Translations under genes and position numbers: made by a program
In this document: positions 1-64,000 of the stretch, piece by piece
Layout of the letters: each line of letters begins with the position of its first letter
Numbering within the stretch: position 1 is the stretch's first letter
Notes under the pieces: generated by a model
What the model saw: only the letters and a program-made list of their open reading frames with translations
What the model was told of the DNA's origin: nothing
Databases searched by the model: none
From: a virus
Taxonomy: Duplodnaviria; Caudoviricetes
Length of the DNA: 64,000 nucleotides
Virus record (IMG/VR): IMGVR_UViG_3300029288_000113
Span: 1 to 64,000 of that record
Reading direction: 5' to 3' (one strand)

Positions 1-555
1 TTGATTTTGAAGGTTATCGATTGGACCATTGACTGCCGGTAGGCTGATTATCCTGGTGTCAATCATCCGCAAGCACGGGATGGATACATTGGTCTTGCGC
101 ACGGTGATAGATCCACCAAGGAGGGGCAGTTCCACCTGTTCGCCCAAATACTGATTCACATCATCAGGCATCCCCACAGGCATGACCGCCTGCTGGACAT
201 AGAACCCGGCCTTGGCGTACCATTTGGCTGTGGCGTGGACTGCCGGAGTCAGATATTGGGCGTAGGTATAGGACTCGTTCTCGGCCGGTGGCTCGGTATT
301 ATACAGGTACTTGTTCAAGTATTCCTCGGCATCAGCTTCGGTGCAGGGGCTGATGCAGCCTGGCTTGGCCAGTGGCACCAACGGGCGTTCCTCCGGGTGG
401 CTGATCTCCACGGTCATGAAGTCCAGTGCCTTTCGAAGCATCCCGGCCCGTGAGCCGCCGTCCTTGCGGTATTCCCGGCCACGGTCCATGATCTCCTGCA
501 TGATGCCCAGCCATGCCTGTTCCAGGTTGCGGACCTTGAGGTGGGCGGTGATCAT
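1..555 (-). CDS. Thymidylate synthase / dNMP hydroxymethylase family protein (3' end runs off window)
   Basis: Own translation, absent from the ORF track because there is no stop in the window: MITAHLKVRNLEQAWLGIMQEIMDRGREY...NESYTYAQYL...SIPCLRMIDTR. YTY and catalytic PC motifs resemble archaeal/phage-type TS. Confidence 0.7.
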   Translation of the reverse strand, partial: MITAHLKVRNLEQAWLGIMQEIMDRGREYRKDGGSRAGMLRKALDFMTVEISHPEERPLVPLAKPGCISPCTEADAEEYLNKYLYNTEPPAENESYTYAQYLTPAVHATAKWYAKAGFYVQQAVMPVGMPDDVNQYLGEQVELPLLGGSITVRKTNVSIPCLRMIDTRIISLPAVNGPIDNLQNQ

Positions 556-701
556 AGTGCCAACCCCAGGATCAAGAGTATGCTGGTCACCAATGTGCAA
601 CCTGCTGCGGCCCAACCATTGCCCTGGATAGCCTGGGTGATGGACATGAAAAGGGCATAGAACATCCCACCAAAACAGATCGCATTAACCCAAGGGATCA
701 T
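552..701 (-). CDS. Small membrane protein (49 aa)
   Basis: MIPWVNAICFGGMFYALFMSI...; hydrophobic; ATGA overlap with the next gene. Confidence 0.5.
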   Translation of the reverse strand: MIPWVNAICFGGMFYALFMSITQAIQGNGWAAAGCTLVTSILLILGLAL

Positions 702-859
702 AATTTAGAGGTCTCCTCGAATATCAGGCACATCCAGGTTATGGGCCAGAAGATGCCTGATATGATAGAGATGAATGCATTTGATTCAAACTTGCCACAC
801 AACATATATATGGCAGTGGCATAACCAGCGACTATGTATCCACATATTGGCCAGATCAT
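698..859 (-). CDS. Small membrane protein (53 aa)
   Basis: MIWPICGYIVAGYATAIY...SGIFWPITWMCLIF; ATGA overlap. Confidence 0.5.
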   Translation of the reverse strand: MIWPICGYIVAGYATAIYMLCGKFESNAFISIISGIFWPITWMCLIFEETSKL

Positions 860-862
860 TGC

Positions 863-1321
863 CTATTCCTTCCACCAAGGCCTGAAGTATTTCAGCCTCA
901 GCATCATATCGGCAAAACATCCGGTGAAGCACATGGCCCGGTCATCAATGTAGGCCATGGCCGGCACCTTTTCATTGGTGGCCCTGATTTTATAGCCCTT
1001 GCAAAAACCGTGCTTTAATGCCCAGGAAATAACCTTATCCGGGGGCCTGGTGGAATGGACCACTATCTCATAGCCTTGCTCGTTCAGCCAATCCAGGAAA
1101 TCACCTGCACCAGGCATGGGATCGCCGATATGGTCAGGCCCCTTCCAACCGGAGTACTGGGCCAGGACCCCATCCAGGTCCACACAGATGGTCTTGCTGC
1201 CGGCCTTGTAGCAGTCATAGCATTCGGACTCGCGGCCCTTGACGGTGATCCGCTTCTCCGGGGTTATGACCCGGTCGCACTTGGAGCAGATTCTTGGCAG
1301 TGTCTCACATCTACAATTCAT
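863..1321 (-). CDS. HAD-superfamily hydrolase (nucleotidase-like) with N-terminal Cys cluster
   Basis: ICVDLDGVL motif I, VHSTR motif II, K..YIDD motif III/IV; start MNCRC overlaps the upstream stop. Confidence 0.75.
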   Translation of the reverse strand: MNCRCETLPRICSKCDRVITPEKRITVKGRESECYDCYKAGSKTICVDLDGVLAQYSGWKGPDHIGDPMPGAGDFLDWLNEQGYEIVVHSTRPPDKVISWALKHGFCKGYKIRATNEKVPAMAYIDDRAMCFTGCFADMMLRLKYFRPWWKE

Positions 1322-1734
1322 ATTCTCCTTGCCCTCCTGACCACCGGCTCCAGGCATTTGAGTTCCGGGGACCAGCAACCATATTCCTGGATTACCTCGG
1401 GGAATTCTTGGATGGGGTGCTGCCTGAGTGCCCACCGGCCGGCGTCGGTCCTGATGATATGGCAGAGCTCGTGGTAGAGCAGGGGTGCCCGGTGATCATT
1501 ATGGGTTTCCCAATATTGCTGCCAGAGCACAATAACATAGTCATAGTCTGGCAGGAGGTGTCGCCATGGGCCACCGGCCAGGCAGCACTTGCCTGCCCAC
1601 TTGGACTTCTTCATGGGTTTGAGCAGGTACTTGACCCTGGCCTTGGCGAAATCTGCCTCGGGATGAATCTGGATCAAGCTGGAGACCAGATCCATGACCT
1701 CATGCGGGGCATCTGTGTAGTCTATATCAGGCAT
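1318..1734 (-). CDS. Putative phage metallopeptidase
   Basis: LLYHELCHI HExxH with downstream H..EF. Confidence 0.7.
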   Translation of the reverse strand: MPDIDYTDAPHEVMDLVSSLIQIHPEADFAKARVKYLLKPMKKSKWAGKCCLAGGPWRHLLPDYDYVIVLWQQYWETHNDHRAPLLYHELCHIIRTDAGRWALRQHPIQEFPEVIQEYGCWSPELKCLEPVVRRARRI

Positions 1735-1996
1735 GGTCGGCCCCCATCTTTCTACTGGAAATGCCCCTGATGGTCAGGTCGGTATGAACGGTGGCGGAGC
1801 TCGCCACGAATTGTCTGAGGGGGTCATCCATGGTGGTGATGTCGATGTATGCCGGCTCGATGGACCTGACCAGTAGGCCGGTGTCCCGGGTGAATTCCTG
1901 GACCAGGGGGATGATCTTCAAGGCCAATTCGGCCTTCTTAGATTCTATTTCCTGGTCCAGATCAGCGATCTTTTGTAACAATTCCTGTGTGGGCAT
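1727..1996 (-). CDS. Hypothetical protein
   Basis: Tightly packed ORF in the operon with RBS (GGAGG). Confidence 0.6.
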   Translation of the reverse strand: MPTQELLQKIADLDQEIESKKAELALKIIPLVQEFTRDTGLLVRSIEPAYIDITTMDDPLRQFVASSATVHTDLTIRGISSRKMGADHA

Positions 1997-2264
1997 GGTT
2001 AGCCTCCGTCCTTAGGTAATGGGCCATCTGGCAGACCCAGATGCAATTGGCGGTCACTATCGATAGGCCACCGGTGAATGACAGCCATTGGTCCAGGTTC
2101 GGGTAGTAATACAGGTTCCATATCCCCCAGACAGCAAAGAAGCCAGTGGTCAGGAAGCTGACTCCCCGGACCAGCTTCTGCCTATGGAGGAGCAGTATGC
2201 TCCTCCATATGAACAGCGAGCCCATGAGCTCGAACATGCCATTGATGAGGTCTGGAGTGGTCAT
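1962..2264 (-). CDS. Small 3-TM membrane protein (PQ-loop/SemiSWEET-like)
   Basis: Three hydrophobic helices; K.VRGVS motif. Confidence 0.5.
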   Translation of the reverse strand: MTTPDLINGMFELMGSLFIWRSILLLHRQKLVRGVSFLTTGFFAVWGIWNLYYYPNLDQWLSFTGGLSIVTANCIWVCQMAHYLRTEANHAHTGIVTKDR

Positions 2265-2719
2265 GGCTCGGGCACGTCCGATGGATCTTCCTTGACACAG
2301 CAGCCCTCCAGCCTGTCCACGTGAGCCAGCAATTCCCTGTAGTCAAGGAACCAATCCATCATCCGGCGCATCAGGCCCACATTCTCACCCTTGGCCCATA
2401 GCCCGACAATCTGCGGATATCCGCAGGATTGCCTGATGGCCCAGGCAGCGCCTACCTCAGCCCATGCATCTTGGCCTGAGGGCCCGATGTAGATCACAAG
2501 ATCGGATTCAGTGGCCCCATGCAGATCATGATAGAATTTCTCGGTACCGTCATCCGACCAGATCCATTCCTCGAAGTCAAACTTCATTCCATCTCGGCCT
2601 TCGTCATCAACGGCCTTGCGGACAAACGATATGACCTGATGGCCCCGGGCTTCGAGTAGGTCGGTCAGCATCTCGACTGCATGTTGATTCTTCCAAGAAC
2701 TGGCAATATAGATTCTCAT
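2261..2719 (-). CDS. Nucleoside 2-deoxyribosyltransferase-like protein
   Basis: RIYIASSW N-terminus, D...SDLVI, G.DAWAEVGAA catalytic-Glu motif. Confidence 0.7.
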   Translation of the reverse strand: MRIYIASSWKNQHAVEMLTDLLEARGHQVISFVRKAVDDEGRDGMKFDFEEWIWSDDGTEKFYHDLHGATESDLVIYIGPSGQDAWAEVGAAWAIRQSCGYPQIVGLWAKGENVGLMRRMMDWFLDYRELLAHVDRLEGCCVKEDPSDVPEP

Positions 2720-2723
2720 CTGG

Positions 2724-4406
2724 TCACCATGGGCAGGACTGGAATTCCCTTTCCGATTTCCATAGGGCCTGGGCCTCTGCCTCGGCTCGCTTCTCCCAGG
2801 CCTGGGCCATCCTTGATCCCACTGACCTTCTCCTTGCCTCGGTAGCTGCCCATTCCAACATCTCCGAATTGAACCTCTCTGTCGATGGTTGCCCTGGCAG
2901 GAGGAATCCGGGATGCGCCATGGGGTTGTCCCTTATTATAGCCGATTTGAGGTATCGGCCTAGCCAGTCCATGAATGTCAGGCAGATTCCTGATTCCCTG
3001 TGGGACATGAACCTGTCCTTTAGTGCAGAGTTGTAGTGGGCTTCGATCCTGGCCAATACCCATGCCAGGTTGCCCAGGTCGGCACCGGGCATGGCCGCCC
3101 TGACCAGCCGGATAGCCGGCTCCAGATGTCCGGGCACTGCCATCGGTTTTGGTGCATGATTAATGGCCTTGGGCCTCAAGAACCAAACATGAATGATCCT
3201 GCTAAACCCGGTATGTGACAGCAGGGCATCCCTGACACTGACCTTGGCCACCGTGCCTGTATAGCCGTAGGCTGGTGACAGGCTGTCGGACACCATCTGG
3301 AATAGCCTGGCCATCTCCGACCTGGTGAACCTCTTCTTGAACAGGGCCTCGACCTGGTCCCTGCTGATGCCCCTCCTGCCCAGGTCATGGACTATCTTTT
3401 CCCTGATGTTGGCATCAAACCTCTCGTGGGTGGCCAGCCCACCATAGAGTGCCCTGAGCACCTTGATGTCCGCCTTGATGTTGTCGTCGGTGGTGCTGGT
3501 GGATACATGGTCCTGGGCCCAGGCAAGGTTCCTGAGCTCATACAGCCACCCGGGGTCAGGTGGGGCGAGTTGATCGTTGGTCAATGGCCTTATGCTGCTG
3601 TTCTTGGTGAGGCGCCCCTGCATGGGGATTGTATTTTTCATATCTAGTTCTCCTGAGTTTGCCGCATGGGGAGGTTGATCATTCAGGAAAAGGGGCGAAG
3701 CACCTTTAATGGGATCTTTAGATCCCATATTACCCCTAGTATCCTCTAAGTCCCCCTTTATTAAGGGGTATAAAAAATTATAGGGTTGTTTATAAAAAAT
3801 TATAGGGTTCCCATATAAAAAATTATAGGGTTCTGGGTGGAGTTTGATAGCGATTTTCTTGAGGTTTAACTTGTATGTTTGCTCAGTGATCTGGAGCTTT
3901 TTAAGATACCACTTCCAAGAATCTCCTTCAGCACACCTGATGTCAATGACTCCCATGATCAATTTCTGGGTCAGATTGAGGTCTGGGTGATTCCAAATTT
4001 TAGGTGGTATCTTTACAGACTTGGGTTTGGGGTCATTTGGAACTTGTATGGTTAACCATATTTGGCGTCCACGGTGCTGGCCATCGCGCTTGATCAGGCC
4101 ATCCCTTTCTAGCTTATGGAGGATTTTATGGATTGACTGTGGTGATTTACTTATTTTTGCTCTTCGAGATATTTCACCATTTCCCAATATACAAGGGTTG
4201 GCTCCCCAGTGTGTAGACAGTGTGATGATGGACAAGACAAGCAGGCCCTGGGACGATCGCAGGGACGAAAACCCGGGTTCTCCTCTTCTTTCGAGAATAA
4301 ATCTTGGTATGATAATGAAGGATTGGTTTTCTTGAGGTGTTCTATTATTTTCGTCTTTGTTTCTTTGAGGATTTTCTGGGCATACCTGTCCTGCGGATTT
4401 TGGCAT
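2724..4406 (-). CDS. Replication initiator protein (winged HTH, internal iterons)
   Basis: FIIIP N-terminus, HTH (ISRRAKISKSPQSIHKILHKLERDGLI), internal 19-bp repeats; GGAGGT RBS supports the MPKSAG start over the upstream GTG at 4553. Confidence 0.65.
   Translation of the reverse strand: MPKSAGQVCPENPQRNKDENNRTPQENQSFIIIPRFILERRGEPGFSSLRSSQGLLVLSIITLSTHWGANPCILGNGEISRRAKISKSPQSIHKILHKLERDGLIKRDGQHRGRQIWLTIQVPNDPKPKSVKIPPKIWNHPDLNLTQKLIMGVIDIRCAEGDSWKWYLKKLQITEQTYKLNLKKIAIKLHPEPYNFLYGNPIIFYKQPYNFLYPLIKGDLEDTRGNMGSKDPIKGASPLFLNDQPPHAANSGELDMKNTIPMQGRLTKNSSIRPLTNDQLAPPDPGWLYELRNLAWAQDHVSTSTTDDNIKADIKVLRALYGGLATHERFDANIREKIVHDLGRRGISRDQVEALFKKRFTRSEMARLFQMVSDSLSPAYGYTGTVAKVSVRDALLSHTGFSRIIHVWFLRPKAINHAPKPMAVPGHLEPAIRLVRAAMPGADLGNLAWVLARIEAHYNSALKDRFMSHRESGICLTFMDWLGRYLKSAIIRDNPMAHPGFLLPGQPSTERFNSEMLEWAATEARRRSVGSRMAQAWEKRAEAEAQALWKSEREFQSCPW
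3769..3832. repeat. Three iterons TATAAAAAATTATAGGGTT (candidate replication origin)
   Basis: Identical 19-mers at 3769, 3791 and 3814 (22/23-bp period) in an AT-rich patch of the initiator gene. Confidence 0.8.
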
Positions 4407-4565
4407 TGCTTTGACCTCCGAACCGTAAACGAAAAATTGATAACTTCGCCCATACAACAGCTCCGTCTGGTTAAAGGAAGGGACTTCAGACCGGGAAGGA
4501 AGGACCTGGGGCATCCCGCCAAAGACACCCCAGGCTGGCGATAGGAACTTCACGGTTTGGAGTCA

Positions 4566-4600
4566 GGATTAATTATAAATATTCGGGCCCGAAAACCCTA
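4566..4600 (-). promoter_or_regulatory. Class A promoter motif TAGGGTT-N9-GAATATTTATAATTAATCC upstream of the replication initiator
   Basis: Matches the copies at 28524, 35296 and 60361. Confidence 0.75.
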
Positions 4601-4615
4601 ATATTTTTTACCTGG

Positions 4616-4867
4616 TCACCTGACCTCCCTTATGTTCGTGAAGCCCTTGGATTTCAGGGCCTCGATGGTGTACATGAACTCGGCCTTGTATTGCTGGTCT
4701 GCGCCCATGCCTGCCCATGTGGCGGAGTCACACCTGCCTCTCCAAATGTACCTCCACTCCCCGGTCTGGGGGTTGGTCATCATTACCCGGTCCGGTACCC
4801 TGGGCCCAGGCGCCGCGCACCCAATGACCCATGTCAGCAGCAGTATTATCCCGGTAATCCTTTTCAT
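4616..4867 (-). CDS. Small lipoprotein
   Basis: Signal peptide with lipobox VIGC. Confidence 0.55.
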   Translation of the reverse strand: MKRITGIILLLTWVIGCAAPGPRVPDRVMMTNPQTGEWRYIWRGRCDSATWAGMGADQQYKAEFMYTIEALKSKGFTNIREVR

Positions 4868-5394
4868 CTCATCTCACCTCCCTGGCCCCTTGCGGCCATG
4901 ATGTCCTTGAGGTTGTCAAACGACAACGGCATGAAGCCGTTGTTGTCCACCCCTACGTCATGCTGCAGGCCCTTGGGGGGCATGATGCCGTGCGAATGGC
5001 CGTACAGCTGCCAGCTGCCGTAATGGCTGCGGTCCCAGACCCTCATCGCATAGTGGCACATGACGATGACCTGCCCTTTGGGTATTATGGTCGAAAGGTG
5101 GTCAATCTGTCTTGATTGGAATTCATCATCCTTGATCCATTTGTCATGGTTGCCGATGATCAGCCTCACCTGCAGCCCATGGTCGTCGCACCTGCTCAGG
5201 AACTTCCTGGCAATGCCGGCCTTGAAGGTCAGGTCGCCCAGGAAATACAGGGTGTCCCCTTTCCTGACCGAGCTGAATAGGTTGTGAAGTATGACCGTAT
5301 CCATTTCCAACACGGATTGGAATGGCCTCTTGCAGTACTTGATGATGTTTTGATGGCCGAGGTGATAGTCGGCACTGAACCAGATCATTATCAC
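4864..5394 (-). CDS. Calcineurin-like metallophosphoesterase
   Basis: DYHLGH, LGD, GNHD, GHSH motifs. Confidence 0.9.
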   Translation of the reverse strand: MIMIWFSADYHLGHQNIIKYCKRPFQSVLEMDTVILHNLFSSVRKGDTLYFLGDLTFKAGIARKFLSRCDDHGLQVRLIIGNHDKWIKDDEFQSRQIDHLSTIIPKGQVIVMCHYAMRVWDRSHYGSWQLYGHSHGIMPPKGLQHDVGVDNNGFMPLSFDNLKDIMAARGQGGEMR

Positions 5395-6293
5395 CCTCCT
5401 AGGAGTTCATTTTTTAGCCTCGCGGCCTCCTCGTCGGTCATGTCCCCCGGGTCCCCATGGCTGAGCACCATGTTCCTGGCTTCCGTCCCGGTGGCCTCCA
5501 GGGCTCCGCACAGTTCCCGGGCATGGCATTGTGCCTCCGGCTCCGGGTCATAGACCACGAAGACCCGTCCGAACCTGGATGAGAGGAGCAGCACCTGCCC
5601 AGGGGTGAACGATGTGCCGAATGTGGAGCAGCAGTCGTCGCCCAGGCGCCAGGTGTCCATGAACCCCTCGACCACCAGGACTTCATCCCTGTGGCAGTTG
5701 TCAAGGTTGTAGCAGATGGTCTTGTGGTCGACTAGTTCCAGCTCCTTGGGGCATGCCTTGTACTTAGCCGGATGCCGGCCTGTGATGTCCCGCCCCTGGT
5801 ATGACACCCAGCGGCCATCGAGGATGACCGGTGCCATGACCCTCCATGCGTATGGCCCGATCCCGGCCGTGGCCATGATGCCATACTTGGCTGCGAGAAA
5901 ATCAGGATTGAACCCACGGCCCTGTAGGTATTGCCTGTGCCAGCCGGTCAGCTCCCCGGCCCCGGGAGGCCAGTTGATGGTGCCCTGGAGCCCCTGGGCC
6001 TTTCTTGGTTTCGATGTGATCAGATGATCATCATGGTACCTGTTGACAATCCCGCAGGCCTCATGCCATTGGCATCCCTCCAGGGCCATGACCACGTCCT
6101 CGGCCTTGTGGCTGCCGCAGCGCCAGCAATGGAAGTGCCCCTTGGCCAGGTTGTAGCCCAGATACGCCTTGCCTGGGGTGCTGCCATATATTTCGGACCT
6201 ACAGAGCGGGCAGGGGATGTTCAGCCACTCCCTGCCCGGCTCGGCTCTGATGCCCCTGTCTCGTAGGTATGCCTGGAAGTTAAATGGCATCAC
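5391..6293 (-). CDS. DNA primase (Zn finger + TOPRIM)
   Basis: CPLC...HCWRC; YQGR; VVEGFMD TOPRIM; DPGD. Confidence 0.85.
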   Translation of the reverse strand: MMPFNFQAYLRDRGIRAEPGREWLNIPCPLCRSEIYGSTPGKAYLGYNLAKGHFHCWRCGSHKAEDVVMALEGCQWHEACGIVNRYHDDHLITSKPRKAQGLQGTINWPPGAGELTGWHRQYLQGRGFNPDFLAAKYGIMATAGIGPYAWRVMAPVILDGRWVSYQGRDITGRHPAKYKACPKELELVDHKTICYNLDNCHRDEVLVVEGFMDTWRLGDDCCSTFGTSFTPGQVLLLSSRFGRVFVVYDPEPEAQCHARELCGALEATGTEARNMVLSHGDPGDMTDEEAARLKNELLGG

Positions 6294-6697
6294 CAGTCCA
6301 TCCCGAGCCTGATTGGGTCGGCAGACATGCCCTTGCTCAAGTCACCGGAATGGGCTATCTTCAGGGCGGTCTCGGCCTGCCTGAGTCTGCTGCTCAGTAT
6401 GGCAATCTGGCGCCGCTTACGGGCCATGAATCCCTTCAGTGCCCCTTCCCTTGTGGGATAGGCGAATTTCTTGCGATTGTTCTTGCCAATCCACCGAGGC
6501 TTCTCTTCATGGTCGAAGAACAGGTGATCTGGGTTCTCTTTCTTGTCTTTATGGTGTTTGTCCGGGTGCACCCACCAGCCACAAGGGGTCTCCTTGACCA
6601 GGTAGAATATGGTCTCCTGGACCCTGGTCTCGGTGGTATGATCGCTCACCCAATAGGTTATGTTGTCGTAGCGATAGAATTCCTCGGGCTCGGTCAT
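6290..6697 (-). CDS. Hypothetical phage protein
   Basis: KETPCGWWV...KFAYPT.E.AL pattern; overlapping start/stop. Confidence 0.6.
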   Translation of the reverse strand: MTEPEEFYRYDNITYWVSDHTTETRVQETIFYLVKETPCGWWVHPDKHHKDKKENPDHLFFDHEEKPRWIGKNNRKKFAYPTREGALKGFMARKRRQIAILSSRLRQAETALKIAHSGDLSKGMSADPIRLGMDW

Positions 6698-7341
6698 TTC
6701 CGTGCCCTTCTGGGATTGACCTCCACCGGGGTCAGGCCCCGCTTGACGATCCGATCTAGCTCATCATCGGTCTCAGTGCCCCGGATCACGTACTCGATGG
6801 CCTTGGGTTTGAAGACTGAGAAGATGGCCGGTTTCCAGATTAATTCCCCTGATGGAGGATTGGTGCTGACAGTATATCCTTTCCTGTGGGCCAAAAGTAC
6901 CCATGTCTTGCCCAATTCAAACGCCTTGGGCACGCTGCTGATCCTGCGGCTGATGCCCTGGCCATGGGCCTCGGTCAGGAAGTCCAGTGGTGTCGGGTAG
7001 AACTTCTCACCGATCCAGATGAGGCCCGCCCGCCCCATTTCCTTGGGCCTGGCCAATGGGCACGGTATGGACTCCACAGCCTCATTCCAGGGGACACAGG
7101 CTGATGCCAGTTCCAATATCTTGTTGCAACTGTGGTCGGCCTCAAAGAGTTTGCCACAGTCCACCCATGTCCAACCCCGGGCTGGATGGATCCCGGCCCC
7201 GCATGTCGGGCACACCGTCAGCGGCCATGGGAGCTTGCAGCATGAGAGCCCCTCGCTCGGCCCCACCAGGTATATGCCACCCGGCTTCCTGAACCCGCAG
7301 CCACGTCTTGCCTCGATCCTGGTCTCAATGTGTATGGTCAT
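6694..7341 (-). CDS. Hypothetical Cys-rich phage protein
   Basis: RGCGFRKPGGIYL, CPTC; overlapping start/stop. Confidence 0.65.
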   Translation of the reverse strand: MTIHIETRIEARRGCGFRKPGGIYLVGPSEGLSCCKLPWPLTVCPTCGAGIHPARGWTWVDCGKLFEADHSCNKILELASACVPWNEAVESIPCPLARPKEMGRAGLIWIGEKFYPTPLDFLTEAHGQGISRRISSVPKAFELGKTWVLLAHRKGYTVSTNPPSGELIWKPAIFSVFKPKAIEYVIRGTETDDELDRIVKRGLTPVEVNPRRARK

Positions 7342-7640
7342 GATTTTCTCCTGCTGAATCGGAAATATGCATCGTAATCCTCACCGCAACCTGGTTTGTC
7401 ATACTCGACCTTCCAACCTGCAGACTGGTAGGCGGCCTCGAAATCAAGCCAGTGTCGGTCGAAAATTTGTTGCCGATCGAATCCCCTGTTGACCAATTTT
7501 TTGACAATTTCATCCTGTTTGATGGTGACAGAGGTTCCGTTAAATTTTTCAGAAAGCAATTGGTTGACCACACTGAAGACCTCATCCGGGATTTGTTTTC
7601 CTGAAATGGCCTCGTCTGGGCTAATTGGTTTGATTGACAT
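7338..7640 (-). CDS. Hypothetical protein
   Basis: MSIKPISPDE...YQSAGWKVEYDKP. Confidence 0.6.
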   Translation of the reverse strand: MSIKPISPDEAISGKQIPDEVFSVVNQLLSEKFNGTSVTIKQDEIVKKLVNRGFDRQQIFDRHWLDFEAAYQSAGWKVEYDKPGCGEDYDAYFRFSRRKS

Positions 7641-7778
7641 CTTAGAACCCCCTGGCCAGCATCCAGCCGAACAGGCCACCGATGGTCAGGCAAGAGATGA
7701 CGACCATGATCATACGGATGATCTTGTGAAAGATCGTTTCTTTTTGTCGTGATTTTCTGATCATTTTCCAATTGTTCT

Positions 7779-9317
7779 TCATTCTTCCCTCCTCACGGGT
7801 GTTGGCCCCTTAGCATTGGCCATCTTGGCCAGGGCCTTGTATGCCCTCATTCTTTCCGTGGCTGCAGACAGAAGTGTGGGTACGTTCACGTCCCGGTAGT
7901 CATGGACCACGGCGGCCTTCTCATCGGCCGGCCGCCCTATCCTGCCCAGATATTGGATCAGCCTGCTGCGGTCGGACAGTGGTGTGGCCAGGATCAGGTC
8001 CGATGGGGCGGACTCATCGAAACCCTCACCCAACAACTGGCCGGTCCCTAGGAGCACGTCTATGTCCCCGTGCCTGAGCGCCATCTCGGCGGCATTTTGT
8101 TCCTTCTTGGGCAACTTGCCGTGGGAGAATGCGGCCCGGATTCCCTTCTGTACGAGCATGGCGGTCAGCAGCTCAGTGTGCGCAGTGCGGTCTGACAGCA
8201 CCAGGCAGGGGCCACCGCCAGAGACCAGGACTCCGATGATGTCATTGACAATCATTGAGTTGCGGCCATGGTTTGTTGTCAGCTCATCAATGAGGCGGCC
8301 CCTCTCCTTATGCCTGATCATCTGATAGCTGGCCTTGGTCTGGTCATCGAGCTCCTCTCCGGAATGGTCCATGAATGCCTCCAGCCCGGTGCTGAATTCG
8401 GTGTCCTTGACCACCGGCCTGGGCAGCAGTATGTGGCCCTCCCTGACCAGATATCCATAGTCGATCTCGTGGACTATGGGCCCCAGCCTCCAGAAGATCA
8501 TCGGTGTCCGGCCGTCCTTGCGCCTCATGGTGGCCGAGAGTCCGATGGAGAAATAGGAGTCTGATTTGCCGATGGCCTTGTCAAAGGTGTAGGCTGGGCA
8601 GTGGTGGCATTCATCAAGGATCACCTGGCCGAAGTTATGCATGACATCGGTGGCGCACTTGACCAGGGTTTGCACAAGGGCAATGGTCACCCGGGGGCCG
8701 ATGTTCACCTTGCCTTCGGCAATGTAGCCGATCTCGTCCATGGACACATCCAGGGCAGGTGTATGGGCCTTCTTGCCGGGCCTTATGTCCTGCGGCCTGG
8801 TGCCTGCAATCCGCTCAGCCCATTGCCTCACCAGTTTGTTGGTGTGGACCACGATGATGGTGGGCTGCCTGCGCTTGGCAATGGCATACAGGCCCATGAT
8901 GGTCTTGCCTCCACCAGTGGGGCAGACAAGGCTCGAGAACCGGCGCCCCAGGACCACATCCATGGCATGCTGTTGGTATGGCCTCAGTTCCTTGAGGAAT
9001 TGGAAGTCGACAGGGGGAAGCATTGAGGTATTGTCCTGGATCTCATCGGGCCCGATGTCCAGGAATCGCATGAGGTCGGCCATGATGCCCCTGGGCAGGA
9101 CCAGGTTGTCGCGGTCCTGCCCCCAGCCGGTGATGAACTCAGGAAGGGGCCTGCCGTCGCTGCCGTATGGCCGGCCTCGGCGGCCCATGGCCTTGAGCCG
9201 ACCCAGGGCCTCGCCGTATGCCGGATTGCGGAACGTCAGGCGCTGCTTGATCTCCTGGACCTGGGCATCGGTGACCATGTCCAGGGGCACCCTGATGTTG
9301 TTGGAGATGGTTATCAT
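7779..9317 (-). CDS. SF2 DExH-box helicase
   Basis: LRPYQ, PTGGGKT, DECHH, SAT, EGFD, QYLGRIGR. Confidence 0.9.
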   Translation of the reverse strand: MITISNNIRVPLDMVTDAQVQEIKQRLTFRNPAYGEALGRLKAMGRRGRPYGSDGRPLPEFITGWGQDRDNLVLPRGIMADLMRFLDIGPDEIQDNTSMLPPVDFQFLKELRPYQQHAMDVVLGRRFSSLVCPTGGGKTIMGLYAIAKRRQPTIIVVHTNKLVRQWAERIAGTRPQDIRPGKKAHTPALDVSMDEIGYIAEGKVNIGPRVTIALVQTLVKCATDVMHNFGQVILDECHHCPAYTFDKAIGKSDSYFSIGLSATMRRKDGRTPMIFWRLGPIVHEIDYGYLVREGHILLPRPVVKDTEFSTGLEAFMDHSGEELDDQTKASYQMIRHKERGRLIDELTTNHGRNSMIVNDIIGVLVSGGGPCLVLSDRTAHTELLTAMLVQKGIRAAFSHGKLPKKEQNAAEMALRHGDIDVLLGTGQLLGEGFDESAPSDLILATPLSDRSRLIQYLGRIGRPADEKAAVVHDYRDVNVPTLLSAATERMRAYKALAKMANAKGPTPVRREE

Positions 9318-10123
9318 CGTGCCCTGGTTTCACAAAGGATTTTAAGCCACTGCTTGTTTTTGGTCCACCAATCAAGGGCATAGCTTTCCATTAGGGAAAT
9401 CCTGGAGTCTTTGAATGAAAACCACTCCTTGATGGTATGGACTTCACAGCCGATTTGGATATGGTCATCAGTGATGGTGATGTTCCAGGTCCCTTGAACA
9501 TTTATGCAGATTCCCGTGGCCCGGGCATTGCCAGTGACTCGGGCATTGCCGAAAACCTGGGCGTTGCCATGGACCTGTGCATGGCCATTTACTAGGGCAT
9601 GATCGGAGATATGAGCATTGCCATGGACCTGGGCATTTTTGTGGACTCTGGCGTTGCCATTGATCCTGGCATAGTCATACACCTGGGCGTTGTCGTAGAT
9701 CCAAGTGTTGCCGTAGATTTGGGCGTTGCCGGAGATTCGGGCATTCCCATAGATCCATGAATGGCCATAGACTCGGGCATGGTCGCAGACCTGGGCCTGG
9801 CCGGTCACTTGGGCATGGTCCTCCAGTCGGGCGTTATCGGTCACCTTGGCATCATCATAGACCTTGGCGTTGCCAGTTACCTGGGCCTGGCCGGTCACTT
9901 GGGCACGACCATAGACCTGGGCATTGCCGGTTACCTGGGCATTGCCGGTTACCTGGGCATCAAGATAGATCCAGGCGTGGCCATCTTGGGATAGGTTTTC
10001 CTTTTTCTCGATGAACCCCCCAAGCTCTCCCTTGGAGACATTTCCGAAGGAAGTTGTGGCCTCGATCCTGAATAATTTTTTGCCCTCAACTTGCTTGGAT
10101 TCAGTCGTTAGTTTAAATTTCAT
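9314..10123 (-). CDS. Hexapeptide-repeat (left-handed beta-helix) protein
   Basis: Long run of A[QR]V[TYH]GN-type hexapeptides; own RBS and class B promoter. Confidence 0.8.
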   Translation of the reverse strand: MKFKLTTESKQVEGKKLFRIEATTSFGNVSKGELGGFIEKKENLSQDGHAWIYLDAQVTGNAQVTGNAQVYGRAQVTGQAQVTGNAKVYDDAKVTDNARLEDHAQVTGQAQVCDHARVYGHSWIYGNARISGNAQIYGNTWIYDNAQVYDYARINGNARVHKNAQVHGNAHISDHALVNGHAQVHGNAQVFGNARVTGNARATGICINVQGTWNITITDDHIQIGCEVHTIKEWFSFKDSRISLMESYALDWWTKNKQWLKILCETRAR

Positions 10124-10141
10124 TTTCCTTCCCCTTATCTT

Positions 10142-10155
10142 ATTATAGCCCATTT
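10142..10155 (-). promoter_or_regulatory. Class B promoter motif AAATGGGCTATAAT
   Basis: Recurs at 19779, 20623, 21357 and 21912. Confidence 0.55.
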
Positions 10156-10709
10156 CAGAATGTCGCCTTGATCTCATTCATGGCCCGGTTGACCCTGGGC
10201 ATGGTCCAACCCAGGCCCCTCAGATATTCGATGACCCGCTTCCTGGTCACCTGGATGGACTGCAGTGTCAGGTCGCAGATTTCCAGTGGTGATCCCAATA
10301 CAAGCTCCACCACTTCACGGGCCTCGGCCCCGAGCCCAGCCATCGCCTCCCTGAACCGGGCGTATTCATAGGGCCCGGGCCCGTGGTCGTACTGGTCGGG
10401 AAAGGATTCGCTGTCCATAGATTCCACCCGGGGATGGCTGCTGCCATTCCCAGTGGGGCACCCGCGGCACCCGATCTTGCGGCGCCTCTGTTTCATGCCG
10501 CGGCTCATCCTGAACCTGACTCTCCAGGTGAGGTGGGTCGAGAATGCCCCCTTGTCCGGGTCCCAGGTAGTGAGGCACTCGGCGAATGCCAGGTTGCCAT
10601 CACTGACCAGGTCATCGAAGTGCTGGTCGGTGTTTCCGTTGTTGATCAATGCCCAGGCAGACTTGTAGATGAGATTGACGTAGTCATTATATTGTATGTC
10701 CTGGTTCAT
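10155..10709 (-). CDS. Sigma-70 family RNA polymerase sigma factor (phage)
   Basis: DDLVSDGNLAFAECLTTWDPDKGAFSTHLTWRVR, region-2-like. Confidence 0.7.
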   Translation of the reverse strand: MNQDIQYNDYVNLIYKSAWALINNGNTDQHFDDLVSDGNLAFAECLTTWDPDKGAFSTHLTWRVRFRMSRGMKQRRRKIGCRGCPTGNGSSHPRVESMDSESFPDQYDHGPGPYEYARFREAMAGLGAEAREVVELVLGSPLEICDLTLQSIQVTRKRVIEYLRGLGWTMPRVNRAMNEIKATF

Positions 10710-10987
10710 GTGGTTCTCCTTGCCTTCCTGGATATCACGACCCTGGCCTTTCTGGGTATCATATTCCTGACCCATTCCCGGTTCTCTCTTTTCCATTTGG
10801 GGCACTGGCCGCAGTTATCCTCATACACCTGGGGATTCCTGGCCCTGGCCCTGCACTTCTCGATGGACATCCTAGGATAATTGGGTAGAACATAGCACCG
10901 GAACGCCTCAGATGGGAATTCGTCTGATTGGAGGAATTCTATCTGCCTCTTGAGCAGGTCTTCGGTCAGTTTTTTCTCATCCCTCAT
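10706..10987 (-). CDS. Hypothetical protein
   Basis: Operon-packed ORF. Confidence 0.5.
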   Translation of the reverse strand: MRDEKKLTEDLLKRQIEFLQSDEFPSEAFRCYVLPNYPRMSIEKCRARARNPQVYEDNCGQCPKWKRENREWVRNMIPRKARVVISRKARRTT

Positions 10988-11222
10988 GGCCTACTCCCCT
11001 CTTGAACAGCGGGGCGAATGCGATCATACCATGCCTTTCGCTGGCCACGTCCCAATTAGGCAGTACATTCAGGCTGACCCTGCGCGTGGCCCTGTGCCAG
11101 TCCCGCTCACGACCATTGGCCTGATTGCGGAGGACAATGATGTTGCCCTTGATCTTCCGGACCTGCGAGTCGGCTCCCAATGCACTTGCCAATTCCTTGC
11201 GACATTTAGCTTTGTAGCTCAT
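10977..11222 (-). CDS. Hypothetical protein
   Basis: GGAGGT RBS then MSYKAK; directly downstream of HH1. Confidence 0.55.
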   Translation of the reverse strand: MSYKAKCRKELASALGADSQVRKIKGNIIVLRNQANGRERDWHRATRRVSLNVLPNWDVASERHGMIAFAPLFKRGVGHEG

Positions 11223-11246
11223 TGTTGCACCTCCAGTTTGATTCTG

Positions 11247-11311
11247 ACCCATCGTCAGGCACCGGCATGCACCGGCGCTACCCCGTGCACCTCCGGGCCG
11301 GGGTTTCGGGT
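11247..11311 (-). ncRNA. Hammerhead ribozyme HH1 (type II)
   Basis: ACCC GAAA CCCCG..CGGGG UA|GCGCCGG..CCGGUGC CUGACGA U GGGU. Confidence 0.8.
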
Positions 11312-11314
11312 TAT

Positions 11315-11644
11315 CTAATGGAAATGAGAAGGCGGACCCGGTGCAAGGCTGACAGAATTGAAGATTCGGTTCAGCTCATCCACTACCTCATCTCGGCTGT
11401 CCATGGTGAACGAATTGAGGAATCCCTCGGTGGAGCCCGAACCCTCAGCCAGGCAACGGGCGGAGAATTTGACCACCCCAATCCATTTCTTGCCGATGAC
11501 CTCTTTGGTGACAGCGGCGATGATTATGATCTGGGATTCGGCTTCCTTGGCGTTGTATGCCAGGGTCTGCTTCCAGATGATCTTATATCCCAGTTCCTTT
11601 AAGTCTGATTCAAGATGTTCGGGCATTTTTTTTTGCCCCTCCAT
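11315..11644 (-). CDS. Hypothetical protein
   Basis: ORF ends 3 nt before HH1. Confidence 0.5.
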   Translation of the reverse strand: MEGQKKMPEHLESDLKELGYKIIWKQTLAYNAKEAESQIIIIAAVTKEVIGKKWIGVVKFSARCLAEGSGSTEGFLNSFTMDSRDEVVDELNRIFNSVSLAPGPPSHFH

Positions 11645-11645
11645 T

Positions 11646-11804
11646 TTATTTGAACAACCCTCTCAGTATGCGGCTGGTGACCTTGCCAGCCATCCGCCTG
11701 ATGATCCGCCTGCCCGTGGCCTCGGGCCCCTGGGACACCGCCTTGGCGTCACCCAGGAGCCTGGCTGTGAGGTACAGCAGTGACCTGATCTTGTTGATGG
11801 TCAT
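11646..11804 (-). CDS. Small basic amphipathic protein (52 aa)
   Basis: MTINKIRSLLYLTARLLGDAKAVSQGPEATGRRIIRRMAGKVTSRILRGLFK; ATGA overlap; below the track size cut-off. Confidence 0.6.
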   Translation of the reverse strand: MTINKIRSLLYLTARLLGDAKAVSQGPEATGRRIIRRMAGKVTSRILRGLFK

Positions 11805-12370
11805 TTCATCATCCTCTTGGTGATCTCAGCCTGCTCCTTGTACAGCTCTTCGCCGAGCAGGCCCTTGATCCTGGACAACTCCTTGTCCGTGTGTGCCACG
11901 CCGGAGTTGAGGTCCAGGTACCACTGCAGGACATCGGCCCTGGTGGGTAGGTCGGCCACGTTGAACGACAGGCTGTTGCGGAAGTCCCTGAGGGCCAGCT
12001 CATGGTCCGGGTATTCCATCAGGGTCCGGCCGAACACGGCAATGTTGTTCCTGAGCATCTTCAGCAGGGCGGTGATCCGTTGGAGGCCGTCCACCAGGAC
12101 CATCCTGCGCTCCCCGTGGAACCTGCGGGACATCCAGAACGGGGCATTGAAATAGACCTCCCTGCCCGAGGTGCCACCACGTAGGAAGTATTCGCAGTAT
12201 GCCATCTGTTGGGCCTCGGACCAGACATGGCCACGCTGGAAATCGGGATTGAGCTCAAGGCCGTATTCCCTGATCCACTTGTCAACCATCCACCCAAGGC
12301 TGTCCAGGGGCACGTCGCAGCGGTACTGGGCCTCGGTGAACCTGGGGATTTCCCTGATCGAGTTATACAT
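11801..12370 (-). CDS. DUF262 (GmrS/ParB-like) domain protein
   Basis: NPDFQRGHVW and VDGLQRITA motifs. Confidence 0.8.
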   Translation of the reverse strand: MYNSIREIPRFTEAQYRCDVPLDSLGWMVDKWIREYGLELNPDFQRGHVWSEAQQMAYCEYFLRGGTSGREVYFNAPFWMSRRFHGERRMVLVDGLQRITALLKMLRNNIAVFGRTLMEYPDHELALRDFRNSLSFNVADLPTRADVLQWYLDLNSGVAHTDKELSRIKGLLGEELYKEQAEITKRMMK

Positions 12371-13901
12371 TTTTGGACTCCTTCTTGGCGAATCCCTCGG
12401 GCAGGAAATATAGCTCCTGCTTGGCCCGGGTGTAGGCCACGTAGATCAGGTTCATCTCCTGGGACTTCTGCCAGGCCTTGCGGGCCCATGGGCTGGGCAT
12501 GTACTTGTCCCGACCCAGGATGAACACCCGGGGCCACTCCAGGCCCTTGGCCTTGTGGACCGTGCTCAGGGTGAGCAGGCCCTTGTTGTTGTCTGTGAAC
12601 AGGGTCTGGATGGACCTGATGAGCCCGTCGATGGTCCGCTCGTCCTCGGGCAGGTGGCCAATGATGGTCCGGAGTGTGGTGACCTTGTCGTCCACCTGCT
12701 GGGCCCGGTCCTCCTTGCCCTTGCTGGTCAGCTTGGCAATCTCGCGGCCGGCATAGGCATCCAGACGCTCCTCCAGGTGGTCGATGTCCCTGGCCTTCAT
12801 CTGCTTGATCAGGGTTTCCAACCCGACGCCGATGTCACGGCCCAGGATGCGGCAGGCCACCCGGCGCCTGATCAGGTCGTAGGCGGTCTCAACCAGGGGT
12901 GCGGTCACCCGGCAGAGGATGGCATCGGTGTTGGTGAACTGTGTGGGATCGAACCCACCAAGGCTTTCGACCACACCGAACGGGGCATGCTCATGGGCTT
13001 CAATGATGGGTACGAATTCCTTGGCAGCCTGGACCACGTTCTGCGGGCAGCGGTAGCTGACGGACAGCGGCAGTACATGGCAGTCGAACTCATTGGCGAT
13101 GCGGCTCATGGCCTCGGAGTCTGCACCCCTGAACCCGTAGATGGCCTGGTAGGGGTCACCCACTGCGATCAACCGCCCGCCTGGCTTCAGCATCCGCTTC
13201 AGCAGGGCGATCTGGACCCCGTTGGTGTCCTGGGCCTCATCGACGAACACATAATCGTACTGCCTGAACCGTAGGTCCTTGATTAGAGGCATGTACAGCA
13301 TGTCATCAAAATCGATGACATATTCGGCATCCTCTATGGATTTTTGCAGGATCATCTTGGCCAGTTCGATGCCGCGCTCCTCGGTGACCTCCTTGCTGCC
13401 CCGGCCGGACCGATCGGTGTTGAGGCTGACATCAAAATGGTCGATGAGCTCGTGCCAGGATTCCCCCGTGTCCGGGATCAGGTATCCCATGCCGAACCCC
13501 TTGGCCAGGCCCACCAGTTTCATGACGAATCCCATGTAATCCTTCAGGTCACCCTCTGCAATCCATTCCCGACAGAGGTCTCGGACCTTGTTGGCCTCAA
13601 CCCTGATCTTGTGGTCGCGGTTGGCATTCATCCAGGCACCGAACCCGGTCGAGTGGAAGGTGGCGGCCTTGACATTGTCCATCCTGAGCCTTTTCAGGAT
13701 TTCGTCCAGATGGGTGGCGATGGCCTTGTTGAAGGCCAGGAACAATACGAACTTGTCCTTGCTGATGAACTTGAGTGATTCCACAATGGTGGTGGTCTTG
13801 CCGCTGCCGGCCACCGCCTCGATGATTCCGCTTTCGGTCCCCGCCCGGACAAAATCAAATATGTCCTGCTGGTAGGGGGATGGCTTGAATTCTGTGCTCA
13901 T
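12363..13901 (-). CDS. SF1 UvrD/Rep-like helicase
   Basis: AVAGSGKTT, VDEAQD, VGDPYQAIYGFRGA, TVHKAKGLE, YVAYTRA; start MSTEF (the longer track start lies inside HH2). Confidence 0.9.
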   Translation of the reverse strand: MSTEFKPSPYQQDIFDFVRAGTESGIIEAVAGSGKTTTIVESLKFISKDKFVLFLAFNKAIATHLDEILKRLRMDNVKAATFHSTGFGAWMNANRDHKIRVEANKVRDLCREWIAEGDLKDYMGFVMKLVGLAKGFGMGYLIPDTGESWHELIDHFDVSLNTDRSGRGSKEVTEERGIELAKMILQKSIEDAEYVIDFDDMLYMPLIKDLRFRQYDYVFVDEAQDTNGVQIALLKRMLKPGGRLIAVGDPYQAIYGFRGADSEAMSRIANEFDCHVLPLSVSYRCPQNVVQAAKEFVPIIEAHEHAPFGVVESLGGFDPTQFTNTDAILCRVTAPLVETAYDLIRRRVACRILGRDIGVGLETLIKQMKARDIDHLEERLDAYAGREIAKLTSKGKEDRAQQVDDKVTTLRTIIGHLPEDERTIDGLIRSIQTLFTDNNKGLLTLSTVHKAKGLEWPRVFILGRDKYMPSPWARKAWQKSQEMNLIYVAYTRAKQELYFLPEGFAKKESKNV

Positions 13902-13935
13902 CTTGACCTCTCCTTTGATTAAGGTTTCTTTGGCT

Positions 13936-13993
13936 CCTGCTATGGCCCCAGGCCGGGGCCATTTCACGGCTGCCACACCGATCATCGGGCAGG
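13936..13993 (-). ncRNA. Hammerhead ribozyme HH2 (type I, CCGAUGA core variant)
   Basis: CCUGC CCGAUGA U CGG..CCG U GAAA UGGCCCC..GGGGCCA UA|GCAGG. Confidence 0.65.
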
Positions 13994-14305
13994 CTATTTT
14001 CCTGACAGGAATCTGGCCTCACCGGCCTTGAGGGACCTGTGTGAGACGTTATTGTAGTCATATTTCTTGAATGTGAGCTTGATCCTGTTGGCATCCATAT
14101 CGAAGGTCATGTCGTACCGGTCCCTCATGTCCTGATCATTGCTGAGCAAGTCAAATACCGGCCCCAGGTTCCAGCGGTTGTCATTGGCTGCGATGCTGAT
14201 GCCGTTTTCTTCTGGAATTTCCTTGATGAATTTCACGGTGTCCTTCATTAACATGTGCATCCTGGCCCCTACAAAACTTCTCTTATCCATTTTTGTGTCC
14301 TCCAT
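13994..14305 (-). CDS. Hypothetical protein
   Basis: ORF between HH3 and HH2; the real start may be the second Met (MDKRS). Confidence 0.55.
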   Translation of the reverse strand: MEDTKMDKRSFVGARMHMLMKDTVKFIKEIPEENGISIAANDNRWNLGPVFDLLSNDQDMRDRYDMTFDMDANRIKLTFKKYDYNNVSHRSLKAGEARFLSGK

Positions 14306-14321
14306 CTAATGTATTGGTTTT

Positions 14322-14382
14322 CTGTGATCGGGACACGAGGCCCCGGTTTCGGTCGGTCACCAGCCGACCATCATCAGGCAGG
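14322..14382 (-). ncRNA. Hammerhead ribozyme HH3 (type I, possibly degenerate)
   Basis: CCUGC CUGAUGA U GGUCGG..CCGACC GAAA CCGGG..CCCGA UC|ACAG; two C.A mismatches next to the cleavage site. Confidence 0.6.
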
Positions 14383-14583
14383 TTCGGAGTTTCTTTTGCA
14401 TTCAGGGCATCGTCCACTGTATCTGTTGTTGCTACTCAAGATGCCATCGCTGGCACTGCATAGGATTCCGTGCGGGCAGTTATGGTTTACCATATGCTTG
14501 TTGTTCCCAAATTTGAACCTGACTGCCACGACCCTGCCACAGTGATGGCAGATTTTCTTGCGTCTTACTGGGCAGGTGGTCAT
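14374..14583 (-). CDS. Small Cys-rich (Zn-binding) protein
   Basis: CHHC, HNCPHG, CPEC; its TGA stop is part of the HH3 core. Confidence 0.55.
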   Translation of the reverse strand: MTTCPVRRKKICHHCGRVVAVRFKFGNNKHMVNHNCPHGILCSASDGILSSNNRYSGRCPECKRNSEPA

Positions 14584-14897
14584 TGCTTATGCTCCAACAT
14601 TTTATTGCACTTGTCAACACATTCTTGGAGCCTGGACTCCCAGATTTTCATGCTGTTGTGGATATGGGTGGTCCAGCTAGATGAATTGGATACAGTGCTG
14701 CCGAGTCTGACCCCGCCGGCCCTGCCCACAAAGTAAAACTGGCCGATCAGACCCTTGACCGTGAATTGCCGGTATCTGGTTCTGGACTTGATCTCGACTG
14801 CTTGCTTCACTTCCACCAGGTAGCGCACCACCCGGTCGGTCATGGTCTTGGGTTGACCCTTCCTGGGGCCTGACTTGAAAACTTGGTAGCTGCTCAT
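14580..14897 (-). CDS. Hypothetical protein
   Basis: AAGGAG RBS then MSSYQVFKSGPRKGQPKT. Confidence 0.6.
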   Translation of the reverse strand: MSSYQVFKSGPRKGQPKTMTDRVVRYLVEVKQAVEIKSRTRYRQFTVKGLIGQFYFVGRAGGVRLGSTVSNSSSWTTHIHNSMKIWESRLQECVDKCNKMLEHKQ

Positions 14898-14924
14898 GAC
14901 CAGTCTCCTTTTTTTTATTGTCTG

Positions 14925-14988
14925 ACCCTCGTCAGGCATCGGTATTCACCGGTGCTTCCCCGTGCACCTCCGGGTCGGGGATTCGGGC
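14925..14988 (-). ncRNA. Hammerhead ribozyme HH4 (type II, U15.1-A16.1 variant)
   Basis: GCCC GAAU CCCCG..CGGGG AA|GCACCGGU..ACCGAUGC CUGACGA GGGU; paralog of HH1. Confidence 0.7.
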
Positions 14989-14991
14989 TGG

Positions 14992-15198
14992 TTAGCTCAG
15001 GTAGTTTTTACATTCCTGGCAACTGCATTTTATGGCATACTTGGCGGCTCGCTTGGCTTCTGTTATGGTGTCGAATCCCATGACGTGGGTTGGGACCAAT
15101 GGGTCGCTGTCGAATCGCCACCCATAGTTAAGGGTGACTATGACCTCATTGCCTATGCTGCGTTCGTCATCAAGATGCATGATTTTCTTGCTCATCAC
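14992..15198 (-). CDS. Hypothetical protein (C-terminal CxCxxC)
   Basis: Operon-packed; stop lies just before HH4. Confidence 0.55.
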   Translation of the reverse strand: MMSKKIMHLDDERSIGNEVIVTLNYGWRFDSDPLVPTHVMGFDTITEAKRAAKYAIKCSCQECKNYLS

Positions 15199-15470
15199 CC
15201 CCTCCCATACAGCTTGGCCATCTCGTTCTTGATCTGGTCCACCTCGGCCTGTGCCCTGTTCAATTTCTGATCCAACATCATCATCTTCTCCGCCCTGGGC
15301 AGCATGTCCTCGATGACCGTCATGCCGTATTCCAGGTACAGCTTGGCAATCTGCCCCTTGCCGCCCACATCCTTGATGGCCGGGTGGAAGGTGTAGACCG
15401 TCTGGATGATGTTGTGCTCCTTTTGGGGAATCTTCCTGCCGATCAGGTCTTCAAATTCCTGTGGGGTCAT
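15195..15470 (-). CDS. Hypothetical protein
   Basis: RBS; C-terminal coiled coil. Confidence 0.6.
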   Translation of the reverse strand: MTPQEFEDLIGRKIPQKEHNIIQTVYTFHPAIKDVGGKGQIAKLYLEYGMTVIEDMLPRAEKMMMLDQKLNRAQAEVDQIKNEMAKLYGRG

Positions 15471-15481
15471 TTTCTTGCTCC

Positions 15482-15853
15482 TTATAATATGGCCTTGGCC
15501 AATGCCTTGACATCGACCGGGTCGTTGGCCAGCTCCTTTTCCAGTTCGACAATCTGGGTGTTGAGCCTGACTTGCTCGGCATGGACCTTGGCGAGTTCCT
15601 GCCTCAGTTGCGCCAGCCTGTGGCTCTTTTCCCCGTGCAGCCTGGTGGCCTTGTTGGCCTCGCTCTCGATGTAGTACACCGAGTAGCCCATGCCCCGGCA
15701 GCCCCGGCTGTACTTGCTTGCCGGTTCGTCCACGACCACCGCCTTGTTGCCCTTGGCCCGCTCGGCCCTGGCCCGTTCCTTCATCTCTTCCTTGTCATGG
15801 GAATAGGCACCGGTGAAGACATATCCCTTGGATTCCGCCTGTCTCTTGTTCAT
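15482..15853 (-). CDS. Hypothetical protein
   Basis: RBS; coiled coil. Confidence 0.6.
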   Translation of the reverse strand: MNKRQAESKGYVFTGAYSHDKEEMKERARAERAKGNKAVVVDEPASKYSRGCRGMGYSVYYIESEANKATRLHGEKSHRLAQLRQELAKVHAEQVRLNTQIVELEKELANDPVDVKALAKAIL

Positions 15854-15881
15854 TGTTGTTCCCCTTTCATCTAATTTGATT

Positions 15882-16394
15882 TTATTTTAATTCCAGGCCG
15901 AAATTGGCCAGGAAGGCCGGTTCTGGGTCAATACCCCAGCACTTGCGACATAGATCATTGTGGTTGACCTTGCCCGTGACCTTGGTGAAATGGGTCGACC
16001 TGTTGCTGACGTAGTCCCAGCAGGCCGATCCGTCTGTCCTGTGGCAGTGGTGGATCTTGCTGCCGGTGGGCGTTTTGCCGGCAAACTCACCATTCTTCAT
16101 GATGACCAGCCTGGAGTACAATTCTCTTGCAGTCCGGTCACCCTTGATGGCGGCCAGGACCATCCTGCCGATGGCCTCCGGGCTTGAGTCCCTGATACCC
16201 GACCAGTCGTAGCCTTGTGGGGGCACGCCGGGATAGCCATCCTGCAGGGCCCAGATTTTCTTGAAGACCCTGGGGTTGTCCAGGGCCTTCTTGATCACCA
16301 TCAGGTCCAGGATGCCACAGCAGGTGATGTCCAGTTCCTCATCCTGCCATTCGAAATGGCCCTCTTTTTCATTGTATCTGAGGTTCTTCATCAC
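15882..16394 (-). CDS. Hypothetical protein
   Basis: YDWSGIRDSS motif; C-terminal H..C..CRKC; follows HH5. Confidence 0.6.
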   Translation of the reverse strand: MMKNLRYNEKEGHFEWQDEELDITCCGILDLMVIKKALDNPRVFKKIWALQDGYPGVPPQGYDWSGIRDSSPEAIGRMVLAAIKGDRTARELYSRLVIMKNGEFAGKTPTGSKIHHCHRTDGSACWDYVSNRSTHFTKVTGKVNHNDLCRKCWGIDPEPAFLANFGLELK

Positions 16395-16419
16395 TTTTTC
16401 CTTTATCTATATTTGATTT

Positions 16420-16479
16420 CCTGCGAGCCCCGAAGACTGGGGCTTTCGGTTGGGCATCACCCAACCATCATCAGGCAGG
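16420..16479 (-). ncRNA. Hammerhead ribozyme HH5 (type I, canonical core)
   Basis: CCUGC CUGAUGA U GGUUGGG UGAUG CCCAACC GAAA GCCCC..GGGGC UC|GCAGG. Confidence 0.9.
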
Positions 16480-16492
16480 TCTTGGTATTGGG

Positions 16493-16642
16493 TTAAAACT
16501 TCTCTTTATTATTCACGATAAGTTGGATGAGAATATTTCTTAGCACCAACTTTAGTTCGTCACTTATGACGTTATTGATAATTTGTTTCGTCAGAAAATT
16601 GTAGTCTTTGTCGTCGAGCTTAATTACGTATTCTTTTTTCAT
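16493..16642 (-). CDS. Small AT-rich hypothetical protein (49 aa)
   Basis: MKKEYVIKLDDKDYNFLTKQ...; AAGGA RBS. Confidence 0.5.
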   Translation of the reverse strand: MKKEYVIKLDDKDYNFLTKQIINNVISDELKLVLRNILIQLIVNNKEKF

Positions 16643-16665
16643 GTTATGATCCTTATGTGTTTTCC

Positions 16666-16827
16666 TTAATGATTTTTTTTGAAATCTTCCAGGGCCTCGT
16701 CCAGGGTTTCATATTCGTCTTTGCAACCGACCGCCTCCTCCTCATATAGGAAGTCGACTTCCTGGTTATCTTCTTCACTTATTATTTCCATGAGGATTAC
16801 ATGAATTTGATATTTAATTTGAGGCAT
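16666..16827 (-). CDS. Small acidic protein (53 aa)
   Basis: MPQIKYQ...EEDNQEVDFLYEEE...DEYETLDEALEDF. Confidence 0.55.
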   Translation of the reverse strand: MPQIKYQIHVILMEIISEEDNQEVDFLYEEEAVGCKDEYETLDEALEDFKKNH

Positions 16828-16852
16828 CTTGCTACTCCCTTGTTTTGGATTT

Positions 16853-16912
16853 GGCTTCATCAGACCGGCCATCCAGCCGGTGAGGCAAGGTGGTTGGCCT
16901 TGCCTTTCTGCT
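16853..16912 (-). ncRNA. Hammerhead ribozyme HH6 (type II, minimal stem II)
   Basis: GC A GAAA GGCAAGG..CCUUGCC UC|ACCGGC UGGAUG GCCGGU CUGAUGA A GCC. Confidence 0.75.
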
Positions 16913-16914
16913 TG

Positions 16915-17490
16915 TTAGACATTCACGAAATACTGGCCGGCGTCGTTTTTGGAGATGGTCACTTTTTTGTCCTTGGCCAGTCTGTTAGGCAATTGAGCAT
17001 TGATCGTGGCCTTCATTGCCTTTTCATCCCGATCCGGAAAGGCTTGTTTCAGCTCGGCCAGGATTTCGGCTTTGCTGTGCGGACCGGATTTGATGATCTC
17101 CAGGATGGTAGAGATGACCCCAGGGGATTTGGTATTCTTGGCCAGGGTTGCTTTCTTAACGGTCGGTGCCGGCAAAGCCAACAAGGGGCTCAGGTCATTC
17201 AACACTTTGTTGATTAACGGAGCCTTATGTAAATAGGCATCCCGAAGGGACCAGACTTTGCGGCCGTTGCGAAAGGCATGCAGGTAACAATGAGAACCGC
17301 CCGGGTGCTGGTGGCGGTAGATAACCTTGATGTCCCGGAAAGAACCGGGGATATCGAAGGTGGATAAAGTGGGCTCGTAAGCCTTATTTTTCAAAGTGGC
17401 GTTATCGAAATCCCAGTTAATTTGCGGTAAAGCGTTGGTCAGGTTTTCACGGCGCTTTTGGCTTATGCTCGGCTCGATCTTGGTTTCCAT
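16915..17490 (-). CDS. Hypothetical protein with C-terminal winged-helix-like domain
   Basis: PGVISTILEII...KAEILAELKQAFPDR; lies between HH7 and HH6. Confidence 0.6.
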   Translation of the reverse strand: METKIEPSISQKRRENLTNALPQINWDFDNATLKNKAYEPTLSTFDIPGSFRDIKVIYRHQHPGGSHCYLHAFRNGRKVWSLRDAYLHKAPLINKVLNDLSPLLALPAPTVKKATLAKNTKSPGVISTILEIIKSGPHSKAEILAELKQAFPDRDEKAMKATINAQLPNRLAKDKKVTISKNDAGQYFVNV

Positions 17491-17520
17491 CTTCGTTCTC
17501 CTTTTATCTAATTTTTGGCT

Positions 17521-17577
17521 CCTGCTTTCCCGGTCGCTGCCGGGAATTCATCGGTGCCACCCGAATCGTCAGGCAGG
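17521..17577 (-). ncRNA. Hammerhead ribozyme HH7 (type I, U15.1-A16.1 variant)
   Basis: CCUGC CUGACGA U UCGG GUGGCA CCGA U GAAU UCCCGG..CCGGGA AA|GCAGG. Confidence 0.75.
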
Positions 17578-17579
17578 GG

Positions 17580-17888
17580 TTAGCACATGAGGTCATAGCC
17601 GGTATCGCCTGGCTTTGGATACCAGTGCCCGTCATGCTCATTGGGTGCCGTTGCCAATTCGACCATTTCGACCTTGCTCAGCTTGGTGCAGCCGAAGCCA
17701 CAGAGGCCGGAACTGAACCCCACGGGGACATAGGTGAAATATTGGTCGTCATTCTCCAGGGTTTCGACGGTCTTGACCTTCACCTTGACACAATATTCGA
17801 CTGTCTGATTGACCTTGTGCCAATCCCGGGCGAAGGTGGCCTTGCCTTTTTCTGTCATTCCGTAGATGGTATTGATCTTGAGTCCCAT
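17580..17888 (-). CDS. Hypothetical protein
   Basis: ORF with RBS; stop lies just before HH7. Confidence 0.55.
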   Translation of the reverse strand: MGLKINTIYGMTEKGKATFARDWHKVNQTVEYCVKVKVKTVETLENDDQYFTYVPVGFSSGLCGFGCTKLSKVEMVELATAPNEHDGHWYPKPGDTGYDLMC

Positions 17889-17906
17889 TTTTTTTGCCCC
17901 TTTTAT

Positions 17907-18242
17907 CTATATTTGATTTCCTGCTGCCATCTGCCTTATCCAGCGGCGGTAGGCTCCGATGGTCTTGAACCCTGCCTGCTTGGCATCTGCCTTCATTTCC
18001 TTGCTGAACCCGCAGATGTTTGGGTTGTGGGATCGGTTGGTTATGTACCAGTGTCCCCGGCAGTCATCCCAGGTCAGCTCTTTGAATAATACGATGTGGT
18101 GGAACCGGCCTGATTCCGAGATAAAAGATTGTTGGAAGTCGATGACCATCCAGCGGCGGCAATGGATGCACTGGACTGCCTCCCTGTAGCCGCCCCATTC
18201 CTTGTCTTCATCCGGGAACAGGTTGACCTTTGGCCTTGCCAT
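17907..18242 (-). CDS. Hypothetical protein
   Basis: AAGGAG RBS; CIHC motif. Confidence 0.55.
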   Translation of the reverse strand: MARPKVNLFPDEDKEWGGYREAVQCIHCRRWMVIDFQQSFISESGRFHHIVLFKELTWDDCRGHWYITNRSHNPNICGFSKEMKADAKQAGFKTIGAYRRWIRQMAAGNQI

Positions 18243-18272
18243 CTCTAGCTCCTTCGTTGAGGTATTTTGGCT

Positions 18273-18346
18273 TCCTAAGACGTTGCCTGCTCCTCTGGGC
18301 AGGCAGTGGGTTTCGGCCGGGAGCCACCCGGCCTGGTCACTTAGGA
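18273..18346 (-). ncRNA. Hammerhead ribozyme HH8 (type I, G3-C8 swapped core)
   Basis: UCCUAA GUGACCA GGCCGGG UGGCU CCCGGCC GAAAC..UGCCUGC..GCAGGCA..GUC|UUAGGA. Confidence 0.7.
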
Positions 18347-18607
18347 GAAGATTTTGACCTTAAATTTGTTGATTTTCTCTTTGAAGGTGATGTGGTTGAA
18401 GTGGATGGCCTCCAGGTAAAGCCACCCGTGCTTTACAACCACTGGGGCGTCTGAAGGAACTGTCCAGTTATGTTGGGCTATGCTGCGGGTGATTGCTAAG
18501 GGAAGGTGATGATGGAGCTTAAGGGCCTCAGTCTTGCAGGCATTGATGATTTGGTTGATATCAGTCATTAACTCCAACCCAGGGACGGTAATTTCTTTGT
18601 ATTCCAT
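18341..18607 (-). CDS. Hypothetical protein (first sizeable ORF of the early operon)
   Basis: AAGGAG RBS; its TAA stop forms part of HH8 stem I. Confidence 0.55.
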   Translation of the reverse strand: MEYKEITVPGLELMTDINQIINACKTEALKLHHHLPLAITRSIAQHNWTVPSDAPVVVKHGWLYLEAIHFNHITFKEKINKFKVKIFS

Positions 18608-18631
18608 GACCTTTCTCCTTTATCTAATTTT

Positions 18632-18790
18632 GGCTTCATCGGTTGGCCCTTCCAGGCCAAGACTGGGAATGAGTGCTATTCAGGTTTCTGGCCCGGTGTC
18701 CGTGTTTTCCGGTCGCCACCTGCTTAGGCCGGGTACTCGCCACTTCGGCCCCGCCACCGTTTCGCTTGTGTCTCATTCCCAGTTTCTGCT
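18632..18790 (-). ncRNA. Hammerhead ribozyme HH9 (type II, CCGAUGA core, ~98-nt insert in loop III)
   Basis: GC A GAAA CUGGGAAUGAG..(18674-18771)..CUCAUUCCCAG UC|UUGGCC UGGAAG GGCCAA CCGAUGA A GCC. Confidence 0.65.
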
Positions 18791-19252
18791 CGTTCCTTCT
18801 GTCATGGATTCGCCTCCCGGCCCGGGCAACTCCCCTGCCTGGTGGGTCCGATTCGTTTCTGGCCTATCGGGAAACCTTCAATGGCTTATTGGTTGATGTG
18901 GACTGCCTTGCCCTGACCTTTCCGGTGGTCTTCCTACCTGCGGTCTCCCCCAGGTTGGCCTCCCGGTTGCGCTTACTACCCGGTGCGCCAATTTTTGGTT
19001 TTGGCCTTATGCCTTCGCCCCTGGAAGGGCTTGCCCCGCCGGCCTCTAAAAAGGTCCCCGGTCTTGGACTCTGGCTGCCTTATGCTCCGGCCTGCTAAAT
19101 AATGTACCCTGGGTTAGCGGTGCTGCCGATGGGGGGCTATCTGCTACTTTGGATTATCGGGTGTCTGGCCTGCTCGTCCCGTCCCGCCCTTTATGTCCGG
19201 CCGCCTTGGCCCTCGCTCCATCCAACCTCCTTAATCCTTATTCTTACTTATT

Positions 19253-19280
19253 ATTATAATTATTATTTTGGGGAAGTCAA
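19253..19280 (-). promoter_or_regulatory. Sigma70-type early promoter TTGACT-N16-TATAAT
   Basis: Near-consensus boxes in an AT-rich intergenic tract heading the leftward operon. Confidence 0.7.
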
Positions 19281-19328
19281 CAGAAAAATAGCCGGAAACC
19301 AAGAAAAATGATCATAGGCTTATTTTTT

Positions 19329-19556
19329 TTAGTCCCTGCCCTTGATCTGTCTGGCCAGTTTTTTCAGTTTGTCTTCGACCTCGGGGGCCATGGGTTTCCA
19401 GCCGGAGAGCATGAGAGAGAGGGTGGACTGCTGGATTCCGGTGTGTCGTACAAGGTCAAGCTGCTTGACTCCAGCCTTCCTGAACACCTCCTTGAGTGGA
19501 TGAGGGGTGGGTCTGTTCATGATCGAATATCTCCTATCAATGAAAATTAATTTCAT
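19329..19556 (-). CDS. Cro/XRE-family HTH regulator
   Basis: GVKQLDLVRHTGIQQSTLSLMLSG HTH; the start may be the internal MNRP. Confidence 0.8.
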   Translation of the reverse strand: MKLIFIDRRYSIMNRPTPHPLKEVFRKAGVKQLDLVRHTGIQQSTLSLMLSGWKPMAPEVEDKLKKLARQIKGRD

Positions 19557-19746
19557 TCAGGCTATGGGTGGTTCGATATAAATTCTTGCAGAAAGGAGTT
19601 AGGGCAAAATAAAAGGCATAAATCCAGATTCTGGTGGTAGGAAATAGCCAGGGAAGGAACTTTGGGGGTATTGGTTTGCCCAGGACAGTAAAAAATGGAT
19701 CGTAGCGATAATCCAGGACCCTTTGCCAGTATGTGATTTTTTTCAT
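19537..19746 (-). CDS. Small hypothetical protein
   Basis: ORF downstream of the promoter at 19779-19806. Confidence 0.4.
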   Translation of the reverse strand: MKKITYWQRVLDYRYDPFFTVLGKPIPPKFLPWLFPTTRIWIYAFYFALTPFCKNLYRTTHSLNEINFH

Positions 19747-19778
19747 ATTTTGCCCTCTTCAATAATAGGTTTATTATT

Positions 19779-19806
19779 ATTATAGCCTATTTGAAAGGAC
19801 AATCAA
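19779..19806 (-). promoter_or_regulatory. Promoter TTGATT-N16-TATAAT (class B, AAATAGGCTATAAT)
   Basis: Sigma70-like boxes plus the shared GGCTATAAT. Confidence 0.6.
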
Positions 19807-19823
19807 GAAGAAATCTTACTCCC

Positions 19824-20246
19824 CTATGATGGATATTCGGAGGTGATGTCTGCTGCATGCCGCCTTAGCCATTCGTATATGATGGCCTCGGCCTGGTCCT
19901 GGTCTGGTATGTCCCTGATCTTGCTATCCTCGAATGGTCTGAAGACCCGGTGCGGGATGTCCAGGGTGTCACACAGCTGGCCGTGCAGTTCAGCCCTCTG
20001 GAGGGTGTTGATATCATTGGCCACGGCCCAGGCATATTTCCTGATCAATGGGACGGATTTCCTGACCGATGTTATGAGCCATGAGATCCGGTGACCCACG
20101 ACATCTCTACCCAGATAGACACGTAGGGCCAATGGCAGTAGGAGATCATATGCCCTGCAGGTCTTGTGGTGGGTCAGCAGGTCCGCACCATTGTTGAACC
20201 CATCACCGCAGGCACCGCAATACAGCCGGCCGGTCTTTTTGCTCAT
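19824..20246 (-). CDS. Hypothetical protein with N-terminal C2H-type Zn finger
   Basis: YCGACGDGF...LLTHHKTC. Confidence 0.55.
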   Translation of the reverse strand: MSKKTGRLYCGACGDGFNNGADLLTHHKTCRAYDLLLPLALRVYLGRDVVGHRISWLITSVRKSVPLIRKYAWAVANDINTLQRAELHGQLCDTLDIPHRVFRPFEDSKIRDIPDQDQAEAIIYEWLRRHAADITSEYPS

Positions 20247-20587
20247 GGCTTGCGCTCCAGGGCTTTTTTGAGACGGTTAATAGCATCTCCCCGGCTCAAC
20301 CTACCTTGCCATCCATAATCGTATCTGCGCTCTGACAAGATAATTTTCAAATCTTCCCGCCTCACCAACACCCACTCATCGGCACCGGTGCCGGAGAGGA
20401 GGGCTTGGGCTTCTTTTTGGACCTTTTCGGTCTCATGAAGTGTCCAGTGGGTTAATTTACCGTTAGCTATCAACTTCACCATCTCCCTCAACTTCGCCAC
20501 CTCTTCACGGGTGGCGGTGAGTTCGTCAGGTGTATAACCTATGTCATTGCCACAGCAACCACAGATAATTCCAGATTTTTCCATCAT
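20243..20587 (-). CDS. Hypothetical protein
   Basis: AAGGAGG RBS. Confidence 0.55.
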   Translation of the reverse strand: MMEKSGIICGCCGNDIGYTPDELTATREEVAKLREMVKLIANGKLTHWTLHETEKVQKEAQALLSGTGADEWVLVRREDLKIILSERRYDYGWQGRLSRGDAINRLKKALERKP

Positions 20588-20622
20588 ATCCTCCTTTTAA
20601 AGTCACCATGTCTCCTTCACAT

Positions 20623-20688
20623 ATTATAGCCTGTTTGGGAATTAATTTTTAATTTTAATTTTAATTCATATTTATATATAATTAATCC
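20623..20688. promoter_or_regulatory. Divergent AT-rich control region (leftward class B -10; rightward TATAATTAATCC)
   Basis: Strand switch point; near-pure AT tract 20641-20686. Confidence 0.6.
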
Positions 20689-20689
20689 C

Positions 20690-21358
20690 ATGGACCAGAA
20701 CTTAATACCCAGGAAGGCCCAGGGCGGAAACGGTAATGGGCATAGGAAGAGAGGCCGGCCCAAGGGGATGACCAAGGACAAGTGCAATGTCAACGGCACA
20801 TTGGGCAGGCCCAGGGGCAGTAGCACGATGAACAAGAACGGCACCCCAGAGCCTATACTGATTGCCCGCAGGGCCAACGGCAGGGCAGCCGACATGATCA
20901 CCAATGCCATCTCCGGGGTCATTGCCTCCAAGGCCGTCCAATTAGAGGAACTGGTGTTGAGGCAGCTCGAAGCCGTCGCCTCCAGTGATATCAGGAGGCT
21001 CCCGGGAGTGCCCGATGACCTGGATGAGAGTGTCGCCCTGGCCCTGTCATCCATATCATGCCGGCCCCTGACCTACATGGGTCAGGCAGTCCTGCACCCA
21101 AAGACCGGCGAGCCCCTCATGTCGTACAGCTATTCGTTCTGGCCCAAGCTGCAGGCCACTGATCAGATCAACCGACACATCGGTTGGTATAAGGCTGACA
21201 ATGACCAGTCCAAGCCCCAGAACAACATCCAGATCAATTACCAGCGCGTGGACTTGTCCGGGCTGACCGAGGAGCAACTGGCCAGGAAGTTTCAGCTGGA
21301 GCTGGAGCTGGCCAAGGTCATTGGTGACCCGATAGTCGAGCTCCTGCCTGGGCCTTAA
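20690..21358 (+). CDS. Terminase small subunit-like protein
   Basis: GRPKG/GRPRG N-terminus, L.AVA.SDI, C-terminal KLQATDQINRHIGWY, DLSGLTEEQL. Confidence 0.6.
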   Translation: MDQNLIPRKAQGGNGNGHRKRGRPKGMTKDKCNVNGTLGRPRGSSTMNKNGTPEPILIARRANGRAADMITNAISGVIASKAVQLEELVLRQLEAVASSDIRRLPGVPDDLDESVALALSSISCRPLTYMGQAVLHPKTGEPLMSYSYSFWPKLQATDQINRHIGWYKADNDQSKPQNNIQINYQRVDLSGLTEEQLARKFQLELELAKVIGDPIVELLPGP

Positions 21359-21376
21359 ATGGGCTATAATAGGGAC

Positions 21377-21637
21377 ATGAGATATTTGATCGTTGCCGCT
21401 GACAACCCATTCATGGATGACATTACATCCTATTCTGAAAAAAATGATATCTTGATGGTCATTGATGAGTTGCCGTCCATTCTGGATCTGCGGCAGGCAT
21501 TCAGAAGGCACAAGGGCTGGTGGTTCCGGCCGGATTTTGAGAGGCCAGGGTCACTGCCTGTTCCCAGCCTGGTCATCAACGGCCCCAGGCCCAAGGGCTC
21601 TGGATGGAGGCGCCGTTGCCTCCTGAGGTGCTGCTGA
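21377..21637 (+). CDS. Hypothetical protein
   Basis: ORF following the class B motif at 21357. Confidence 0.4.
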   Translation: MRYLIVAADNPFMDDITSYSEKNDILMVIDELPSILDLRQAFRRHKGWWFRPDFERPGSLPVPSLVINGPRPKGSGWRRRCLLRCC

Positions 21638-21912
21638 TGATCGTGCCGCCTCCATACAGGACGATCGACGACACCCCGAACCCACCGGTCAATGAGTTCT
21701 TCCGGCAGGTCATCTCGTCATACAAGCTGATTCATCAGTTCTGCCACATTCAGCATTGGCAGATGACCAATTACATGGGTCAGGCCCATGCCGGCAGTGT
21801 GTCGCTGCTCATATACATGAACAGGGTGGTGGCCTCGGTCACCACCTGGTCTGATGAACGTAATTATTCCCAGCATTATTATGACATCAGGTTCAGGAGG
21901 CATCAGCACTGA
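21604..21912 (+). CDS. Hypothetical protein
   Basis: Operon-packed ORF. Confidence 0.4.
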   Translation: MEAPLPPEVLLMIVPPPYRTIDDTPNPPVNEFFRQVISSYKLIHQFCHIQHWQMTNYMGQAHAGSVSLLIYMNRVVASVTTWSDERNYSQHYYDIRFRRHQH

Positions 21913-22083
21913 AATGGGCTATAATATAGCCGGGAGAAAGAGGCAATGATCAGACAAATCCACACCTGGCTGATTGCCTTTCAAAAATGGCGCTTCCGGG
22001 CCTGGGGATTGGAACCTTCCATACTGGTGGCCCGAATTGTGACCTGGTTGGAATGGCGTATTCAGCTCACACAAAGATAAGTC

Positions 22084-22160
22084 GACCCCATGACCCAATT
22101 GGATAGGGTTCCCGAATCCTAGTCGGGGAGTTGCAGGTTCGAGTCCTGCTGGGGTCACCA
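22084..22160 (+). tRNA. tRNA-Arg(CCT)
   Basis: GACCCCA/TGGGGTC acceptor stem, ACCC/GGGT D stem with A20, CCCGA-ATCCTAG-TCGGG anticodon arm, GTTCGAGT T loop, encoded CCA. Confidence 0.9.
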
Positions 22161-22298
22161 TGGCATGTGAGACCGGGGGACATCCATGCATTGATAACTT
22201 ATCCGGTGACGGCAATAAACCATCTGTTCTTCGGGGGCTCGAAAGATTGACGGGCGCCGGCGCCTGGCCCATAAGCCGGGGCAATGGAGAGACTGACG

Positions 22299-22481
22299 AT
22301 GATGAACCGGTCACATACAATTGTAATCTCAATGCTTGTGGGCCTGCTGTTCACTGGGGGTTCGTTCCTGATGGATGTGTGCATGGGCTGGGGCATGTGG
22401 CCATTTACCAATCTCCTGTCCGGCCTGGCCCTGAGCATCACAGCCTACGGCCTGCGGTATTTCATTGATTCCTTGATTTGA
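22299..22481 (+). CDS. Small membrane protein between the tRNAs
   Basis: Two hydrophobic segments; GGAG RBS. Confidence 0.5.
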   Translation: MMNRSHTIVISMLVGLLFTGGSFLMDVCMGWGMWPFTNLLSGLALSITAYGLRYFIDSLI

Positions 22482-22487
22482 CATCGT

Positions 22488-22564
22488 CGGGCCTTGGCGC
22501 AGCCAGGCAGCGCACGTGCTTTGGGAGCACGGGGTCCGGGGTTCAAATCCCCGAGGCCCGACCA
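22488..22564 (+). tRNA. tRNA-Pro(TGG)
   Basis: CGGGCCT/AGGCCCG acceptor stem, CGTGC-TTTGGGA-GCACG anticodon arm, GTTCAAAT, encoded CCA. Confidence 0.92.
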
Positions 22565-22730
22565 ATTCTTGAGGAGGTCCAGTCATGATTGATGCCAGAT
22601 GGCTTCTTCTAATCATCCCGGTGTCGGGATGCATCGGTTTCCTTGGGGCACTTCTTGTGTCCATGGCCAAGTATCCAAACCGCAGTAAATATCGGTCTGC
22701 TGGGATAGGGTTGGCACCCAAGCCCCATTA

Positions 22731-23231
22731 TTGATCGGGGTCCTGCTGTGCGCCTTGACCACGGTTTTCCTATTGGTTCCAGTCCCGGCCAGCCAACCCG
22801 CCCCGGCCCCCACCCATGTGGGGATCGCCGGTGTGACCCGCCCGGATTGGATCGCATTCACCGCCACCATGGCCAGGCACTACGGTGTCAGGCCAGATTT
22901 TGCCATCGGGGTGGCATTTGCCGAGGGCTCGGACCCGAAGACCGGCCGGCCCTTCAGGTTCGGCCACCATGGCCGGTACTGGCTGCCCTGGGGCATACAC
23001 GAATATGTCATCCGTGAACGTCACTGGCCCGTCTGGGACATCTACGTCCAGACCGAGGTTGCCGTTCGTGCCCTGTCCATCCATATCAGCAGGGCCAGAA
23101 GGAGACACCTGGGAATTTCTGTTGCAGGTGCGGAGGACAAGGCCCTTCACAGGTACAATGCATCGTGCACTGCCGCCTACATCAGGAGGGTCAGGCAGGG
23201 CCAGAGGATGTATGGGGGATTGGTCAGATGA
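22731..23231 (+). CDS. Secreted lytic-transglycosylase (SLT)-like protein
   Basis: Signal peptide; ARHYGVRPDFAIGVAFAE, ALHRYN, AYIRRV. Confidence 0.55.
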   Translation: MIGVLLCALTTVFLLVPVPASQPAPAPTHVGIAGVTRPDWIAFTATMARHYGVRPDFAIGVAFAEGSDPKTGRPFRFGHHGRYWLPWGIHEYVIRERHWPVWDIYVQTEVAVRALSIHISRARRRHLGISVAGAEDKALHRYNASCTAAYIRRVRQGQRMYGGLVR

Positions 23232-23578
23232 GCCTGATATGCCACGAGACAAGAAAGGACATCGAGTTTGGCGACCCGCTCATGGTCGCATTTTCCAGGG
23301 ACAGGAAGGCGTTTACTGCACTCAGTCAGGAGGTCCTATCCAAGATTCCGCAGCACCTGAAATCTGACGTGCCCGGACAGGTTGACATTCACGTGGCCGT
23401 GAGCAAGAGAAATTTCAATGGCAGCTACACTGTCACGACCGGGTTTAAGGCCGGGGATTTCCTCTATTCGATCTCAGAGGAGACTGCCAGGAGATTTCTG
23501 CCCAGGTATGCGGATGATTATTACCCAATTGCAGACCTAGGCCTGCAGTGCCCCCCGCCCATCGGGGCTGATTGGTGA
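23228..23578 (+). CDS. Hypothetical protein
   Basis: ATGA overlap with the upstream gene. Confidence 0.5.
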   Translation: MSLICHETRKDIEFGDPLMVAFSRDRKAFTALSQEVLSKIPQHLKSDVPGQVDIHVAVSKRNFNGSYTVTTGFKAGDFLYSISEETARRFLPRYADDYYPIADLGLQCPPPIGADW

Positions 23579-23605
23579 TCATATGATGTATGCAGGGTTG
23601 GTGAA

Positions 23606-23890
23606 ATGATGGCTAAATTGCCTTGTTGGATGCTCGATGTGAAAACTTCCTGGGGTCCGGCCACGAGAGATGATCATGGGAATAACCGTGTTCAAATGAA
23701 TATAACATTCAGAGTTGCCACATGGTTTAAAATGTGGATTTTGTTTGAGCTTTTTCTTCTTTTTCCCTGCCTTTCCTGGATGGATGTTTTTCTCAGGATT
23801 TTGGACATGAAGATTAACAATGGGTGTGGTTATGCCCAGAGGCAGCCAAGGCAGTTTACTGACTGGCGCTCATACTGGGCTGACGTTTGA
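23606..23890 (+). CDS. Hypothetical protein
   Basis: AT-richer ORF. Confidence 0.4.
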   Translation: MMAKLPCWMLDVKTSWGPATRDDHGNNRVQMNITFRVATWFKMWILFELFLLFPCLSWMDVFLRILDMKINNGCGYAQRQPRQFTDWRSYWADV

Positions 23891-23979
23891 ACCTGTTTGA
23901 TGTGACTCCACTGCTGATGATCATCATGGTGGCGACATATGCATTGTCTGTCCTTATGTCCTTGCACTAGGGAGTAATT

Positions 23980-24564
23980 GTGACCGAACTTGATCCCCAG
24001 GCCCGCGGCCTGTTCAACCGCCTGGCCGCCCTGCCGGACAAGATTGATGAGATACTGTCTGTGCTCTCAGGCCATCCCCCGGCCCCGCCACCACCGGAGC
24101 TCACTGCGGGCATTGGCATATGTGAGGACTGCGTCAGGCTGTGCAATACCGTTGACCAGGAGGTGGTGGGGGCCATGATGGGCCTGGTGCGCGAGCTTCT
24201 GATCGATGTCCGGTCTGCGGTCAAGTCTGGCAATTATGCCCAGGCCTCATCCATGATCGACAAGGTCATCGAGGTGGCATCCACCGACCTTAAGTCAGTG
24301 AAGGAAAGGCCGAATGTCGACGGCAATGATTGTGACCCTTATATCCACAGGCTCAAGAGACATGGCAAGGGCAAGGTCAATAGGGGGCGGAAGTTAAACG
24401 TCAATTGGAAGCAGCTGGCATTGAATCGGGGGTTCCCCAGTGCCCAGGTCATGCTCAGGGACATGGGCAAAAGGATGTCCTTGACTGATGTGGCCCGGGC
24501 CATTGGGGTGGATAGGGCCAAGGTCCAGTCCAAGTGGTACTCATTGGGTTTGCATCTGGAATAG
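23980..24564 (+). CDS. Hypothetical protein with C-terminal HTH
   Basis: GICEDCVRLC; MSLTDVARAIGVDRAKV. Confidence 0.55.
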   Translation: MTELDPQARGLFNRLAALPDKIDEILSVLSGHPPAPPPPELTAGIGICEDCVRLCNTVDQEVVGAMMGLVRELLIDVRSAVKSGNYAQASSMIDKVIEVASTDLKSVKERPNVDGNDCDPYIHRLKRHGKGKVNRGRKLNVNWKQLALNRGFPSAQVMLRDMGKRMSLTDVARAIGVDRAKVQSKWYSLGLHLE

Positions 24565-24593
24565 GGGGATGATCATGGGATGGGGCTTCTGAA

Positions 24594-25199
24594 TTGTCTG
24601 GCCTGTATGCGCTGATCCCGTCCGACCGGCCCTGTACCATCACTGACTTGGCCGAACTGTATGCCCCCATGGCAAGGTACTGGGCATACAGGATGTATCA
24701 GGATGACCGGGCCATGCACAGGTCCCTGGTTGACCTTGAGCAGGATGCCTGGGTGGGCATCCTTGAGGCCTGGCACTCATGGGACCCGGGCAAGGGCTCG
24801 ACGTTCAAGACCTATGCCAACAACAGGGCCAGGTGGTCCATACTCAACGGACAGAGACAGATTGACCTGGGCCTGGCCAGGGCATACATGTATGATCGCC
24901 GCCTGTATTCAAACATACTGGCCATGGCCAGCCTGGATGACCAGGATGCGGCCGTCCTGGATACCCTTCCTGACCCCGGCTCGGAATCCGGGTTTGTGGA
25001 GGGGGTGGCCTGGGAGTCCTTCGTGGCCATGCTTAACCTGGTGTCAGACCCCAGGACAAGGCTGGTGCTCATGAGGAGGTTCGGTCAGGACATACAGCTC
25101 GAGGAGATAGGCAATGAACTAGGGGTCTCATCTGAGAGGGCCAGGCAGTTGGTGGCCAAGGGATGCAGGGAGATCAGGGCCAAACTGGGAGGACAATGA
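24594..25199 (+). CDS. Sigma-70 family sigma factor (regions 2 and 4)
   Basis: DLEQDAWVGILEAWHSWDPGKGSTFKTYANNRARWSI; LEEIGNELGVSSERARQL. Confidence 0.88.
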   Translation: MSGLYALIPSDRPCTITDLAELYAPMARYWAYRMYQDDRAMHRSLVDLEQDAWVGILEAWHSWDPGKGSTFKTYANNRARWSILNGQRQIDLGLARAYMYDRRLYSNILAMASLDDQDAAVLDTLPDPGSESGFVEGVAWESFVAMLNLVSDPRTRLVLMRRFGQDIQLEEIGNELGVSSERARQLVAKGCREIRAKLGGQ

Positions 25200-25217
25200 T
25201 GGAGTGGGTACTGACCA

Positions 25218-25682
25218 ATGACTCATAGTGACCTAGTCAGATTGGGCCACCGATGGTTGACCTCCAGGGGCTACACCTCATTTGCGGAGTTTGCCACATA
25301 TAGCAATGAGTCACCGGATGTCATCGGTTGGAAGGGCGGCCTGTCCATATTGATCGAGTGCAAGGCCAGCAGGGGTGATTTCCTGTCTGATGGCAAGAAA
25401 CTAGCCAGGCGCTGCCTGTATGCCTTGGGGCGCCGGCGCATCTACCTCTGCCCCTGGGGCATGATCCAGGAGAGTGAGCTGCCGCCACGCTGGGGCCTTG
25501 CCTGGGCCAGGGGTGACCGTGTTTTCCTCAGGCTTGGCCCGTCGGCATTTCCCCAATATGACCTCATGGGTGAGCTCAGGTTCATGTCAAGCATGCTGCG
25601 CCGGGCCGACATCAGGCTGGGCGACGACCATATCAATGATTGGCTGAAATGGGAGAACAGGAGGACCGGTGCTCCTGATTGA
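25218..25682 (+). CDS. PD-(D/E)xK nuclease-like protein (MmcB-like)
   Basis: ESPDVIGW...LIECKASRGDF. Confidence 0.7.
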   Translation: MTHSDLVRLGHRWLTSRGYTSFAEFATYSNESPDVIGWKGGLSILIECKASRGDFLSDGKKLARRCLYALGRRRIYLCPWGMIQESELPPRWGLAWARGDRVFLRLGPSAFPQYDLMGELRFMSSMLRRADIRLGDDHINDWLKWENRRTGAPD

Positions 25683-26481
25683 CGGCAACAACATTGCAAT
25701 GCGGGAGGCCCATGCCAGGGCCGGCCTGTCCCACGACGGCATGCCCACCGGGGCCATAATGGGGTTCCTCCAGCAGGTCCGGAGACTCACCAGGGAGTAT
25801 CCCGGCGAGGTCTGCTTCTGCTGGGACTCGCACCCAGAGGCCAGCCTGAGGAAGCAGTTCTGGCCCGGGTACAAGGCCAACAGGGTGCGGTCGGTCCTGC
25901 AGGTGCCCAGGGCAGTGGTCGATGCCCGCATGCAGATCCACCTGCTCAGGACAGATATATTACCCCGCATCGGATACTCGAACCAATTCATCCAGGAGGG
26001 CTACGAGGCCGACGACCTGGTGGCCGCCCTGGCCAAGCTCGACATTGATATTGTCAGCCGAACTATCCCGATGCCACATGTGATCGTGTCATCCGACAAG
26101 GACCTCTGGCAGTGCATGGGCCCCAATGTGATGATGTCCATCCCGGGCCGTGGCGGCTACACCCACCGTGACTTTGAGAGAGAATACGGTCTGCCGGTGC
26201 GGCAATGGTGCCGGGCCAAGGCCATTGCCGGCGATCCGTCCGATGGCATTGACGGCATTGCCGGGGTGGGGATCAAGACCGCCATCAAGTATCTGAACGC
26301 CCTGGCCTCGGCCAAGATTGAGCACAAGATCGATTCACAGTGGGACCTGGTTGAACGTAATGCCAGGCTGGTCACCCTGCCCTGGCCTGGGTGCAATCCT
26401 GGGCCGGTCAGGCCCTCGGCATTTGACCCGGGGGCCTTCCGGGATGTCTGCAGGGAGTATGGCCTGAGGAGTCTGCTGTGA
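25669..26481 (+). CDS. 5'-3' exonuclease / T4 RNase H-like (FEN family)
   Basis: LIDGNN, YKANR, EADD, SSDKD, GDPSDGIDGIAGVGIKTA. Confidence 0.9.
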   Translation: MLLIDGNNIAMREAHARAGLSHDGMPTGAIMGFLQQVRRLTREYPGEVCFCWDSHPEASLRKQFWPGYKANRVRSVLQVPRAVVDARMQIHLLRTDILPRIGYSNQFIQEGYEADDLVAALAKLDIDIVSRTIPMPHVIVSSDKDLWQCMGPNVMMSIPGRGGYTHRDFEREYGLPVRQWCRAKAIAGDPSDGIDGIAGVGIKTAIKYLNALASAKIEHKIDSQWDLVERNARLVTLPWPGCNPGPVRPSAFDPGAFRDVCREYGLRSLL

Positions 26482-26777
26482 GACAGGATGTCATCGATGT
26501 GGTCATCGGGTTCTATAGGCTTGCCTATGGCCATGTGGAGATCAGGCAGTTGGTTGGGGCGCAATTGGATGGCCAGGGAAACCTGATTCCCATGGGGCCT
26601 CGATATTGGATCGGGCACCTCAGGACCCTGTTGCCGTTGTCCATTGGTGACTGGGTGCAGGTCGGTGACTTTCTTGCAGGCCTGACCGGTCAGGCGGTCA
26701 TATTCAAGACCAGTGGCCATGGGACATACTGGTTCAACGGGTCGGGCCCATTGGTCTATGGGGAGCATACGGCATGA
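26478..26777 (+). CDS. Hypothetical protein
   Basis: Overlapping start/stop chain. Confidence 0.5.
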   Translation: MRQDVIDVVIGFYRLAYGHVEIRQLVGAQLDGQGNLIPMGPRYWIGHLRTLLPLSIGDWVQVGDFLAGLTGQAVIFKTSGHGTYWFNGSGPLVYGEHTA

Positions 26778-27004
26778 ATATATTGTTGATCATCCTTGGG
26801 ATCGTTTGGTTTGTCTGGTTTGTCATTGGGGGGGCATTCTATTTTGAGATACTCAAGGACGAGAGGCTCGCCAGGCTGCCCAACATGACGGTATTGGTCA
26901 CGAGCCTTGCCTGCGGCCCGGTTGGTTGGCTGGTGGGCTTCGCCTGGTTCACCTGCCTGCTCATGGGGTGGCTGAGGGCCAGGTTCTATTCGGGGAAATC
27001 ATAA
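26774..27004 (+). CDS. Small membrane protein
   Basis: Two TM segments. Confidence 0.55.
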   Translation: MNILLIILGIVWFVWFVIGGAFYFEILKDERLARLPNMTVLVTSLACGPVGWLVGFAWFTCLLMGWLRARFYSGKS

Positions 27005-27008
27005 GCCT

Positions 27009-28514
27009 GTGGCCATCAATCCTGCCCCTGACATACTGTCCACTATCCGCGAGCTCTGTGATCGGTCATTCCGTTTCTTCTTCACCTCATTCTGGCCTAT
27101 CATCTGCCACGATCCCCTCAAGGACAACTGGCACATCGAGTACCTCTGCAATGAGCTGCAGGCCATGGCCGAGAGGGTGGCACGGAGGGAGGCCAACCCC
27201 TGGGACTTGATCATCAACGTGCCCCCGGGTACCAGCAAGACCACCATATGCTGCATCATGTTCCCCGTCTGGTGCTGGACCAGGTGGCCATGGATGCGCT
27301 TCCTGACCTTCTCCTACAACAAGGAAGTCAGCCTTGAGCCGGCCCATGGATCCAAGACGGTGCTGGAGTCCAGGCTGTTCAAGGCCGTGTACCCAGACAT
27401 CACCATCAGTGAGGACCGGTCGGGGGTTACCAATTTCCGGATATCATATGTTGAGAACGGGATCAGGAAACTGGGTGGCGGCCGTCTCAGCTCATCAGTG
27501 GGTGGCACGGGCACCGGGTTCCATGCGGACATCCTGATTGTCGATGATCCATTGAACCCCAAACAGGCTGCCGCCGATTCAGCCGACCTCAAGAATGCCA
27601 ATGATTTCGTTGAACAGACGCTGCCCACCCGAAAGACGATCAAGGAGGTGTCTCCCACCGTTCTGATCATGCAGCGCCTCCATGAGAATGATCCCAGTGG
27701 GTTCCTCCTGAGCAAGAAGCTGAGCATAAAGCACATCTGCCTGCCCGCCGATATATCAGACGAGGGCTATGCCAAGCTGGTCAGCCCACCGGAGCTGAAG
27801 GCCATGTACACCGATGGCCTGTTGGATCCCGCCCGGTTGGACAGAGCCACCATCGAGGACCTGGAGGAGCGGCTGGGCCAGTATGGGGCTGCCGCACAAT
27901 TGGGGCAGAACCCGAGTCCACCCAGTGGCGGCATGTTCAAGACCGACCGGTTCATCATTGTTGACCAGATGCCGCCCGAGGTCAGCATCGTCAGGACGAT
28001 CAGGTACTGGGACAAGGCCGGCACCGACCCCACCAAGGAGAAGGGCGGCAGCAAGGAACCAGCCTACACTGTGGGGACCAAGATGCTGCTGCTGGCCAGC
28101 GGCAAGTACCTGGTGACGGATGTCAAGCGGAAGCGGCTGGCCGCCGAGGACAGGGAGGACCTGATCCTGGCCACGGCCCAGGCCGACGGCCAGGATGTGG
28201 AGGTCTGGACGGAGCAGGAGCCCGGGTCTGGGGGCAAGGAATCGGCCGAGGCCACGGTGCGCAACCTGGCCGGCTTCAAGGTCCATGCGGAGAGGCCGGT
28301 GGGCAACAAGGTGGCCAGGGCGGACACATTCAGTGTCCAGGTGAACAGGTATAATGTCATGCTGCTCAGGGGTGACTGGAATGCCGAATGGCTAAGGGAG
28401 TATGGGTTCTTCCCCAACAGCAGGTTCAAGGACCAGGTGGATTCCGGCTCCGGGGCATTCAACAGGCTGGCCCAGAGGAAGCAGGTATGGGTGGGCAGGA
28501 GGAGGTCCGGGTGA
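27009..28514 (+). CDS. terL: Terminase large subunit
   Basis: INVPPGTSKT Walker A, LIVDDP Walker B, IMQRLHEND, RYWDKA, DQVD nuclease motif. Confidence 0.93.
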   Translation: MAINPAPDILSTIRELCDRSFRFFFTSFWPIICHDPLKDNWHIEYLCNELQAMAERVARREANPWDLIINVPPGTSKTTICCIMFPVWCWTRWPWMRFLTFSYNKEVSLEPAHGSKTVLESRLFKAVYPDITISEDRSGVTNFRISYVENGIRKLGGGRLSSSVGGTGTGFHADILIVDDPLNPKQAAADSADLKNANDFVEQTLPTRKTIKEVSPTVLIMQRLHENDPSGFLLSKKLSIKHICLPADISDEGYAKLVSPPELKAMYTDGLLDPARLDRATIEDLEERLGQYGAAAQLGQNPSPPSGGMFKTDRFIIVDQMPPEVSIVRTIRYWDKAGTDPTKEKGGSKEPAYTVGTKMLLLASGKYLVTDVKRKRLAAEDREDLILATAQADGQDVEVWTEQEPGSGGKESAEATVRNLAGFKVHAERPVGNKVARADTFSVQVNRYNVMLLRGDWNAEWLREYGFFPNSRFKDQVDSGSGAFNRLAQRKQVWVGRRRSG

Positions 28515-28523
28515 AATACATAT

Positions 28524-28558
28524 TAGGGTTCTGGTCCCTGAATATTTATAATTAATCC
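28524..28558 (+). promoter_or_regulatory. Class A promoter motif upstream of the portal
   Basis: TAGGGTTCTGGTCCCTGAATATTTATAATTAATCC. Confidence 0.75.
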
Positions 28559-28583
28559 TGAGACCCCGTAAGGAGGCCCAGGA

Positions 28584-31328
28584 TTGTCCAACAAGAATGA
28601 CATCCCAAGGATTACACCCAACAAGACCCCGGATGACCACCAGGCCCAGGTGTCAAGTTTCTTCCAATTACTGACCAATTCAGCCCTGCTGTCCAGGGCA
28701 CAGCTTGCCGCCTCCCTCGGTTATTCATATCAGGGTGACCGCGACATCTATCAGGCCCTGGGGTATGACACGGAGCCCACATGGACCCAGTATGTGGCCC
28801 AGTATGAGCGCCAGGGGTTCGCCCGGGCCATCATTGACCGCCCCGTGGCCGCCACCTGGGGGCGGGGGTTCCAGATTGTTGAGGCCGGTGACGATGAGGA
28901 CACCGAGCTTGAGAAGGCCTGGCGTGACCTGGAGAGGCGCCTGGGACTGACGTCCATGTTCGCCCGCCTGGACCGCCTGACCGGCCTGGGCACGTACGGT
29001 GTCCTGCTGCTGGGCCTGTCGGACGTGACCCAGGCCGATGACTTCCGGCGCCCCGTGCGTGGCACCGGCCTCAGGCTCAACTATGTCAGGCCGTTTTCCG
29101 GCACTGCCACCGAGGGCGATGCCCAGGTCCAGTCATGGGTCACGGACACCACCAATGAGCGATACGGACGCCCAGAGCACTACCGGATCACCCTGAGGAA
29201 CCTGGCCACCGGCGATTCCCGGGACCTGTACGTGCACCACACCAGGATCATACATGTGGCGGATGGCCTGGGCAGCTCGGAGATTGAGGGCACGCCCAGG
29301 CTCCAGGCCGTCTGGAACAACCTGAAGAACCTTGAGAAGATCATGGGCGGTTCGGCTGAGATGTACTGGCGGGGGGCCCGCCCCGGGTACCAGTTCAACA
29401 TCGACAAGGATTTCCAGATGACCCCATCCATGCGGGATACGCTGCAGGATGTGTTCGACGAGTATGAGCACAACCTGAGGCGCATCCTTGAGCTCCAGGG
29501 CGGCAAGCTGGAGCCCCTGGCCACGCAGGTTGAGGACCCGACCAAGGCCGTCGAGGTCCAGATCCAGGAGATGTGCGCCGTGTCGGGCATCCCCAAGCGG
29601 GTCCTCACTGGCTCGGAGCGCGGTGAGCTGGCATCCACGCAGGACCGGGAGAACCAGGCCGACTACGTGGAGGACCGGCAGCTGAATTTTGCCGAGGCCA
29701 GGGTCATCAGGCCCTCGATGGAGAGGCTCATGGAGCTGGGCATACTGCCCGAGGAATCCACCGAGGAGGGCTTCAATGTCCAGTGGCCAAACCTCAGGGA
29801 GCCGTCGGACCAGGACAAGGCCAAGCTCTGGGAGACCCGGGCCAATGCCATAGCCAAGTACGCATCCAGTGCCGGGTCCGAGGCCGTCATCCCGATCCAA
29901 TCGTTCCTGCGCATGGGCGGGTTTGACCAGGATGAGATCACACTGATCGAGGAGGAGAAGGAGGCCCAGGCCAAGGAGGAAGCTGAGGCCCCTGAACTGC
30001 AGGAGGAGCCGCCACAGCAGCCCACAGCACCGGGTCAGGCAGGCTCCCAGGCCCAGCCCCAAGGAGGAGAGGTAGCCACAAACCCTAATCAGCCTGCTGC
30101 CCATTCCAATCCCTGTCATAATCCTGCAGGGGCCGGGGGTGGGCAGTTTTGTGGCAGTGGATCATCCTCGGGGTCACCCGGTCCTGGCCGCAACTTATCC
30201 GATGCACAGGTGAGACAGAGGGTGCTTGACGATAGGCTTGTGAATGAGTTCAAGAACCCGTTCGCGGGTGAGCCGGTGGTACTGAACACTAATGGCATGA
30301 CCGTCCAGGATAGGATTGCCTATGTCAAGGAGCTGGGATTGGGCAGGCCAGAATTTTCATTTAATGAGCCTCCAACCAGGTTCTCTGGCCAGATTCCAAA
30401 GGGGCTGGATGCGGCCGGCCTGAGGACCTGGCTCAGTGAGAACGGCAAGGTCGGCCCTGCAGACCAGAACAGGTACCACCCCTTGGCCACCAGGTCCATT
30501 CCATTGGCCGAGGTGGTCAAGGGCATGTCGTCGGCCGAAAAGGATGAGTTTGTTGCAACCTATCCCAAGGCAGTCAGGGAGATAACTGATGGCGGTGGCC
30601 GGGTGGCTGGGATCAACATGTTCCATGAGCATGGGGTGTTCAATGTGTCCCAGGCAGAGAGGATGGCGGACGGCTTCGACGCCCATGCCCCAGGTGGTAG
30701 GCTTGGTGTCATAAACTATTTGGATAAGTACTCGGCTGTAGCGGCAGACTTTGCACAGTTTTCGGCCAACCGGGAGTTCGCCCTGTCCGAACTGGTGGGG
30801 GGTTGGGCCACCACTGGCTCAGGGCAGTTTGGCCAGCAGATCGTGCACCAGGCATCCAAGGGCTTTTCTGAGAATCAGGGAATCTCCTTTTATGATGGCT
30901 TTGCCTCCCGTCCTGGAGGTTGGCCAAAACTTGCGGAAGGCTCATATTCACATGACCGTATGGCAGTCCACGTGAATGCATTGCGTCAGGAGACCGAGTC
31001 ATTCTACAGGGCCAAGCTGGGCAGGAGATATGACACCGCATCGGTCACTCTGTACCGTGGGATTGCCGGCCATGTCGAGGCCTACACCCCATCTCCAGCC
31101 GAGTCGTGGTCCACGGCCAAGTCAACCGGCGAGAGGTTTGGCAAACAGATGTCTGGCAATGGGGCATACTCCGTGATCGCCACCAAGGTCCCCATGTCCA
31201 AGATATTGTGGACATACGAATCGGTTGCCGGCAAGTATCGCTGGCCCCCAGAGAAGGACCTCAGGGGCAAGAAGGAGCATGTTGTCATCGGTGGTGCCAT
31301 TAACTCCGTGCAGGTTGAGAGGAAATGA
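28584..31328 (+). CDS. Portal protein (DUF1073-like) fused to a C-terminal cargo with an ADP-ribosyltransferase-like domain
   Basis: Position after terL; VHHTRIIH, SGIPKRVLTGSERGELASTQD; then HSNPCH tag and TLYRG..ESWST..KEHVV. Confidence 0.8.
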   Translation: MSNKNDIPRITPNKTPDDHQAQVSSFFQLLTNSALLSRAQLAASLGYSYQGDRDIYQALGYDTEPTWTQYVAQYERQGFARAIIDRPVAATWGRGFQIVEAGDDEDTELEKAWRDLERRLGLTSMFARLDRLTGLGTYGVLLLGLSDVTQADDFRRPVRGTGLRLNYVRPFSGTATEGDAQVQSWVTDTTNERYGRPEHYRITLRNLATGDSRDLYVHHTRIIHVADGLGSSEIEGTPRLQAVWNNLKNLEKIMGGSAEMYWRGARPGYQFNIDKDFQMTPSMRDTLQDVFDEYEHNLRRILELQGGKLEPLATQVEDPTKAVEVQIQEMCAVSGIPKRVLTGSERGELASTQDRENQADYVEDRQLNFAEARVIRPSMERLMELGILPEESTEEGFNVQWPNLREPSDQDKAKLWETRANAIAKYASSAGSEAVIPIQSFLRMGGFDQDEITLIEEEKEAQAKEEAEAPELQEEPPQQPTAPGQAGSQAQPQGGEVATNPNQPAAHSNPCHNPAGAGGGQFCGSGSSSGSPGPGRNLSDAQVRQRVLDDRLVNEFKNPFAGEPVVLNTNGMTVQDRIAYVKELGLGRPEFSFNEPPTRFSGQIPKGLDAAGLRTWLSENGKVGPADQNRYHPLATRSIPLAEVVKGMSSAEKDEFVATYPKAVREITDGGGRVAGINMFHEHGVFNVSQAERMADGFDAHAPGGRLGVINYLDKYSAVAADFAQFSANREFALSELVGGWATTGSGQFGQQIVHQASKGFSENQGISFYDGFASRPGGWPKLAEGSYSHDRMAVHVNALRQETESFYRAKLGRRYDTASVTLYRGIAGHVEAYTPSPAESWSTAKSTGERFGKQMSGNGAYSVIATKVPMSKILWTYESVAGKYRWPPEKDLRGKKEHVVIGGAINSVQVERK

Positions 31329-31492
31329 TGATGGATGAGATCAAGGTGATCAAGCCAAGGACTGAGGCTGACTTGCGCAGGTTGGAGACACTTGACAAGC
31401 AGGGCAAACTGGCATCCGGGTCATCGTATCCATTGGGGCCCACCCAGGAACCCGGTCCCCAGAACCAGCCCACCGTCCCACCCCAGGAATGA
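31325..31492 (+). CDS. Small protein (55 aa), candidate immunity for the portal cargo
   Basis: MMMDEIKVIKPRTEADLRRLE...; ATGA overlaps at both ends. Confidence 0.45.
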   Translation: MMMDEIKVIKPRTEADLRRLETLDKQGKLASGSSYPLGPTQEPGPQNQPTVPPQE

Positions 31493-34377
31493 TGAAAGCT
31501 ACCTCCTACAAGCAGATACAGTGCAAGTACAGAAGTCTAGCCATGGTTGGCAAGGGGCCCCTGGTGCACTCCAACCCATGCCATGACGAACGGGGGCGGT
31601 TCTGTTCGGGGGGTGGGGGAGGCAGCACTAGAATAGATTATTTTACAGTGGAAAGTGCCAGGAACTACCTGGATGATCCACAGGTTCATATTGCAAGCCA
31701 GTTTAATAGTTATTCGAGTAAGTGGGCAAAAGATGTTGATGGACCTGCCAAGGAATTTGCCTATCGGTTGGCAATGGAAAATCAGTTTCTGCATTCTGCC
31801 CTGCTAGTTGAACATTTTAACTCAACTACCATTCCCAACAAGATGACCTTATGGCGCGTGGGCCCACCCAATACTGAACAGGGTGTGGCTGCCTCATTTT
31901 GGGGAAACAGACAGGCCGCAGAATCATACCAAAAGAGGTTTGGTATTGAGTCCATACATAAATATGAGGTGGAGACGAGGCATGTAGTACCCAGCAGGAC
32001 CGGAGCAGGAGAATTGTGGGCCAATCATTATGAAGCCCGGGAGATTTCAGTTCATTCTTTGTCTATCCACTCTATGTCCACCACCAAACCCAAAAAGACC
32101 ATTCGGGGTTTTAAGACCTTGGCCCAGCCTAGGCTTGCCAAGAGACCAAGGCTCCTGGCACAGGGCCTGACCGCCCACCAGGTGGCCTCCCGGATTGATC
32201 CCACACGGACCCTGGGCATCCGCAACCGCTGGGCCGCCGACATGGGCAGGCGTTTTTTTGCCCTGCGCCGGCTGGTGTGGAAGGCCATAGTGGATGAGGA
32301 CTGCTTCGGCCTGGGTGAGGCGTATGTCTGGTACAGGCCTGTGGTCCACTCCAACCCCTGCCATGACGAACAGGGGAGGTTCTGCTCTGGTGGAACATCA
32401 TTTTACCGCTGGTCAAACCTCAGTGAGTTTGGTGAGGCAATCAGGGGCCGCCGGGCCTCGACCATGGACATTACCGATAGGTCTGATTTTTACTTCAGCC
32501 CATTCAATAGTAGAAATAAGGTCGGGACCGGCAAACCATCTGAGACCTATGTCCGGGTTGTACTTGACAGGAACAAGTTGGTCAATTCCGGATGGCAGCA
32601 GGATCCAAGGCTTGCTGGCGAGGGGACATGGAGGCCAAAAGGTAAGTCAGATAATGAGGTTGCCAGGGATTACATCAGGGCAGTGAAATCCATAGAAGTC
32701 CATGATGTTGCTCGGGGCTGGAATTTTGAAGATGCAAGGGCCTGGATAAAATTCAGGTTCCCCCGTCCAGTTGAGATCATTGATAAGACTGGGCCTGCTG
32801 CTCATGAGCTCTCCACCCCAACCCGGGCCCAGTTTGATTTCCCCACCAGTGCCGAGAAGGTGGGGGCCTTCATGGACTGGCTGAGCAAGCAGCAGGATGA
32901 AGGCATCCTGGAGGTCTTGACCATGCCCCGGGTCGGGGCCTCACTGGGTGACCCCTGGACCAACATGTATGTCAAGGACACATATGGGCGGGGGGTTGCC
33001 CGGGCCAGGTATGACCTGACCGGCTCCGGATACCCGGTCCCGACCCTGGAGGCCAGCGGCGGCCTGGTGGCCTCCATGTCCACCCCGTTCCATATGGACC
33101 GCCTGGGGGTCCTCTACACCCGTGCGTTCGACGGACTCAAGGGCATCACATCGGCCATGGACATGCAGATCAGCCACGTCCTGGCACAAGGCCTGGCTGA
33201 TGGGGACAACCCCATCAGGCTGGCCAGGAAGATGAGCCATGTCATCTCGGGCATGGGCGATGACCTGGGGGTCAAGGACACACTGGGCCGGTTCATCCCA
33301 GCCGAGCGCCGGGCCCGGATGCTGGCCCGGACTGAGGTGATCAGGGCCCATGCACAGGCCCAGCTCCAGGAGTTCAAGAACTGGGGCGTGGCTGGCGTCA
33401 ATGTCATGGCCGAATGGGTGACGGCCGGGTTCAATGTCTGTCCCCTGTGCCTGGACCTGGCTTCCAAGGGGCCATACACCATCGAGCAGGCAATGGGCAT
33501 GATCCCGGCCCACCCTCATTGCAGATGTGCGTGGCGGCCCGAGCCCGTGGAAAATAAAGAAGTTAAATTACAGTTAGAGCCAATAGAAATTCCAGAGCCT
33601 ATTCCTGAATGGGTGCCAATATCGACTAAAGCTAAGGACATGGCTGTTGAGGCGCAAGATTACTTGATTTCTAAAGGTATGCCTTATGCTTCATTTAGGG
33701 ATATTTCAGTAGATCATATTCCAGCGATAGTTAACACTGTTGAAAAGCTTGCATCTGAATATGGTGTTGGCTTAGACAGGTTTTCTATTGGTACACAGGC
33801 AATGAGTAATCAAAGTCAGTGGGCTGCAGTTAGAAACTTTCATATGAAGATTAGTGAGGAAAAGTATCTTAAGTTAAAAGCTACTGGTGTGCCAGGATTA
33901 GATAAGGGAGTGTCCAAGGGGCAGACTACTTACTGGTGGTCACCGGAAGGCGTTTCGTCCATGAGCTTGTCGATTAGTAAGGGGGCAAGCAAGTATGGTT
34001 TTGCCTGGCCAGAACAGAAGTTTTATGAAAAGTACATACAGGGGAATATGTATTTCACCGTCAATATTCCAAACGAGAATCCTGCCGCTCATATAGTTGA
34101 GCATGAGTTTGGCCATATCCTCAGGCGGGTATACAGTAAAGGTTTGCTATCTGAATGGGGGCAAGTTTATCAGAGCTTACCTCGGACTTGGTGGATGAGT
34201 AATGTTTCTGAATATGCGGGAGCTAACCTTGAGGAAGGGTTTGCTGAGGCGTTTAGATTATGGAAGAATCAAGGGAAGGCTGCAGTAAAGTCTGGTAGTA
34301 AATGGAACATACAAGAATTTCCCGGCGAACTAAGAAATTTCTTTGAGAAATTTGATGCTGCTGTCAATAAGAGGTAA
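31489..34377 (+). CDS. MuF/gp7 minor head protein polyprotein with two tagged inserts and a C-terminal zincin metalloprotease
   Basis: DPTRT, RARMLARTEVIRAH, VCPLC, IPAHPHCRC; C-terminal HEFGH..VSEYA..EGFAEAF. Confidence 0.85.
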   Translation: MMKATSYKQIQCKYRSLAMVGKGPLVHSNPCHDERGRFCSGGGGGSTRIDYFTVESARNYLDDPQVHIASQFNSYSSKWAKDVDGPAKEFAYRLAMENQFLHSALLVEHFNSTTIPNKMTLWRVGPPNTEQGVAASFWGNRQAAESYQKRFGIESIHKYEVETRHVVPSRTGAGELWANHYEAREISVHSLSIHSMSTTKPKKTIRGFKTLAQPRLAKRPRLLAQGLTAHQVASRIDPTRTLGIRNRWAADMGRRFFALRRLVWKAIVDEDCFGLGEAYVWYRPVVHSNPCHDEQGRFCSGGTSFYRWSNLSEFGEAIRGRRASTMDITDRSDFYFSPFNSRNKVGTGKPSETYVRVVLDRNKLVNSGWQQDPRLAGEGTWRPKGKSDNEVARDYIRAVKSIEVHDVARGWNFEDARAWIKFRFPRPVEIIDKTGPAAHELSTPTRAQFDFPTSAEKVGAFMDWLSKQQDEGILEVLTMPRVGASLGDPWTNMYVKDTYGRGVARARYDLTGSGYPVPTLEASGGLVASMSTPFHMDRLGVLYTRAFDGLKGITSAMDMQISHVLAQGLADGDNPIRLARKMSHVISGMGDDLGVKDTLGRFIPAERRARMLARTEVIRAHAQAQLQEFKNWGVAGVNVMAEWVTAGFNVCPLCLDLASKGPYTIEQAMGMIPAHPHCRCAWRPEPVENKEVKLQLEPIEIPEPIPEWVPISTKAKDMAVEAQDYLISKGMPYASFRDISVDHIPAIVNTVEKLASEYGVGLDRFSIGTQAMSNQSQWAAVRNFHMKISEEKYLKLKATGVPGLDKGVSKGQTTYWWSPEGVSSMSLSISKGASKYGFAWPEQKFYEKYIQGNMYFTVNIPNENPAAHIVEHEFGHILRRVYSKGLLSEWGQVYQSLPRTWWMSNVSEYAGANLEEGFAEAFRLWKNQGKAAVKSGSKWNIQEFPGELRNFFEKFDAAVNKR

Positions 34378-34379
34378 TT

Positions 34380-34583
34380 ATGTTACAAGTACCATTCTGT
34401 TATACCCGCCAATGTCGCCACTACCAAGGCGTCAAGTGGCTTGGAGAAGATGAGTCAACTGAAGACAACTATTGTGCGGCTTTCCCAGATGGAATTCCCC
34501 AGGAAATCGCCTACGGTTCTAATAAGCATAATCAGCCTTGTTGTGGTCAGGATAATGACTTAGTTTTTGAGGTTAAGCAATGA
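34380..34583 (+). CDS. Small Cys-rich protein (CxAFPxGIP), candidate immunity for the MuF metalloprotease
   Basis: C..CRH..CAAFPDGIP..H; same low GC as the MuF C-terminus. Confidence 0.65.
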   Translation: MLQVPFCYTRQCRHYQGVKWLGEDESTEDNYCAAFPDGIPQEIAYGSNKHNQPCCGQDNDLVFEVKQ

Positions 34584-34765
34584 CCACTTCCGGGCTCACC
34601 GAACAGGAGGTCCTGCTTTTGGCCCATCACCGTGATATGGTGGGCAAAAATGCCTATGGTGAACTCCAGGCCCGTTACAAGGCCGGTCGCCTGGTGGAGG
34701 TCAGTTACCGGGAGGTCATTCTGGTGCCCAATGATGGCAATAACGGGAGGTTCTCGGACAGATGA
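34580..34765 (+). CDS. Small hypothetical protein (DUF2292-like)
   Basis: YGELQARYKAGRLVEV; ATGA overlaps. Confidence 0.5.
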   Translation: MTTSGLTEQEVLLLAHHRDMVGKNAYGELQARYKAGRLVEVSYREVILVPNDGNNGRFSDR

Positions 34766-34935
34766 AACAGGTCAGGTTCCACGTTTTGGACAGAACCGGG
34801 TTCGCCGCTAATTCCAATCCCTGCCACAACCCTGCCGGCCCAGGCGGGGGCCAGTTTTGTGGCGTGGCCAGTCCACATTGGCCAGGGACCGCCAAGAACC
34901 CAAGGCCAGGTTTTTTAAGATATCCGATCAATTGA
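34762..34935 (+). CDS. Stand-alone NPCH-tag peptide (57 aa), possibly a truncated cargo gene
   Basis: MKQVRFHVLDRTGFAANSNPCHNPAGPGGGQFCGVASP...; GGAGG RBS; not in the track. Confidence 0.6.
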   Translation: MKQVRFHVLDRTGFAANSNPCHNPAGPGGGQFCGVASPHWPGTAKNPRPGFLRYPIN

Positions 34936-34945
34936 GAGGAAAGAG

Positions 34946-35284
34946 ATGAAAATCCTGATCAAGGCAAGGTATTGGTTGTTGGTCATCTGGCTGTCCACCA
35001 AATGGATGTTCAGGATCAACCTGGGGGACAAGGTCTGGTGGTCTGGTTGGAAACTGATGCGGTTCACGGTCCTGAATGGGGTCAGGCCAGGCTCGTGGCG
35101 ACTGGCTGAGCTGATGGACGACAACGATGGCTGGGTGTCCCGCAATGAGTGCCGCAAGTCCTGGACCCTGCCCAATATGCTCAGGTCGTTTCGATCCGGC
35201 TACAGGTTCTACATGATCAATTGGTATGACATTTGGGTCAACGAGGGCATAACGGCCTGGATGAGGCGATGCCGCATCTGGTAG
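34946..35284 (+). CDS. Hypothetical Trp-rich protein
   Basis: ORF with GAGG RBS. Confidence 0.55.
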   Translation: MKILIKARYWLLVIWLSTKWMFRINLGDKVWWSGWKLMRFTVLNGVRPGSWRLAELMDDNDGWVSRNECRKSWTLPNMLRSFRSGYRFYMINWYDIWVNEGITAWMRRCRIW

Positions 35285-35295
35285 ACATTTTTCAT

Positions 35296-35330
35296 TAGGG
35301 TTTTGGCCCCTGAATATTTATAATTAATCC
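35296..35330 (+). promoter_or_regulatory. Class A promoter motif upstream of the head operon
   Basis: TAGGGTTTTGGCCCCTGAATATTTATAATTAATCC. Confidence 0.75.
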
Positions 35331-35350
35331 TGACTGAAGTTTAGTGGCAT

Positions 35351-35406
35351 TGGCCACGGGAGAAACCCGGGCCGGCGACCAGAAGATGGCGCCGGCCTTT
35401 TTGTTT
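35351..35406 (+). terminator. Conserved leader with terminator-like hairpin (attenuator candidate)
   Basis: TGGCCACGGGAGAAACCCG + GGCCGGCG..CGCCGGCC TTTTTGTTT; homolog at 60399. Confidence 0.6.
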
Positions 35407-35421
35407 GGAGAGGAATTGCAA

Positions 35422-37446
35422 ATGCCCTGGACGGTAGATGATGTTGAGCGCCACAATCAAGGCCTGAGTGACGAGCAGAAACGTCAGTGGGTGGCCGTGG
35501 CCAACTCGGCCCGCAAGAAATGCATGGACGAGGGTGGCGAATCTGCCCAGTGCGATGCATCGGCCATCAGGCAGGCCAATGGTGTGGTCAAGTCCAACCA
35601 GATGGAGTCATACCGCAGGCTTGCCCCGAACTATACAGTCCGCGAGGAACTGCTCCAGGGCCGCACCCACCTGGTCGTCCCCGTGGTGATGATGACCCAG
35701 GGCGTCCATGCCGGCTCCCACGGCCCGATCCTCCACCTGAGTGATGAGCTGGGGAGATTCCCGGCCGCCTGGGACGGCATACCCGTCTGCATCGGTCACC
35801 CCAAGGACGGTGATTTCAACATATCGGCCAACCAACCCAGGGTGCTCGATGAGTGGATGGTGGGCCGTGTGTTCAACACCCACATGGACGGCCAGAAGCT
35901 GCGGGCCGAGGCCTGGCTGGACAAGGACCTGCTCGGCAGCATGTCGCCCCAGGCCATGGCCCATATCTCCAAGGGCCTGCCCATCGATGTAAGCGTCGGT
36001 GTGTTCACCGAGGACGAGATGTCGTCCGGTGACCACCTGGGCGAGCACTACGAGGCCGTGGCCCGCAACCACCGGCCGGACCACCTGGCCCTGCTGCCTG
36101 GTGCCACCGGGGCCTGTTCCTGGGCCGATGGCTGTGGGGTCCGGGCCAACCAAAAGGAACTTGCCATGTCGAAGAAAAATATTCAAGTCAATGTTGGCCG
36201 CCTGAAATATGACGGCACCGAATCCACGGCCTGGAATGCCCCATCCCTGCAGGACTTTGGCATGGGCAGTGACTGGGCCGGCATGGGCCAGCCCGACCGG
36301 GCCAAGATTGCCGCCCATTTCCTGATTGGCACCGGCCAGTCCGAGTCCTTCAGTGACCTCAAGCTGCCAGTGGTCAACCCCAAGTCTGGGAAGCTGAATG
36401 AGCATGCCCTCCGGGCCTGCATATCCGGTCGGGGTGCCCAGGTGTCCGCCAGCCCCAGGGAGAAGATGGCGGCCAGGCGCATGGCCTACGGTCTCCTGAA
36501 CAAGGAGTTCGGTGCTGACCTGGCCATCCCCGACACCCTGGAATTGGAGGGGCAGCTGACCGAGGTGCTTGTCCAGGAGCTGGCCAAGGAAGGCATACTG
36601 CTTGAGGTCAATGAATTGAGCCATCAGGACATCTCAGGTCAGATCCAGGCCAAGCTCGACCGCATGGATGATGACACCAAGTTCCACTTCCTGAAGGATG
36701 TGTTCAACGACCATTTCATCTACCGGGTTGAGCCCAGGGGAAATTCGAACCAGATTTCCGCGGGCCCGGACGGCAGCAGCAACCTGTTCAAGCGCGACTA
36801 CACGGCGGCCGCAGACGGCACCGTTGAGTTCACCGGGGAGGCAATCCCGGTCATAAAGAGGGTCAGTTATGACCCAATCCAAAGAGGAGGCGTGCAAAAC
36901 ATGAGCAAGCCCTGTTGCAAGGAAAAGGTCGAGATGCTGATCCAGACCGGTCTTTATACCGAAAGCGACCGTGATCGGCTCCTGGCCATGGAGGAGGCTG
37001 ACATTGACATCCTGTCCGCCTCTGCGGAGCGGGCCCAGGCCCAGGTGAATGAGCAGAAGACCAAGGTCGAGACCCTGCAGGCCAACGCGGCCGCCCAGGG
37101 CCAGACCCGGGATCAGGCCATCCAGACCCTCAAGGATGACCTGAAGGACAAGGACAAGTTCCTGGCCTTGGCGCCCCCGGAGATTCAGGCCACCCTCAAG
37201 CACGGCCTGAACCTGTATGAGGCCGAGAAGACCAGGAAGATCAGTCACATCCTGGCCAACACTGTCGAGGGGGTGTACACCAAGGAGGGGCTGGAGGCCA
37301 TGGATTCCTCGGCCCTGGATGCCCTGGCCCGTGCCATCAAGGCCCCCGATGACTATTCCGGCCTCGCCCCGACCAATCCCGTATCCCAGGTCGGGCCCAC
37401 CGGGTACGAAGACAATGCCGTATATCCGCCCGAGGTCCAGGGCTAA
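35422..37446 (+). CDS. Prohead protease/scaffold (DUF2213-like) with N-terminal ChaB-like domain
   Basis: PVCIGHP, DVSVG, PDHLALLPGATGACSWADGCG; C-terminal coiled coil; GGAG RBS supports the MPWTV start. Confidence 0.8.
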   Translation: MPWTVDDVERHNQGLSDEQKRQWVAVANSARKKCMDEGGESAQCDASAIRQANGVVKSNQMESYRRLAPNYTVREELLQGRTHLVVPVVMMTQGVHAGSHGPILHLSDELGRFPAAWDGIPVCIGHPKDGDFNISANQPRVLDEWMVGRVFNTHMDGQKLRAEAWLDKDLLGSMSPQAMAHISKGLPIDVSVGVFTEDEMSSGDHLGEHYEAVARNHRPDHLALLPGATGACSWADGCGVRANQKELAMSKKNIQVNVGRLKYDGTESTAWNAPSLQDFGMGSDWAGMGQPDRAKIAAHFLIGTGQSESFSDLKLPVVNPKSGKLNEHALRACISGRGAQVSASPREKMAARRMAYGLLNKEFGADLAIPDTLELEGQLTEVLVQELAKEGILLEVNELSHQDISGQIQAKLDRMDDDTKFHFLKDVFNDHFIYRVEPRGNSNQISAGPDGSSNLFKRDYTAAADGTVEFTGEAIPVIKRVSYDPIQRGGVQNMSKPCCKEKVEMLIQTGLYTESDRDRLLAMEEADIDILSASAERAQAQVNEQKTKVETLQANAAAQGQTRDQAIQTLKDDLKDKDKFLALAPPEIQATLKHGLNLYEAEKTRKISHILANTVEGVYTKEGLEAMDSSALDALARAIKAPDDYSGLAPTNPVSQVGPTGYEDNAVYPPEVQG

Positions 37447-37483
37447 GGCCTGGGGCCATCAAGGCTAGAGGAGGGAACGAACC

Positions 37484-37942
37484 ATGGCCAGCACCATCAT
37501 TCTGAAGGGGGAGAACCCCACTCTCGAGGAACTGGAGGCGAATGCCGCCATCACCCCGGGCATGCTCATTGAGATCATGAGCACGAACAAGGTCCGGGCG
37601 CATGCAGAGGACGACGGCTTTGCCGTGCCCCTGTTTGCCCTGGAGGACGAGCTGCAGGGCAAGGGTATTTCCGAGGCCTATGCCGCGGGCGACCAGGTGC
37701 CCTGTTGGAGGCCCAAGCCGGGCGACCAGGTGAACGCCCTGTTGGCGGACGGTGAGAATGTCGCCATCGGGGACAAGCTGAGCTCGAACGGCGATGGCTA
37801 CCTGCGCAAGTATGCCAGCCCCCAATCCGTCATTGAGGAAACCGGTGCCATTGTGGGCATCGCCCGTGAGGCGATTGACCGCAGTTCCAGCTCCGGTGGG
37901 GACACCAACACCACGGGCCGCATCGCGGTCGAGATCGTCTAA
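37484..37942 (+). CDS. Head decoration/capsid cement protein
   Basis: Between protease and capsid; AITPGMLI, GDKLSSNGDG. Confidence 0.7.
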   Translation: MASTIILKGENPTLEELEANAAITPGMLIEIMSTNKVRAHAEDDGFAVPLFALEDELQGKGISEAYAAGDQVPCWRPKPGDQVNALLADGENVAIGDKLSSNGDGYLRKYASPQSVIEETGAIVGIAREAIDRSSSSGGDTNTTGRIAVEIV

Positions 37943-37975
37943 ATCCAGCCCCACGGGGAAGGGAGGAATTGAGAA

Positions 37976-39085
37976 ATGAAAGTCAACATTGATTATTTTG
38001 GCCCCCAGGGGGCTGTTCAGGGCCCGCTGGCATCCTACATTGCCGAGCAGGGCCGGATCAACCCGGCCTTCATGCGGCCCATCCTGGGGCCTGACGGGCA
38101 CACGTACTTCACCGTCTACCAGGGCGGGGACCGCACCAAGAAGGAGTCGTACCGGACCTTCCGGCGCGATGAGCTCCAGGCACTGGGCATCGCCACCTAC
38201 GGTACCCTGCGTCGGGATGAGTGGAAGCAGTTGGATGCCGCCATCCTCCAGGCCGCCCATATCCGCCTGGGAGGCATCGACGACCTGATCAGTGCCAATC
38301 TGACCTACAACCTGACCAACGCCATGGGCACCACTGTCCTGGAACACCACACCATCAACGAATCCATGAACGCCGAAGTCAGCATGGACCCCTCGGTGCG
38401 CTCCCGGAAGGATCGGCCGAACTACAACACCGTGTACACCCCGATCCCGGTGATCCATGCGGACTTCTCCATCAGCTCCCGTTCCCTGGAAGCCAGCCGC
38501 AGGCTGGGCAATCCCCTGGACGTCGACATGGTCCAGGAGGCCACCCGGGTGGTCATGGAGAAGCGCGAGCAGATGCTGTTCAACAACAATGAGACCCCGT
38601 TCCAGTTCGGCGGCGGCTACATCTACAGCTACCTCGACCATGCCAACCGCAACCAGTACTCGCTGACCGGCGCCTGGACCGGCCTCACCGGCGCCCAGAT
38701 TCTGGCCGATGTCCAGGGCATGATCCAGGCCAGCGTCACCGACCGGCACTATGGCCCCTGGAAGCTGTACATCCCCACGGGCTACCAGACCGTGATCGGC
38801 AACGACTACCAGACCGGTTACCCCAAGAGCATCCGTGAGCGCCTGCTCGAGCTCGAGGGGCTGCAGGGCATCAAGGTCATCGACACCCTGCCGGCCAATA
38901 ACGTGGCCCTGGTGGAGATGCTGCCCACCACCGTCCGCCTCATTAATGGTATGGGCATCCAGGTGGTCCAGTGGCAGGTGGGCTCCAGCCTGAGCCCCAC
39001 TGAGTACAAGGTCCTCTGTATCCAGGTCCCGCAGATTCGGTCCGACCAGAACGGCCGCTGCGGCGTGGTCCACGGCTCCGTGTAA
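37976..39085 (+). CDS. Major capsid protein (HK97 fold, linocin/encapsulin-like)
   Basis: 369 aa; LRRDEWKQLDAAI, PIPVIHADF, HYGPWKLYIP; strong codon bias. Confidence 0.85.
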   Translation: MKVNIDYFGPQGAVQGPLASYIAEQGRINPAFMRPILGPDGHTYFTVYQGGDRTKKESYRTFRRDELQALGIATYGTLRRDEWKQLDAAILQAAHIRLGGIDDLISANLTYNLTNAMGTTVLEHHTINESMNAEVSMDPSVRSRKDRPNYNTVYTPIPVIHADFSISSRSLEASRRLGNPLDVDMVQEATRVVMEKREQMLFNNNETPFQFGGGYIYSYLDHANRNQYSLTGAWTGLTGAQILADVQGMIQASVTDRHYGPWKLYIPTGYQTVIGNDYQTGYPKSIRERLLELEGLQGIKVIDTLPANNVALVEMLPTTVRLINGMGIQVVQWQVGSSLSPTEYKVLCIQVPQIRSDQNGRCGVVHGSV

Positions 39086-39152
39086 GGGCCGGTTCATCAG
39101 CAATCTCCCGGTTGATGGCTAACCAGGCCGAGCCGGACATATATTTGGAGGT

Positions 39153-39512
39153 ATGATCATGCCGTCTAATCAGGACAAGCCCATGCAGTGGAAGAACATC
39201 TCAGGGACGTTCAATCTTCGCCGCCCCGATGGTGAGATCGAGGTGATCCAGCCAGGCAGTGTGTTCACCGCCACGCAGTCACAGGTGCCCAGGGCATTCC
39301 GGGACACCATCAGGCCGGTCGATCCGACCGATCTTGAGGAACAACCCGCCCCGGCCCCTACCGCCATCATGGATAACCAGTTCAAGATCGTGCCCCGGCC
39401 CAGGGGCGGGTTCAACGTGGTCAATTCCATCGGCAAGGCCATAAACGAGAGATCGCTGACCGAGGCCGAGGCCGATGTGCTCCTCAATGGCCTCAGGAGT
39501 GTCCATGGATGA
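39153..39512 (+). CDS. Hypothetical head-associated protein
   Basis: Follows the capsid gene; GGAGGT RBS. Confidence 0.6.
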   Translation: MIMPSNQDKPMQWKNISGTFNLRRPDGEIEVIQPGSVFTATQSQVPRAFRDTIRPVDPTDLEEQPAPAPTAIMDNQFKIVPRPRGGFNVVNSIGKAINERSLTEAEADVLLNGLRSVHG

Positions 39513-39958
39513 CAAATTCCCTGGAAATGTTCGGTCAGCACCTGATCGCTGACGGGTATGGTGCCCCGGCTCATCTGCTTTCCGACATCGACCTAGTCCA
39601 CAGGTTCCTTGATGAGACCCCTGACCTGATAGGCATGACCAAGGTGATGCCTCCCTATGCATTCAGGTACAGGGGCAAGGTGCCTGAAGATTGGGGCATT
39701 TCAGGGTTTGTGATCATAGCCGAGAGCCACATCGCCATCCACACGTTCCCCGACCGGGGATTCCTCAGCCTCGACATCTTCTCCTGCCGGGGCTTCGATG
39801 CCATCCTGGCACTGGCCTTTTGCAGGAGGCAGTTTGGGGTCTTTCGTATTGACCACAGGATCATAGACCGCGGCCTGGAGTTTCCCAGGGACCGTGGGAT
39901 CGTCACCGGGATAATCACCTCCCAAAGACAAGGAATCATGGGGGGCATCAATAAATGA
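39509..39958 (+). CDS. speD: S-adenosylmethionine decarboxylase proenzyme family
   Basis: GQHLIADGYG, SGFVIIAESHIAIHTFP, DIFSC. Confidence 0.9.
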   Translation: MTNSLEMFGQHLIADGYGAPAHLLSDIDLVHRFLDETPDLIGMTKVMPPYAFRYRGKVPEDWGISGFVIIAESHIAIHTFPDRGFLSLDIFSCRGFDAILALAFCRRQFGVFRIDHRIIDRGLEFPRDRGIVTGIITSQRQGIMGGINK

Positions 39959-40290
39959 CCGAACAAAACAGGGACCTGTCGGATCGCACCTGGAGCATTC
40001 AGGGCAAGATTTTGGCAGCCATGGGGGCATTGATCATTATCTCGTTGGGTGCCAATGGCAGCATGCTGCTGATGGGCATCAATAACCTCCAGAACCAGAT
40101 GTCGACATCTGACAAGTCCATATTGGACAAGATCAATTCGGACAATGCGGACGTCAAGGCCAGGCTGGGGGAGATATGCCAGCAGAATGCCGAGACCAAC
40201 AAGATGATGATGAGGCACGCCGAGAAATTGGCCGTACTTGAGACCAATCAGAATGCCAGGCTTGAAAAGGAGAGGCGGGGGTTCAGGTGA
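39955..40290 (+). CDS. Membrane-anchored coiled-coil protein
   Basis: One TM segment plus coiled coil. Confidence 0.55.
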   Translation: MTEQNRDLSDRTWSIQGKILAAMGALIIISLGANGSMLLMGINNLQNQMSTSDKSILDKINSDNADVKARLGEICQQNAETNKMMMRHAEKLAVLETNQNARLEKERRGFR

Positions 40291-40982
40291 GCAAGACGTG
40301 GGTTGCACCGCGCATGTGGGATGGGGGCCGATGCATCGTGATCGCCGGTGGGCCGTCACTGGTGACACAGTTCGGCATCCCGGATGATGTGGTGGCCACG
40401 GTCCGTTCGGGCCAGGCGCCATTGTCCACCTATTCACCGTTCATGTCCGCCATTCATGATGAGCACGTCATTGCGGTCAATAATTCATACCTGCTTGGTG
40501 ATTGGCCTGACATCTGCTTTTTTGGTGACCATGGATGGTGGCGGGTCCACAGGCAGGCCCTGATCGAATGGCCGGGTCTGAAGGTCACCAATTGCCCGGG
40601 CCTGTCCGATCCGGCTGTCGCCCGGGCATCCAACGTCAGATATTTGGCCAGGGACCGAAACCGCAAGCTAGGCCTGAGCCCAGACCCGGGCAAGCTGTCA
40701 TGGAACTTCAATTCCGGCAGTTCGGCCATAGACCTGGCTGTCCATTTGGGCTCGAGCAAGGTTATCCTTTTGGGCTTCGACATGAGGTATGGCAATGGGG
40801 GCGAATCGCATTGGCACCCCGGGCACGGCCATGACAAGAAGCCCAATTATGCCAGATTCATGCAGGGGTTCCCTGTCATTGCCAATGATGCCCAGAGACT
40901 CGGTGTCGAGATAATCAATTGTTCACCCGGAACGGCCCTGGTCGATTTCCCGGTCATGAACCTTTCGGAGGCATTGTCATGA
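40287..40982 (+). CDS. DUF115/Maf-like (sialyltransferase-fold) transferase
   Basis: IAGGPSL, IAVNN, NSGSSAIDLAVHLGSSKVILLGFDM, HWH. Confidence 0.7.
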   Translation: MSKTWVAPRMWDGGRCIVIAGGPSLVTQFGIPDDVVATVRSGQAPLSTYSPFMSAIHDEHVIAVNNSYLLGDWPDICFFGDHGWWRVHRQALIEWPGLKVTNCPGLSDPAVARASNVRYLARDRNRKLGLSPDPGKLSWNFNSGSSAIDLAVHLGSSKVILLGFDMRYGNGGESHWHPGHGHDKKPNYARFMQGFPVIANDAQRLGVEIINCSPGTALVDFPVMNLSEALS

Positions 40983-43264
40983 GGTTGACCAAGAGGATAT
41001 CCAAGTCACTCCTGGTGTTTGTGCTTTGCATGTCTGTCATGTGGGTGGGCATCAGGGCTGGCCAGGCCGTGATCTACACCCATCCGAATTACAGGGCCCA
41101 GCACTGGGACCTCCTGATGAACTCGTTCATCGATGCCGTGCAGTCGGATGTCACCACCCTGTACACCCAGACGGCGGCCCTGGCCAATACGTTTGCCAAT
41201 TGGGTGACCACGGTTGACCAGCCGGTCCTGATCACCGCCACACCAGTTTTTGTCAATGACCACACATTCACGTTGGCCGGCGACTACACTGCGGTGCTGC
41301 CTGCCGGCAAGCGCATGCTGTTTGACCTGGGCCAGGACCCCATGGTCGGCAATACGGTGGTATCCTCCACATATTCCTCCCCCAACACCACTGTGGTGGT
41401 GACCTTCAACAACCTGACCGGCAACCTCCAGGCGGCCTCATATTATGCCACTCGCTCCGGCACCCGGACCTATGGGTCTGGGGATATTGTGGCCTCCGAA
41501 TACGGAAGCCCCTCGTGGGCCAACCTGCAGGCCGCCATATCCGTGTCCAATGCGGCCGGCCGCAGGTTGGTGGTCACCCCGGGCACCTGGCCGGTGACGG
41601 GGAATATTGCCATCACCTCCCCATGCACGGTCTCATCGGGCGCCATCCTGGACATCGCCACAGGCGTCGTCCTGAGTCAGAATGGGTCATTCAGTGCCGG
41701 TGGGTACCAGGTGTTCTCGTACACCGGGACGGGCAATGTCGTGTTCGGGGTCGGGTCAGTGAATGCCGTCTTGTTCGATTGGTGGGGTCCGACCGCCAAT
41801 GGGATCGTGGATGACAGTGCCAAGTTGCAGAAGGCAATTGATTCACTGGCCACGGCCAAGGGCACGGTCAGGGTTGGCAGCAAGTCGTATGCCCTGGCCA
41901 GCCGGGTCAACGGGCGTTATGCAGTCCAGGTTTGCGGCGTCCCGGAGATGACCAAGTTCATTCCCACGGGCACCGATCCGGCATTCGGTCAGGCGGAGGA
42001 CTTCTACGATAATACGGCCTCCACGGGCTATTGGACGGCATTCCGGGATTTCACCATTGATGCGTCGGCGAATACCAATGACATGGATCTGATGTACTTC
42101 GACCGCAACTTCAACATGTGTGCGATCAGGAACATCAATTTTTATGGCAACCCGGCCAAGACCCAGACCGGCCTGCATGTGTACCACACCAATCCGGACA
42201 CCGGTTTGGGCAATCTCTCCTACCATAACTTTTTTCACGGCCTGAATTTCATCAATTGCAAGTCCGCCAATGGGGCCATGTTCCTGGATGGTTCCGGAAC
42301 CCTGAGCAGGCGCATCAACGATTGCATTGTAGACTTTTGCAAGTTCTCCGGCTACAAGGTTGGGCTCAAGGTCGGTGGCATCGGTAACCGGGCCAAGAAT
42401 TGCGCATTCAACGTCCCTGACAACCCGGTACTGTTAAACAATACGGGCGGAACCGATTTCCGGGTCATATTCTACGACGGCACCGGCAATGCCCTGATGA
42501 ATAATTTCTTTGACCTGGCCGGCACTCATGTGGTGTTGATGATGTATGGCCAGGCGTTCAACCAGACTGCGGTTTGTGACATCCCAATGACCAATCCTGG
42601 GCTGACTGGCATTAACCAGATCGCAGACTTGGCCAGCGCGGTCTCGGTCCCATACTGCCATGTGGCCACCTATTCGGCTGCCGACACATTGGTCGTGGCC
42701 ACCAATGTCACTGCCACCTATCCTGTGGACAGGCAGGTCTGGGTGGATTGTGGTACCGATGGCTGGCGCACCTTGACGGTCCTGACCTCCACATACAGTG
42801 CCCCGAACACCACCATTGTACTGAATGATTCCGTCCTGACCTCGAATCTGGCAACAGTCAGTTCTGCATTCTATGCAGATAGGTTCCGTCCCCATTTTAC
42901 GAACGGGTATCAGCTGTATTATCAGCAGATGATGCCATCCAGGCTGTACCTAGGCAATGGCGAAACCAAATATCTGGATGCGGCCAAAAAGGGTTCGGTC
43001 ATTTATGATTTCTCGGCCACCCCCTTGACCATCAATGCCGGTGTCACCGCCACCCTCACGTTACCGATTGATTCCAGCTACGGGCTCATCGCAGGCATGG
43101 CAGTGACCATCAATACCTCGACGGCGTTCCCGGTCGGGGTGGTCAGGACCAATGCCCAGACCAGCACTGATTCCATTGTGCTGAAGCTGTTCAATCCAAC
43201 GGCAGCCCCGATAACAATTAACACGAGCCAGACCTTCAAATGGGCCGTGTTTGAAGGGGTATAA
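40979..43264 (+). CDS. Right-handed beta-helix (pectate-lyase/tailspike-like) protein with N-terminal signal-like sequence
   Basis: WWG..ANGIVDDSAKLQKAID; Asn-rich repeats; duplicated STYS.PNTT module. Confidence 0.7.
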   Translation: MRLTKRISKSLLVFVLCMSVMWVGIRAGQAVIYTHPNYRAQHWDLLMNSFIDAVQSDVTTLYTQTAALANTFANWVTTVDQPVLITATPVFVNDHTFTLAGDYTAVLPAGKRMLFDLGQDPMVGNTVVSSTYSSPNTTVVVTFNNLTGNLQAASYYATRSGTRTYGSGDIVASEYGSPSWANLQAAISVSNAAGRRLVVTPGTWPVTGNIAITSPCTVSSGAILDIATGVVLSQNGSFSAGGYQVFSYTGTGNVVFGVGSVNAVLFDWWGPTANGIVDDSAKLQKAIDSLATAKGTVRVGSKSYALASRVNGRYAVQVCGVPEMTKFIPTGTDPAFGQAEDFYDNTASTGYWTAFRDFTIDASANTNDMDLMYFDRNFNMCAIRNINFYGNPAKTQTGLHVYHTNPDTGLGNLSYHNFFHGLNFINCKSANGAMFLDGSGTLSRRINDCIVDFCKFSGYKVGLKVGGIGNRAKNCAFNVPDNPVLLNNTGGTDFRVIFYDGTGNALMNNFFDLAGTHVVLMMYGQAFNQTAVCDIPMTNPGLTGINQIADLASAVSVPYCHVATYSAADTLVVATNVTATYPVDRQVWVDCGTDGWRTLTVLTSTYSAPNTTIVLNDSVLTSNLATVSSAFYADRFRPHFTNGYQLYYQQMMPSRLYLGNGETKYLDAAKKGSVIYDFSATPLTINAGVTATLTLPIDSSYGLIAGMAVTINTSTAFPVGVVRTNAQTSTDSIVLKLFNPTAAPITINTSQTFKWAVFEGV

Positions 43265-43276
43265 GGAATCAACGAC

Positions 43277-43711
43277 ATGGGCATCCCGATCAGGAAGATA
43301 GTCGAATGGGCAGAGAAACTGAATGGCATCAAGTATGTCTTTGCTGCCGAGAATGACCGCAAGCCCGTATCCGAGATCGAGCGAGAGGACTGCTCCGAGT
43401 TGATCCAGAATGCCTGTGACCAGAATAGCGTGGTGCCCAGGATGCCCGACGGGGCCAAAAATCAGTATCACCATTGCCATGACCATGGCACCCTGATCTC
43501 GGTCCAGGAGGCCATCGACACCTATGGCGCCCTGCTTTTCCGCATAGCCGACCAGAGCCATGTTGCATTCAGCATGGGGGACGGCCACCGTACGTTCGAG
43601 GCCAAGGGCAGTCGTGATGGTGTCGGTTATTTTGATAATGTTGCCGACCGCCCCTGGACGCACGGGGCATTGATTCCCGGGGCTGATTACCCCGGATGGG
43701 AGGTTTCATGA
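43277..43711 (+). CDS. NlpC/P60-family peptidoglycan hydrolase (endolysin candidate)
   Basis: KYVFAAE, DCSELI, HVAFSMG..EA. Confidence 0.75.
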   Translation: MGIPIRKIVEWAEKLNGIKYVFAAENDRKPVSEIEREDCSELIQNACDQNSVVPRMPDGAKNQYHHCHDHGTLISVQEAIDTYGALLFRIADQSHVAFSMGDGHRTFEAKGSRDGVGYFDNVADRPWTHGALIPGADYPGWEVS

Positions 43712-43884
43712 TGGGTGGCTTGAAGGACCTTAGGACCACAATACCCGGGCTGGCGATCATAGCCATTGTCGGGGCAGCCCTGCTGTTGGGCAAGATTGAC
43801 TTCAATCAGTTTGTCACATTCATCGGGGGCCTGCTTGGTGGCGGGCTTATTACTGCCAACACCAAGGTCAATCCTGGGCCATGA
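43708..43884 (+). CDS. Holin-like two-TM protein
   Basis: TTIPGL; two TM helices; follows the hydrolase. Confidence 0.6.
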   Translation: MMGGLKDLRTTIPGLAIIAIVGAALLLGKIDFNQFVTFIGGLLGGGLITANTKVNPGP

Positions 43885-44054
43885 TTGAGTCCTTGTTCAT
43901 TGAGTCCTTGTTCAGGGACCTGATGATGTCCGGCTGTGCATTGGTGCTGGCCATCAGCGGCACATTGGTGGGCATCTTCCTCCTGGCCGTCGCGGCCTGG
44001 AGGAGCGGAAGATCAAAGAGAATGGGGTATAGGAACCCCAAGGAGGAACCATGA
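43881..44054 (+). CDS. Small membrane protein (57 aa)
   Basis: MIESLFIESLFRDLMMSGCALVLAISGTLVGIFLLAVAAWRS...; ATGA overlaps. Confidence 0.45.
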   Translation: MIESLFIESLFRDLMMSGCALVLAISGTLVGIFLLAVAAWRSGRSKRMGYRNPKEEP

Positions 44055-44389
44055 AGAGATTGACTGTTTTATTGGCTGTGTTATTGATGGTGGTCCTGCT
44101 GCTGTCCGGCTGTCAGACGCTCAAGGCGGCATTCTGTTCCCCATCGGCAGATCAGTTTGTGCAGGCGGCGACTTCGTTGACCCAGGCCACTGAGCTCAAG
44201 GGCTTCCTGTCCGTCCTGCCGCCATCGCCGGAGGTGACTGCGATCCTCGCAGGTGTGAATCTGGCCATACCCATTCTGGACAGGGTCAGGCAGAACATAT
44301 GCGTATCGGCCGAGGAGTTCCAGGCGGCCATCGAGGCTGTGAGGTCCAATGAGGCATTCGCCAAGGCCAAGCTGGGCTACAAGAAATAA
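44051..44389 (+). CDS. Lipoprotein (spanin-like candidate)
   Basis: Signal peptide with LLSGC lipobox; in the lysis cluster. Confidence 0.65.
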   Translation: MKRLTVLLAVLLMVVLLLSGCQTLKAAFCSPSADQFVQAATSLTQATELKGFLSVLPPSPEVTAILAGVNLAIPILDRVRQNICVSAEEFQAAIEAVRSNEAFAKAKLGYKK

Positions 44390-44426
44390 TTGGCATTGCA
44401 TAAAATGATCAAGGGGGGTTGACGAG

Positions 44427-45182
44427 ATGGCTGAGAGAAGGTTCACATGGCGCCCGGCTGCATATGATGCAGTGAACAACTGGCGTCTCGGGGTCACTGC
44501 CGATTTGGTGGACATGCCCAAGGTCATGTTTCTCATCAACTCCCTTACCGAAAGACAGGAGAAGGGAGACTGTGTATTCAATGCATTGGTCACCCATCTG
44601 GAATCAATCGGGGTGAATTCGGGCACCGTGCCACCGGTCGACCTGTCCCGCATGTTTGCCTACTACCAGTACCGCAAGCGGTTTGGGGAGGTCAGCGAGG
44701 ACAACGGGGCATCCATCTTCTACGCCCTGAAGGTCCTGTCGGGCACCGGCATCTGTGCCGAGGAGCTGTGGCCCTATGTGGAGGGGAACTATGCCAGGGA
44801 GCCGTCCCCAGAGGCATACAGGGATGCCCTGGCCAGGCCGATTGGGTCATATTGCCAGCTGGTCAACCTGGGGGACATGCTGTCGTGCATAGCCTCCGGG
44901 TTCGGGTTTGTCGGCGGCATATCGGTATATGATTCGTTTGAGTCCGACGTAACCGAGCGCACCGGTGTGGTGTCCATGCCAGGCAAGGGTGACAAATTCC
45001 TGGGAGGCCATGCCATTTATTTCTGTGGGTATGACCTGCACAAGAACGCCATGCAATTCCAGAATTCCTGGGGCCTGGAGTGGGCCAGTGAGAGCAACTA
45101 TCCGGGCCATGGGTGGATTCCATTCGAGTACCTGGCCAACCCGTTCCTGGCCGGCGAATTCTTCACACTGAGGCCGAAATGA
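44427..45182 (+). CDS. Papain-like C1A cysteine peptidase
   Basis: Q..GDCVFNA, LSRMFAYY, GGHAI..CGY, QNSWG. Confidence 0.88.
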   Translation: MAERRFTWRPAAYDAVNNWRLGVTADLVDMPKVMFLINSLTERQEKGDCVFNALVTHLESIGVNSGTVPPVDLSRMFAYYQYRKRFGEVSEDNGASIFYALKVLSGTGICAEELWPYVEGNYAREPSPEAYRDALARPIGSYCQLVNLGDMLSCIASGFGFVGGISVYDSFESDVTERTGVVSMPGKGDKFLGGHAIYFCGYDLHKNAMQFQNSWGLEWASESNYPGHGWIPFEYLANPFLAGEFFTLRPK

Positions 45183-45667
45183 TGCCATATTATCAACCGG
45201 AGCCCCACATCCTGGGGTGGCTGAGGAACTTCATCCTGCCCAACGACGTGATCCTCGATGTCGGGTCCGGTGATGGCCGGCACCGGGACATTGGTGGCAG
45301 GAGGTACATATCCCTGGACTCGTGGCCGGCCGCCCAGCCCGACTACCTCATGGACCTGAATGAGAGGGATCTGCCCAGGGTCAAGGCCAGTGTGGTGCTC
45401 ATGTCCGATGTCCTGGAGCACCTGCCCAGGGATCGGGGCCTGGAGGTGCTTGGGCAGGCCCAGAGGCTGACGAGCAGGGCGGTGGTGGTCCTTACCCCCC
45501 TGGCTTGGGACGAGAACCGCGAGGCATACGATGAGGGGTTCTACCAGGGGAATGAGAACGTGCTGCACAAGAGTCTCTGGGACCTCAGGGACTTCCACCC
45601 GGGGTGGGTCCGGGTCTGGCTGCCCTCAACTCTGGACAACTTCTTCGGGTATTGGATAAAACAGTGA
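45179..45667 (+). CDS. Class I SAM-dependent methyltransferase
   Basis: ILDVGSGDG, DVLEHL, HKSLW. Confidence 0.8.
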   Translation: MMPYYQPEPHILGWLRNFILPNDVILDVGSGDGRHRDIGGRRYISLDSWPAAQPDYLMDLNERDLPRVKASVVLMSDVLEHLPRDRGLEVLGQAQRLTSRAVVVLTPLAWDENREAYDEGFYQGNENVLHKSLWDLRDFHPGWVRVWLPSTLDNFFGYWIKQ

Positions 45668-45781
45668 AATTGAATATCAAGCCTCCTGAATTTGATCTTG
45701 TGGACGAAGGCATTGGATTGCCTATATCTGGATGCTTTGATGCTTTAATTTTTATTATCATCATTTTGGGATTTGTCTATT

Positions 45782-47275
45782 ATGGCTGAAATTAATCTCA
45801 TAGCCCAGGTCTGCATGCACAACGAGGTCCGCAAGGGCAACCTTGACCGGTGCCTGGATAACCTGATCAGGTACTGCGACCGGGTCATCATCTGGGACGA
45901 TGCCTCCGATGACGACAGCGTCAAGGTGGCAGAGGACTATGGCTGCCACGTCATCCGGGGTGAGGTCAATAACCAGATGGAGGAGCTGGCCCACAAGCAG
46001 GCCATGTTGGATGCGGCCCTGTCCATGGGGGCCACACACCTGTTCTGGCTTGATTGCGATGAGGTCCTGGACAGGCCCGGCACCCTGGGCGGTCTCAGGG
46101 ACCTATGCATGAATTGGCCAGACGATCTGGATGCATACAGTTTTCCCCAGGTCAACCTCTGGCGCTCCCAGACCTGGCAGAGGCTCGACTCCCTGTTCAC
46201 CAGGGCTCGGTTCGTCCGGCTCTGGAGGGCCAATCCTGGGATCAGTTTTGATGTGAGGCATGGCGTCCACAAGCGGCTGTACCCGATCACCATAGAGACC
46301 GTCAGGGAGGCACCATTCTCGATCATCCATTATGGATTTTGGGATTACAAGCGCATGCTGACCAAGATTGGTGCCGACCACCTAGATGCCAATGGCATCA
46401 GGTCTTGTGCCGAGTTTGGCCTTGACCGCAAGGGTGCCAATTGGATACTTGATGAACGAGAATGCCGATGCAGGAAGGTCGAGGACCGCGAGTACCCGCC
46501 AGGCACGTTGCCCCCGGACATCTGGGCCGAGCCTGGTCCCAGAAAGATCCAGGAATTGGCGCCACATGCGCAGGTACAGGATGAGCCCGAATTCCCATTG
46601 GTCGACTCCAGGGCAATGGCCTGTTGGGATGGCCTGCACGAGGCCGGCTACCATGGCCAATACTGTGACATCCATGAACGCAACACCAGATATTGGGAGA
46701 AATCACCCAAGGTCTTTGCAGAATTGAGGAGGGCCTGCCTGTTCAGTTTTGATCCCAGGGACAGGGTCATCTACGATGTGGCCTGTGGTGGTGGCTGGTA
46801 TATGCTGGACTGCATCGTCAATGGGGCGGCCAGGGTGATCGGCCTTGAGATGGGCCAGCCATTGGTGTCCATGGCCAGGGCGAGTTTCCGGGAGCTTGGC
46901 GTACCGGATGACAGGTACCAGTTGATCGACCTCTTCGAGAGCCCGAATGGGCCCACCGGGCTGCCCAAGGCGGACATCATCTACTGCCTGGCCATGCTCA
47001 TGCACATACCGTTCTGGCAGGCCTGCCGGTACTTCAGGTGGATGAGGCAGTCGGTGGCCCCGGCCGGTGAGGTCCATCTCCAGTTTTACCGCCAGCCGGG
47101 GTCGACCACCACCATGTTCTGGGATGGGTTCAAGGGCGCCGTCCACGGTGGGGATCATGTGTCCAACATCAGGCTGCACCATGAGCTGGAGAGGGCTGGC
47201 CTCAAGGTGGTTGAGACCCATGTGGCCGATGCACCCCTGCCCGTATGGGAGATGTACAGGTGCGTACCGGTATAA
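45782..47275 (+). CDS. GT2-family glycosyltransferase fused to a methyltransferase
   Basis: DDASDD, LDCDE, IIHYG; C-terminal YDVACGGG. Confidence 0.8.
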   Translation: MAEINLIAQVCMHNEVRKGNLDRCLDNLIRYCDRVIIWDDASDDDSVKVAEDYGCHVIRGEVNNQMEELAHKQAMLDAALSMGATHLFWLDCDEVLDRPGTLGGLRDLCMNWPDDLDAYSFPQVNLWRSQTWQRLDSLFTRARFVRLWRANPGISFDVRHGVHKRLYPITIETVREAPFSIIHYGFWDYKRMLTKIGADHLDANGIRSCAEFGLDRKGANWILDERECRCRKVEDREYPPGTLPPDIWAEPGPRKIQELAPHAQVQDEPEFPLVDSRAMACWDGLHEAGYHGQYCDIHERNTRYWEKSPKVFAELRRACLFSFDPRDRVIYDVACGGGWYMLDCIVNGAARVIGLEMGQPLVSMARASFRELGVPDDRYQLIDLFESPNGPTGLPKADIIYCLAMLMHIPFWQACRYFRWMRQSVAPAGEVHLQFYRQPGSTTTMFWDGFKGAVHGGDHVSNIRLHHELERAGLKVVETHVADAPLPVWEMYRCVPV

Positions 47276-47499
47276 AGAAATTAAAGCCGGTTGAATCAAT
47301 ATCGGAATTTGATGCAGTGGGTGATTTAAATATTAGGACGAGAGGAAGAATCACCCATGGTCAGGCTCTTGGATGGAACAGGGGACATCAAGCAGGTATT
47401 CATAGCGCGTATTTGACACTTAAAGAAGATTATCCAGAAGCAGTAGCAGCTTTGATAGATGCTTGGAATATGGACAAGGATGGTACCATTTCATTATGA
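47245..47499 (+). CDS. Hypothetical protein (AT-richer insert)
   Basis: ORF overlapping both neighbours. Confidence 0.45.
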   Translation: MGDVQVRTGIKKLKPVESISEFDAVGDLNIRTRGRITHGQALGWNRGHQAGIHSAYLTLKEDYPEAVAALIDAWNMDKDGTISL

Positions 47500-48215
47500 C
47501 CAACTGGACCATCGACCAGATCAGGAATCAGTTCCTGGTCATATCCCAGCCCAGGGCCGGCACCCAGATGCTTGAACGGTCGCTGTCCGCGCACCCGGAC
47601 GTGGTCATGAGGACATGGAGCACCAGTCAGGACAATCCTGGATCCATCCTCGACCTGTATGACTTCAGGCCCATGGATGAGCAGGAAAGGCAGAGGCCCT
47701 TCAGGGGCACCATCACCCACTCGTGGGGCGAAGTGTTCACCAAGGATCAGTTTGGCATGGCCCTTGACCAGTATTGGGGAATGGTTGGCCGGTTCTTCCC
47801 AAGGGTGGTCATCCTCACCAGGAGGAACCAGCTCAGGAGGTTCCTGTCATACAAGGTAGCCGAGACCCTGAACCAATGGGGGGTGTATGAGGCCCCGGTT
47901 AGCCATCCCGGCCTTGAATTCGACTTCGACGAGTTCCTGGCCTTCCTGCACGACACCATGGTGTACAGGCAGTCGGTGGCCCGGGTCTTTCCCAATGCAT
48001 TCAGGGTGGAATACGAGGACCTGGTGTGCGACCCCAGCAAATATCAGGAACTCCTGGGCTGGCTGGGGATACCATACAGCAACATGAACGTGACCTCCCA
48101 TACATACCGCCAGGAGTACAGGCAAGCATGGGAGGTCATGTCAAATTGGAATCCGGAACTTGAGACGGCGTTTGGTCATTACGGCATGACATCCTGGCTT
48201 TACGAACTTCCATAG
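47496..48215 (+). CDS. Sulfotransferase (Stf0-like)
   Basis: SQPRAGTQML..L.AHP 5'-PSB loop, LTRRNQL...S 3'-PB, VEYEDL. Confidence 0.75.
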   Translation: MTNWTIDQIRNQFLVISQPRAGTQMLERSLSAHPDVVMRTWSTSQDNPGSILDLYDFRPMDEQERQRPFRGTITHSWGEVFTKDQFGMALDQYWGMVGRFFPRVVILTRRNQLRRFLSYKVAETLNQWGVYEAPVSHPGLEFDFDEFLAFLHDTMVYRQSVARVFPNAFRVEYEDLVCDPSKYQELLGWLGIPYSNMNVTSHTYRQEYRQAWEVMSNWNPELETAFGHYGMTSWLYELP

Positions 48216-48225
48216 GGGATCAGGC

Positions 48226-48864
48226 ATGGATCATGGTGATTGGCACAAGTGGTGGGAGGAACAGGCCCCAGGGTATTTTACGGACAAGTGCTGGCGGTTC
48301 AGCCAACAGGACCTCATTGACAGGTTGGCCATCCAGCCCCACCACTGCGTTCTGGAGATAGGCTTCGGGTATGGCCGTGAATTGAGCCAGTTCTGCAAGC
48401 TGTCGACCAATGTGTATGGCCTGGAGCTGACCGACTGGGCCTGCGAGAACACCCTCATCGAGCTCCAGGGCCGTGGGGTCACCCCCTTGCCCAGGCTGAG
48501 GTCCTATGACGGCCGGTCAATCCCGTTCCCATCCGGGGCCTTCAATGTCATCTATTCGTGCTTTGTGGTCCAGCACATGGCCAGGCAGCACGTGGTTGAC
48601 CTGATTGAGAAGACGCTCCAGGCGCTCTGCCATGATGGCCTGGGCCTGTTTGAGTTCTTCGGGGACCCCCAGTATCAGTCCGATGATGGCAGTGATGTGT
48701 TCTCCGGGGTGGATGGCGAAGGGGGCATGTTCAATAATGCCTATAACAGGCTGGAGGTGGTGGGTCTGATGGAGCGGGCCGGCGCCGACCTCAAGTGGCT
48801 GGAGACCAGGAGCATCACCAAGGAGTGGGGCAACCATTGGGCCTGCTTTGGGAGGAAAGTGTGA
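48226..48864 (+). CDS. Class I SAM-dependent methyltransferase
   Basis: VLEIGFGYGR, FVVQHM. Confidence 0.85.
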   Translation: MDHGDWHKWWEEQAPGYFTDKCWRFSQQDLIDRLAIQPHHCVLEIGFGYGRELSQFCKLSTNVYGLELTDWACENTLIELQGRGVTPLPRLRSYDGRSIPFPSGAFNVIYSCFVVQHMARQHVVDLIEKTLQALCHDGLGLFEFFGDPQYQSDDGSDVFSGVDGEGGMFNNAYNRLEVVGLMERAGADLKWLETRSITKEWGNHWACFGRKV

Positions 48865-49562
48865 AATCCAATCTCTTCATCGCCGAATATTTCCAGTACC
48901 AGGGCTGCATGAACATTGAGCAGGGGGTCAATCTCTGGCATCTGCTTAACCAGGTGCTTGTGGCCGGCGTCCCGGGTGACGTGGTGGAGCTGGGCAGCCT
49001 CACAGGCATGACCGCAGCGGTCATTCAGCGGACCCTGGAGGATTTCGGGTCAAGCAAGGGATTGCACCTGTATGACAGCTTCGAGGGCCTGCCCATTCCC
49101 ACATCAGAGGATGGCAATTGTCCGTTGATACCGGGCAACTTCAAGGTTTCCATGGAGCACACGGTCAAGAGGTTCAATGACCTTGGCCTGGGCCTGCCCA
49201 ACATAGTCGCTGGTTGGTTTACGGATACGTTGCCCTGGGCCCTTCCTGAACAGATTGCATTTGCACATCTGGATGGGGACCTGTATGGGTCGACACTGGT
49301 GAGCATGCAGGAGGTCTACCCCAGGCTGTCACCCGGTGCCGTGGTCCTGGTCGACGATTATGCGGACACCGGCCTGTGTAGCGAGATCGTCAAGGCGTAT
49401 GGGGACAATATCTACTGGAAGAACATGGGCAGGAGGTGCCAGGCATCCAACTGGCTGCCCGGGGTCCAAAAGGCCTGCGAGGAATTTCTTGCGGACAAGC
49501 CGGAGGAAATGACCGTGCTGATTGCCGGCGATGAGCGGCACGCATTCTTCAGGAAGGTGTGA
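48861..49562 (+). CDS. TylF/MycF/NovP-family sugar O-methyltransferase
   Basis: PGDVVELG, YDSFEGLP, GWFTDTLP, HLDGDLYGST, VDDY. Confidence 0.9.
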   Translation: MKSNLFIAEYFQYQGCMNIEQGVNLWHLLNQVLVAGVPGDVVELGSLTGMTAAVIQRTLEDFGSSKGLHLYDSFEGLPIPTSEDGNCPLIPGNFKVSMEHTVKRFNDLGLGLPNIVAGWFTDTLPWALPEQIAFAHLDGDLYGSTLVSMQEVYPRLSPGAVVLVDDYADTGLCSEIVKAYGDNIYWKNMGRRCQASNWLPGVQKACEEFLADKPEEMTVLIAGDERHAFFRKV

Positions 49563-50629
49563 TCATGATCAGGGATGAGTACAGCCTGTACAAACTGGTG
49601 CATCATGGACGGATTCTGAGCCGGATGAGGTCTGGTCTTCTGCCCCCTCCCATCCAGGCCCATGTCATCCCGACCAACCGCTGCAATCAGGACTGCGCCA
49701 TCTGTGCATACCGCAGGGATGGGTTTCAGAGCAACCAGAACTTCAATGCCCATGACCAGATGACAACTGCCCAATTGATGGGCTTGGTGGCCGACCTGGC
49801 CGCACTTGGGAACCAGGCCGTGCAGTTCACGGGCGGCGGGGAGCCCCTGCTGCATCCAGACATCTGCCAAACGGTCGAGAGCTCAATGGCCCTGGGCATG
49901 TCCGTGGCGATGGTCACTAATGGGGTCCTGTTGGGTGACCGGCAAAGGAAGACCTTGTCCGAGGCCTCATGGATAAGGGTGTCACTCGATGCGGCAACCC
50001 CTGAGGCATATTCCAGGGTCAAGAACAGCCCCAAGACCTTGTTCACCACCGTATGTCGCAACATCGAGTCCATGGCCAAGGCCAAGTCCAAGGGGACCAT
50101 CCTTGGTGTCGGGTTTGTGGTCCAGGAGTATAACTGGAGGGAGATCATCGACGCGACTGAACTGGCCAGGGAATTAGGGGCGGACAACATCAGGATTTCT
50201 GCCGCCTTCACACCTTGGGGGTCAGGTTATTTCGATGCATTTGTCCAGCTGGCCAGGGAGCAGTCATCGATGGCCAGTGCCTGCACCCGGGGTGACTTTA
50301 CGGTGTTCAATCTGTTTAATGAGCGCCTTGATGAATTGTTCATGGGCCGGCAGGATTACCCATATTGCCACTCCAAGGACCTGGTGCCGTATATTGGGGC
50401 GGACATGAATGTGTATTCCTGTTGTGTCAAGGCATATACGGATCATGGCCTCATGGGCAACATCGCCAAGACTGGGCTTGCGGAGTTTTGGGCCAGTGAT
50501 CAGCGCATGGACAGGTATTCCGGGCACGACCCCCGGATGGATTGCCCCCACCCATGCATGTTTGAGCACAAGAACAAATTCATCAACTATTGTGTCAAGT
50601 CGAGGCCCCGTCACATGGAGTTCATATAG
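49559..50629 (+). CDS. Radical SAM / SPASM-domain protein
   Basis: CNQDCAIC, TGGGEP, VSLDA; C-terminal C..VYSCC..GNI..C..C. Confidence 0.9.
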   Translation: MIMIRDEYSLYKLVHHGRILSRMRSGLLPPPIQAHVIPTNRCNQDCAICAYRRDGFQSNQNFNAHDQMTTAQLMGLVADLAALGNQAVQFTGGGEPLLHPDICQTVESSMALGMSVAMVTNGVLLGDRQRKTLSEASWIRVSLDAATPEAYSRVKNSPKTLFTTVCRNIESMAKAKSKGTILGVGFVVQEYNWREIIDATELARELGADNIRISAAFTPWGSGYFDAFVQLAREQSSMASACTRGDFTVFNLFNERLDELFMGRQDYPYCHSKDLVPYIGADMNVYSCCVKAYTDHGLMGNIAKTGLAEFWASDQRMDRYSGHDPRMDCPHPCMFEHKNKFINYCVKSRPRHMEFI

Positions 50630-50631
50630 AG

Positions 50632-52944
50632 ATGAAGGCCACCATCCCTAAAATTCTTCATCTATATTGGGGCAAGGACAAGCCGCTGAGCTGGCTCAGG
50701 TGGATGACAATCAGGACGTTCTCCATGCTCAACCCTGATTGGCAGATCATATTGTGGTATCCCAGGAGCCCCGGCCGGACCCCCAAGTGGCCCACCAGGG
50801 AGCACTCGCATTATTCATGGTCGGGTGAGGATTGGTTCAGGAAGGCATCAGAGGCCGGCCCCAATGTCGAGACCAGGGTCGCCCCGATTGATGACTTCCC
50901 ATTGATGACGGAGGTCCACCGTTCGGATCTGCTCAGGTGGCGCCTGCTTCACACCATGGGCGGGTTTTGGTCCGACATCGACATTGTCTTTTTCCGACCC
51001 ATGGAGACTGCCGGCCTGGACATGACCGCCGACGCACTGCTTTGTTGGGGTGAGACCGACGAGCTGGCCCATTGGCAGGCCATAGGGTTCCTGGCGGGCA
51101 AGCCTGGCAACAGCCTGTTCAAGGCCATGGAGGCAGCCGGCCTGGGCCTGTCAAGGCTGCCGTCATTGGGATACCAGGAGATTGGCACGGAATTGCTGAT
51201 CAGATTTGCCCCGGCCCGGGCCACTGATTCAATGGGCACTCGGATTGGGCAGATTCCGCAACACGTAGTCTATCCATTCAAGTCGGTCAGGTCGCAGCAG
51301 GCGGCCCTGTGGGGTAACCACCGGCTCATGGATCTCAGGGAGACCACATGTGGCATCCATTGGTTTGCGGCCCAGCCCCGGTCATGCCTCAAGGAGGCCT
51401 TGTGGACCGGCACCAGGAATGTGGAATCTGATCTTGGCCTTGGTGGGGTCAAGTGGGCCATGGCCCAGCTCGGCCTGGTTGCTGCCCAGGATGACGGGAT
51501 CAAGTACAGCATCATCATGCCCTACATAAATCGACCAGTGCTGCTTCACAACACCCTGTTGAGCTATCATCATTGGTACTCGGGCAGGAAGGATTGGGAG
51601 GCCGTGATCATCAGGGATTCCAAGTGCGACAACCCTGGCGATGCCCAATCGGTTGTGGATCATTGGATCGGCATGGGTCTGAACATTAATATGCTTGACT
51701 TCGATGGCTCGGGCATCTACAGCCCAGCCCCATTGTTCAATTTTGCCGCCGAGAATGCCTCCGGCGAGTTCATCGTGTTGACCAATCCCGAGCAGTTCCA
51801 TAACAGTGACATCCTGGCCGGCATGGACCAGGAGTTCAAGCGGGGCCAGGATCAATATGTGGTCTGCGCTTGCATCAGTATGCCGCAGAGGCCACTGCAG
51901 GCCAGAAGGATGAGGAAGTTTACCCCACTCAAGGAAAAGGGAGAACGCTGGGTCCAGCACAGTGTCCACCGGCCTATGCTGTACCATTTTTGTTCCGCCC
52001 TGAGCAAGGACAATTATTTTAAGTGCGGCGGGTTTGCCCCTGAGTTTGGCCCGGGCTTCTGTTTTGATGATGATGATTTCCGGGAGTCGGTCAGGGAGCT
52101 GGGCATTCCCATTGTCCAACGGGATGACCTGATCACGGCCCACCAGTGGCATCCATCATGCAATGTACCTGGCCGCATGGAAAAGTGGCATAGGAACAAG
52201 GCCTTGTATGAGTCCCGGCATGGCAGGTACATAACCATGGATGAGCCGCTGGCTGACCAGGAACCAACAGTGCAGGAGCCTAGGCCTGCAACAAGACCGG
52301 GCAAGACCGCCATCGTGTTTGCCTGTGTCCTCAAGTCTGGAGGCGCATTCACACCAGATTATGTGTCCAGGTTGGTGTCGGCAGTGGAAAGAAACACCAC
52401 CGTGCCCCATGATTTCGTCTGCCTGACGGACATGTCGATCAAGGGCTGCCGGGCAATCAGGCTGGTGGATAACCTCCCTGGCTGGTGGTCCAAGCTGGAG
52501 TTGTTCAGGCCCGGACTCTTTCCGGATGGCATTCCGGTGGTGTACTTCGACCTTGATACCCTCATCCTGGGCAACATCGATGGCCTGGCCTTGCTCACCG
52601 AGGGATTCCATGCCCTGAGGCCCTGGAATCCAGTGAACAGGAGCATGGGCTATTGTGGGAGTGGCTTCATGGTCTGGACTGGTGGGCAATTTGAATTCAT
52701 CCATAACAGGTTCGTCAGGTCGATGACCCCCACATTCAGGGGTGGCGACCAGGAATACATATCAAGGTCATTGGCCGCGGCTGGGATGAACTGGAGATCG
52801 CTTCAGGACAGCGTCGGTGGCATTTATTCTTACAAGCGGCAGTGCCGCAGTGGCCCACCACCCGGGGCCAGGATCGTGTGCTTCCATGGCCGGCCTCGCA
52901 TACATGAGTGCCAGGATCAGTGGGTGAGGGAGGCATGGAATTGA
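50632..52944 (+). CDS. Tri-domain glycosyltransferase (GT32/DXD + GT2 + GT8-like)
   Basis: IPKILHLYW..SDLLR..GGFWSDID; YSIIMPY..HQWH; WWSKLELF..YFDLD..GDQEYI..FHGRPR. Confidence 0.85.
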   Translation: MKATIPKILHLYWGKDKPLSWLRWMTIRTFSMLNPDWQIILWYPRSPGRTPKWPTREHSHYSWSGEDWFRKASEAGPNVETRVAPIDDFPLMTEVHRSDLLRWRLLHTMGGFWSDIDIVFFRPMETAGLDMTADALLCWGETDELAHWQAIGFLAGKPGNSLFKAMEAAGLGLSRLPSLGYQEIGTELLIRFAPARATDSMGTRIGQIPQHVVYPFKSVRSQQAALWGNHRLMDLRETTCGIHWFAAQPRSCLKEALWTGTRNVESDLGLGGVKWAMAQLGLVAAQDDGIKYSIIMPYINRPVLLHNTLLSYHHWYSGRKDWEAVIIRDSKCDNPGDAQSVVDHWIGMGLNINMLDFDGSGIYSPAPLFNFAAENASGEFIVLTNPEQFHNSDILAGMDQEFKRGQDQYVVCACISMPQRPLQARRMRKFTPLKEKGERWVQHSVHRPMLYHFCSALSKDNYFKCGGFAPEFGPGFCFDDDDFRESVRELGIPIVQRDDLITAHQWHPSCNVPGRMEKWHRNKALYESRHGRYITMDEPLADQEPTVQEPRPATRPGKTAIVFACVLKSGGAFTPDYVSRLVSAVERNTTVPHDFVCLTDMSIKGCRAIRLVDNLPGWWSKLELFRPGLFPDGIPVVYFDLDTLILGNIDGLALLTEGFHALRPWNPVNRSMGYCGSGFMVWTGGQFEFIHNRFVRSMTPTFRGGDQEYISRSLAAAGMNWRSLQDSVGGIYSYKRQCRSGPPPGARIVCFHGRPRIHECQDQWVREAWN

Positions 52945-53123
52945 ACCAGGACCAAATTGAGATCATAAAATACAGGGCGCCTTGTGACATCAAGGGCTGC
53001 AGTGGACACAGCACAAGTGATTTTGGAGCCATAAGGCTCAAGGGTGATGGCAAGGAGTTTGTCATCTGCAATAAGTGTCTGAAGGAAACAACCATGCTCT
53101 TGATGATGAACGAAGGGGTCTAA
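52935..53123 (+). CDS. Small Zn-ribbon protein
   Basis: CDIKGC...ICNKC. Confidence 0.5.
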   Translation: MELNQDQIEIIKYRAPCDIKGCSGHSTSDFGAIRLKGDGKEFVICNKCLKETTMLLMMNEGV

Positions 53124-53126
53124 AAA

Positions 53127-53840
53127 ATGGAACAAAGAACCCCATCTCCAATCTTGATCACCGGGGCCGCCAGGTCTGGAACCAGCATGGTCGCCGGGTC
53201 TGTCAACATCTGCGGGGCATTTGGAGGCATCATGTCCGGCCCCAATAGGAACAACCAGAAAGGCATGTTCGAGAATCACAGGGTCAGGGAGAACATCACC
53301 AAACCGTACCTGAGGGGCATTGGTGTTGATCCCCTGGGGCAATATCCCCTTCCTGACATTGGCAGCCTGCCGATCCCAAACGACTGGCAGGCCAGGATCG
53401 AGGAGGTCATGAGGGATGAGGGATATCGGTCGGGCCCATGGATGTACAAGGGTGCCAAGATGTGCCTGTTTTGGCCTGTGTGGCACCATGCGTTCCCGAA
53501 TGCCAAGTGGATCATTGTCAGGAGGCACAGGCGGGACATTGTTGATTCATGCCTCAAGACCGGGTTCATGAAGGCATTCAGAAATCAGCAAGTGCAGAGG
53601 GCCGTTGGGGCTGCCGACGAGCGCCATGGTTGGGCCTGGTGGGTTGAGCAGCACCTGGCCAGGTTCAGGGAGATGCAGGATGCAGGCCTCAACATCAAGG
53701 TCGTTTGGCCGGAACGCATGGTCCAGGGGGACTACACCCAATTGTATGAGACCATTGACTGGTTGGGCCTGACCTGGGACAGCAGGGTGCTTGAGTTCGT
53801 GGATCCAAAACTTTGGAAGGCCAGAAAGGCGGCCAATTGA
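53127..53840 (+). CDS. Sulfotransferase family protein
   Basis: ILITGAARSGTS, KGMFEN, WIIVRR...S. Confidence 0.8.
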   Translation: MEQRTPSPILITGAARSGTSMVAGSVNICGAFGGIMSGPNRNNQKGMFENHRVRENITKPYLRGIGVDPLGQYPLPDIGSLPIPNDWQARIEEVMRDEGYRSGPWMYKGAKMCLFWPVWHHAFPNAKWIIVRRHRRDIVDSCLKTGFMKAFRNQQVQRAVGAADERHGWAWWVEQHLARFREMQDAGLNIKVVWPERMVQGDYTQLYETIDWLGLTWDSRVLEFVDPKLWKARKAAN

Positions 53841-53861
53841 TGGCCGCTGGGGAGGTTTGAA

Positions 53862-54389
53862 ATGGCTGAGCAATTGCTTTATCGTTCTGGTGATGTTCCG
53901 GTCGTCCTGACCTGTCTGACCACCGACCCGGAGCCCACGGGGTATGCCTATGGCTCCAAATTGTTCAAGATCAATGTGGCCGATCTTGTCGGGACATGGT
54001 ACCAGTACACCCCATCTGGCTGGATTCGGGAATCTGAGGGCGCCCCGTCGGAGGTTGCCAAGTCATTTGCCTTTGGTGCGGCAGAGCTGTCCAAGACTTC
54101 GGTCCTGGGCATTGCCGGCCTCATGGCCAATCTCCAGGTCACCGTGCCCAATTGGGCCAATGACGTTCAGTGCACCCCGTCCCTGCAGAATGCCTCGGGT
54201 GTGACCCTGTGGACCGGGCCCGCCTTGGCCAGGGGTGCCAGCTATAACATTGACTCTGGTTTGGCCCAATCTGGTTATTGGTCCAATCAGCTCATCAAAT
54301 CCACCTATCTCTTGGTGATGACCCTTTCCAATGTGGCTGGCGGGGCCGGTGGCACGGTCACGGCGATAGCCAGGGTGGTTGGGAGTTAG
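53862..54389 (+). CDS. Hypothetical virion protein
   Basis: Gly/Ala/Thr-rich; GGAGGT RBS. Confidence 0.55.
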   Translation: MAEQLLYRSGDVPVVLTCLTTDPEPTGYAYGSKLFKINVADLVGTWYQYTPSGWIRESEGAPSEVAKSFAFGAAELSKTSVLGIAGLMANLQVTVPNWANDVQCTPSLQNASGVTLWTGPALARGASYNIDSGLAQSGYWSNQLIKSTYLLVMTLSNVAGGAGGTVTAIARVVGS

Positions 54390-54391
54390 AC

Positions 54392-54544
54392 ATGAAACAT
54401 ATCAGGCGGCTCATACTGCGGATACTTTTGGAGACAAGGCGGAGAATAACTATCGACACTTCACCCCGGCTGCTCATAGACGACTCCCATTACCTGCTGA
54501 TAGATGATGCGGGGCACAAACTACTGTTGCAAGCGGAGGATTAA
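54392..54544 (+). CDS. Small protein with LLIDD repeats
   Basis: RLLIDDSHYLLIDDAGHKLLLQ. Confidence 0.45.
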   Translation: MKHIRRLILRILLETRRRITIDTSPRLLIDDSHYLLIDDAGHKLLLQAED

Positions 54545-54547
54545 AAG

Positions 54548-55156
54548 ATGGCTTATGATGCCGATAAGAAAGCCGATGGGCTGGATGCCAAGGCAACCCC
54601 GGTTGATGCCGACCGGTTACCTTTTTGGGATTCAGTGACCAGCCTCCTGAGTCAATTTACCTGGGCCAACCTCAAGGCCGCGTTGTACTTGAGCACTGTG
54701 ACCAGTGACATCCAGGCTCAGCTTGATGAGAAGGCCTCCGCCGCCCTGAACAACAACCTCGCCAATGGCGAGCACGACGGTCCAGTGGAGGACATTCTCC
54801 TAGGGGCGACTGTCACTGCCGGCCAAGCCCTGGAACAGTACAATGATGCCGGGACCACCAAGTTCAAGCCCGCGGTCAAGAACTCCACCACCGGGGCATC
54901 GCACCTGGCCTTGGCTGCTGGGGACGCCGGGGACACCATCCAGGGTCTCATCGGGGGACTCTGCCGAATGGACGATGTCTTTAACTTCACCGAAGGCAAC
55001 CTGCTCTGGCGGGACCTGACCACAGACGGATCCATCACCTCCACCCAACCCACGGCGGAGGACGATGTCATGCAGTTCCTGGCACTTCGGCGAAGTGACC
55101 ACGTCATCCTCTGGTGTCCGTTCCCGCTACCCATGACCCTGGGGGTACAACCATAA
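54548..55156 (+). CDS. Putative fibre/decoration structural protein
   Basis: KATPVDAD, TWANLKA, VTSDIQAQLD fibre-like motifs. Confidence 0.6.
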   Translation: MAYDADKKADGLDAKATPVDADRLPFWDSVTSLLSQFTWANLKAALYLSTVTSDIQAQLDEKASAALNNNLANGEHDGPVEDILLGATVTAGQALEQYNDAGTTKFKPAVKNSTTGASHLALAAGDAGDTIQGLIGGLCRMDDVFNFTEGNLLWRDLTTDGSITSTQPTAEDDVMQFLALRRSDHVILWCPFPLPMTLGVQP

Positions 55157-56091
55157 TGGCCGTCTCATTGTCAGGTGTCGAGCTTGTAGCCGACGGGAAT
55201 ATGGAGGCCGCTGGTGTTGCCTCGTGGTCTCAGTATGGTACGAACTCAACCTTTGAAAAGGCGGCTCAGGATGGCAGCCAGGCATTACACATAGTTAACA
55301 CCACCACACAAGCTGGCGCTCGCCAGACGGTTGCACCAACAGCCGGGTTGTGGTATAGGTTGTCTGGGAAACTTAAAAGTGTTTCTGGAACCTTATGGTT
55401 CAAGTATGAGACCGATGCAGTGGGTGGTTTTGTTGTTGCTCTACAAAATATCGCACCAGCTGCACAGACATCCTATAAGGGCAGTGGTATTTTTAAGGGC
55501 GGTCCCAACCACAGGATTTACATCAGCGCCTTTTCGGGTGTAACCGCCGAGTTCTATGCCGATGATGTCTCCTTTCAGCAGATTGTCAACGCCTCCATGT
55601 TCTCTGCCCAGGTGGACTCTGGGTCATCCGATGTAGCCGAAGCGTCGGTAGCTGTGACCTGCCCCTCCACCTATGAGGCCCCAGCGGGAGTGGCGATCTG
55701 CATGAACGCCAATGACCCTAGTAAGTATATTTTAGGGGCAGTGTTTCGACGGGTCGGATACATGAACAGGGTCCAAGTCTACTCAGTTGATGGAACTACA
55801 GTGACCCAAGTTTATGACGGTGCCATAACCTATGTGGCTGGGCAACGGGTCAAGTTGGTAAAGTCGGGGGACACGGTTAATATTTTTTACAACGGGGTTC
55901 AAATCAATCCTAGTGGTTTGAATATTCCGGGATTCACCGGCACCATACACGGTCTATTTAACACCGATAACGACAACACTCTGGGAGCCTACACCCTGCC
56001 AGGACCGCCTGTGGTGGGGGTCACCTTGTTTGGTAAGTCCATTGCTCAGATATTTGGCAAGGCTGTGAAGCAGGTAGGAGGGAAACCCTGA
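55156..56091 (+). CDS. Carbohydrate-binding/lectin-like beta-sandwich protein
   Basis: ELVADGNME..W, YRLSG, FYADDVS (CBM4/9-like). Confidence 0.55.
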   Translation: MAVSLSGVELVADGNMEAAGVASWSQYGTNSTFEKAAQDGSQALHIVNTTTQAGARQTVAPTAGLWYRLSGKLKSVSGTLWFKYETDAVGGFVVALQNIAPAAQTSYKGSGIFKGGPNHRIYISAFSGVTAEFYADDVSFQQIVNASMFSAQVDSGSSDVAEASVAVTCPSTYEAPAGVAICMNANDPSKYILGAVFRRVGYMNRVQVYSVDGTTVTQVYDGAITYVAGQRVKLVKSGDTVNIFYNGVQINPSGLNIPGFTGTIHGLFNTDNDNTLGAYTLPGPPVVGVTLFGKSIAQIFGKAVKQVGGKP

Positions 56092-58409
56092 TGTTTATTG
56101 GTGGTGGACGACCAATAACCCGGTTCTTTTTTAACGTTAATACAAACCGTTTGCGAGTTACCACACCCAAGCTGTCTGTGATCTTTGACCGTGGTGTTAT
56201 CCACTACCTGGACAATAGGCAAACTGGTACAGTCCTATTGGATGCCAATTTTGCAGACAATACGCCGGCATTACGTGGGTTCAAGAATAGTAATACATCC
56301 TTTATGGCCTTTTACCCGGCAGGCGTGCCGGAATTTGTGCTGGTTACGCCTCTAAAGGCGACGTTGGCTTATACTGTGACCAACGCCACATTCTTGTATA
56401 CCTTCGAGGTGGACGGTGATGAAATACTTATTTCTATGAGTGGCACGGAATCGGAGGCTACGGGCTACCATCCAGAGCGGGCCTATCTGCCCATCGTTAA
56501 CTTGATGAAATCCGGCGCCGGTAGTGCCACTAATGTCCTCCTTGGTCCCCAGAGTTTTGCTAGTGCTGATGCAACTGCCCTGAGCAAATACCATGCCCCA
56601 CCTGATGTATGCTGTGTTGAGGGAGCTTCGGGTGTAGTGGGGTTTTGGTCAGAGAACGATTATTACCAGCCACATGGAATAATTTTGGATCACGTCCAAA
56701 GTGATCATACACATTTGACTACTTTTTGTGATTCAGAGCCCAATGCCCAGATCGCCGATGTGCAGTCTATCAGTCTTGGACCAGTACGGTTCTCTGCACA
56801 GTCCACTTGGCTGGGTGTGGTCAAGAGGTGGAGAGCCAAGTTTGAGGCCCGGTATCCAGATGCTACCTATGTCTGGAATCACCCGGCAGGATGGCCTGCT
56901 GATATCCACTGTTCCTACCAATCGAACCATAGCTCGGTTCTGGCTGGGTGGGACAGTGTGCGGGAGGCAATTGACCCCACCAAGTTACTTATCTACATTG
57001 ACCTGTCTGGATGGCAATTGCTTTTCGGTGATAATGGAGCCTATGCCACTGGTGCAGCAGGTCGGCATAGGAAGTCAAGCCTTCCGAGTATCGCGGAAAT
57101 GGATTATTGGGCCAGCAAGGGGTGGACTTGGAATGTGCAAGGTTATTGGCACTTCACCATGTTTCACCAAGATCCAGACGCACTACTTGCCACCATTGCC
57201 TATGACACACCTGATGGATATACCAAGGCTAACTTCACCCCGGATTATGCTGGGTATGACCCCCAGTTGACTGCCGAAGAGCAGATGGCTGCATGGCTGG
57301 CATATTGGGCAGACATAAAAGCCAATTATACAGCCAGTGGAGTGACACAACTTGCCCACCCAGCCTCACCTCAATTTCAGGCATTTGTGCTGCGAAACTA
57401 TGTCAACTTTTGTACCACTTTCGGCCTAAGAGGATGTTTCTGGGATATCTCTGGAGCTGATAAGGATAGTAATTATGTAACCTATAACCCAGGCTCAAGG
57501 GTGATCAATGGCAAGGGCTACATCCAAGGGACAGTCGAGTCCATGGCCCTGGTTAATGCCACTTACCCAGCCATGGCTGAGGATATCCAGGTCGAACTTA
57601 TCCCTTACTTCTGGTTCTGCTGGGCCGGTCCCAGAGACACTTGGGTTAAGGTCAACCACCCGTTCTGGAGTGCCTTATTATCCAGCTATTTCTGGTCCAA
57701 CGACAACGAACCTCGGGATGATTACGACCCGAACCGCAGCGCCCTGATGGGGGGCTTGCCGAAGTTCTACCTTGTGGGCGACTATGCCTCAGACTTCCTG
57801 GCACCGTTCAGCTTGGCCAAGGCCACCCTGTACTGTGATAAAGAGTTGCACTGCGACCTGCCGACTACCTGGGCCAGTGGGGTCTTGAACTATTTCCGTA
57901 GTAATACGGGGAACTGGTTCAAAGTGGTGGGGCTGGATGCTTCGCAGCACTTGGCCTACGTCGAGGAGGCCGACGGTGGTGATGTGAACCACCTGATCTT
58001 TGAACGGGTGGATGTGACGGTATGCCCGGCCACTACGGGGGTGGATATCGTCTTTAGCGATACCTACGCGGAGACGCCGACCGTTGGGATACAGTCCTAT
58101 ATGCCCGGTTGCACTTCTTCCGGGACAACTGTCACCTGTCCCGACACGGCTGGGCTGGTGGTGGGGCAGCATATCCATAAGACCGGAGAAATTTCAAGCA
58201 CCTACACCAAAACCATTGCAGAGATTCTTGGGGCCACTACGTTCAGGATTTCCTCCGCCTTCACCAATGACCTGACCGGGGACAACCTGACAGTGCAGGA
58301 GGAAATCAACACTGTCACCGGCCTGAACGTTGAAGGGTGCCACATGGAGGTGCTGAATGGTGCGGTTTCTGTAGAACGTACCATTGACTGGTACGTATTT
58401 GGTGCATGA
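56091..58409 (+). CDS. Large glycoside-hydrolase-like protein
   Basis: Aromatic-rich; HPASPQFQ..GCFWD..MAED resembles TIM-barrel GH catalytic segments. Confidence 0.45.
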   Translation: MFIGGGRPITRFFFNVNTNRLRVTTPKLSVIFDRGVIHYLDNRQTGTVLLDANFADNTPALRGFKNSNTSFMAFYPAGVPEFVLVTPLKATLAYTVTNATFLYTFEVDGDEILISMSGTESEATGYHPERAYLPIVNLMKSGAGSATNVLLGPQSFASADATALSKYHAPPDVCCVEGASGVVGFWSENDYYQPHGIILDHVQSDHTHLTTFCDSEPNAQIADVQSISLGPVRFSAQSTWLGVVKRWRAKFEARYPDATYVWNHPAGWPADIHCSYQSNHSSVLAGWDSVREAIDPTKLLIYIDLSGWQLLFGDNGAYATGAAGRHRKSSLPSIAEMDYWASKGWTWNVQGYWHFTMFHQDPDALLATIAYDTPDGYTKANFTPDYAGYDPQLTAEEQMAAWLAYWADIKANYTASGVTQLAHPASPQFQAFVLRNYVNFCTTFGLRGCFWDISGADKDSNYVTYNPGSRVINGKGYIQGTVESMALVNATYPAMAEDIQVELIPYFWFCWAGPRDTWVKVNHPFWSALLSSYFWSNDNEPRDDYDPNRSALMGGLPKFYLVGDYASDFLAPFSLAKATLYCDKELHCDLPTTWASGVLNYFRSNTGNWFKVVGLDASQHLAYVEEADGGDVNHLIFERVDVTVCPATTGVDIVFSDTYAETPTVGIQSYMPGCTSSGTTVTCPDTAGLVVGQHIHKTGEISSTYTKTIAEILGATTFRISSAFTNDLTGDNLTVQEEINTVTGLNVEGCHMEVLNGAVSVERTIDWYVFGA

Positions 58410-58449
58410 GATGTCATTGAGCTGATTTCAAATTGGGAGGACCATTCAA

Positions 58450-58827
58450 ATGTCTAGCAGGACCACGGCCGCGGCAGTCAAAGCCATCATGAAGACCGGC
58501 GTCACCGAGGCACAGATCACCGCCAGTGGTATCCTGGATGATGCCTATAACTTTGTGACCAACAAACTCGGTGACCAGTCACTGGGTGATGACCTCCTGG
58601 CCAGCATTGAGAAATGGGTGGCAGCCCACATGGTGTCCCTGGGCTTGGACCGCCAGATAAGTGAGGGTAAGGGTGGTACGGCATCAGCCAAGTACACTGG
58701 GCGGTATGACAGCAATCTCATGATGACCAGCTACGGCCAGATGGCCTGCTCACTGGATCCGACAGGAATTCTGGCGGCGGCAGGATCCAAGTCTGTCCAG
58801 GTCCACGCTGTGACGAGTTTCTCATGA
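58450..58827 (+). CDS. Head-tail adaptor
   Basis: RTT..AVKAI, IEKWVAAH, TSYGQMA..LDPTG. Confidence 0.75.
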   Translation: MSSRTTAAAVKAIMKTGVTEAQITASGILDDAYNFVTNKLGDQSLGDDLLASIEKWVAAHMVSLGLDRQISEGKGGTASAKYTGRYDSNLMMTSYGQMACSLDPTGILAAAGSKSVQVHAVTSFS

Positions 58828-59216
58828 GCCTCCAATCATTCATCGAAACGGCCTGCCCCCAGGTGGCCACATATTGGGGCCTGCCTGTTCCAGACGGCAG
58901 AGGCAACATGTCGCGTGGCGATCCCGTTGAGTTGAGGGTCAGGTGGGATGATTCGACCAAGCTGATCAAGGATGACAAGGGCAAGGAGGTTGCGTGCCGG
59001 GCCGAGGTGTTGGTCGCCGGCCGCCTGCAGCCGGATGGCTCCTTGGTTCCCATTGACCTTGTGGTGGATGGCATGCTGTACCTCAGTGCATTGGACGACA
59101 TTGATTCGTCAGGCCAGGATGACCCCTTGTCCCTGGGGGCCTGGCCCATAATCAGGTTTGACAAGGTTCCGGAGTTTGCAAGTACCGAGGACTTTGTCAG
59201 GACCGCATATCTGTGA
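58824..59216 (+). CDS. Head closure protein
   Basis: QVATYWG, PVELRVRW; position. Confidence 0.65.
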   Translation: MSLQSFIETACPQVATYWGLPVPDGRGNMSRGDPVELRVRWDDSTKLIKDDKGKEVACRAEVLVAGRLQPDGSLVPIDLVVDGMLYLSALDDIDSSGQDDPLSLGAWPIIRFDKVPEFASTEDFVRTAYL

Positions 59217-59223
59217 GGCTGCC

Positions 59224-59553
59224 ATGGCTGCTTTTGAAATGAGTTCTACCAGGATTTTCTTGAACAAGGAAGGGCAGTTGGTGATCTCGATGCCCAACAG
59301 TGGCTATGAGCCAACCGAGGAGGATGTGGAGCTCAAGGAGGTGGGTGGGCTGGACATCAGGATGAGGCCGAATGAGGTCGTGATCGCCGAGGTGAAATTG
59401 ATGTCCCTTTCTGAAAATCCCTATTTGAAGGTGTGCAGGCCGGTATTCATGGTTGCAGACCCAATCACCGGCAGGTTGAGGTCGGTCAAGAAGATCGAAT
59501 TCACCGACGGCGACATCTGGGAGAACCAATGTGTCGTACCTCAAGGGACTTGA
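59224..59553 (+). CDS. Hypothetical protein
   Basis: ORF inserted in the neck module. Confidence 0.5.
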   Translation: MAAFEMSSTRIFLNKEGQLVISMPNSGYEPTEEDVELKEVGGLDIRMRPNEVVIAEVKLMSLSENPYLKVCRPVFMVADPITGRLRSVKKIEFTDGDIWENQCVVPQGT

Positions 59554-59965
59554 CGATGTCCTCAGGAACCTGAACAGGGAAATCAAGGCCATCGAGGGGC
59601 GTTCACTGAAGGGCATGCTGTTGGCGGTGGCTGAGATCAGGCGGGACATTGACCAGATACCACCCAAGGTGCCCATAGGTCCCACGGCCGAGCAGGTTGC
59701 GGCCCTGGAGAAGATGGGCATCTATAGGGAGCATGGCACTGGTAACCTGCGTGCCAGCTGGTTCTCCGAGCCATTGAATCTTCCTACCGGCCCTGCTGTC
59801 ATATTTGGCCATGCTGCCAATTATGCGGCCTACGTACATGAGATGATCGGGGCAATCCATTGGTCCAGGCCTGGAGCCGGGCCCAAATGGCTGCAGGCCC
59901 ACATCAGGAGGACCAAGGACCGGACATTGAGGATAATCGGTGAAAATGCGAGGATTCCCACATGA
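59531..59965 (+). CDS. HK97 gp10-like tail completion protein
   Basis: LKGLDDVLRNL, TGNLRAS, NYAAYVHE, PKWL. Confidence 0.8.
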   Translation: MSYLKGLDDVLRNLNREIKAIEGRSLKGMLLAVAEIRRDIDQIPPKVPIGPTAEQVAALEKMGIYREHGTGNLRASWFSEPLNLPTGPAVIFGHAANYAAYVHEMIGAIHWSRPGAGPKWLQAHIRRTKDRTLRIIGENARIPT

Positions 59966-60357
59966 ACTCGGCAGCCTATGATGTCCAGGACATCCTGGTG
60001 GCAGCAGGACTTGGGCTGGTGGTGAGCACCAACCTATTCAAGGGCCAGGAGCCGTCCGCTCCGGCGAATTGTGTTACGGTCTATGACACCCCGGGTGGCC
60101 CAGCCGAATTAACCATGGACAAGCAGGGATATTACCATCCTGCCATCCAGGTCCGGGTCAGGAACACCAATTACGACAATGGCTATGCCTTGATCGATTT
60201 GATAAAGAATGTCCTCCATGGATTGTCCCATGAGGTGTGGAATGGGACCTCATATGAATTCATTCAGTGTGACCAGGACCCGTTCCTGTTGGACTATGAT
60301 GGTTCGGGCAGGCCACGATTTGTCTGCAATTTCAGCATCCAGCGGCGCCCCTTATAG
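59962..60357 (+). CDS. Tail terminator (minor capsid family)
   Basis: VYDTPG, P.IQVRVR, R.RFVCNF. Confidence 0.75.
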   Translation: MNSAAYDVQDILVAAGLGLVVSTNLFKGQEPSAPANCVTVYDTPGGPAELTMDKQGYYHPAIQVRVRNTNYDNGYALIDLIKNVLHGLSHEVWNGTSYEFIQCDQDPFLLDYDGSGRPRFVCNFSIQRRPL

Positions 60358-60360
60358 CAT

Positions 60361-60395
60361 TAGGGTTTTGGTCGCTGAATATTTATAATTAATCC
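60361..60395 (+). promoter_or_regulatory. Class A promoter motif upstream of the tail tube gene
   Basis: TAGGGTTTTGGTCGCTGAATATTTATAATTAATCC. Confidence 0.75.
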
Positions 60396-60398
60396 AAA

Positions 60399-60461
60399 TG
60401 GCCACGGGAGGAACCCGGGCCGGATCACCCATAAAAGGGCGAATCCGGCCTTTTCCTTTTT
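60399..60461 (+). terminator. Conserved leader with terminator-like hairpin (attenuator candidate)
   Basis: TGGCCACGGGAGGAACCCG + GGCCGGAT..ATCCGGCC TTTTCCTTTTT. Confidence 0.6.
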
Positions 60462-60485
60462 AGGGTCGAATGAAGGAGGTGCTTT

Positions 60486-60926
60486 ATGCCAAGTGATGCT
60501 GTAGCTGGTGTTGGGACTCAATTCCGACGCTACAATACCGGCGCAGGTGCATGGGAAGGCGTGGCCGAAATCCTGTCCTATGATGGCCCCAACAAAAAGC
60601 GGGACACCATTGATGTGACCAACATGGACTCCCCGGGTGGATACCGGGAATTCATTGGGGGTTTCAGGGACGGTGGCGAGGTCAAGATTCCCATGAATTT
60701 CACCAGGGATGGCTATGATCTCATGAATGATGATTTTGAATCCGAGACCAAGCAAACTTATGAGATAGCTCTCCCAGATGCCGACAACACCACATTCTCT
60801 TTCCTGGGCCTGGTGACTGGCCTGGATCTCAAGGTGCCGACCGACAAGCAGATCACTGCCGATGTGACCATCAAGGTCAGCGGTACGATCACCACCAATT
60901 CCGGTTCCGGCCCTGCCCCTGTGTAA
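60486..60926 (+). CDS. Major tail (tube) protein, lambda gpV-like
   Basis: TIDVTNMDSPGGYREFIGGFRDGGEV, TIKVSG. Confidence 0.88.
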   Translation: MPSDAVAGVGTQFRRYNTGAGAWEGVAEILSYDGPNKKRDTIDVTNMDSPGGYREFIGGFRDGGEVKIPMNFTRDGYDLMNDDFESETKQTYEIALPDADNTTFSFLGLVTGLDLKVPTDKQITADVTIKVSGTITTNSGSGPAPV

Positions 60927-60976
60927 ACCCGAAGCCCTAATCATGGGCTGAACCATATCTTTGGAGGTGCCTGATC

Positions 60977-61357
60977 ATGGCAATATTGACAAGAGAGCAA
61001 CTGCTGGCCCCCAAGAAGTTTAAGATCGAGGAGTTGCAACTGAGCACTGGCAAGGTATATGTCCGTCAAATGAGCGGGTTAGACAAGGGCCAGTTTGACC
61101 TTACGCTTGGGCGCTGGGAGGATTATATCGAGGACGGTGAACCCAAGGAGCGGTGGGTGCGCACCATGGACAATTTCAGGGGCAAAATTGCCGTCCATAC
61201 CCTCTGTGACAAGGATGGCACTCTCCTACTCAAACCTGAAGATGCGGAAGAGTTTGCCAGGAACACCACCCCCCAAGACCTGATGCTGATCGCTGACCTG
61301 GCCCAGAAACTGAATAATGTTTCCCAGGTGGACAGGGCAAAGATAAGAAAAAACTGA
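60977..61357 (+). CDS. Tail assembly chaperone (gpG-like)
   Basis: ILTREQLL, VYVRQMSG, LCDKDG; ends at slippery A AAA AAC TGA. Confidence 0.8.
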   Translation: MAILTREQLLAPKKFKIEELQLSTGKVYVRQMSGLDKGQFDLTLGRWEDYIEDGEPKERWVRTMDNFRGKIAVHTLCDKDGTLLLKPEDAEEFARNTTPQDLMLIADLAQKLNNVSQVDRAKIRKN

Positions 61358-61743
61358 GAAGGCGGCCTGGTCGCCGCCTTCTATTCCGTCTATGCCTGGC
61401 TGGTTTGGCTCCCCATCCGGACTTCCTGGAACTGATTCTCACTGGGAATCAGGTGGTCGAGTGGGAGGAATTTGACAGGCTGGAGCCACTGGGGGGCTAC
61501 AAGGATGATTTCCGATTTGCCCAGCTGTGCAACCTCATATATGTGCTTGCCCATGCAATTGGCGGCACCAAGGTTGAATCCAAGGTGCAGGATTTCATGC
61601 CCTGGTGGTTCATGCAGTACATCAAGGATGCTAACCTGCCCAAGAGGCAGTCGGTGGATGAGATGAAGGCAAACCTGATGGCCTGGGCCAAGAGGCATAA
61701 CAGGATGGTCGCAAGGCAATCCCGGAGAGAGGGGCAAAAATAA
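61354..61743 (+). CDS. Tail assembly chaperone gpT part (-1 frameshift extension)
   Basis: The -1 frame is open from CTG at 61354: LRRRPGRRLLFRLCLAG...EWEEFDRLEPLG..DFMP. Confidence 0.75.
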   Translation: MRRRPGRRLLFRLCLAGLAPHPDFLELILTGNQVVEWEEFDRLEPLGGYKDDFRFAQLCNLIYVLAHAIGGTKVESKVQDFMPWWFMQYIKDANLPKRQSVDEMKANLMAWAKRHNRMVARQSRREGQK

Positions 61744-64000
61744 GTGGATCTCGGTGCCCTATTTGCCACATTTGGAGTTGACTCTAGCCAACTAAAGAGG
61801 CTCGAGGGCGAGCTGAACAATGTTGATCGGCAGGCCGCATCCACATTTGGCAATATGGGAGGGTATGCATCATCGGCCATGTCACAGATTGCCGGCATTG
61901 TTGGTGTTACCCTGACTGTTGCCGGGGCGTTTTATGCAGTGGAAAGGGCGGTCAGGTTCTCCATCCAGGCCCAGGAGGAGTTCCGAATCAAGACAATTGA
62001 GATTGGTTCGGGTCTGACCAACCTGGCCAAGGAGGGACAGGGTTCATATGAGAAGATGTTTCGGCAGAATTTCCAGTATGCCCAGAAAATGTATGAGGAA
62101 ATCAGAAAGGAGGATGCCAAACGGTTTGCCTCTGCTGATGACTTGATGACGGCATACAATGCCCTTGTCCAGAAGGGATACGGAGTCCGTCTTGATGAGG
62201 TTGATGCCTTGGGTGTGCTGACCGACAAGATCAAGCTGGCAACTGCAGGTCAGAACACACAGCTTCAGATCAACCAGGAGATCAGGGGCCTGCTGGATGG
62301 CCAGGTCAGGGCCGGCTCACTGTTGGGCATGGAGTTGCAATCAAGGCTGGGACCGCAATGGAAGGACCTGGTGGCCCAGCACCGCAATGCAGGCACCCTG
62401 CTACAGTGGCTGGCCTCCATGTGGCCTGGCATCGCAGCTGCCTGTGCTGAGGTTGAGAAGACTCTGGAGGCCCAGTCCACCACATTGACCGGCAATCTGA
62501 AGTCGATAGGCAGGCAGGGAATGGAAGGGGCATACATAGCAATTGTCAATATCCTGAGGGATATCAATGATTATTTGAGGGAAAATGAGGCCATAATAGT
62601 TGATAAGATCGTGTCCGCCTGGACCACTGTCGAGTTCTATACCAGGAAGGTATTAGATAATATTGAGTCCATGAACAAGGCCACGTCGGTATCCGTGCCA
62701 ACCAACCCGCAGGAAAGGACAACCGGTCAGCAGGCATTCATGGCCTGGAGGGAGGCATTCGACCCCATTAATTGGATGAATTCCCTACTGACCACAGGTA
62801 AATTTCTTTGGAATGGGATCATTGATTCCATTGGGAATGCATGGGATTCGGCACAAAGGCTGTCATCTGTGGTTAAGGACTTAATGGATTATATCTCTGA
62901 AACTTCCGTCTTTAAAAATTGGTATGATAGTGCCGTTGAACTGAAGGCGGAAATAGAGGACATCAAATCCAAGGTTTCCTGGTTGGTCGGCATTTTCTCC
63001 AGTTCCATGGATTGGGTGGTAAATGTTAGGTTCGGGGGCCTGCCAGCCTGGCTTGGATCCTGGTTCAGTGGTCCACAGGCAGGTCCTCCCGCCGTGCCAG
63101 TCCCACGTATCACTGTTCCGGACAAGAGTCTGGAGACCGCGATCAAGCAAGCCCAAGACAAGGCAAGGGGGCTCGTCACAATAGGTCTTCCGACCCAAGG
63201 TGTTGTGACGGTGCCATATTCAATGGTCCCGGAAAAATGGGGCGGCCCAGCTGTTGGTCAGACAGTGCCCAAGCCACCACCGGCAGGAAAGGAAAAGGGT
63301 GGCAAGGGGGCCGAGGCCGAGGCCAACCGCCTCATGTCCCTATACGACACCCTGACCAAGGATATCGCCAGGCTGTCCGAGGGCCGCCTGTCGGAAGTTG
63401 ATGCCAACCTCGAGAAGACCATCGATCAGATATACAAGAAGACTGAGCAAAGGGCCGTATCTGAGGCCGAGGTCGAGGTACTGGCCCGTAAGCGTGCGGC
63501 ACTGCAGAAAGCCAAGATCGAGGAGGATTTCTGGTCCAGGATGGCCCGGGAGTCAGGGGATGCCTATGCCGCCATAAGGGTGGAGGCCGACAATTGGCTC
63601 AAGGACACGCAGGGCATCCAGGGTGCAGCGGCTGCCATTGAGGAATGGAGGATCAGGAAGACCAAGGCCGAGGACATCAACAGGCTGACCGAGTCCCTCG
63701 GCATGCAGAAACAGTTCTATGACCAGATGGCCCAGCTCTCCCCGGAACTGCAGGCACAAAACCGCTACAAGCAGCTCAGCCTGGACCTGGAGAACAAGAT
63801 GGCCCTGCTGGCCATAGACAAGCTGCTGGCCGAGAAGAGATATCTTGAGCCCCTCCGTGAGCAACTGTATGCCCAACAGGAGATGGTCAATGGGGCCAAG
63901 CAGTTCAACCTTGAGATGGAGAAGAACAAGGGCCTGTCCGGATGGGCATTCAGGCGCGCCCAGGAGGTGCAGAGCAAGGACACCATCAGTGACCTGGTCT
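61744..64000 (+). CDS. Tail tape measure protein (runs off window)
   Basis: GTG start, MDLGALFATFGVDSSQL...; helical Ala/Glu-rich frame with no stop seen; follows the chaperones. Confidence 0.85.
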   Translation, partial: MDLGALFATFGVDSSQLKRLEGELNNVDRQAASTFGNMGGYASSAMSQIAGIVGVTLTVAGAFYAVERAVRFSIQAQEEFRIKTIEIGSGLTNLAKEGQGSYEKMFRQNFQYAQKMYEEIRKEDAKRFASADDLMTAYNALVQKGYGVRLDEVDALGVLTDKIKLATAGQNTQLQINQEIRGLLDGQVRAGSLLGMELQSRLGPQWKDLVAQHRNAGTLLQWLASMWPGIAAACAEVEKTLEAQSTTLTGNLKSIGRQGMEGAYIAIVNILRDINDYLRENEAIIVDKIVSAWTTVEFYTRKVLDNIESMNKATSVSVPTNPQERTTGQQAFMAWREAFDPINWMNSLLTTGKFLWNGIIDSIGNAWDSAQRLSSVVKDLMDYISETSVFKNWYDSAVELKAEIEDIKSKVSWLVGIFSSSMDWVVNVRFGGLPAWLGSWFSGPQAGPPAVPVPRITVPDKSLETAIKQAQDKARGLVTIGLPTQGVVTVPYSMVPEKWGGPAVGQTVPKPPPAGKEKGGKGAEAEANRLMSLYDTLTKDIARLSEGRLSEVDANLEKTIDQIYKKTEQRAVSEAEVEVLARKRAALQKAKIEEDFWSRMARESGDAYAAIRVEADNWLKDTQGIQGAAAAIEEWRIRKTKAEDINRLTESLGMQKQFYDQMAQLSPELQAQNRYKQLSLDLENKMALLAIDKLLAEKRYLEPLREQLYAQQEMVNGAKQFNLEMEKNKGLSGWAFRRAQEVQSKDTISDLV

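Follow-up and report, generated by a model that had tools for sequence, protein, structure and literature searches.

Nine hammerhead architectures (E1–E9) lie on the minus strand, in the gene junctions and leader of one phage operon, within the window analysed here, a stretch of 64,000 nucleotides (Table 1). The nine elements span approximately 7.5 kb, and the complete virus genome is 97 kb. An earlier sequence-only reading had claimed nine minus-strand hammerheads, five of type I and four of type II. Re-derivation reproduced its nine low-end coordinates, with a sole shift in E3 (14321 versus 14322), and gave the same assignment: E2, E3, E5, E7, and E8 are type I, and E1, E4, E6, and E9 are type II.

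Table 1 Coordinates and properties of the hammerhead elements and other features of the operon
Feature	Position	Strand	Character and detection	Core and residue 17	Loop-tail pseudoknot
Promoter	19253..19280	-	sigma-70-type, operon head; TTGACT, 16-nt spacer, TATAAT
Leader RNA	18662..19246	-	~586 nt; predicted release by E9 cleavage
Conserved block	18994-18959	-	36 nt in leader; 97% identical to L285 9489-9524
E9	18632..18789	-	type II, in leader; long-range descriptor	CCGAUGA (U4C), GAAA, GUC site; C17 at 18661
E8	18273..18346	-	type I; R1 30.1 bits (E 1.2e-6)	GUGACCA (G3...C8 swapped); C17 at 18279	loop II UGGCU + AGCCA at 18272-18268
E7	17521..17577	-	type I; R1 31.1 bits (E 6e-7)	U15.1-A16.1, U10.1-U11.1 mismatch; A17 at 17526	UGGC + GCCA at 17519-17516
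E6	16853..16911	-	type II, canonical core; R2 22.8 bits (E 2e-4)	CUGAUGA, GAAA, CUC site; C17 at 16882	loop I UGGAU + tail AUCCA at 16850-16846 (5 bp)
E5	16420..16479	-	type I, fully canonical; strict descriptor, R1 69.4 bits (E 3e-18)	C17 at 16425	UGAU + AUCA at 16417-16414
E4	14925..14988	-	type II; relaxed descriptor, R2 53.7 bits (E 3e-14)	U15.1-A16.1; A17 at 14956
E3	14321..14382	-	type I, canonical core; R1 55.3 bits (E 4e-14, mismatches flagged)	C17 at 14326	UGGU + ACCA at 14318-14315
E2	13936..13993	-	type I, precedes helicase gene; R1 30.3 bits (E 1e-6)	CCGAUGA (U4C), U10.1-U11.1 mismatch; A17 at 13941	UGGC + GCCA at 13934-13931
E1	11247..11311	-	canonical type II; strict descriptor, R2 59.9 bits (E 3e-16)	GUA site; A17 at 11279

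The three-helix junction, in permuted topology, is present in all nine elements, and H17 is C or A in each of them. The weak spots are stem II of E6 and E9 (2 bp) and stem I of E3 (3 bp). The MFE fold of E5, with stems of 5, 7–8, and 6 bp, is the three-way junction. Stems I, II, and III of E1 are 7–8, 4, and 6 bp, and its paralogue E4 has one C-A mismatch in stem I; E3 also has one C-A mismatch, in stem III. Stems III and I of E6 are 8 and 7 bp. A 12-bp base of stem III surrounds a 95-nt insert in E9, whose stem I hairpin is 6–7 bp, and AGCAGAAA and GAUGAAGCCAAA are common to E9 and E6.

The placement of the elements also agreed with the earlier reading, according to which eight begin within about 15 nt of a stop codon and all end shortly before the next ribosome-binding site (RBS). 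The measured distances to the stop codon are -9 to +13 nt, E9 in the operon leader being the exception, and the re-measured stop-to-RBS geometry holds. Two stop codons fall within the ribozyme architecture: the UAA of the upstream gene lies in stem I of E8, and the UGA in the core of E3 is the stop codon of its upstream gene.

Detection of the elements

Two covariance models, R1 (type I) and R2 (type II), were built solely from other viral contigs; the seed of R2 was a two-sequence type II alignment. Together they recover eight of the nine elements at 22.8–69.4 bits against a background of at most 13.3 bits, which is the next best match of R1 on both strands of the 64 kb (the background of R2 is 13.0 bits). 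E9, which R2 does not report, passes only the long-range descriptor; the same descriptor gives two chance-grade matches in 5.86 Mb of other viral DNA. E6 is the sole match of its quality, known hammerheads aside, in 5.86 Mb. The strict canonical descriptor retrieves E5 and E1 only from both strands of the whole 97-kb genome, and nothing from 524 kb of loci around helicase relatives, which, with identities of 51% or less, are a null set and not a comparative set. The opposite strand had been named as a control in the sequence-only reading, and in the 97-kb genome neither the descriptors nor the external covariance models found anything comparable on that strand or away from the operon.

A further check, with Rfam and relaxed descriptors, gave a divided outcome. 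The descriptors locate the elements (the relaxed one finds E4, for example, and the long-range one E9), whereas the Rfam 15 hammerhead models pick up none of them; gathering and E-value thresholds were applied to the whole window and to slices of 8.8 and 1.2 kb, and the genome was also searched family by family. Canonical external members of the subfamily escape these models too, and we therefore take the silence to reflect a gap in sensitivity and not to count against membership; the phage subfamily as a whole goes unseen by the Rfam 15 hammerhead models. A weak RF02276 match near 77.3 kb falls in apparent protein-coding sequence and looks like chance.

The pattern GCAGAAA...CYGAUGAAGCC has 116 matches in viral contigs, none of them with hammerhead architecture, and thus E6 and E9 are without an external homologue of that form. 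A search of genome contigs for the type I subfamily returned only two matches, both in MAGs of gut Clostridia, which we rejected as a clue to the host.

Core variants, covariation, and a pseudoknot

The cores were scored against the consensus C3 U4 G5 A6 N7 G8 A9, G12 A13 A14, A15.1-U16.1, and H17. This consensus is complete in E1, E3, E5, and E6 and altered in the five others, by U4C (E2 and E9), U15.1-A16.1 (E4 and E7), or G3-C8 (E8). The five deviating cores, which the sequence-only reading missed, are expected to slow cleavage.

Several of the deviations are matched by pair-preserving swaps between orthologues. The orthologue of E7 in the related contig L285 has the canonical A15.1-U16.1, and conversely the positional orthologue of E1 in L149 carries U15.1-A16.1. 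C3...G8 is retained in the orthologue of E8 in L285, and the two differ by covarying changes in the inner helix of stem III. Covariation in stems I–III is also seen in orthologue and paralogue swaps; the homologue of E4 in L149/L153 has a nearly identical stem III (one loop base differs), whereas stems I and II differ yet still pair. In the external type I family, 94% of the cells are paired; sliding the partners lowers this to 20–48%. Both sides have changed in 11 pairs. The two-sided swaps at 15.1/16.1 and 3/8 in related phages point to selection on the fold.

In all five type I elements, loop II can pair with the 3′ tail over 4 bp or more to form a pseudoknot, another feature missed in the sequence-only reading. 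In a register-free permutation test, loop II pairs with its own tail over 3.9 bp and with the tails of other members over 2.9 bp, and none of 20,000 permutations reached the observed value. This pseudoknot explains the conserved AGCCAAA tail. A tertiary contact was also sought in E1, E4, and E9, and none was convincing.

Promoter, leader, and predicted products

All nine elements are co-oriented with one strong promoter, as had been claimed, and our promoter scan agrees: the site matches 11 of 12 consensus positions and is the best in 9–21.5 kb. The same hexamer pair precedes a similar leader in the sister phage (L285), in which the 36-nt block of the leader is also conserved. A scan of the operon found no terminator-like sites on the minus strand, and these consensus scans suggest that a single transcript runs across the operon.

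The leader length given in Table 1 assumes that transcription starts near 19246. No convincing ORF was found in the leader, the only candidate being a 46-aa frame with nothing RBS-like upstream. The idea that the leader is a large structured RNA was also rejected, as shuffled sequences fold equally well (z 0.05).

The predicted cleavage sites fall 31–59 nt ahead of the next start codon, in a regular geometry. Cleavage at all of them would give ten pieces. The first is the leader (~586 nt), the last is a distal remainder from 11278, and the eight between them are mRNAs with one to four cistrons each. No phage-encoded RtcB ligase was found.

Discussion

The nine elements very likely represent two phage subfamilies of self-cleaving hammerhead ribozymes, carried in one long transcript of the host RNA polymerase, and the array probably chops this transcript into the ten predicted pieces. 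The sequence-only reading had proposed that a polycistron is cut in this way; the structure, placement, co-orientation, and products of one to four cistrons have been computed here, and the processing itself is what we infer for the present phage. Two further proposals of that reading, a separate tuning of mRNA stability and a function like that of RNase III on T7 early RNA, went unsupported.

Transcription by the host RNA polymerase would start at the promoter (19280–19253), and the three-way junction would fold as the polymerase passes each stop-to-RBS gap. The type I fold may be stabilised by the pseudoknot of loop II with the bases just past stem I, and the E6 fold by the pseudoknot that its loop I forms with the tail. 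Each RNA would then cut itself 3′ of position 17, leaving a 2′,3′-cyclic phosphate upstream and a 5′-OH downstream. For type I elements, the upstream mRNA would keep nearly the whole ribozyme as a structured cap at its 3′ end; in the downstream mRNA, which would begin 31–40 nt ahead of the start codon, the 5′ UTR would be short, A-rich, and probably mostly free of structure. For type II elements, the upstream piece would end in stem III and the downstream piece would start with the stem I hairpin, each serving as a cap. Consequences for mRNA stability and translation would be expected: the likely benefit is that each block obtains a standard 5′ UTR and ends that are defined and resist nucleases, independently of its neighbours and of host RNases. 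The five variant cores would probably react more slowly, resulting in graded processing.

The elements might instead be non-cleaving structured RNA signals, such as protein-binding, RNase entry, or pause sites, that merely resemble hammerheads. The absence of an Rfam match to any element would fit this explanation, but E1, E3, E5, and E6 possess a complete consensus core in the correct topology, two permuted topologies share one core, and the core is conserved while the stems covary, which is the signature of a catalytic fold. We regard such signals as highly improbable. It is less far-fetched, but still unlikely, that the array is partly decayed, such that only E1, E5, E6, and perhaps E3 cleave and the variants and weak-stem copies are relic intergenic hairpins. 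The U4C change of E2 is a singleton, U4 being retained in all three homologues, and two G-to-A changes relative to E5 break stem I of E3. Among mutants of the CUGA turn, the C3G+G8C swap rescues activity, and all others tested showed low activity (PMC9901934). Since U4C sits in this turn, E2 and E9 may cleave poorly or not at all. A G3-C8 variant was reported to be less active with its natural C17 than with G17 (PMC3884650), and E8, the G3-C8 element, has C17. Some predicted variants were also inactive in the study of Perreault et al. 2011 (PMC3088659). On the other hand, the deviations at 15.1/16.1 and 3/8 are two-sided, with pairing kept between orthologues; the stems of the variants are intact, and the type I variants E2, E7, and E8 keep a pseudoknot of at least 4 bp. 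Type II elements with U15.1-A16.1 recur in another phage, and natural U15.1-A16.1 variants do cleave (PMC3088659).

A further explanation, which overlaps with self-cleavage of the transcript and which we consider possible though somewhat unlikely, is that ribozyme and standard leader form a portable boundary module that insulates the translation of each gene cassette from upstream sequence and, the modules being alike, acts as a site at which unrelated small genes move between phages by homologous recombination. E7 and its orthologue in L285 are 81% identical over approximately 97 nt, including the tail and the RBS leader, while the flanking genes are dissimilar on both sides, and the same holds for E8. 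Within the genome, stem I, tail, and leader are near-identical among paralogues, and the cleavage-to-start distances are uniform. Mosaicism at gene boundaries is, however, general in phages and needs no ribozyme, and the comparison comprises two junction pairs, with no breakpoint or recombination intermediate mapped inside a ribozyme. An extended form of this idea, distinctly doubtful in our judgement, combines the portable module (insulation and swapping of early genes) with graded core variants and with ribozyme 5′ halves that overlap upstream stop codons; these would set different, translation-sensitive cleavage rates and would amount to a built-in programme for relative mRNA levels.

We retain the reading of an array of self-cleaving ribozymes. 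What hammerheads do biologically in bacteria and phages is still described as largely elusive (PMC6765202). With one promoter, nine ribozymes, and two topologies, the operon is a compact test bed for asking whether ribozyme arrays take the place of processing by RNases and whether this is tuned by core variants, and its natural core variants (G3-C8, U15.1-A16.1, and U4C) have orthologues of standard form in a sister phage.

Comparison with known systems

Phage ribozyme arrays have been known since 2011, and the operon is a large, good example of this known arrangement, not a new one. The sequence-only reading called the density unusual, which is overstated; the related contig L153 holds six hammerheads in approximately 4.8 kb. 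Clustered prophage hammerheads were described in Agrobacterium tumefaciens, Azorhizobium caulinodans, and Clostridium scindens (Perreault et al. 2011, PMC3088659). The three clusters cleave polycistronic constructs of approximately 2 kb in vitro, one of them also in vivo in E. coli, and it was proposed that long phage transcripts are cut into gene- or operon-length mRNAs (PMC3088659). Pseudoknots, a 2-bp stem II, and U10.1-U11.1 and U15.1-A16.1 variants are documented there in active ribozymes (PMC3088659). The present array resembles those clusters in these contacts, short stems, and variants, and in having several co-oriented hammerheads of mixed type between phage genes, flanking single genes or short blocks. 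It differs in that nine elements lie in approximately 7.5 kb, compared with the assayed triples, and in that the virus genome is complete (97 kb) and both promoter and leader are defined. Stem III of one ribozyme here has a 95-nt insert, two cores carry U4C, and one core has G3-C8, where that study reports U3-A8.

The three-way junction, core, and permuted topologies are shared with Rfam RF00163 and RF02276, whereas the phage subfamily is marked by an inserted U that follows A9, by a fixed stem I (CCUGC/GCAGG), and by the loop II-tail pseudoknot. A purely functional analogy may be drawn with the early polycistronic transcript of T7, in which RNase III cuts intercistronic structures to give separate stable mRNAs with hairpin ends. 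Here too, one early transcript would be cut at structured intercistronic sites. The T7 transcript is cut by a host protein enzyme that leaves 5′-phosphate and 3′-OH ends, whereas the present RNA is predicted to cut itself, leaving 5′-OH and 2′,3′-cyclic phosphate ends. RiboJ, a synthetic hammerhead insulator derived from a satellite RNA ribozyme and used singly upstream of an RBS, strips variable upstream RNA and thereby gives the downstream gene a standard 5′ UTR. The phage elements likewise place a hammerhead ahead of an RBS, but they are natural, occur here in nine copies, and would have insulation as a putative function.

Identification of the elements

The nine minus-strand hammerhead elements (type I, E2, E3, E5, E7, and E8; type II, E1, E4, E6, and E9) probably form a working ribozyme array, and self-cleavage of one long transcript appears to be the best explanation of their sequences; our confidence that all nine are active is lower. 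The low coordinates proposed in an earlier sequence-only reading were reproduced, except that E3 ended at 14321 instead of 14322. The Infernal/Rfam and relaxed-descriptor check suggested there succeeded in part: Rfam 15 gave no hammerhead match (whether at gathering thresholds, on 8.8-kb and 1.2-kb slices with E values allowed up to 10, or in per-family genome searches), whereas our descriptors and the models built from external sequences recovered elements. Our strict descriptor matched only E5 and E1 on both strands of the 97-kb genome and nothing over 524 kb of related-helicase loci; relaxing the core added long-stem matches at E7, E4, and E2. A descriptor ignoring stem II picked out E6 and E1 in the phage genome and, in 5.86 Mb of other viral DNA, only chance-grade matches save the hammerheads of L149/L153, a contig related to the window phage. 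In the phage genome, a descriptor allowing long-range pairing found E9 (12-bp and 7-bp helices) and E6; it required, in order, GAA, a helix of ≥8 bp with a span of ≤220 nt, H17, a hairpin of ≥5 bp, and CYGANGA. It gave two chance-grade matches in 5.86 Mb of other viral DNA.

External type I sequences were retrieved from other viral contigs with a 15-mer and a structured pattern derived from E5. Seven external sequences aligned cleanly, with 94% of cells paired compared to 20–48% when the partners were slid, and 11 pairs were altered on both sides. A covariance model built from these seven alone (R1), run on the window with filters off, scored E5 at 69.4, E3 at 55.3, E7 at 31.1, E2 at 30.3, and E8 at 30.1 bits (E from 3e-18 to 1e-6). 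A similar motif density on the opposite strand, named in the sequence-only reading as a reason for doubt, was not observed, the next-best R1 match on either strand of the window being 13.3 bits. A second model (R2), built from two external type II sequences, scored E1 at 59.9, E4 at 53.7, and E6 at 22.8 bits over a background of 13.0. One of the two, an E4-like element of L149/L153, has a stem III hairpin almost identical to that of E4 (one loop base different, U15.1-A16.1 included), and its stems I and II diverge in sequence from those of E4 yet pair. E9 is invisible to R2 because of a 95-nt insert inside its stem III. Neither model found additional elements over the remaining genome outside the window.

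Coordinates of the elements and associated features
Feature	Location	Position	Strand	Remark
Sigma-70-type promoter	window	19280-19253	minus	TTGACT-16-nt spacer-TATAAT; 11/12 consensus positions; top site in 9-21.5 kb
36-nt leader block	window	18994-18959	minus	97% identity to L285 9489-9524
E7	window	from 17577	minus	relaxed-core descriptor
E5	window	16479-16420	minus	canonical, strict descriptor
E4	window	from 14988	minus	relaxed-core descriptor
E2	window	from 13993	minus	relaxed-core descriptor
E1	window	11311-11247	minus	canonical, strict descriptor
Alternative core hairpin, E1	window	11262-11246	minus	
Alternative core hairpin, E4	window	14939-14924	minus	
Alternative core hairpin, homologue	L149	~1105-1089		
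GGAGGUG loop, E1	window	11296-11284		
GGAGGUG loop, E4	window	14973-14961		
(A)AAUUAGAUAAAGGAG-type leaders	window	15885-15865, 17907-17889		examples
tRNA genes	window	22084-22157, 22488-22561	plus	
Type I family member	L149	2502-2432	minus	56 bits with R1
Type I family member	L285	11317-11379		29.8 bits
tmRNA gene	L149	8458-8810	plus	full-length; 132.7 bits

Operon and predicted processing

The source record is a complete IMG/VR virus genome of 97,417 bp, of which the window is the first 64 kb, and its minus-strand ORFs from ~21 kb down to ~0.3 kb form a near-continuous gene block (longest-ORF call). The strong promoter of the sequence-only reading was confirmed and is co-oriented with all the elements. 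From this promoter to 9 kb, terminator-like sites were confined to the plus strand, where 15 were found, a count about as in shuffles. The ~650-nt leader contains no convincing ORF (the sole frame, of 46 aa, has no RBS-like sequence upstream). Most of the genes that follow are small ORFans for which neither Pfam nor PHROG gave a match. Next come genes for a UvrD-type helicase, a GmrSD_N-domain protein, and a sigma-factor-like protein, and this content would fit a region for early functions or host takeover. Immediately past the divergent end of this region are two tRNA genes.

The leader block of 36 nt (GCGCACCGGGUAGUAAGCGCAACCGGGAGG with flanks) is far more similar to its counterpart in the sister phage L285 than are the proteins of the two phages (just 41–78% identity). 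Its closing stem appears to covary (UUGGC/GCCAA in the window phage, UGAC/GUCA in L285), and elsewhere in IMG/VR the block is confined to the sister phage's contigs. One possible role is that of a leader signal of the protein-binding or antitermination type. Separately, (A)AAUUAGAUAAAGGAG or a close variant is repeated ahead of many start codons, in the RBS leaders of most operon genes, ribozyme-free junctions included, and seems to serve this phage as its standard region for translation initiation.

The gene-junction placement noted in the sequence-only reading proved regular. E9 occupies the operon leader and has no preceding gene. For the other eight, the distance from the last base of the preceding stop codon to the start of the element is −9 to +13 nt; this codon falls within stem I in E8 and is the core UGA in E3. 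The predicted cuts, 3' of position 17, lie 31–59 nt ahead of the next start (31–40 nt for type I and 54–59 nt for type II). One long transcript would self-cleave at the array into a 586-nt leader, fragments of 382, 753, 644, 457, 1469, 630, 385, and 2662 nt, and the remainder, with predicted mRNAs of one to four cistrons apiece. The topology would set which product retains structure: a type I cut would leave the ribozyme body on the 3' end of the upstream product, and a type II cut would leave a hairpin on each of the two new ends. The array may affect stability or insulate translation. Most ribozymes would have their 5' portion covered by ribosomes terminating on the preceding gene, and thus cleavage may compete with upstream translation.

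Pseudoknot and core variants

In the type I family, the stem II loop is complementary to the bases immediately 3' of stem I, a pseudoknot that the sequence-only reading had overlooked. The loop II/tail pairs are CGACU/AGUCG, UGACU/AGUCA, and UUGGU/ACCAA in external sequences, and UGAU/AUCA (E5), UGGU/ACCA (E3), UGGC/GCCA (E7 and E2), and UGGCU/AGCCA (E8) in the window. Among 17 type I members, loop II forms on average 3.9 Watson-Crick bp with its own tail versus 2.9 with the tails of other members; the observed own-tail value was reached in 0 of 20,000 permutations. The pseudoknot accounts for the conservation of the AGCCAAA tail. It matches that of the hammerheads described by Perreault et al., in which it is needed for fast cleavage (PMC3088659). 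E6 has a type II equivalent, in which loop I (UGGAU) is paired to a downstream AUCCA.

The cores of E1, E3, E5, and E6 are canonical. E4 and E7 have U15.1-A16.1, natural variants of which cleave, but more slowly (PMC3088659). Canonical A15.1-U16.1 is present in the L285 orthologue of E7, and U-A in the L149 element that is orthologous to E1 by position; the pair has therefore been swapped on both sides between orthologues. The E8 core, GUGACCA, corresponds to G3...C8. Its L285 orthologue reads CUGAAUGA, corresponding to C3...G8 plus an additional base, and the stem III inner helix covaries between the two. In comprehensive pairwise mutagenesis, the C-to-G plus G-to-C swap alone among double mutants of the CUGA turn restored activity, the remaining mutants displaying low activity (PMC9901934). 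A G3-C8 variant was reported to have lower activity with the natural C17 than with G17 (PMC3884650), and E8 has C17. The U10.1-U11.1 mismatch (E2 and E7) and the 2-bp stem II (E6 and E9) have published active precedents (PMC3088659). E2 and E9, both of which carry U4C (U4 is kept by all three E2 homologues), are the most doubtful catalysts of the array.

Other family members were also observed. A type I family member of L149 (2502-2432) has GGA for GAA at positions 12–14 and G at position 17, retains perfect stems and the pseudoknot, and may be a natural G17 variant. A type I family member of L285 (11317-11379) has a short purine-rich stretch in place of the stem II hairpin (CUGACGC AAAGGGGC GGAAC); this may represent a decayed copy or a form with a reduced stem II. 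The core CUGAC/CUGAU of E1, E4, and the L149 homologue is able to pair with GUCAG/AUCAG a few bases 3', the C/U change having a G/A counterpart; such an alternative hairpin, missing in the L153 IId element, would sequester the core, perhaps after cleavage. Shine-Dalgarno-like GGAGG/GAGG runs are present in stem III loops of several type II elements (GGAGGUG in E1, E4, and L149 IIc; UGGAGG in L149 IIb; GAGGGU in L153 IId).

Comparison with related phages and known hammerhead clusters

L285 (G001), a complete 96.8-kb phage, resembles the window phage in its promoter type and in a long leader containing the shared 36-nt block. It carries only three hammerheads, of type I; the R2 search, which covers the E1/E4 class only, found no type II match. 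The L285 orthologues of E7 and E8 are flanked by genes unrelated to those in the window, and thus the ribozymes sit at mosaic junctions. L153 contains six hammerheads of mixed types in ~4.8 kb, a density equal to that of the window operon, which had been considered unusual. The tmRNA gene of L149, a 53-kb viral contig, either belongs to the phage or marks an ssrA integration site at which the contig includes host sequence.

Hammerhead clusters that flank phage genes were reported in 2011, together with the idea of polycistronic RNA processing, and were tested there in part (PMC3088659); a 2019 review still described the function as largely elusive (PMC6765202). In view of the 2011 precedent, the window array is a further example of a known arrangement and not a new kind: a clean, large phage hammerhead cluster with instructive natural core variants.

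Follow-up and report, generated by a model that had tools for sequence, protein, structure and literature searches.

The pair between C3 and G8 is the key feature that reconciled full-length hammerhead structures with earlier biochemistry, and the 2'-OH at position 8 is the proposed general acid of the ribozyme. The locus described here raises the question of whether nature has inverted this pair to G3-C8, and whether a hammerhead that carries the inverted form is still a working ribozyme. The locus lies in a 97.4-kb virus record of IMG/VR (IMGVR_UViG_3300029288_000113; Duplodnaviria, Caudoviricetes), the first 64 kb of which (64,000 nucleotides) were analysed and are referred to here as the window. 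An earlier note on this DNA had described a hammerhead with the core GUGACCA, a stem I of UCCUAA and UUAGGA, a 7-bp stem II, GAAAC, a GUC site and an internal loop in stem III. We find each of these parts, letter for letter, on the minus strand.

Inversion of the 3-8 pair has been studied in engineered ribozymes. The G8C mutation costs about 1e5-fold in rate, part of which is regained with C3G (PMC8495972). In the hammerhead of a Penelope-like element both single mutants are dead and the C3G/G8C double mutant is partly active (PMC11167929), and an exhaustive map of single and double mutants identified C20G+G25C, equivalent to C3G+G8C, as the sole rescuing combination in the CUGA..G motif (PMC9901934). 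The statement in the earlier note that compensatory swaps restore activity is thus correct in that rescue has been published, but too strong in that the rescue is only partial (PMC8495972; PMC11167929). Hammann's group further mentioned, as data not shown, that G17 gives a G3-C8 variant higher activity than the natural C17 does, because position 3 can pair with position 17 (PMC3884650). As for natural sequences, the only covariation described at the 3-8 pair is U3-A8 (PMC3088659; PMC4209133), and literature text searches of incomplete coverage returned no published report of a natural G3-C8 core.

Anatomy of the candidate

Read on the minus strand, the candidate runs UCCUAA-GUGACCA-GGCCGGG(UGGCU)CCCGGCC-GAA-A-C...G-U-C-UUAGGA, which is the helix order of a type I hammerhead: an open stem I, the core strand, the stem II hairpin, GAA, the stem III hairpin, N17 and the return strand of stem I (Table 1). 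Canonical letters occupy 11 of the 13 core positions, including the invariant U4, G5, A6, A9, G12, A13 and A14. The sole departures are C3 to G and G8 to C, placing G3 (18340) and C8 (18335) where they can form a Watson-Crick pair of a type, G-C, that lies outside the published natural consensus. A15.1 (18311) pairs with U16.1 (18280), and position 17 is a non-G, the C17 (18279) of the GUC site. The cut position is predicted from the rule that hammerheads cleave 3' of position 17, together with alignment to the covariance model R1 described below. Stem III has only two pairs at the junction before its internal loop, and its energy with the closing pair enforced is -11.6 kcal/mol. The last three letters of the 5' strand of stem I, UAA (18343-18341), are at the same time the stop codon of the upstream ORF.

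Loop II (UGGCU, 18326-18322) and the tail that follows stem I are complementary over 5 bp, as is typical of the family to which we assign the candidate, and the two covary across that family (UGGC/GCCA, UGGU/ACCA, CGACU/AGUCG, UUGACU/AGUCAA). The predicted pseudoknot, which the earlier note does not mention, would hold stems I and II side by side.

The same letters could in principle act on the plus strand instead, for example as a terminator or as antisense RNA hairpins, and the plus-strand fold is in fact slightly more stable (-39.4 vs -36.8 kcal/mol). However, no U-run follows either plus-strand hairpin, and the flanking genes, RBS, GAAA, GUC, pseudoknot and core are readable only on the minus strand. 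We therefore regard a plus-strand element as highly improbable.

Table 1. Positions in the window of the candidate, its parts and the other hammerheads of the same phage
Feature	Position	Strand	Details
Hammerhead candidate	18346→18273	minus	takes up the spacer between two minus-strand ORFs
Stem I, 5' strand UCCUAA	18341..18346	minus	pairs with UUAGGA, 6 bp
Core strand G3-U4-G5-A6-C7-C8-A9 (GUGACCA)	18334..18340	minus	aligned to CUGAuGA of model R1
Stem II hairpin GGCCGGG/CCCGGCC	18315..18333	minus	7 bp, first pair G10.1-C11.1
Core G12-A13-A14	18312..18314	minus	
Stem III	18280..18311	minus	A15.1-U16.1, C15.2-G16.2, then 4x2 internal loop and 7-9 bp distal helix
Predicted cleavage site	18278..18279	minus	after C17 (18279), before U1.1 (18278)
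Stem I, 3' strand UUAGGA	18273..18278	minus	
3' tail AGCCA	18268..18272	minus	immediately 3' of stem I; fully complementary to loop II UGGCU
Leader of downstream gene, AAAUACCUCAAC-GAAGGAG-CUAGAG-AUG	18240..18267	minus	RBS and start codon of ORF 18242-17907
Type I paralog	16420-16479	minus	R1 65.1 bits; R1 training member; canonical
Type I paralog	14321-14382	minus	R1 38.8 bits
Type I paralog	17521-17577	minus	R1 36.8 bits; inverted U15.1-A16.1
Type I paralog	13936-13993	minus	R1 34.2 bits; core CCGAUGA (U4C) at 13987-13993
Type II hammerhead	~18632-18790	minus	CCGAUGA (U4C) at ~18655-18661; stem III insert of ~98 nt (18662-18783)
Type II hammerhead	~14925-14990	minus	U15.1-A16.1 (GAAU ... A instead of GAAA ... 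U)
Type II hammerhead	~16855-16915	minus	canonical CUGAUGA; stem III 8 bp, stem I 6 bp

Membership of the hammerhead family

The training set of model R1 consisted of 26 canonical type I hammerheads, one of them taken from this phage and the remaining 25 from different viral contigs; the candidate was not among them. R1 scores the candidate (18274-18345) at 34.2 bits with an E value of 1.7e-6. With filters off, R1 finds exactly five strong matches in the window, all intergenic and all on the minus strand; the next best match reaches 12.8 bits, leaving more than 20 bits between the candidate and the background of the window. In the R1 alignment, stem II, loop II and the tail of the candidate follow the family consensus nearly letter for letter, which, together with the score, argues that the candidate belongs to the family by descent and not by chance.

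A descriptor without constraint on positions 3 and 8 was run over both strands of 1.56 Mb (3.1 Mb of strand); it required GAAA, U16.1, at least 5 bp in stem I and 4 bp in stem II, a short loop II and a stem III that is stable. It returned 32 elements with C-G, one with G-C, which is the candidate, and none with the other 14 combinations. Stricter descriptors do not recover the family, since A9 may be followed by an additional U, stem II may be bulged and stem III has an internal loop.

The hammerhead models of Rfam 15 have no match anywhere in the window, whether at the gathering score or at E<=10. This blank could be taken to mean that the intergenic spacer holds hairpins that resemble a hammerhead by coincidence, as could the observation that both strands fold about equally well. 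However, the fully canonical paralog at 16420-16479 also goes without an Rfam 15 match, so that the blank says nothing against the candidate. Moreover, the E value and the distance from the background, the absence of descriptor matches for the other 14 N3/N8 combinations, the near identity of stem II, loop II and tail to the consensus, and the presence of four paralogs in the same operon make a coincidence hardly credible.

We are nearly certain that the candidate is a genuine member of the hammerhead family with a natural G3-C8 core. The natural double covariation from C3-G8 to G3-C8 that the earlier note had proposed for a real hammerhead is borne out by the R1 score, the four paralogs, two further members described below and the published rescue. 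The same note had expected such a core to escape standard searches, and indeed a literal CUGANGA descriptor misses the GUGACCA core of the candidate, as does Rfam 15.

The operon and its other hammerheads

Both flanking ORFs, 18607-18341 upstream and 18242-17907 downstream, are on the minus strand and sit in a run of small early ORFs upstream of a gene for a UvrD-like helicase (13901-12363). Neither has a Pfam or PHROG family, and no close relatives of the two proteins were found in IMG/VR. The upstream protein (P0001) is an orphan among 5.8 billion proteins. For the downstream protein (P0002) there are three homologs, and the DNA was examined for one of them (L157), which shares 64% identity, keeps the leader AGCCAAAAUACCUCAAC.AAGGAGCU and has no ribozyme. 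In the ribozyme's stead, the L157 gene is preceded by a promoter-like site and a leader of ~400 nt (L157:4520-4595), and the conserved AGCCAA of that leader pairs with a nearby UUGGCU to form a small hairpin. No match was obtained by blastn of 17500-19000 against phage records or by R1 in 28 helicase-related phages (L002-L029), and no ribozyme-bearing ortholog of the exact locus was found, L157 being the sole homolog whose DNA was compared. Two tRNA genes are encoded on the plus strand of the window, at 22084-22157 and 22488-22561 (Rfam 56 and 61 bits).

The minus-strand operon is punctuated by at least five type I hammerheads plus type II copies (Table 1), with the four type I paralogs of the candidate occupying one intergenic gap each. 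Contigs from four sequencing runs extend over parts of the operon outside the core of the candidate, and no RNA run was found to contain this DNA. The paralog at 14321-14382 is imperfectly paired, with A.C mismatched at either end of stem I and C.A within stem III. In the type II copy at ~16855-16915, A.A flanks a stem II of 2 bp, and loop I (UGGAU) and the tail (AUCCA) make up a 5-bp pseudoknot. Among natural hammerheads, U15.1-A16.1 and a U10.1-U11.1 mismatch have been described as variants with reduced activity (PMC3088659). The array of this phage may accordingly include ribozymes that are slow or weak by design, or some that are dead, and the other off-consensus copies (U4C twice, U15.1-A16.1 twice) suggest that the phage may tolerate weak or dead copies. 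The 15.1-16.1 pair is likewise inverted in the type I element L065:2084-2142 (minus strand), which lies on an unrelated viral contig.

Canonical members of the family occur in dozens of viral contigs, often in arrays of 2-5. Arrays of 2-5 within 1-3 kb are seen in L087 / L103, L065 / L075, L135, L136, L047 and L036. Clustered hammerheads flanking single phage genes, and forms stabilised by a pseudoknot, have been described (PMC3088659). A family member usually stands directly after a stop codon, ahead of a AAGCCAAA-type tail and an RBS, and all of the ~40 non-redundant members found with R1 have C3 and G8.

Further natural G3-C8 elements

The earlier note had proposed a search of phage metagenomes for hammerheads with a GTGANCA core, and our scans of sequence collections did yield two more natural G3-C8 members, L162 from a metagenome and L204/L205 from IMG/VR, the latter two contigs carrying identical elements. 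A scan of the metagenome collection for G3-C8 cores with the stem I CCUGC/GCAGG gave 19 raw matches and one clear member, L162:188-259, which reads CCUGC-GUGAUCA-G(CU)GCCUGGG(UGGCC)CCCAGGC-C-GAAA-12 bp stem III-GUC-GCAGG with the tail AAGCCAAAC and scores 29.7 bits with R1. A scan of IMG/VR that was based on the tail and left stem I free (GTGANCA...CGAAA...GTH-N5-AAGCCAAA) gave 6 stretches, two of them real (L204 and L205). The element of L204 (L204:3518-3575, the same in L205) reads UUCCAU-GUGAUCA-G(A)GCUGG(UUGGCAA)CCAGC-C-GAAA-CUC...GAG-UC-AUGGAA-AGCCAAAAC and scores 29.1 bits. L162 and L204 have in common GUGAUCA, GAAA, GUC, a UGGC/GCCA pseudoknot, a stop codon just before the element, and a leader with an RBS downstream. 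Three other contigs (L159, L191 and L194) passed a loose filter and were set aside as unconvincing, with R1 scores of 16.5 bits or less or no match at all.

No hammerhead-like element was found among 27 raw matches to G3-C8 cores with the stem I CCUGC/GCAGG in 185,579 prokaryote genomes, or among 16 raw matches in IMG/VR to cores with non-C3/non-G8 letters and the same stem I. The canonical control with the AAGCCAAA tail gave 60 matches, ~54 of which were judged real, compared with the 2 swapped contigs carrying one unique sequence. By this comparison of the tail-based scans the G3-C8 swap is rare, amounting to a few percent of the AAGCCAAA-tail subfamily. Known swapped sequences number just three and represent about two lineages.

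The surroundings of these elements have features of their own. No protein similarity was detectable between L162 and the present phage. The upstream ORF of L162 (L162:185-199) uses U4-G5-A6 of the ribozyme as its UGA stop codon, and its last Ala codon (GCG) has G3 in third position, where C3 and G3 would be synonymous. After all three swapped elements the leaders end in GAAGGAG or GAAAGGAG, then 0-2 nt, then (CU or UC)AGAGAUG (window 18240-18258; L162:281-299; L204:3593-3612), and the downstream proteins are unrelated. AGAGAUG lies within 60 nt downstream of 3/3 swapped elements and of 0/49 other same-tail pattern matches (~43 of them real canonical elements).

Origin and retention of the swap

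Apart from positions 3 and 8, the core is canonical in each of the three swapped elements, and GUC and the UGGC/GCCA pseudoknot are retained; the helices of the three differ from one another by compensatory changes. In an alignment of the three with one paralog (A6), which was fitted to the model and is thus biased towards structure, 98% of cells pair and 11 of the 16 pairs are changed on both sides. Among 90 members, the candidate and L162 are each other's nearest neighbour, with 76% identity compared with at most 70% for the next. They are separated by at least four double compensatory changes, two per stem: A-U/A-U against G-C/C-G in stem I, and C-G to U-A and G-C to C-G in stem II. Within the same 90, L204 has as its nearest neighbours canonical elements with the pattern G(A)GCYGG-AYGGCAA, and the remaining swapped elements rank 57th or lower. 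Because the nearest relatives of L204 are canonical, a second origin is indicated, and the G3-C8 swap probably arose at least twice, judged by sequence relatedness.

If the swapped cores were products of decay in a family that sheds dead copies, mutants one step away from the consensus would be expected to outnumber the compensated form, which is two steps away. In a scan that allowed any N3 but excluded G at N8 there were at least 118 raw matches, and among the matches listed only G3-C8 elements had intact stems I and II; among the same listed matches, the 26 raw C3/non-G8 matches included none that was hammerhead-like. The swap, as far as these comparisons go, seems to have been kept by selection.

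Function of the candidate

We think it reasonably likely, from sequence comparison, that the candidate is a type I hammerhead that would cleave itself at a useful rate and cut the early polycistronic RNA between 18279 and 18278. After transcription, stems I-III and the pseudoknot would fold, with G3 pairing to C8, and the RNA would cut itself after C17. The folded ribozyme, bearing a 2',3'-cyclic phosphate, would then form the 3' end of the upstream message (ORF 18607-18341). For the downstream message (ORF 18242-17907), the first nucleotide would carry a 5'-OH and lie 36 nt ahead of the AUG, which stands behind the GAAGGAG RBS; the leader at 18240..18267 would form the 5' end region of this 3' product. 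We read the element as a working, probably slower ribozyme because C3G+G8C is, in published mutagenesis, the one core double mutant that rescues activity, if only in part. Cleavage is probably slower than in the canonical copies, since G3 can also pair with C17. C17 is present in all three natural G3-C8 elements, and for these the probability of a G3-C17 pair, which extends stem I across the cleavage site, comes to 0.79-0.98 by nearest-neighbour folding. The hammerhead secondary structure of the candidate lies 4.8 kcal/mol above the minimum free energy in this calculation, which ignores the pseudoknot and tertiary contacts.

The predicted trap helix also suits a copy that descends from a hammerhead and is catalytically dead or nearly so. 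Its fold would then have been retained for a different purpose, for example to protect the 3' end of the upstream message, to separate translation units or to let an RNase enter, and G3-C8 would owe its survival solely to keeping that fold. The partial extent of the engineered rescue (PMC8495972; PMC11167929), the weak junction-proximal part of stem III, the other off-consensus cores in the same array and the L157 homolog of the downstream gene that does without any ribozyme all lean the same way. However, a fold alone has no need of U4, G5, A6, A9, G12, A13, A14, A15.1-U16.1 or C17, and all of these are intact in three diverged sequences. In addition, the only two changes in the core are the exact pair that rescues catalysis (PMC9901934), and the matches listed contain no C3 elements with G8 changed and intact helices. 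We consider a dead copy possible, if doubtful.

The trap also admits a further reading, that the G3-C8 core marks a selected and functionally distinct subclass, resting in an off state until the G3-C17 pairing opens. If this were true, opening could be brought about by the loop II/tail pseudoknot, or could follow the passage of a ribosome that terminates at or next to stem I, and the early mRNA would be cut in a timed or translation-coupled manner. We hold such a subclass to be unlikely, and keep to the reading of a working, probably slower ribozyme.

The natural G3-C8 core, which occurs in several separate phage records, parallels in evolution what the rescue experiments did at the bench, and three natural sequences are now ready for measuring the cost of inverting the 3-8 pair. 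The candidate is also useful for improving hammerhead search descriptors. Because CUGANGA descriptors are blind to G3-C8 and Rfam 15 misses the whole family, canonical members included, surveys of phage ribozymes undercount.

Comparison with known hammerheads

The closest described systems are hammerheads of phages and prophages, natural U3-A8 cores and engineered C3G/G8C mutants. With the type I hammerheads of Perreault et al. 2011 (PMC3088659) the candidate shares the type I junction order, U4, G5, A6, A9 and G12-A14, A15.1-U16.1, C17, G10.1-C11.1, a Watson-Crick pseudoknot between stem II and the sequence beyond stem I, and the arrangement of several copies flanking single small genes in one operon. 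It differs from them in having G3/C8 for C3/G8 and a stem III that is interrupted by an internal loop after two junction pairs, and neither the candidate nor its canonical paralogs have an Rfam 15 hammerhead match.

The natural U3-A8 cores, reported by Perreault et al. 2011 (PMC3088659) and in Penelope-like elements by Cervera and de la Pena 2014 (PMC4209133), also change both sides of the 3-8 pair and keep the rest of the core. In the candidate, however, the pair is inverted to G-C and not replaced by U-A, and this inversion, unlike U3-A8, puts a pyrimidine at position 8 and a G at position 3 that is able to pair with C17. The engineered C3G/G8C mutants (PMC8495972; PMC11167929; PMC9901934) carry substitutions identical to the two of the candidate. 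Whereas those were made in the laboratory from eukaryotic or satellite hammerheads and are partly rescued, the swap described here is natural and stands in three phage-derived records, whose helices have since diverged.
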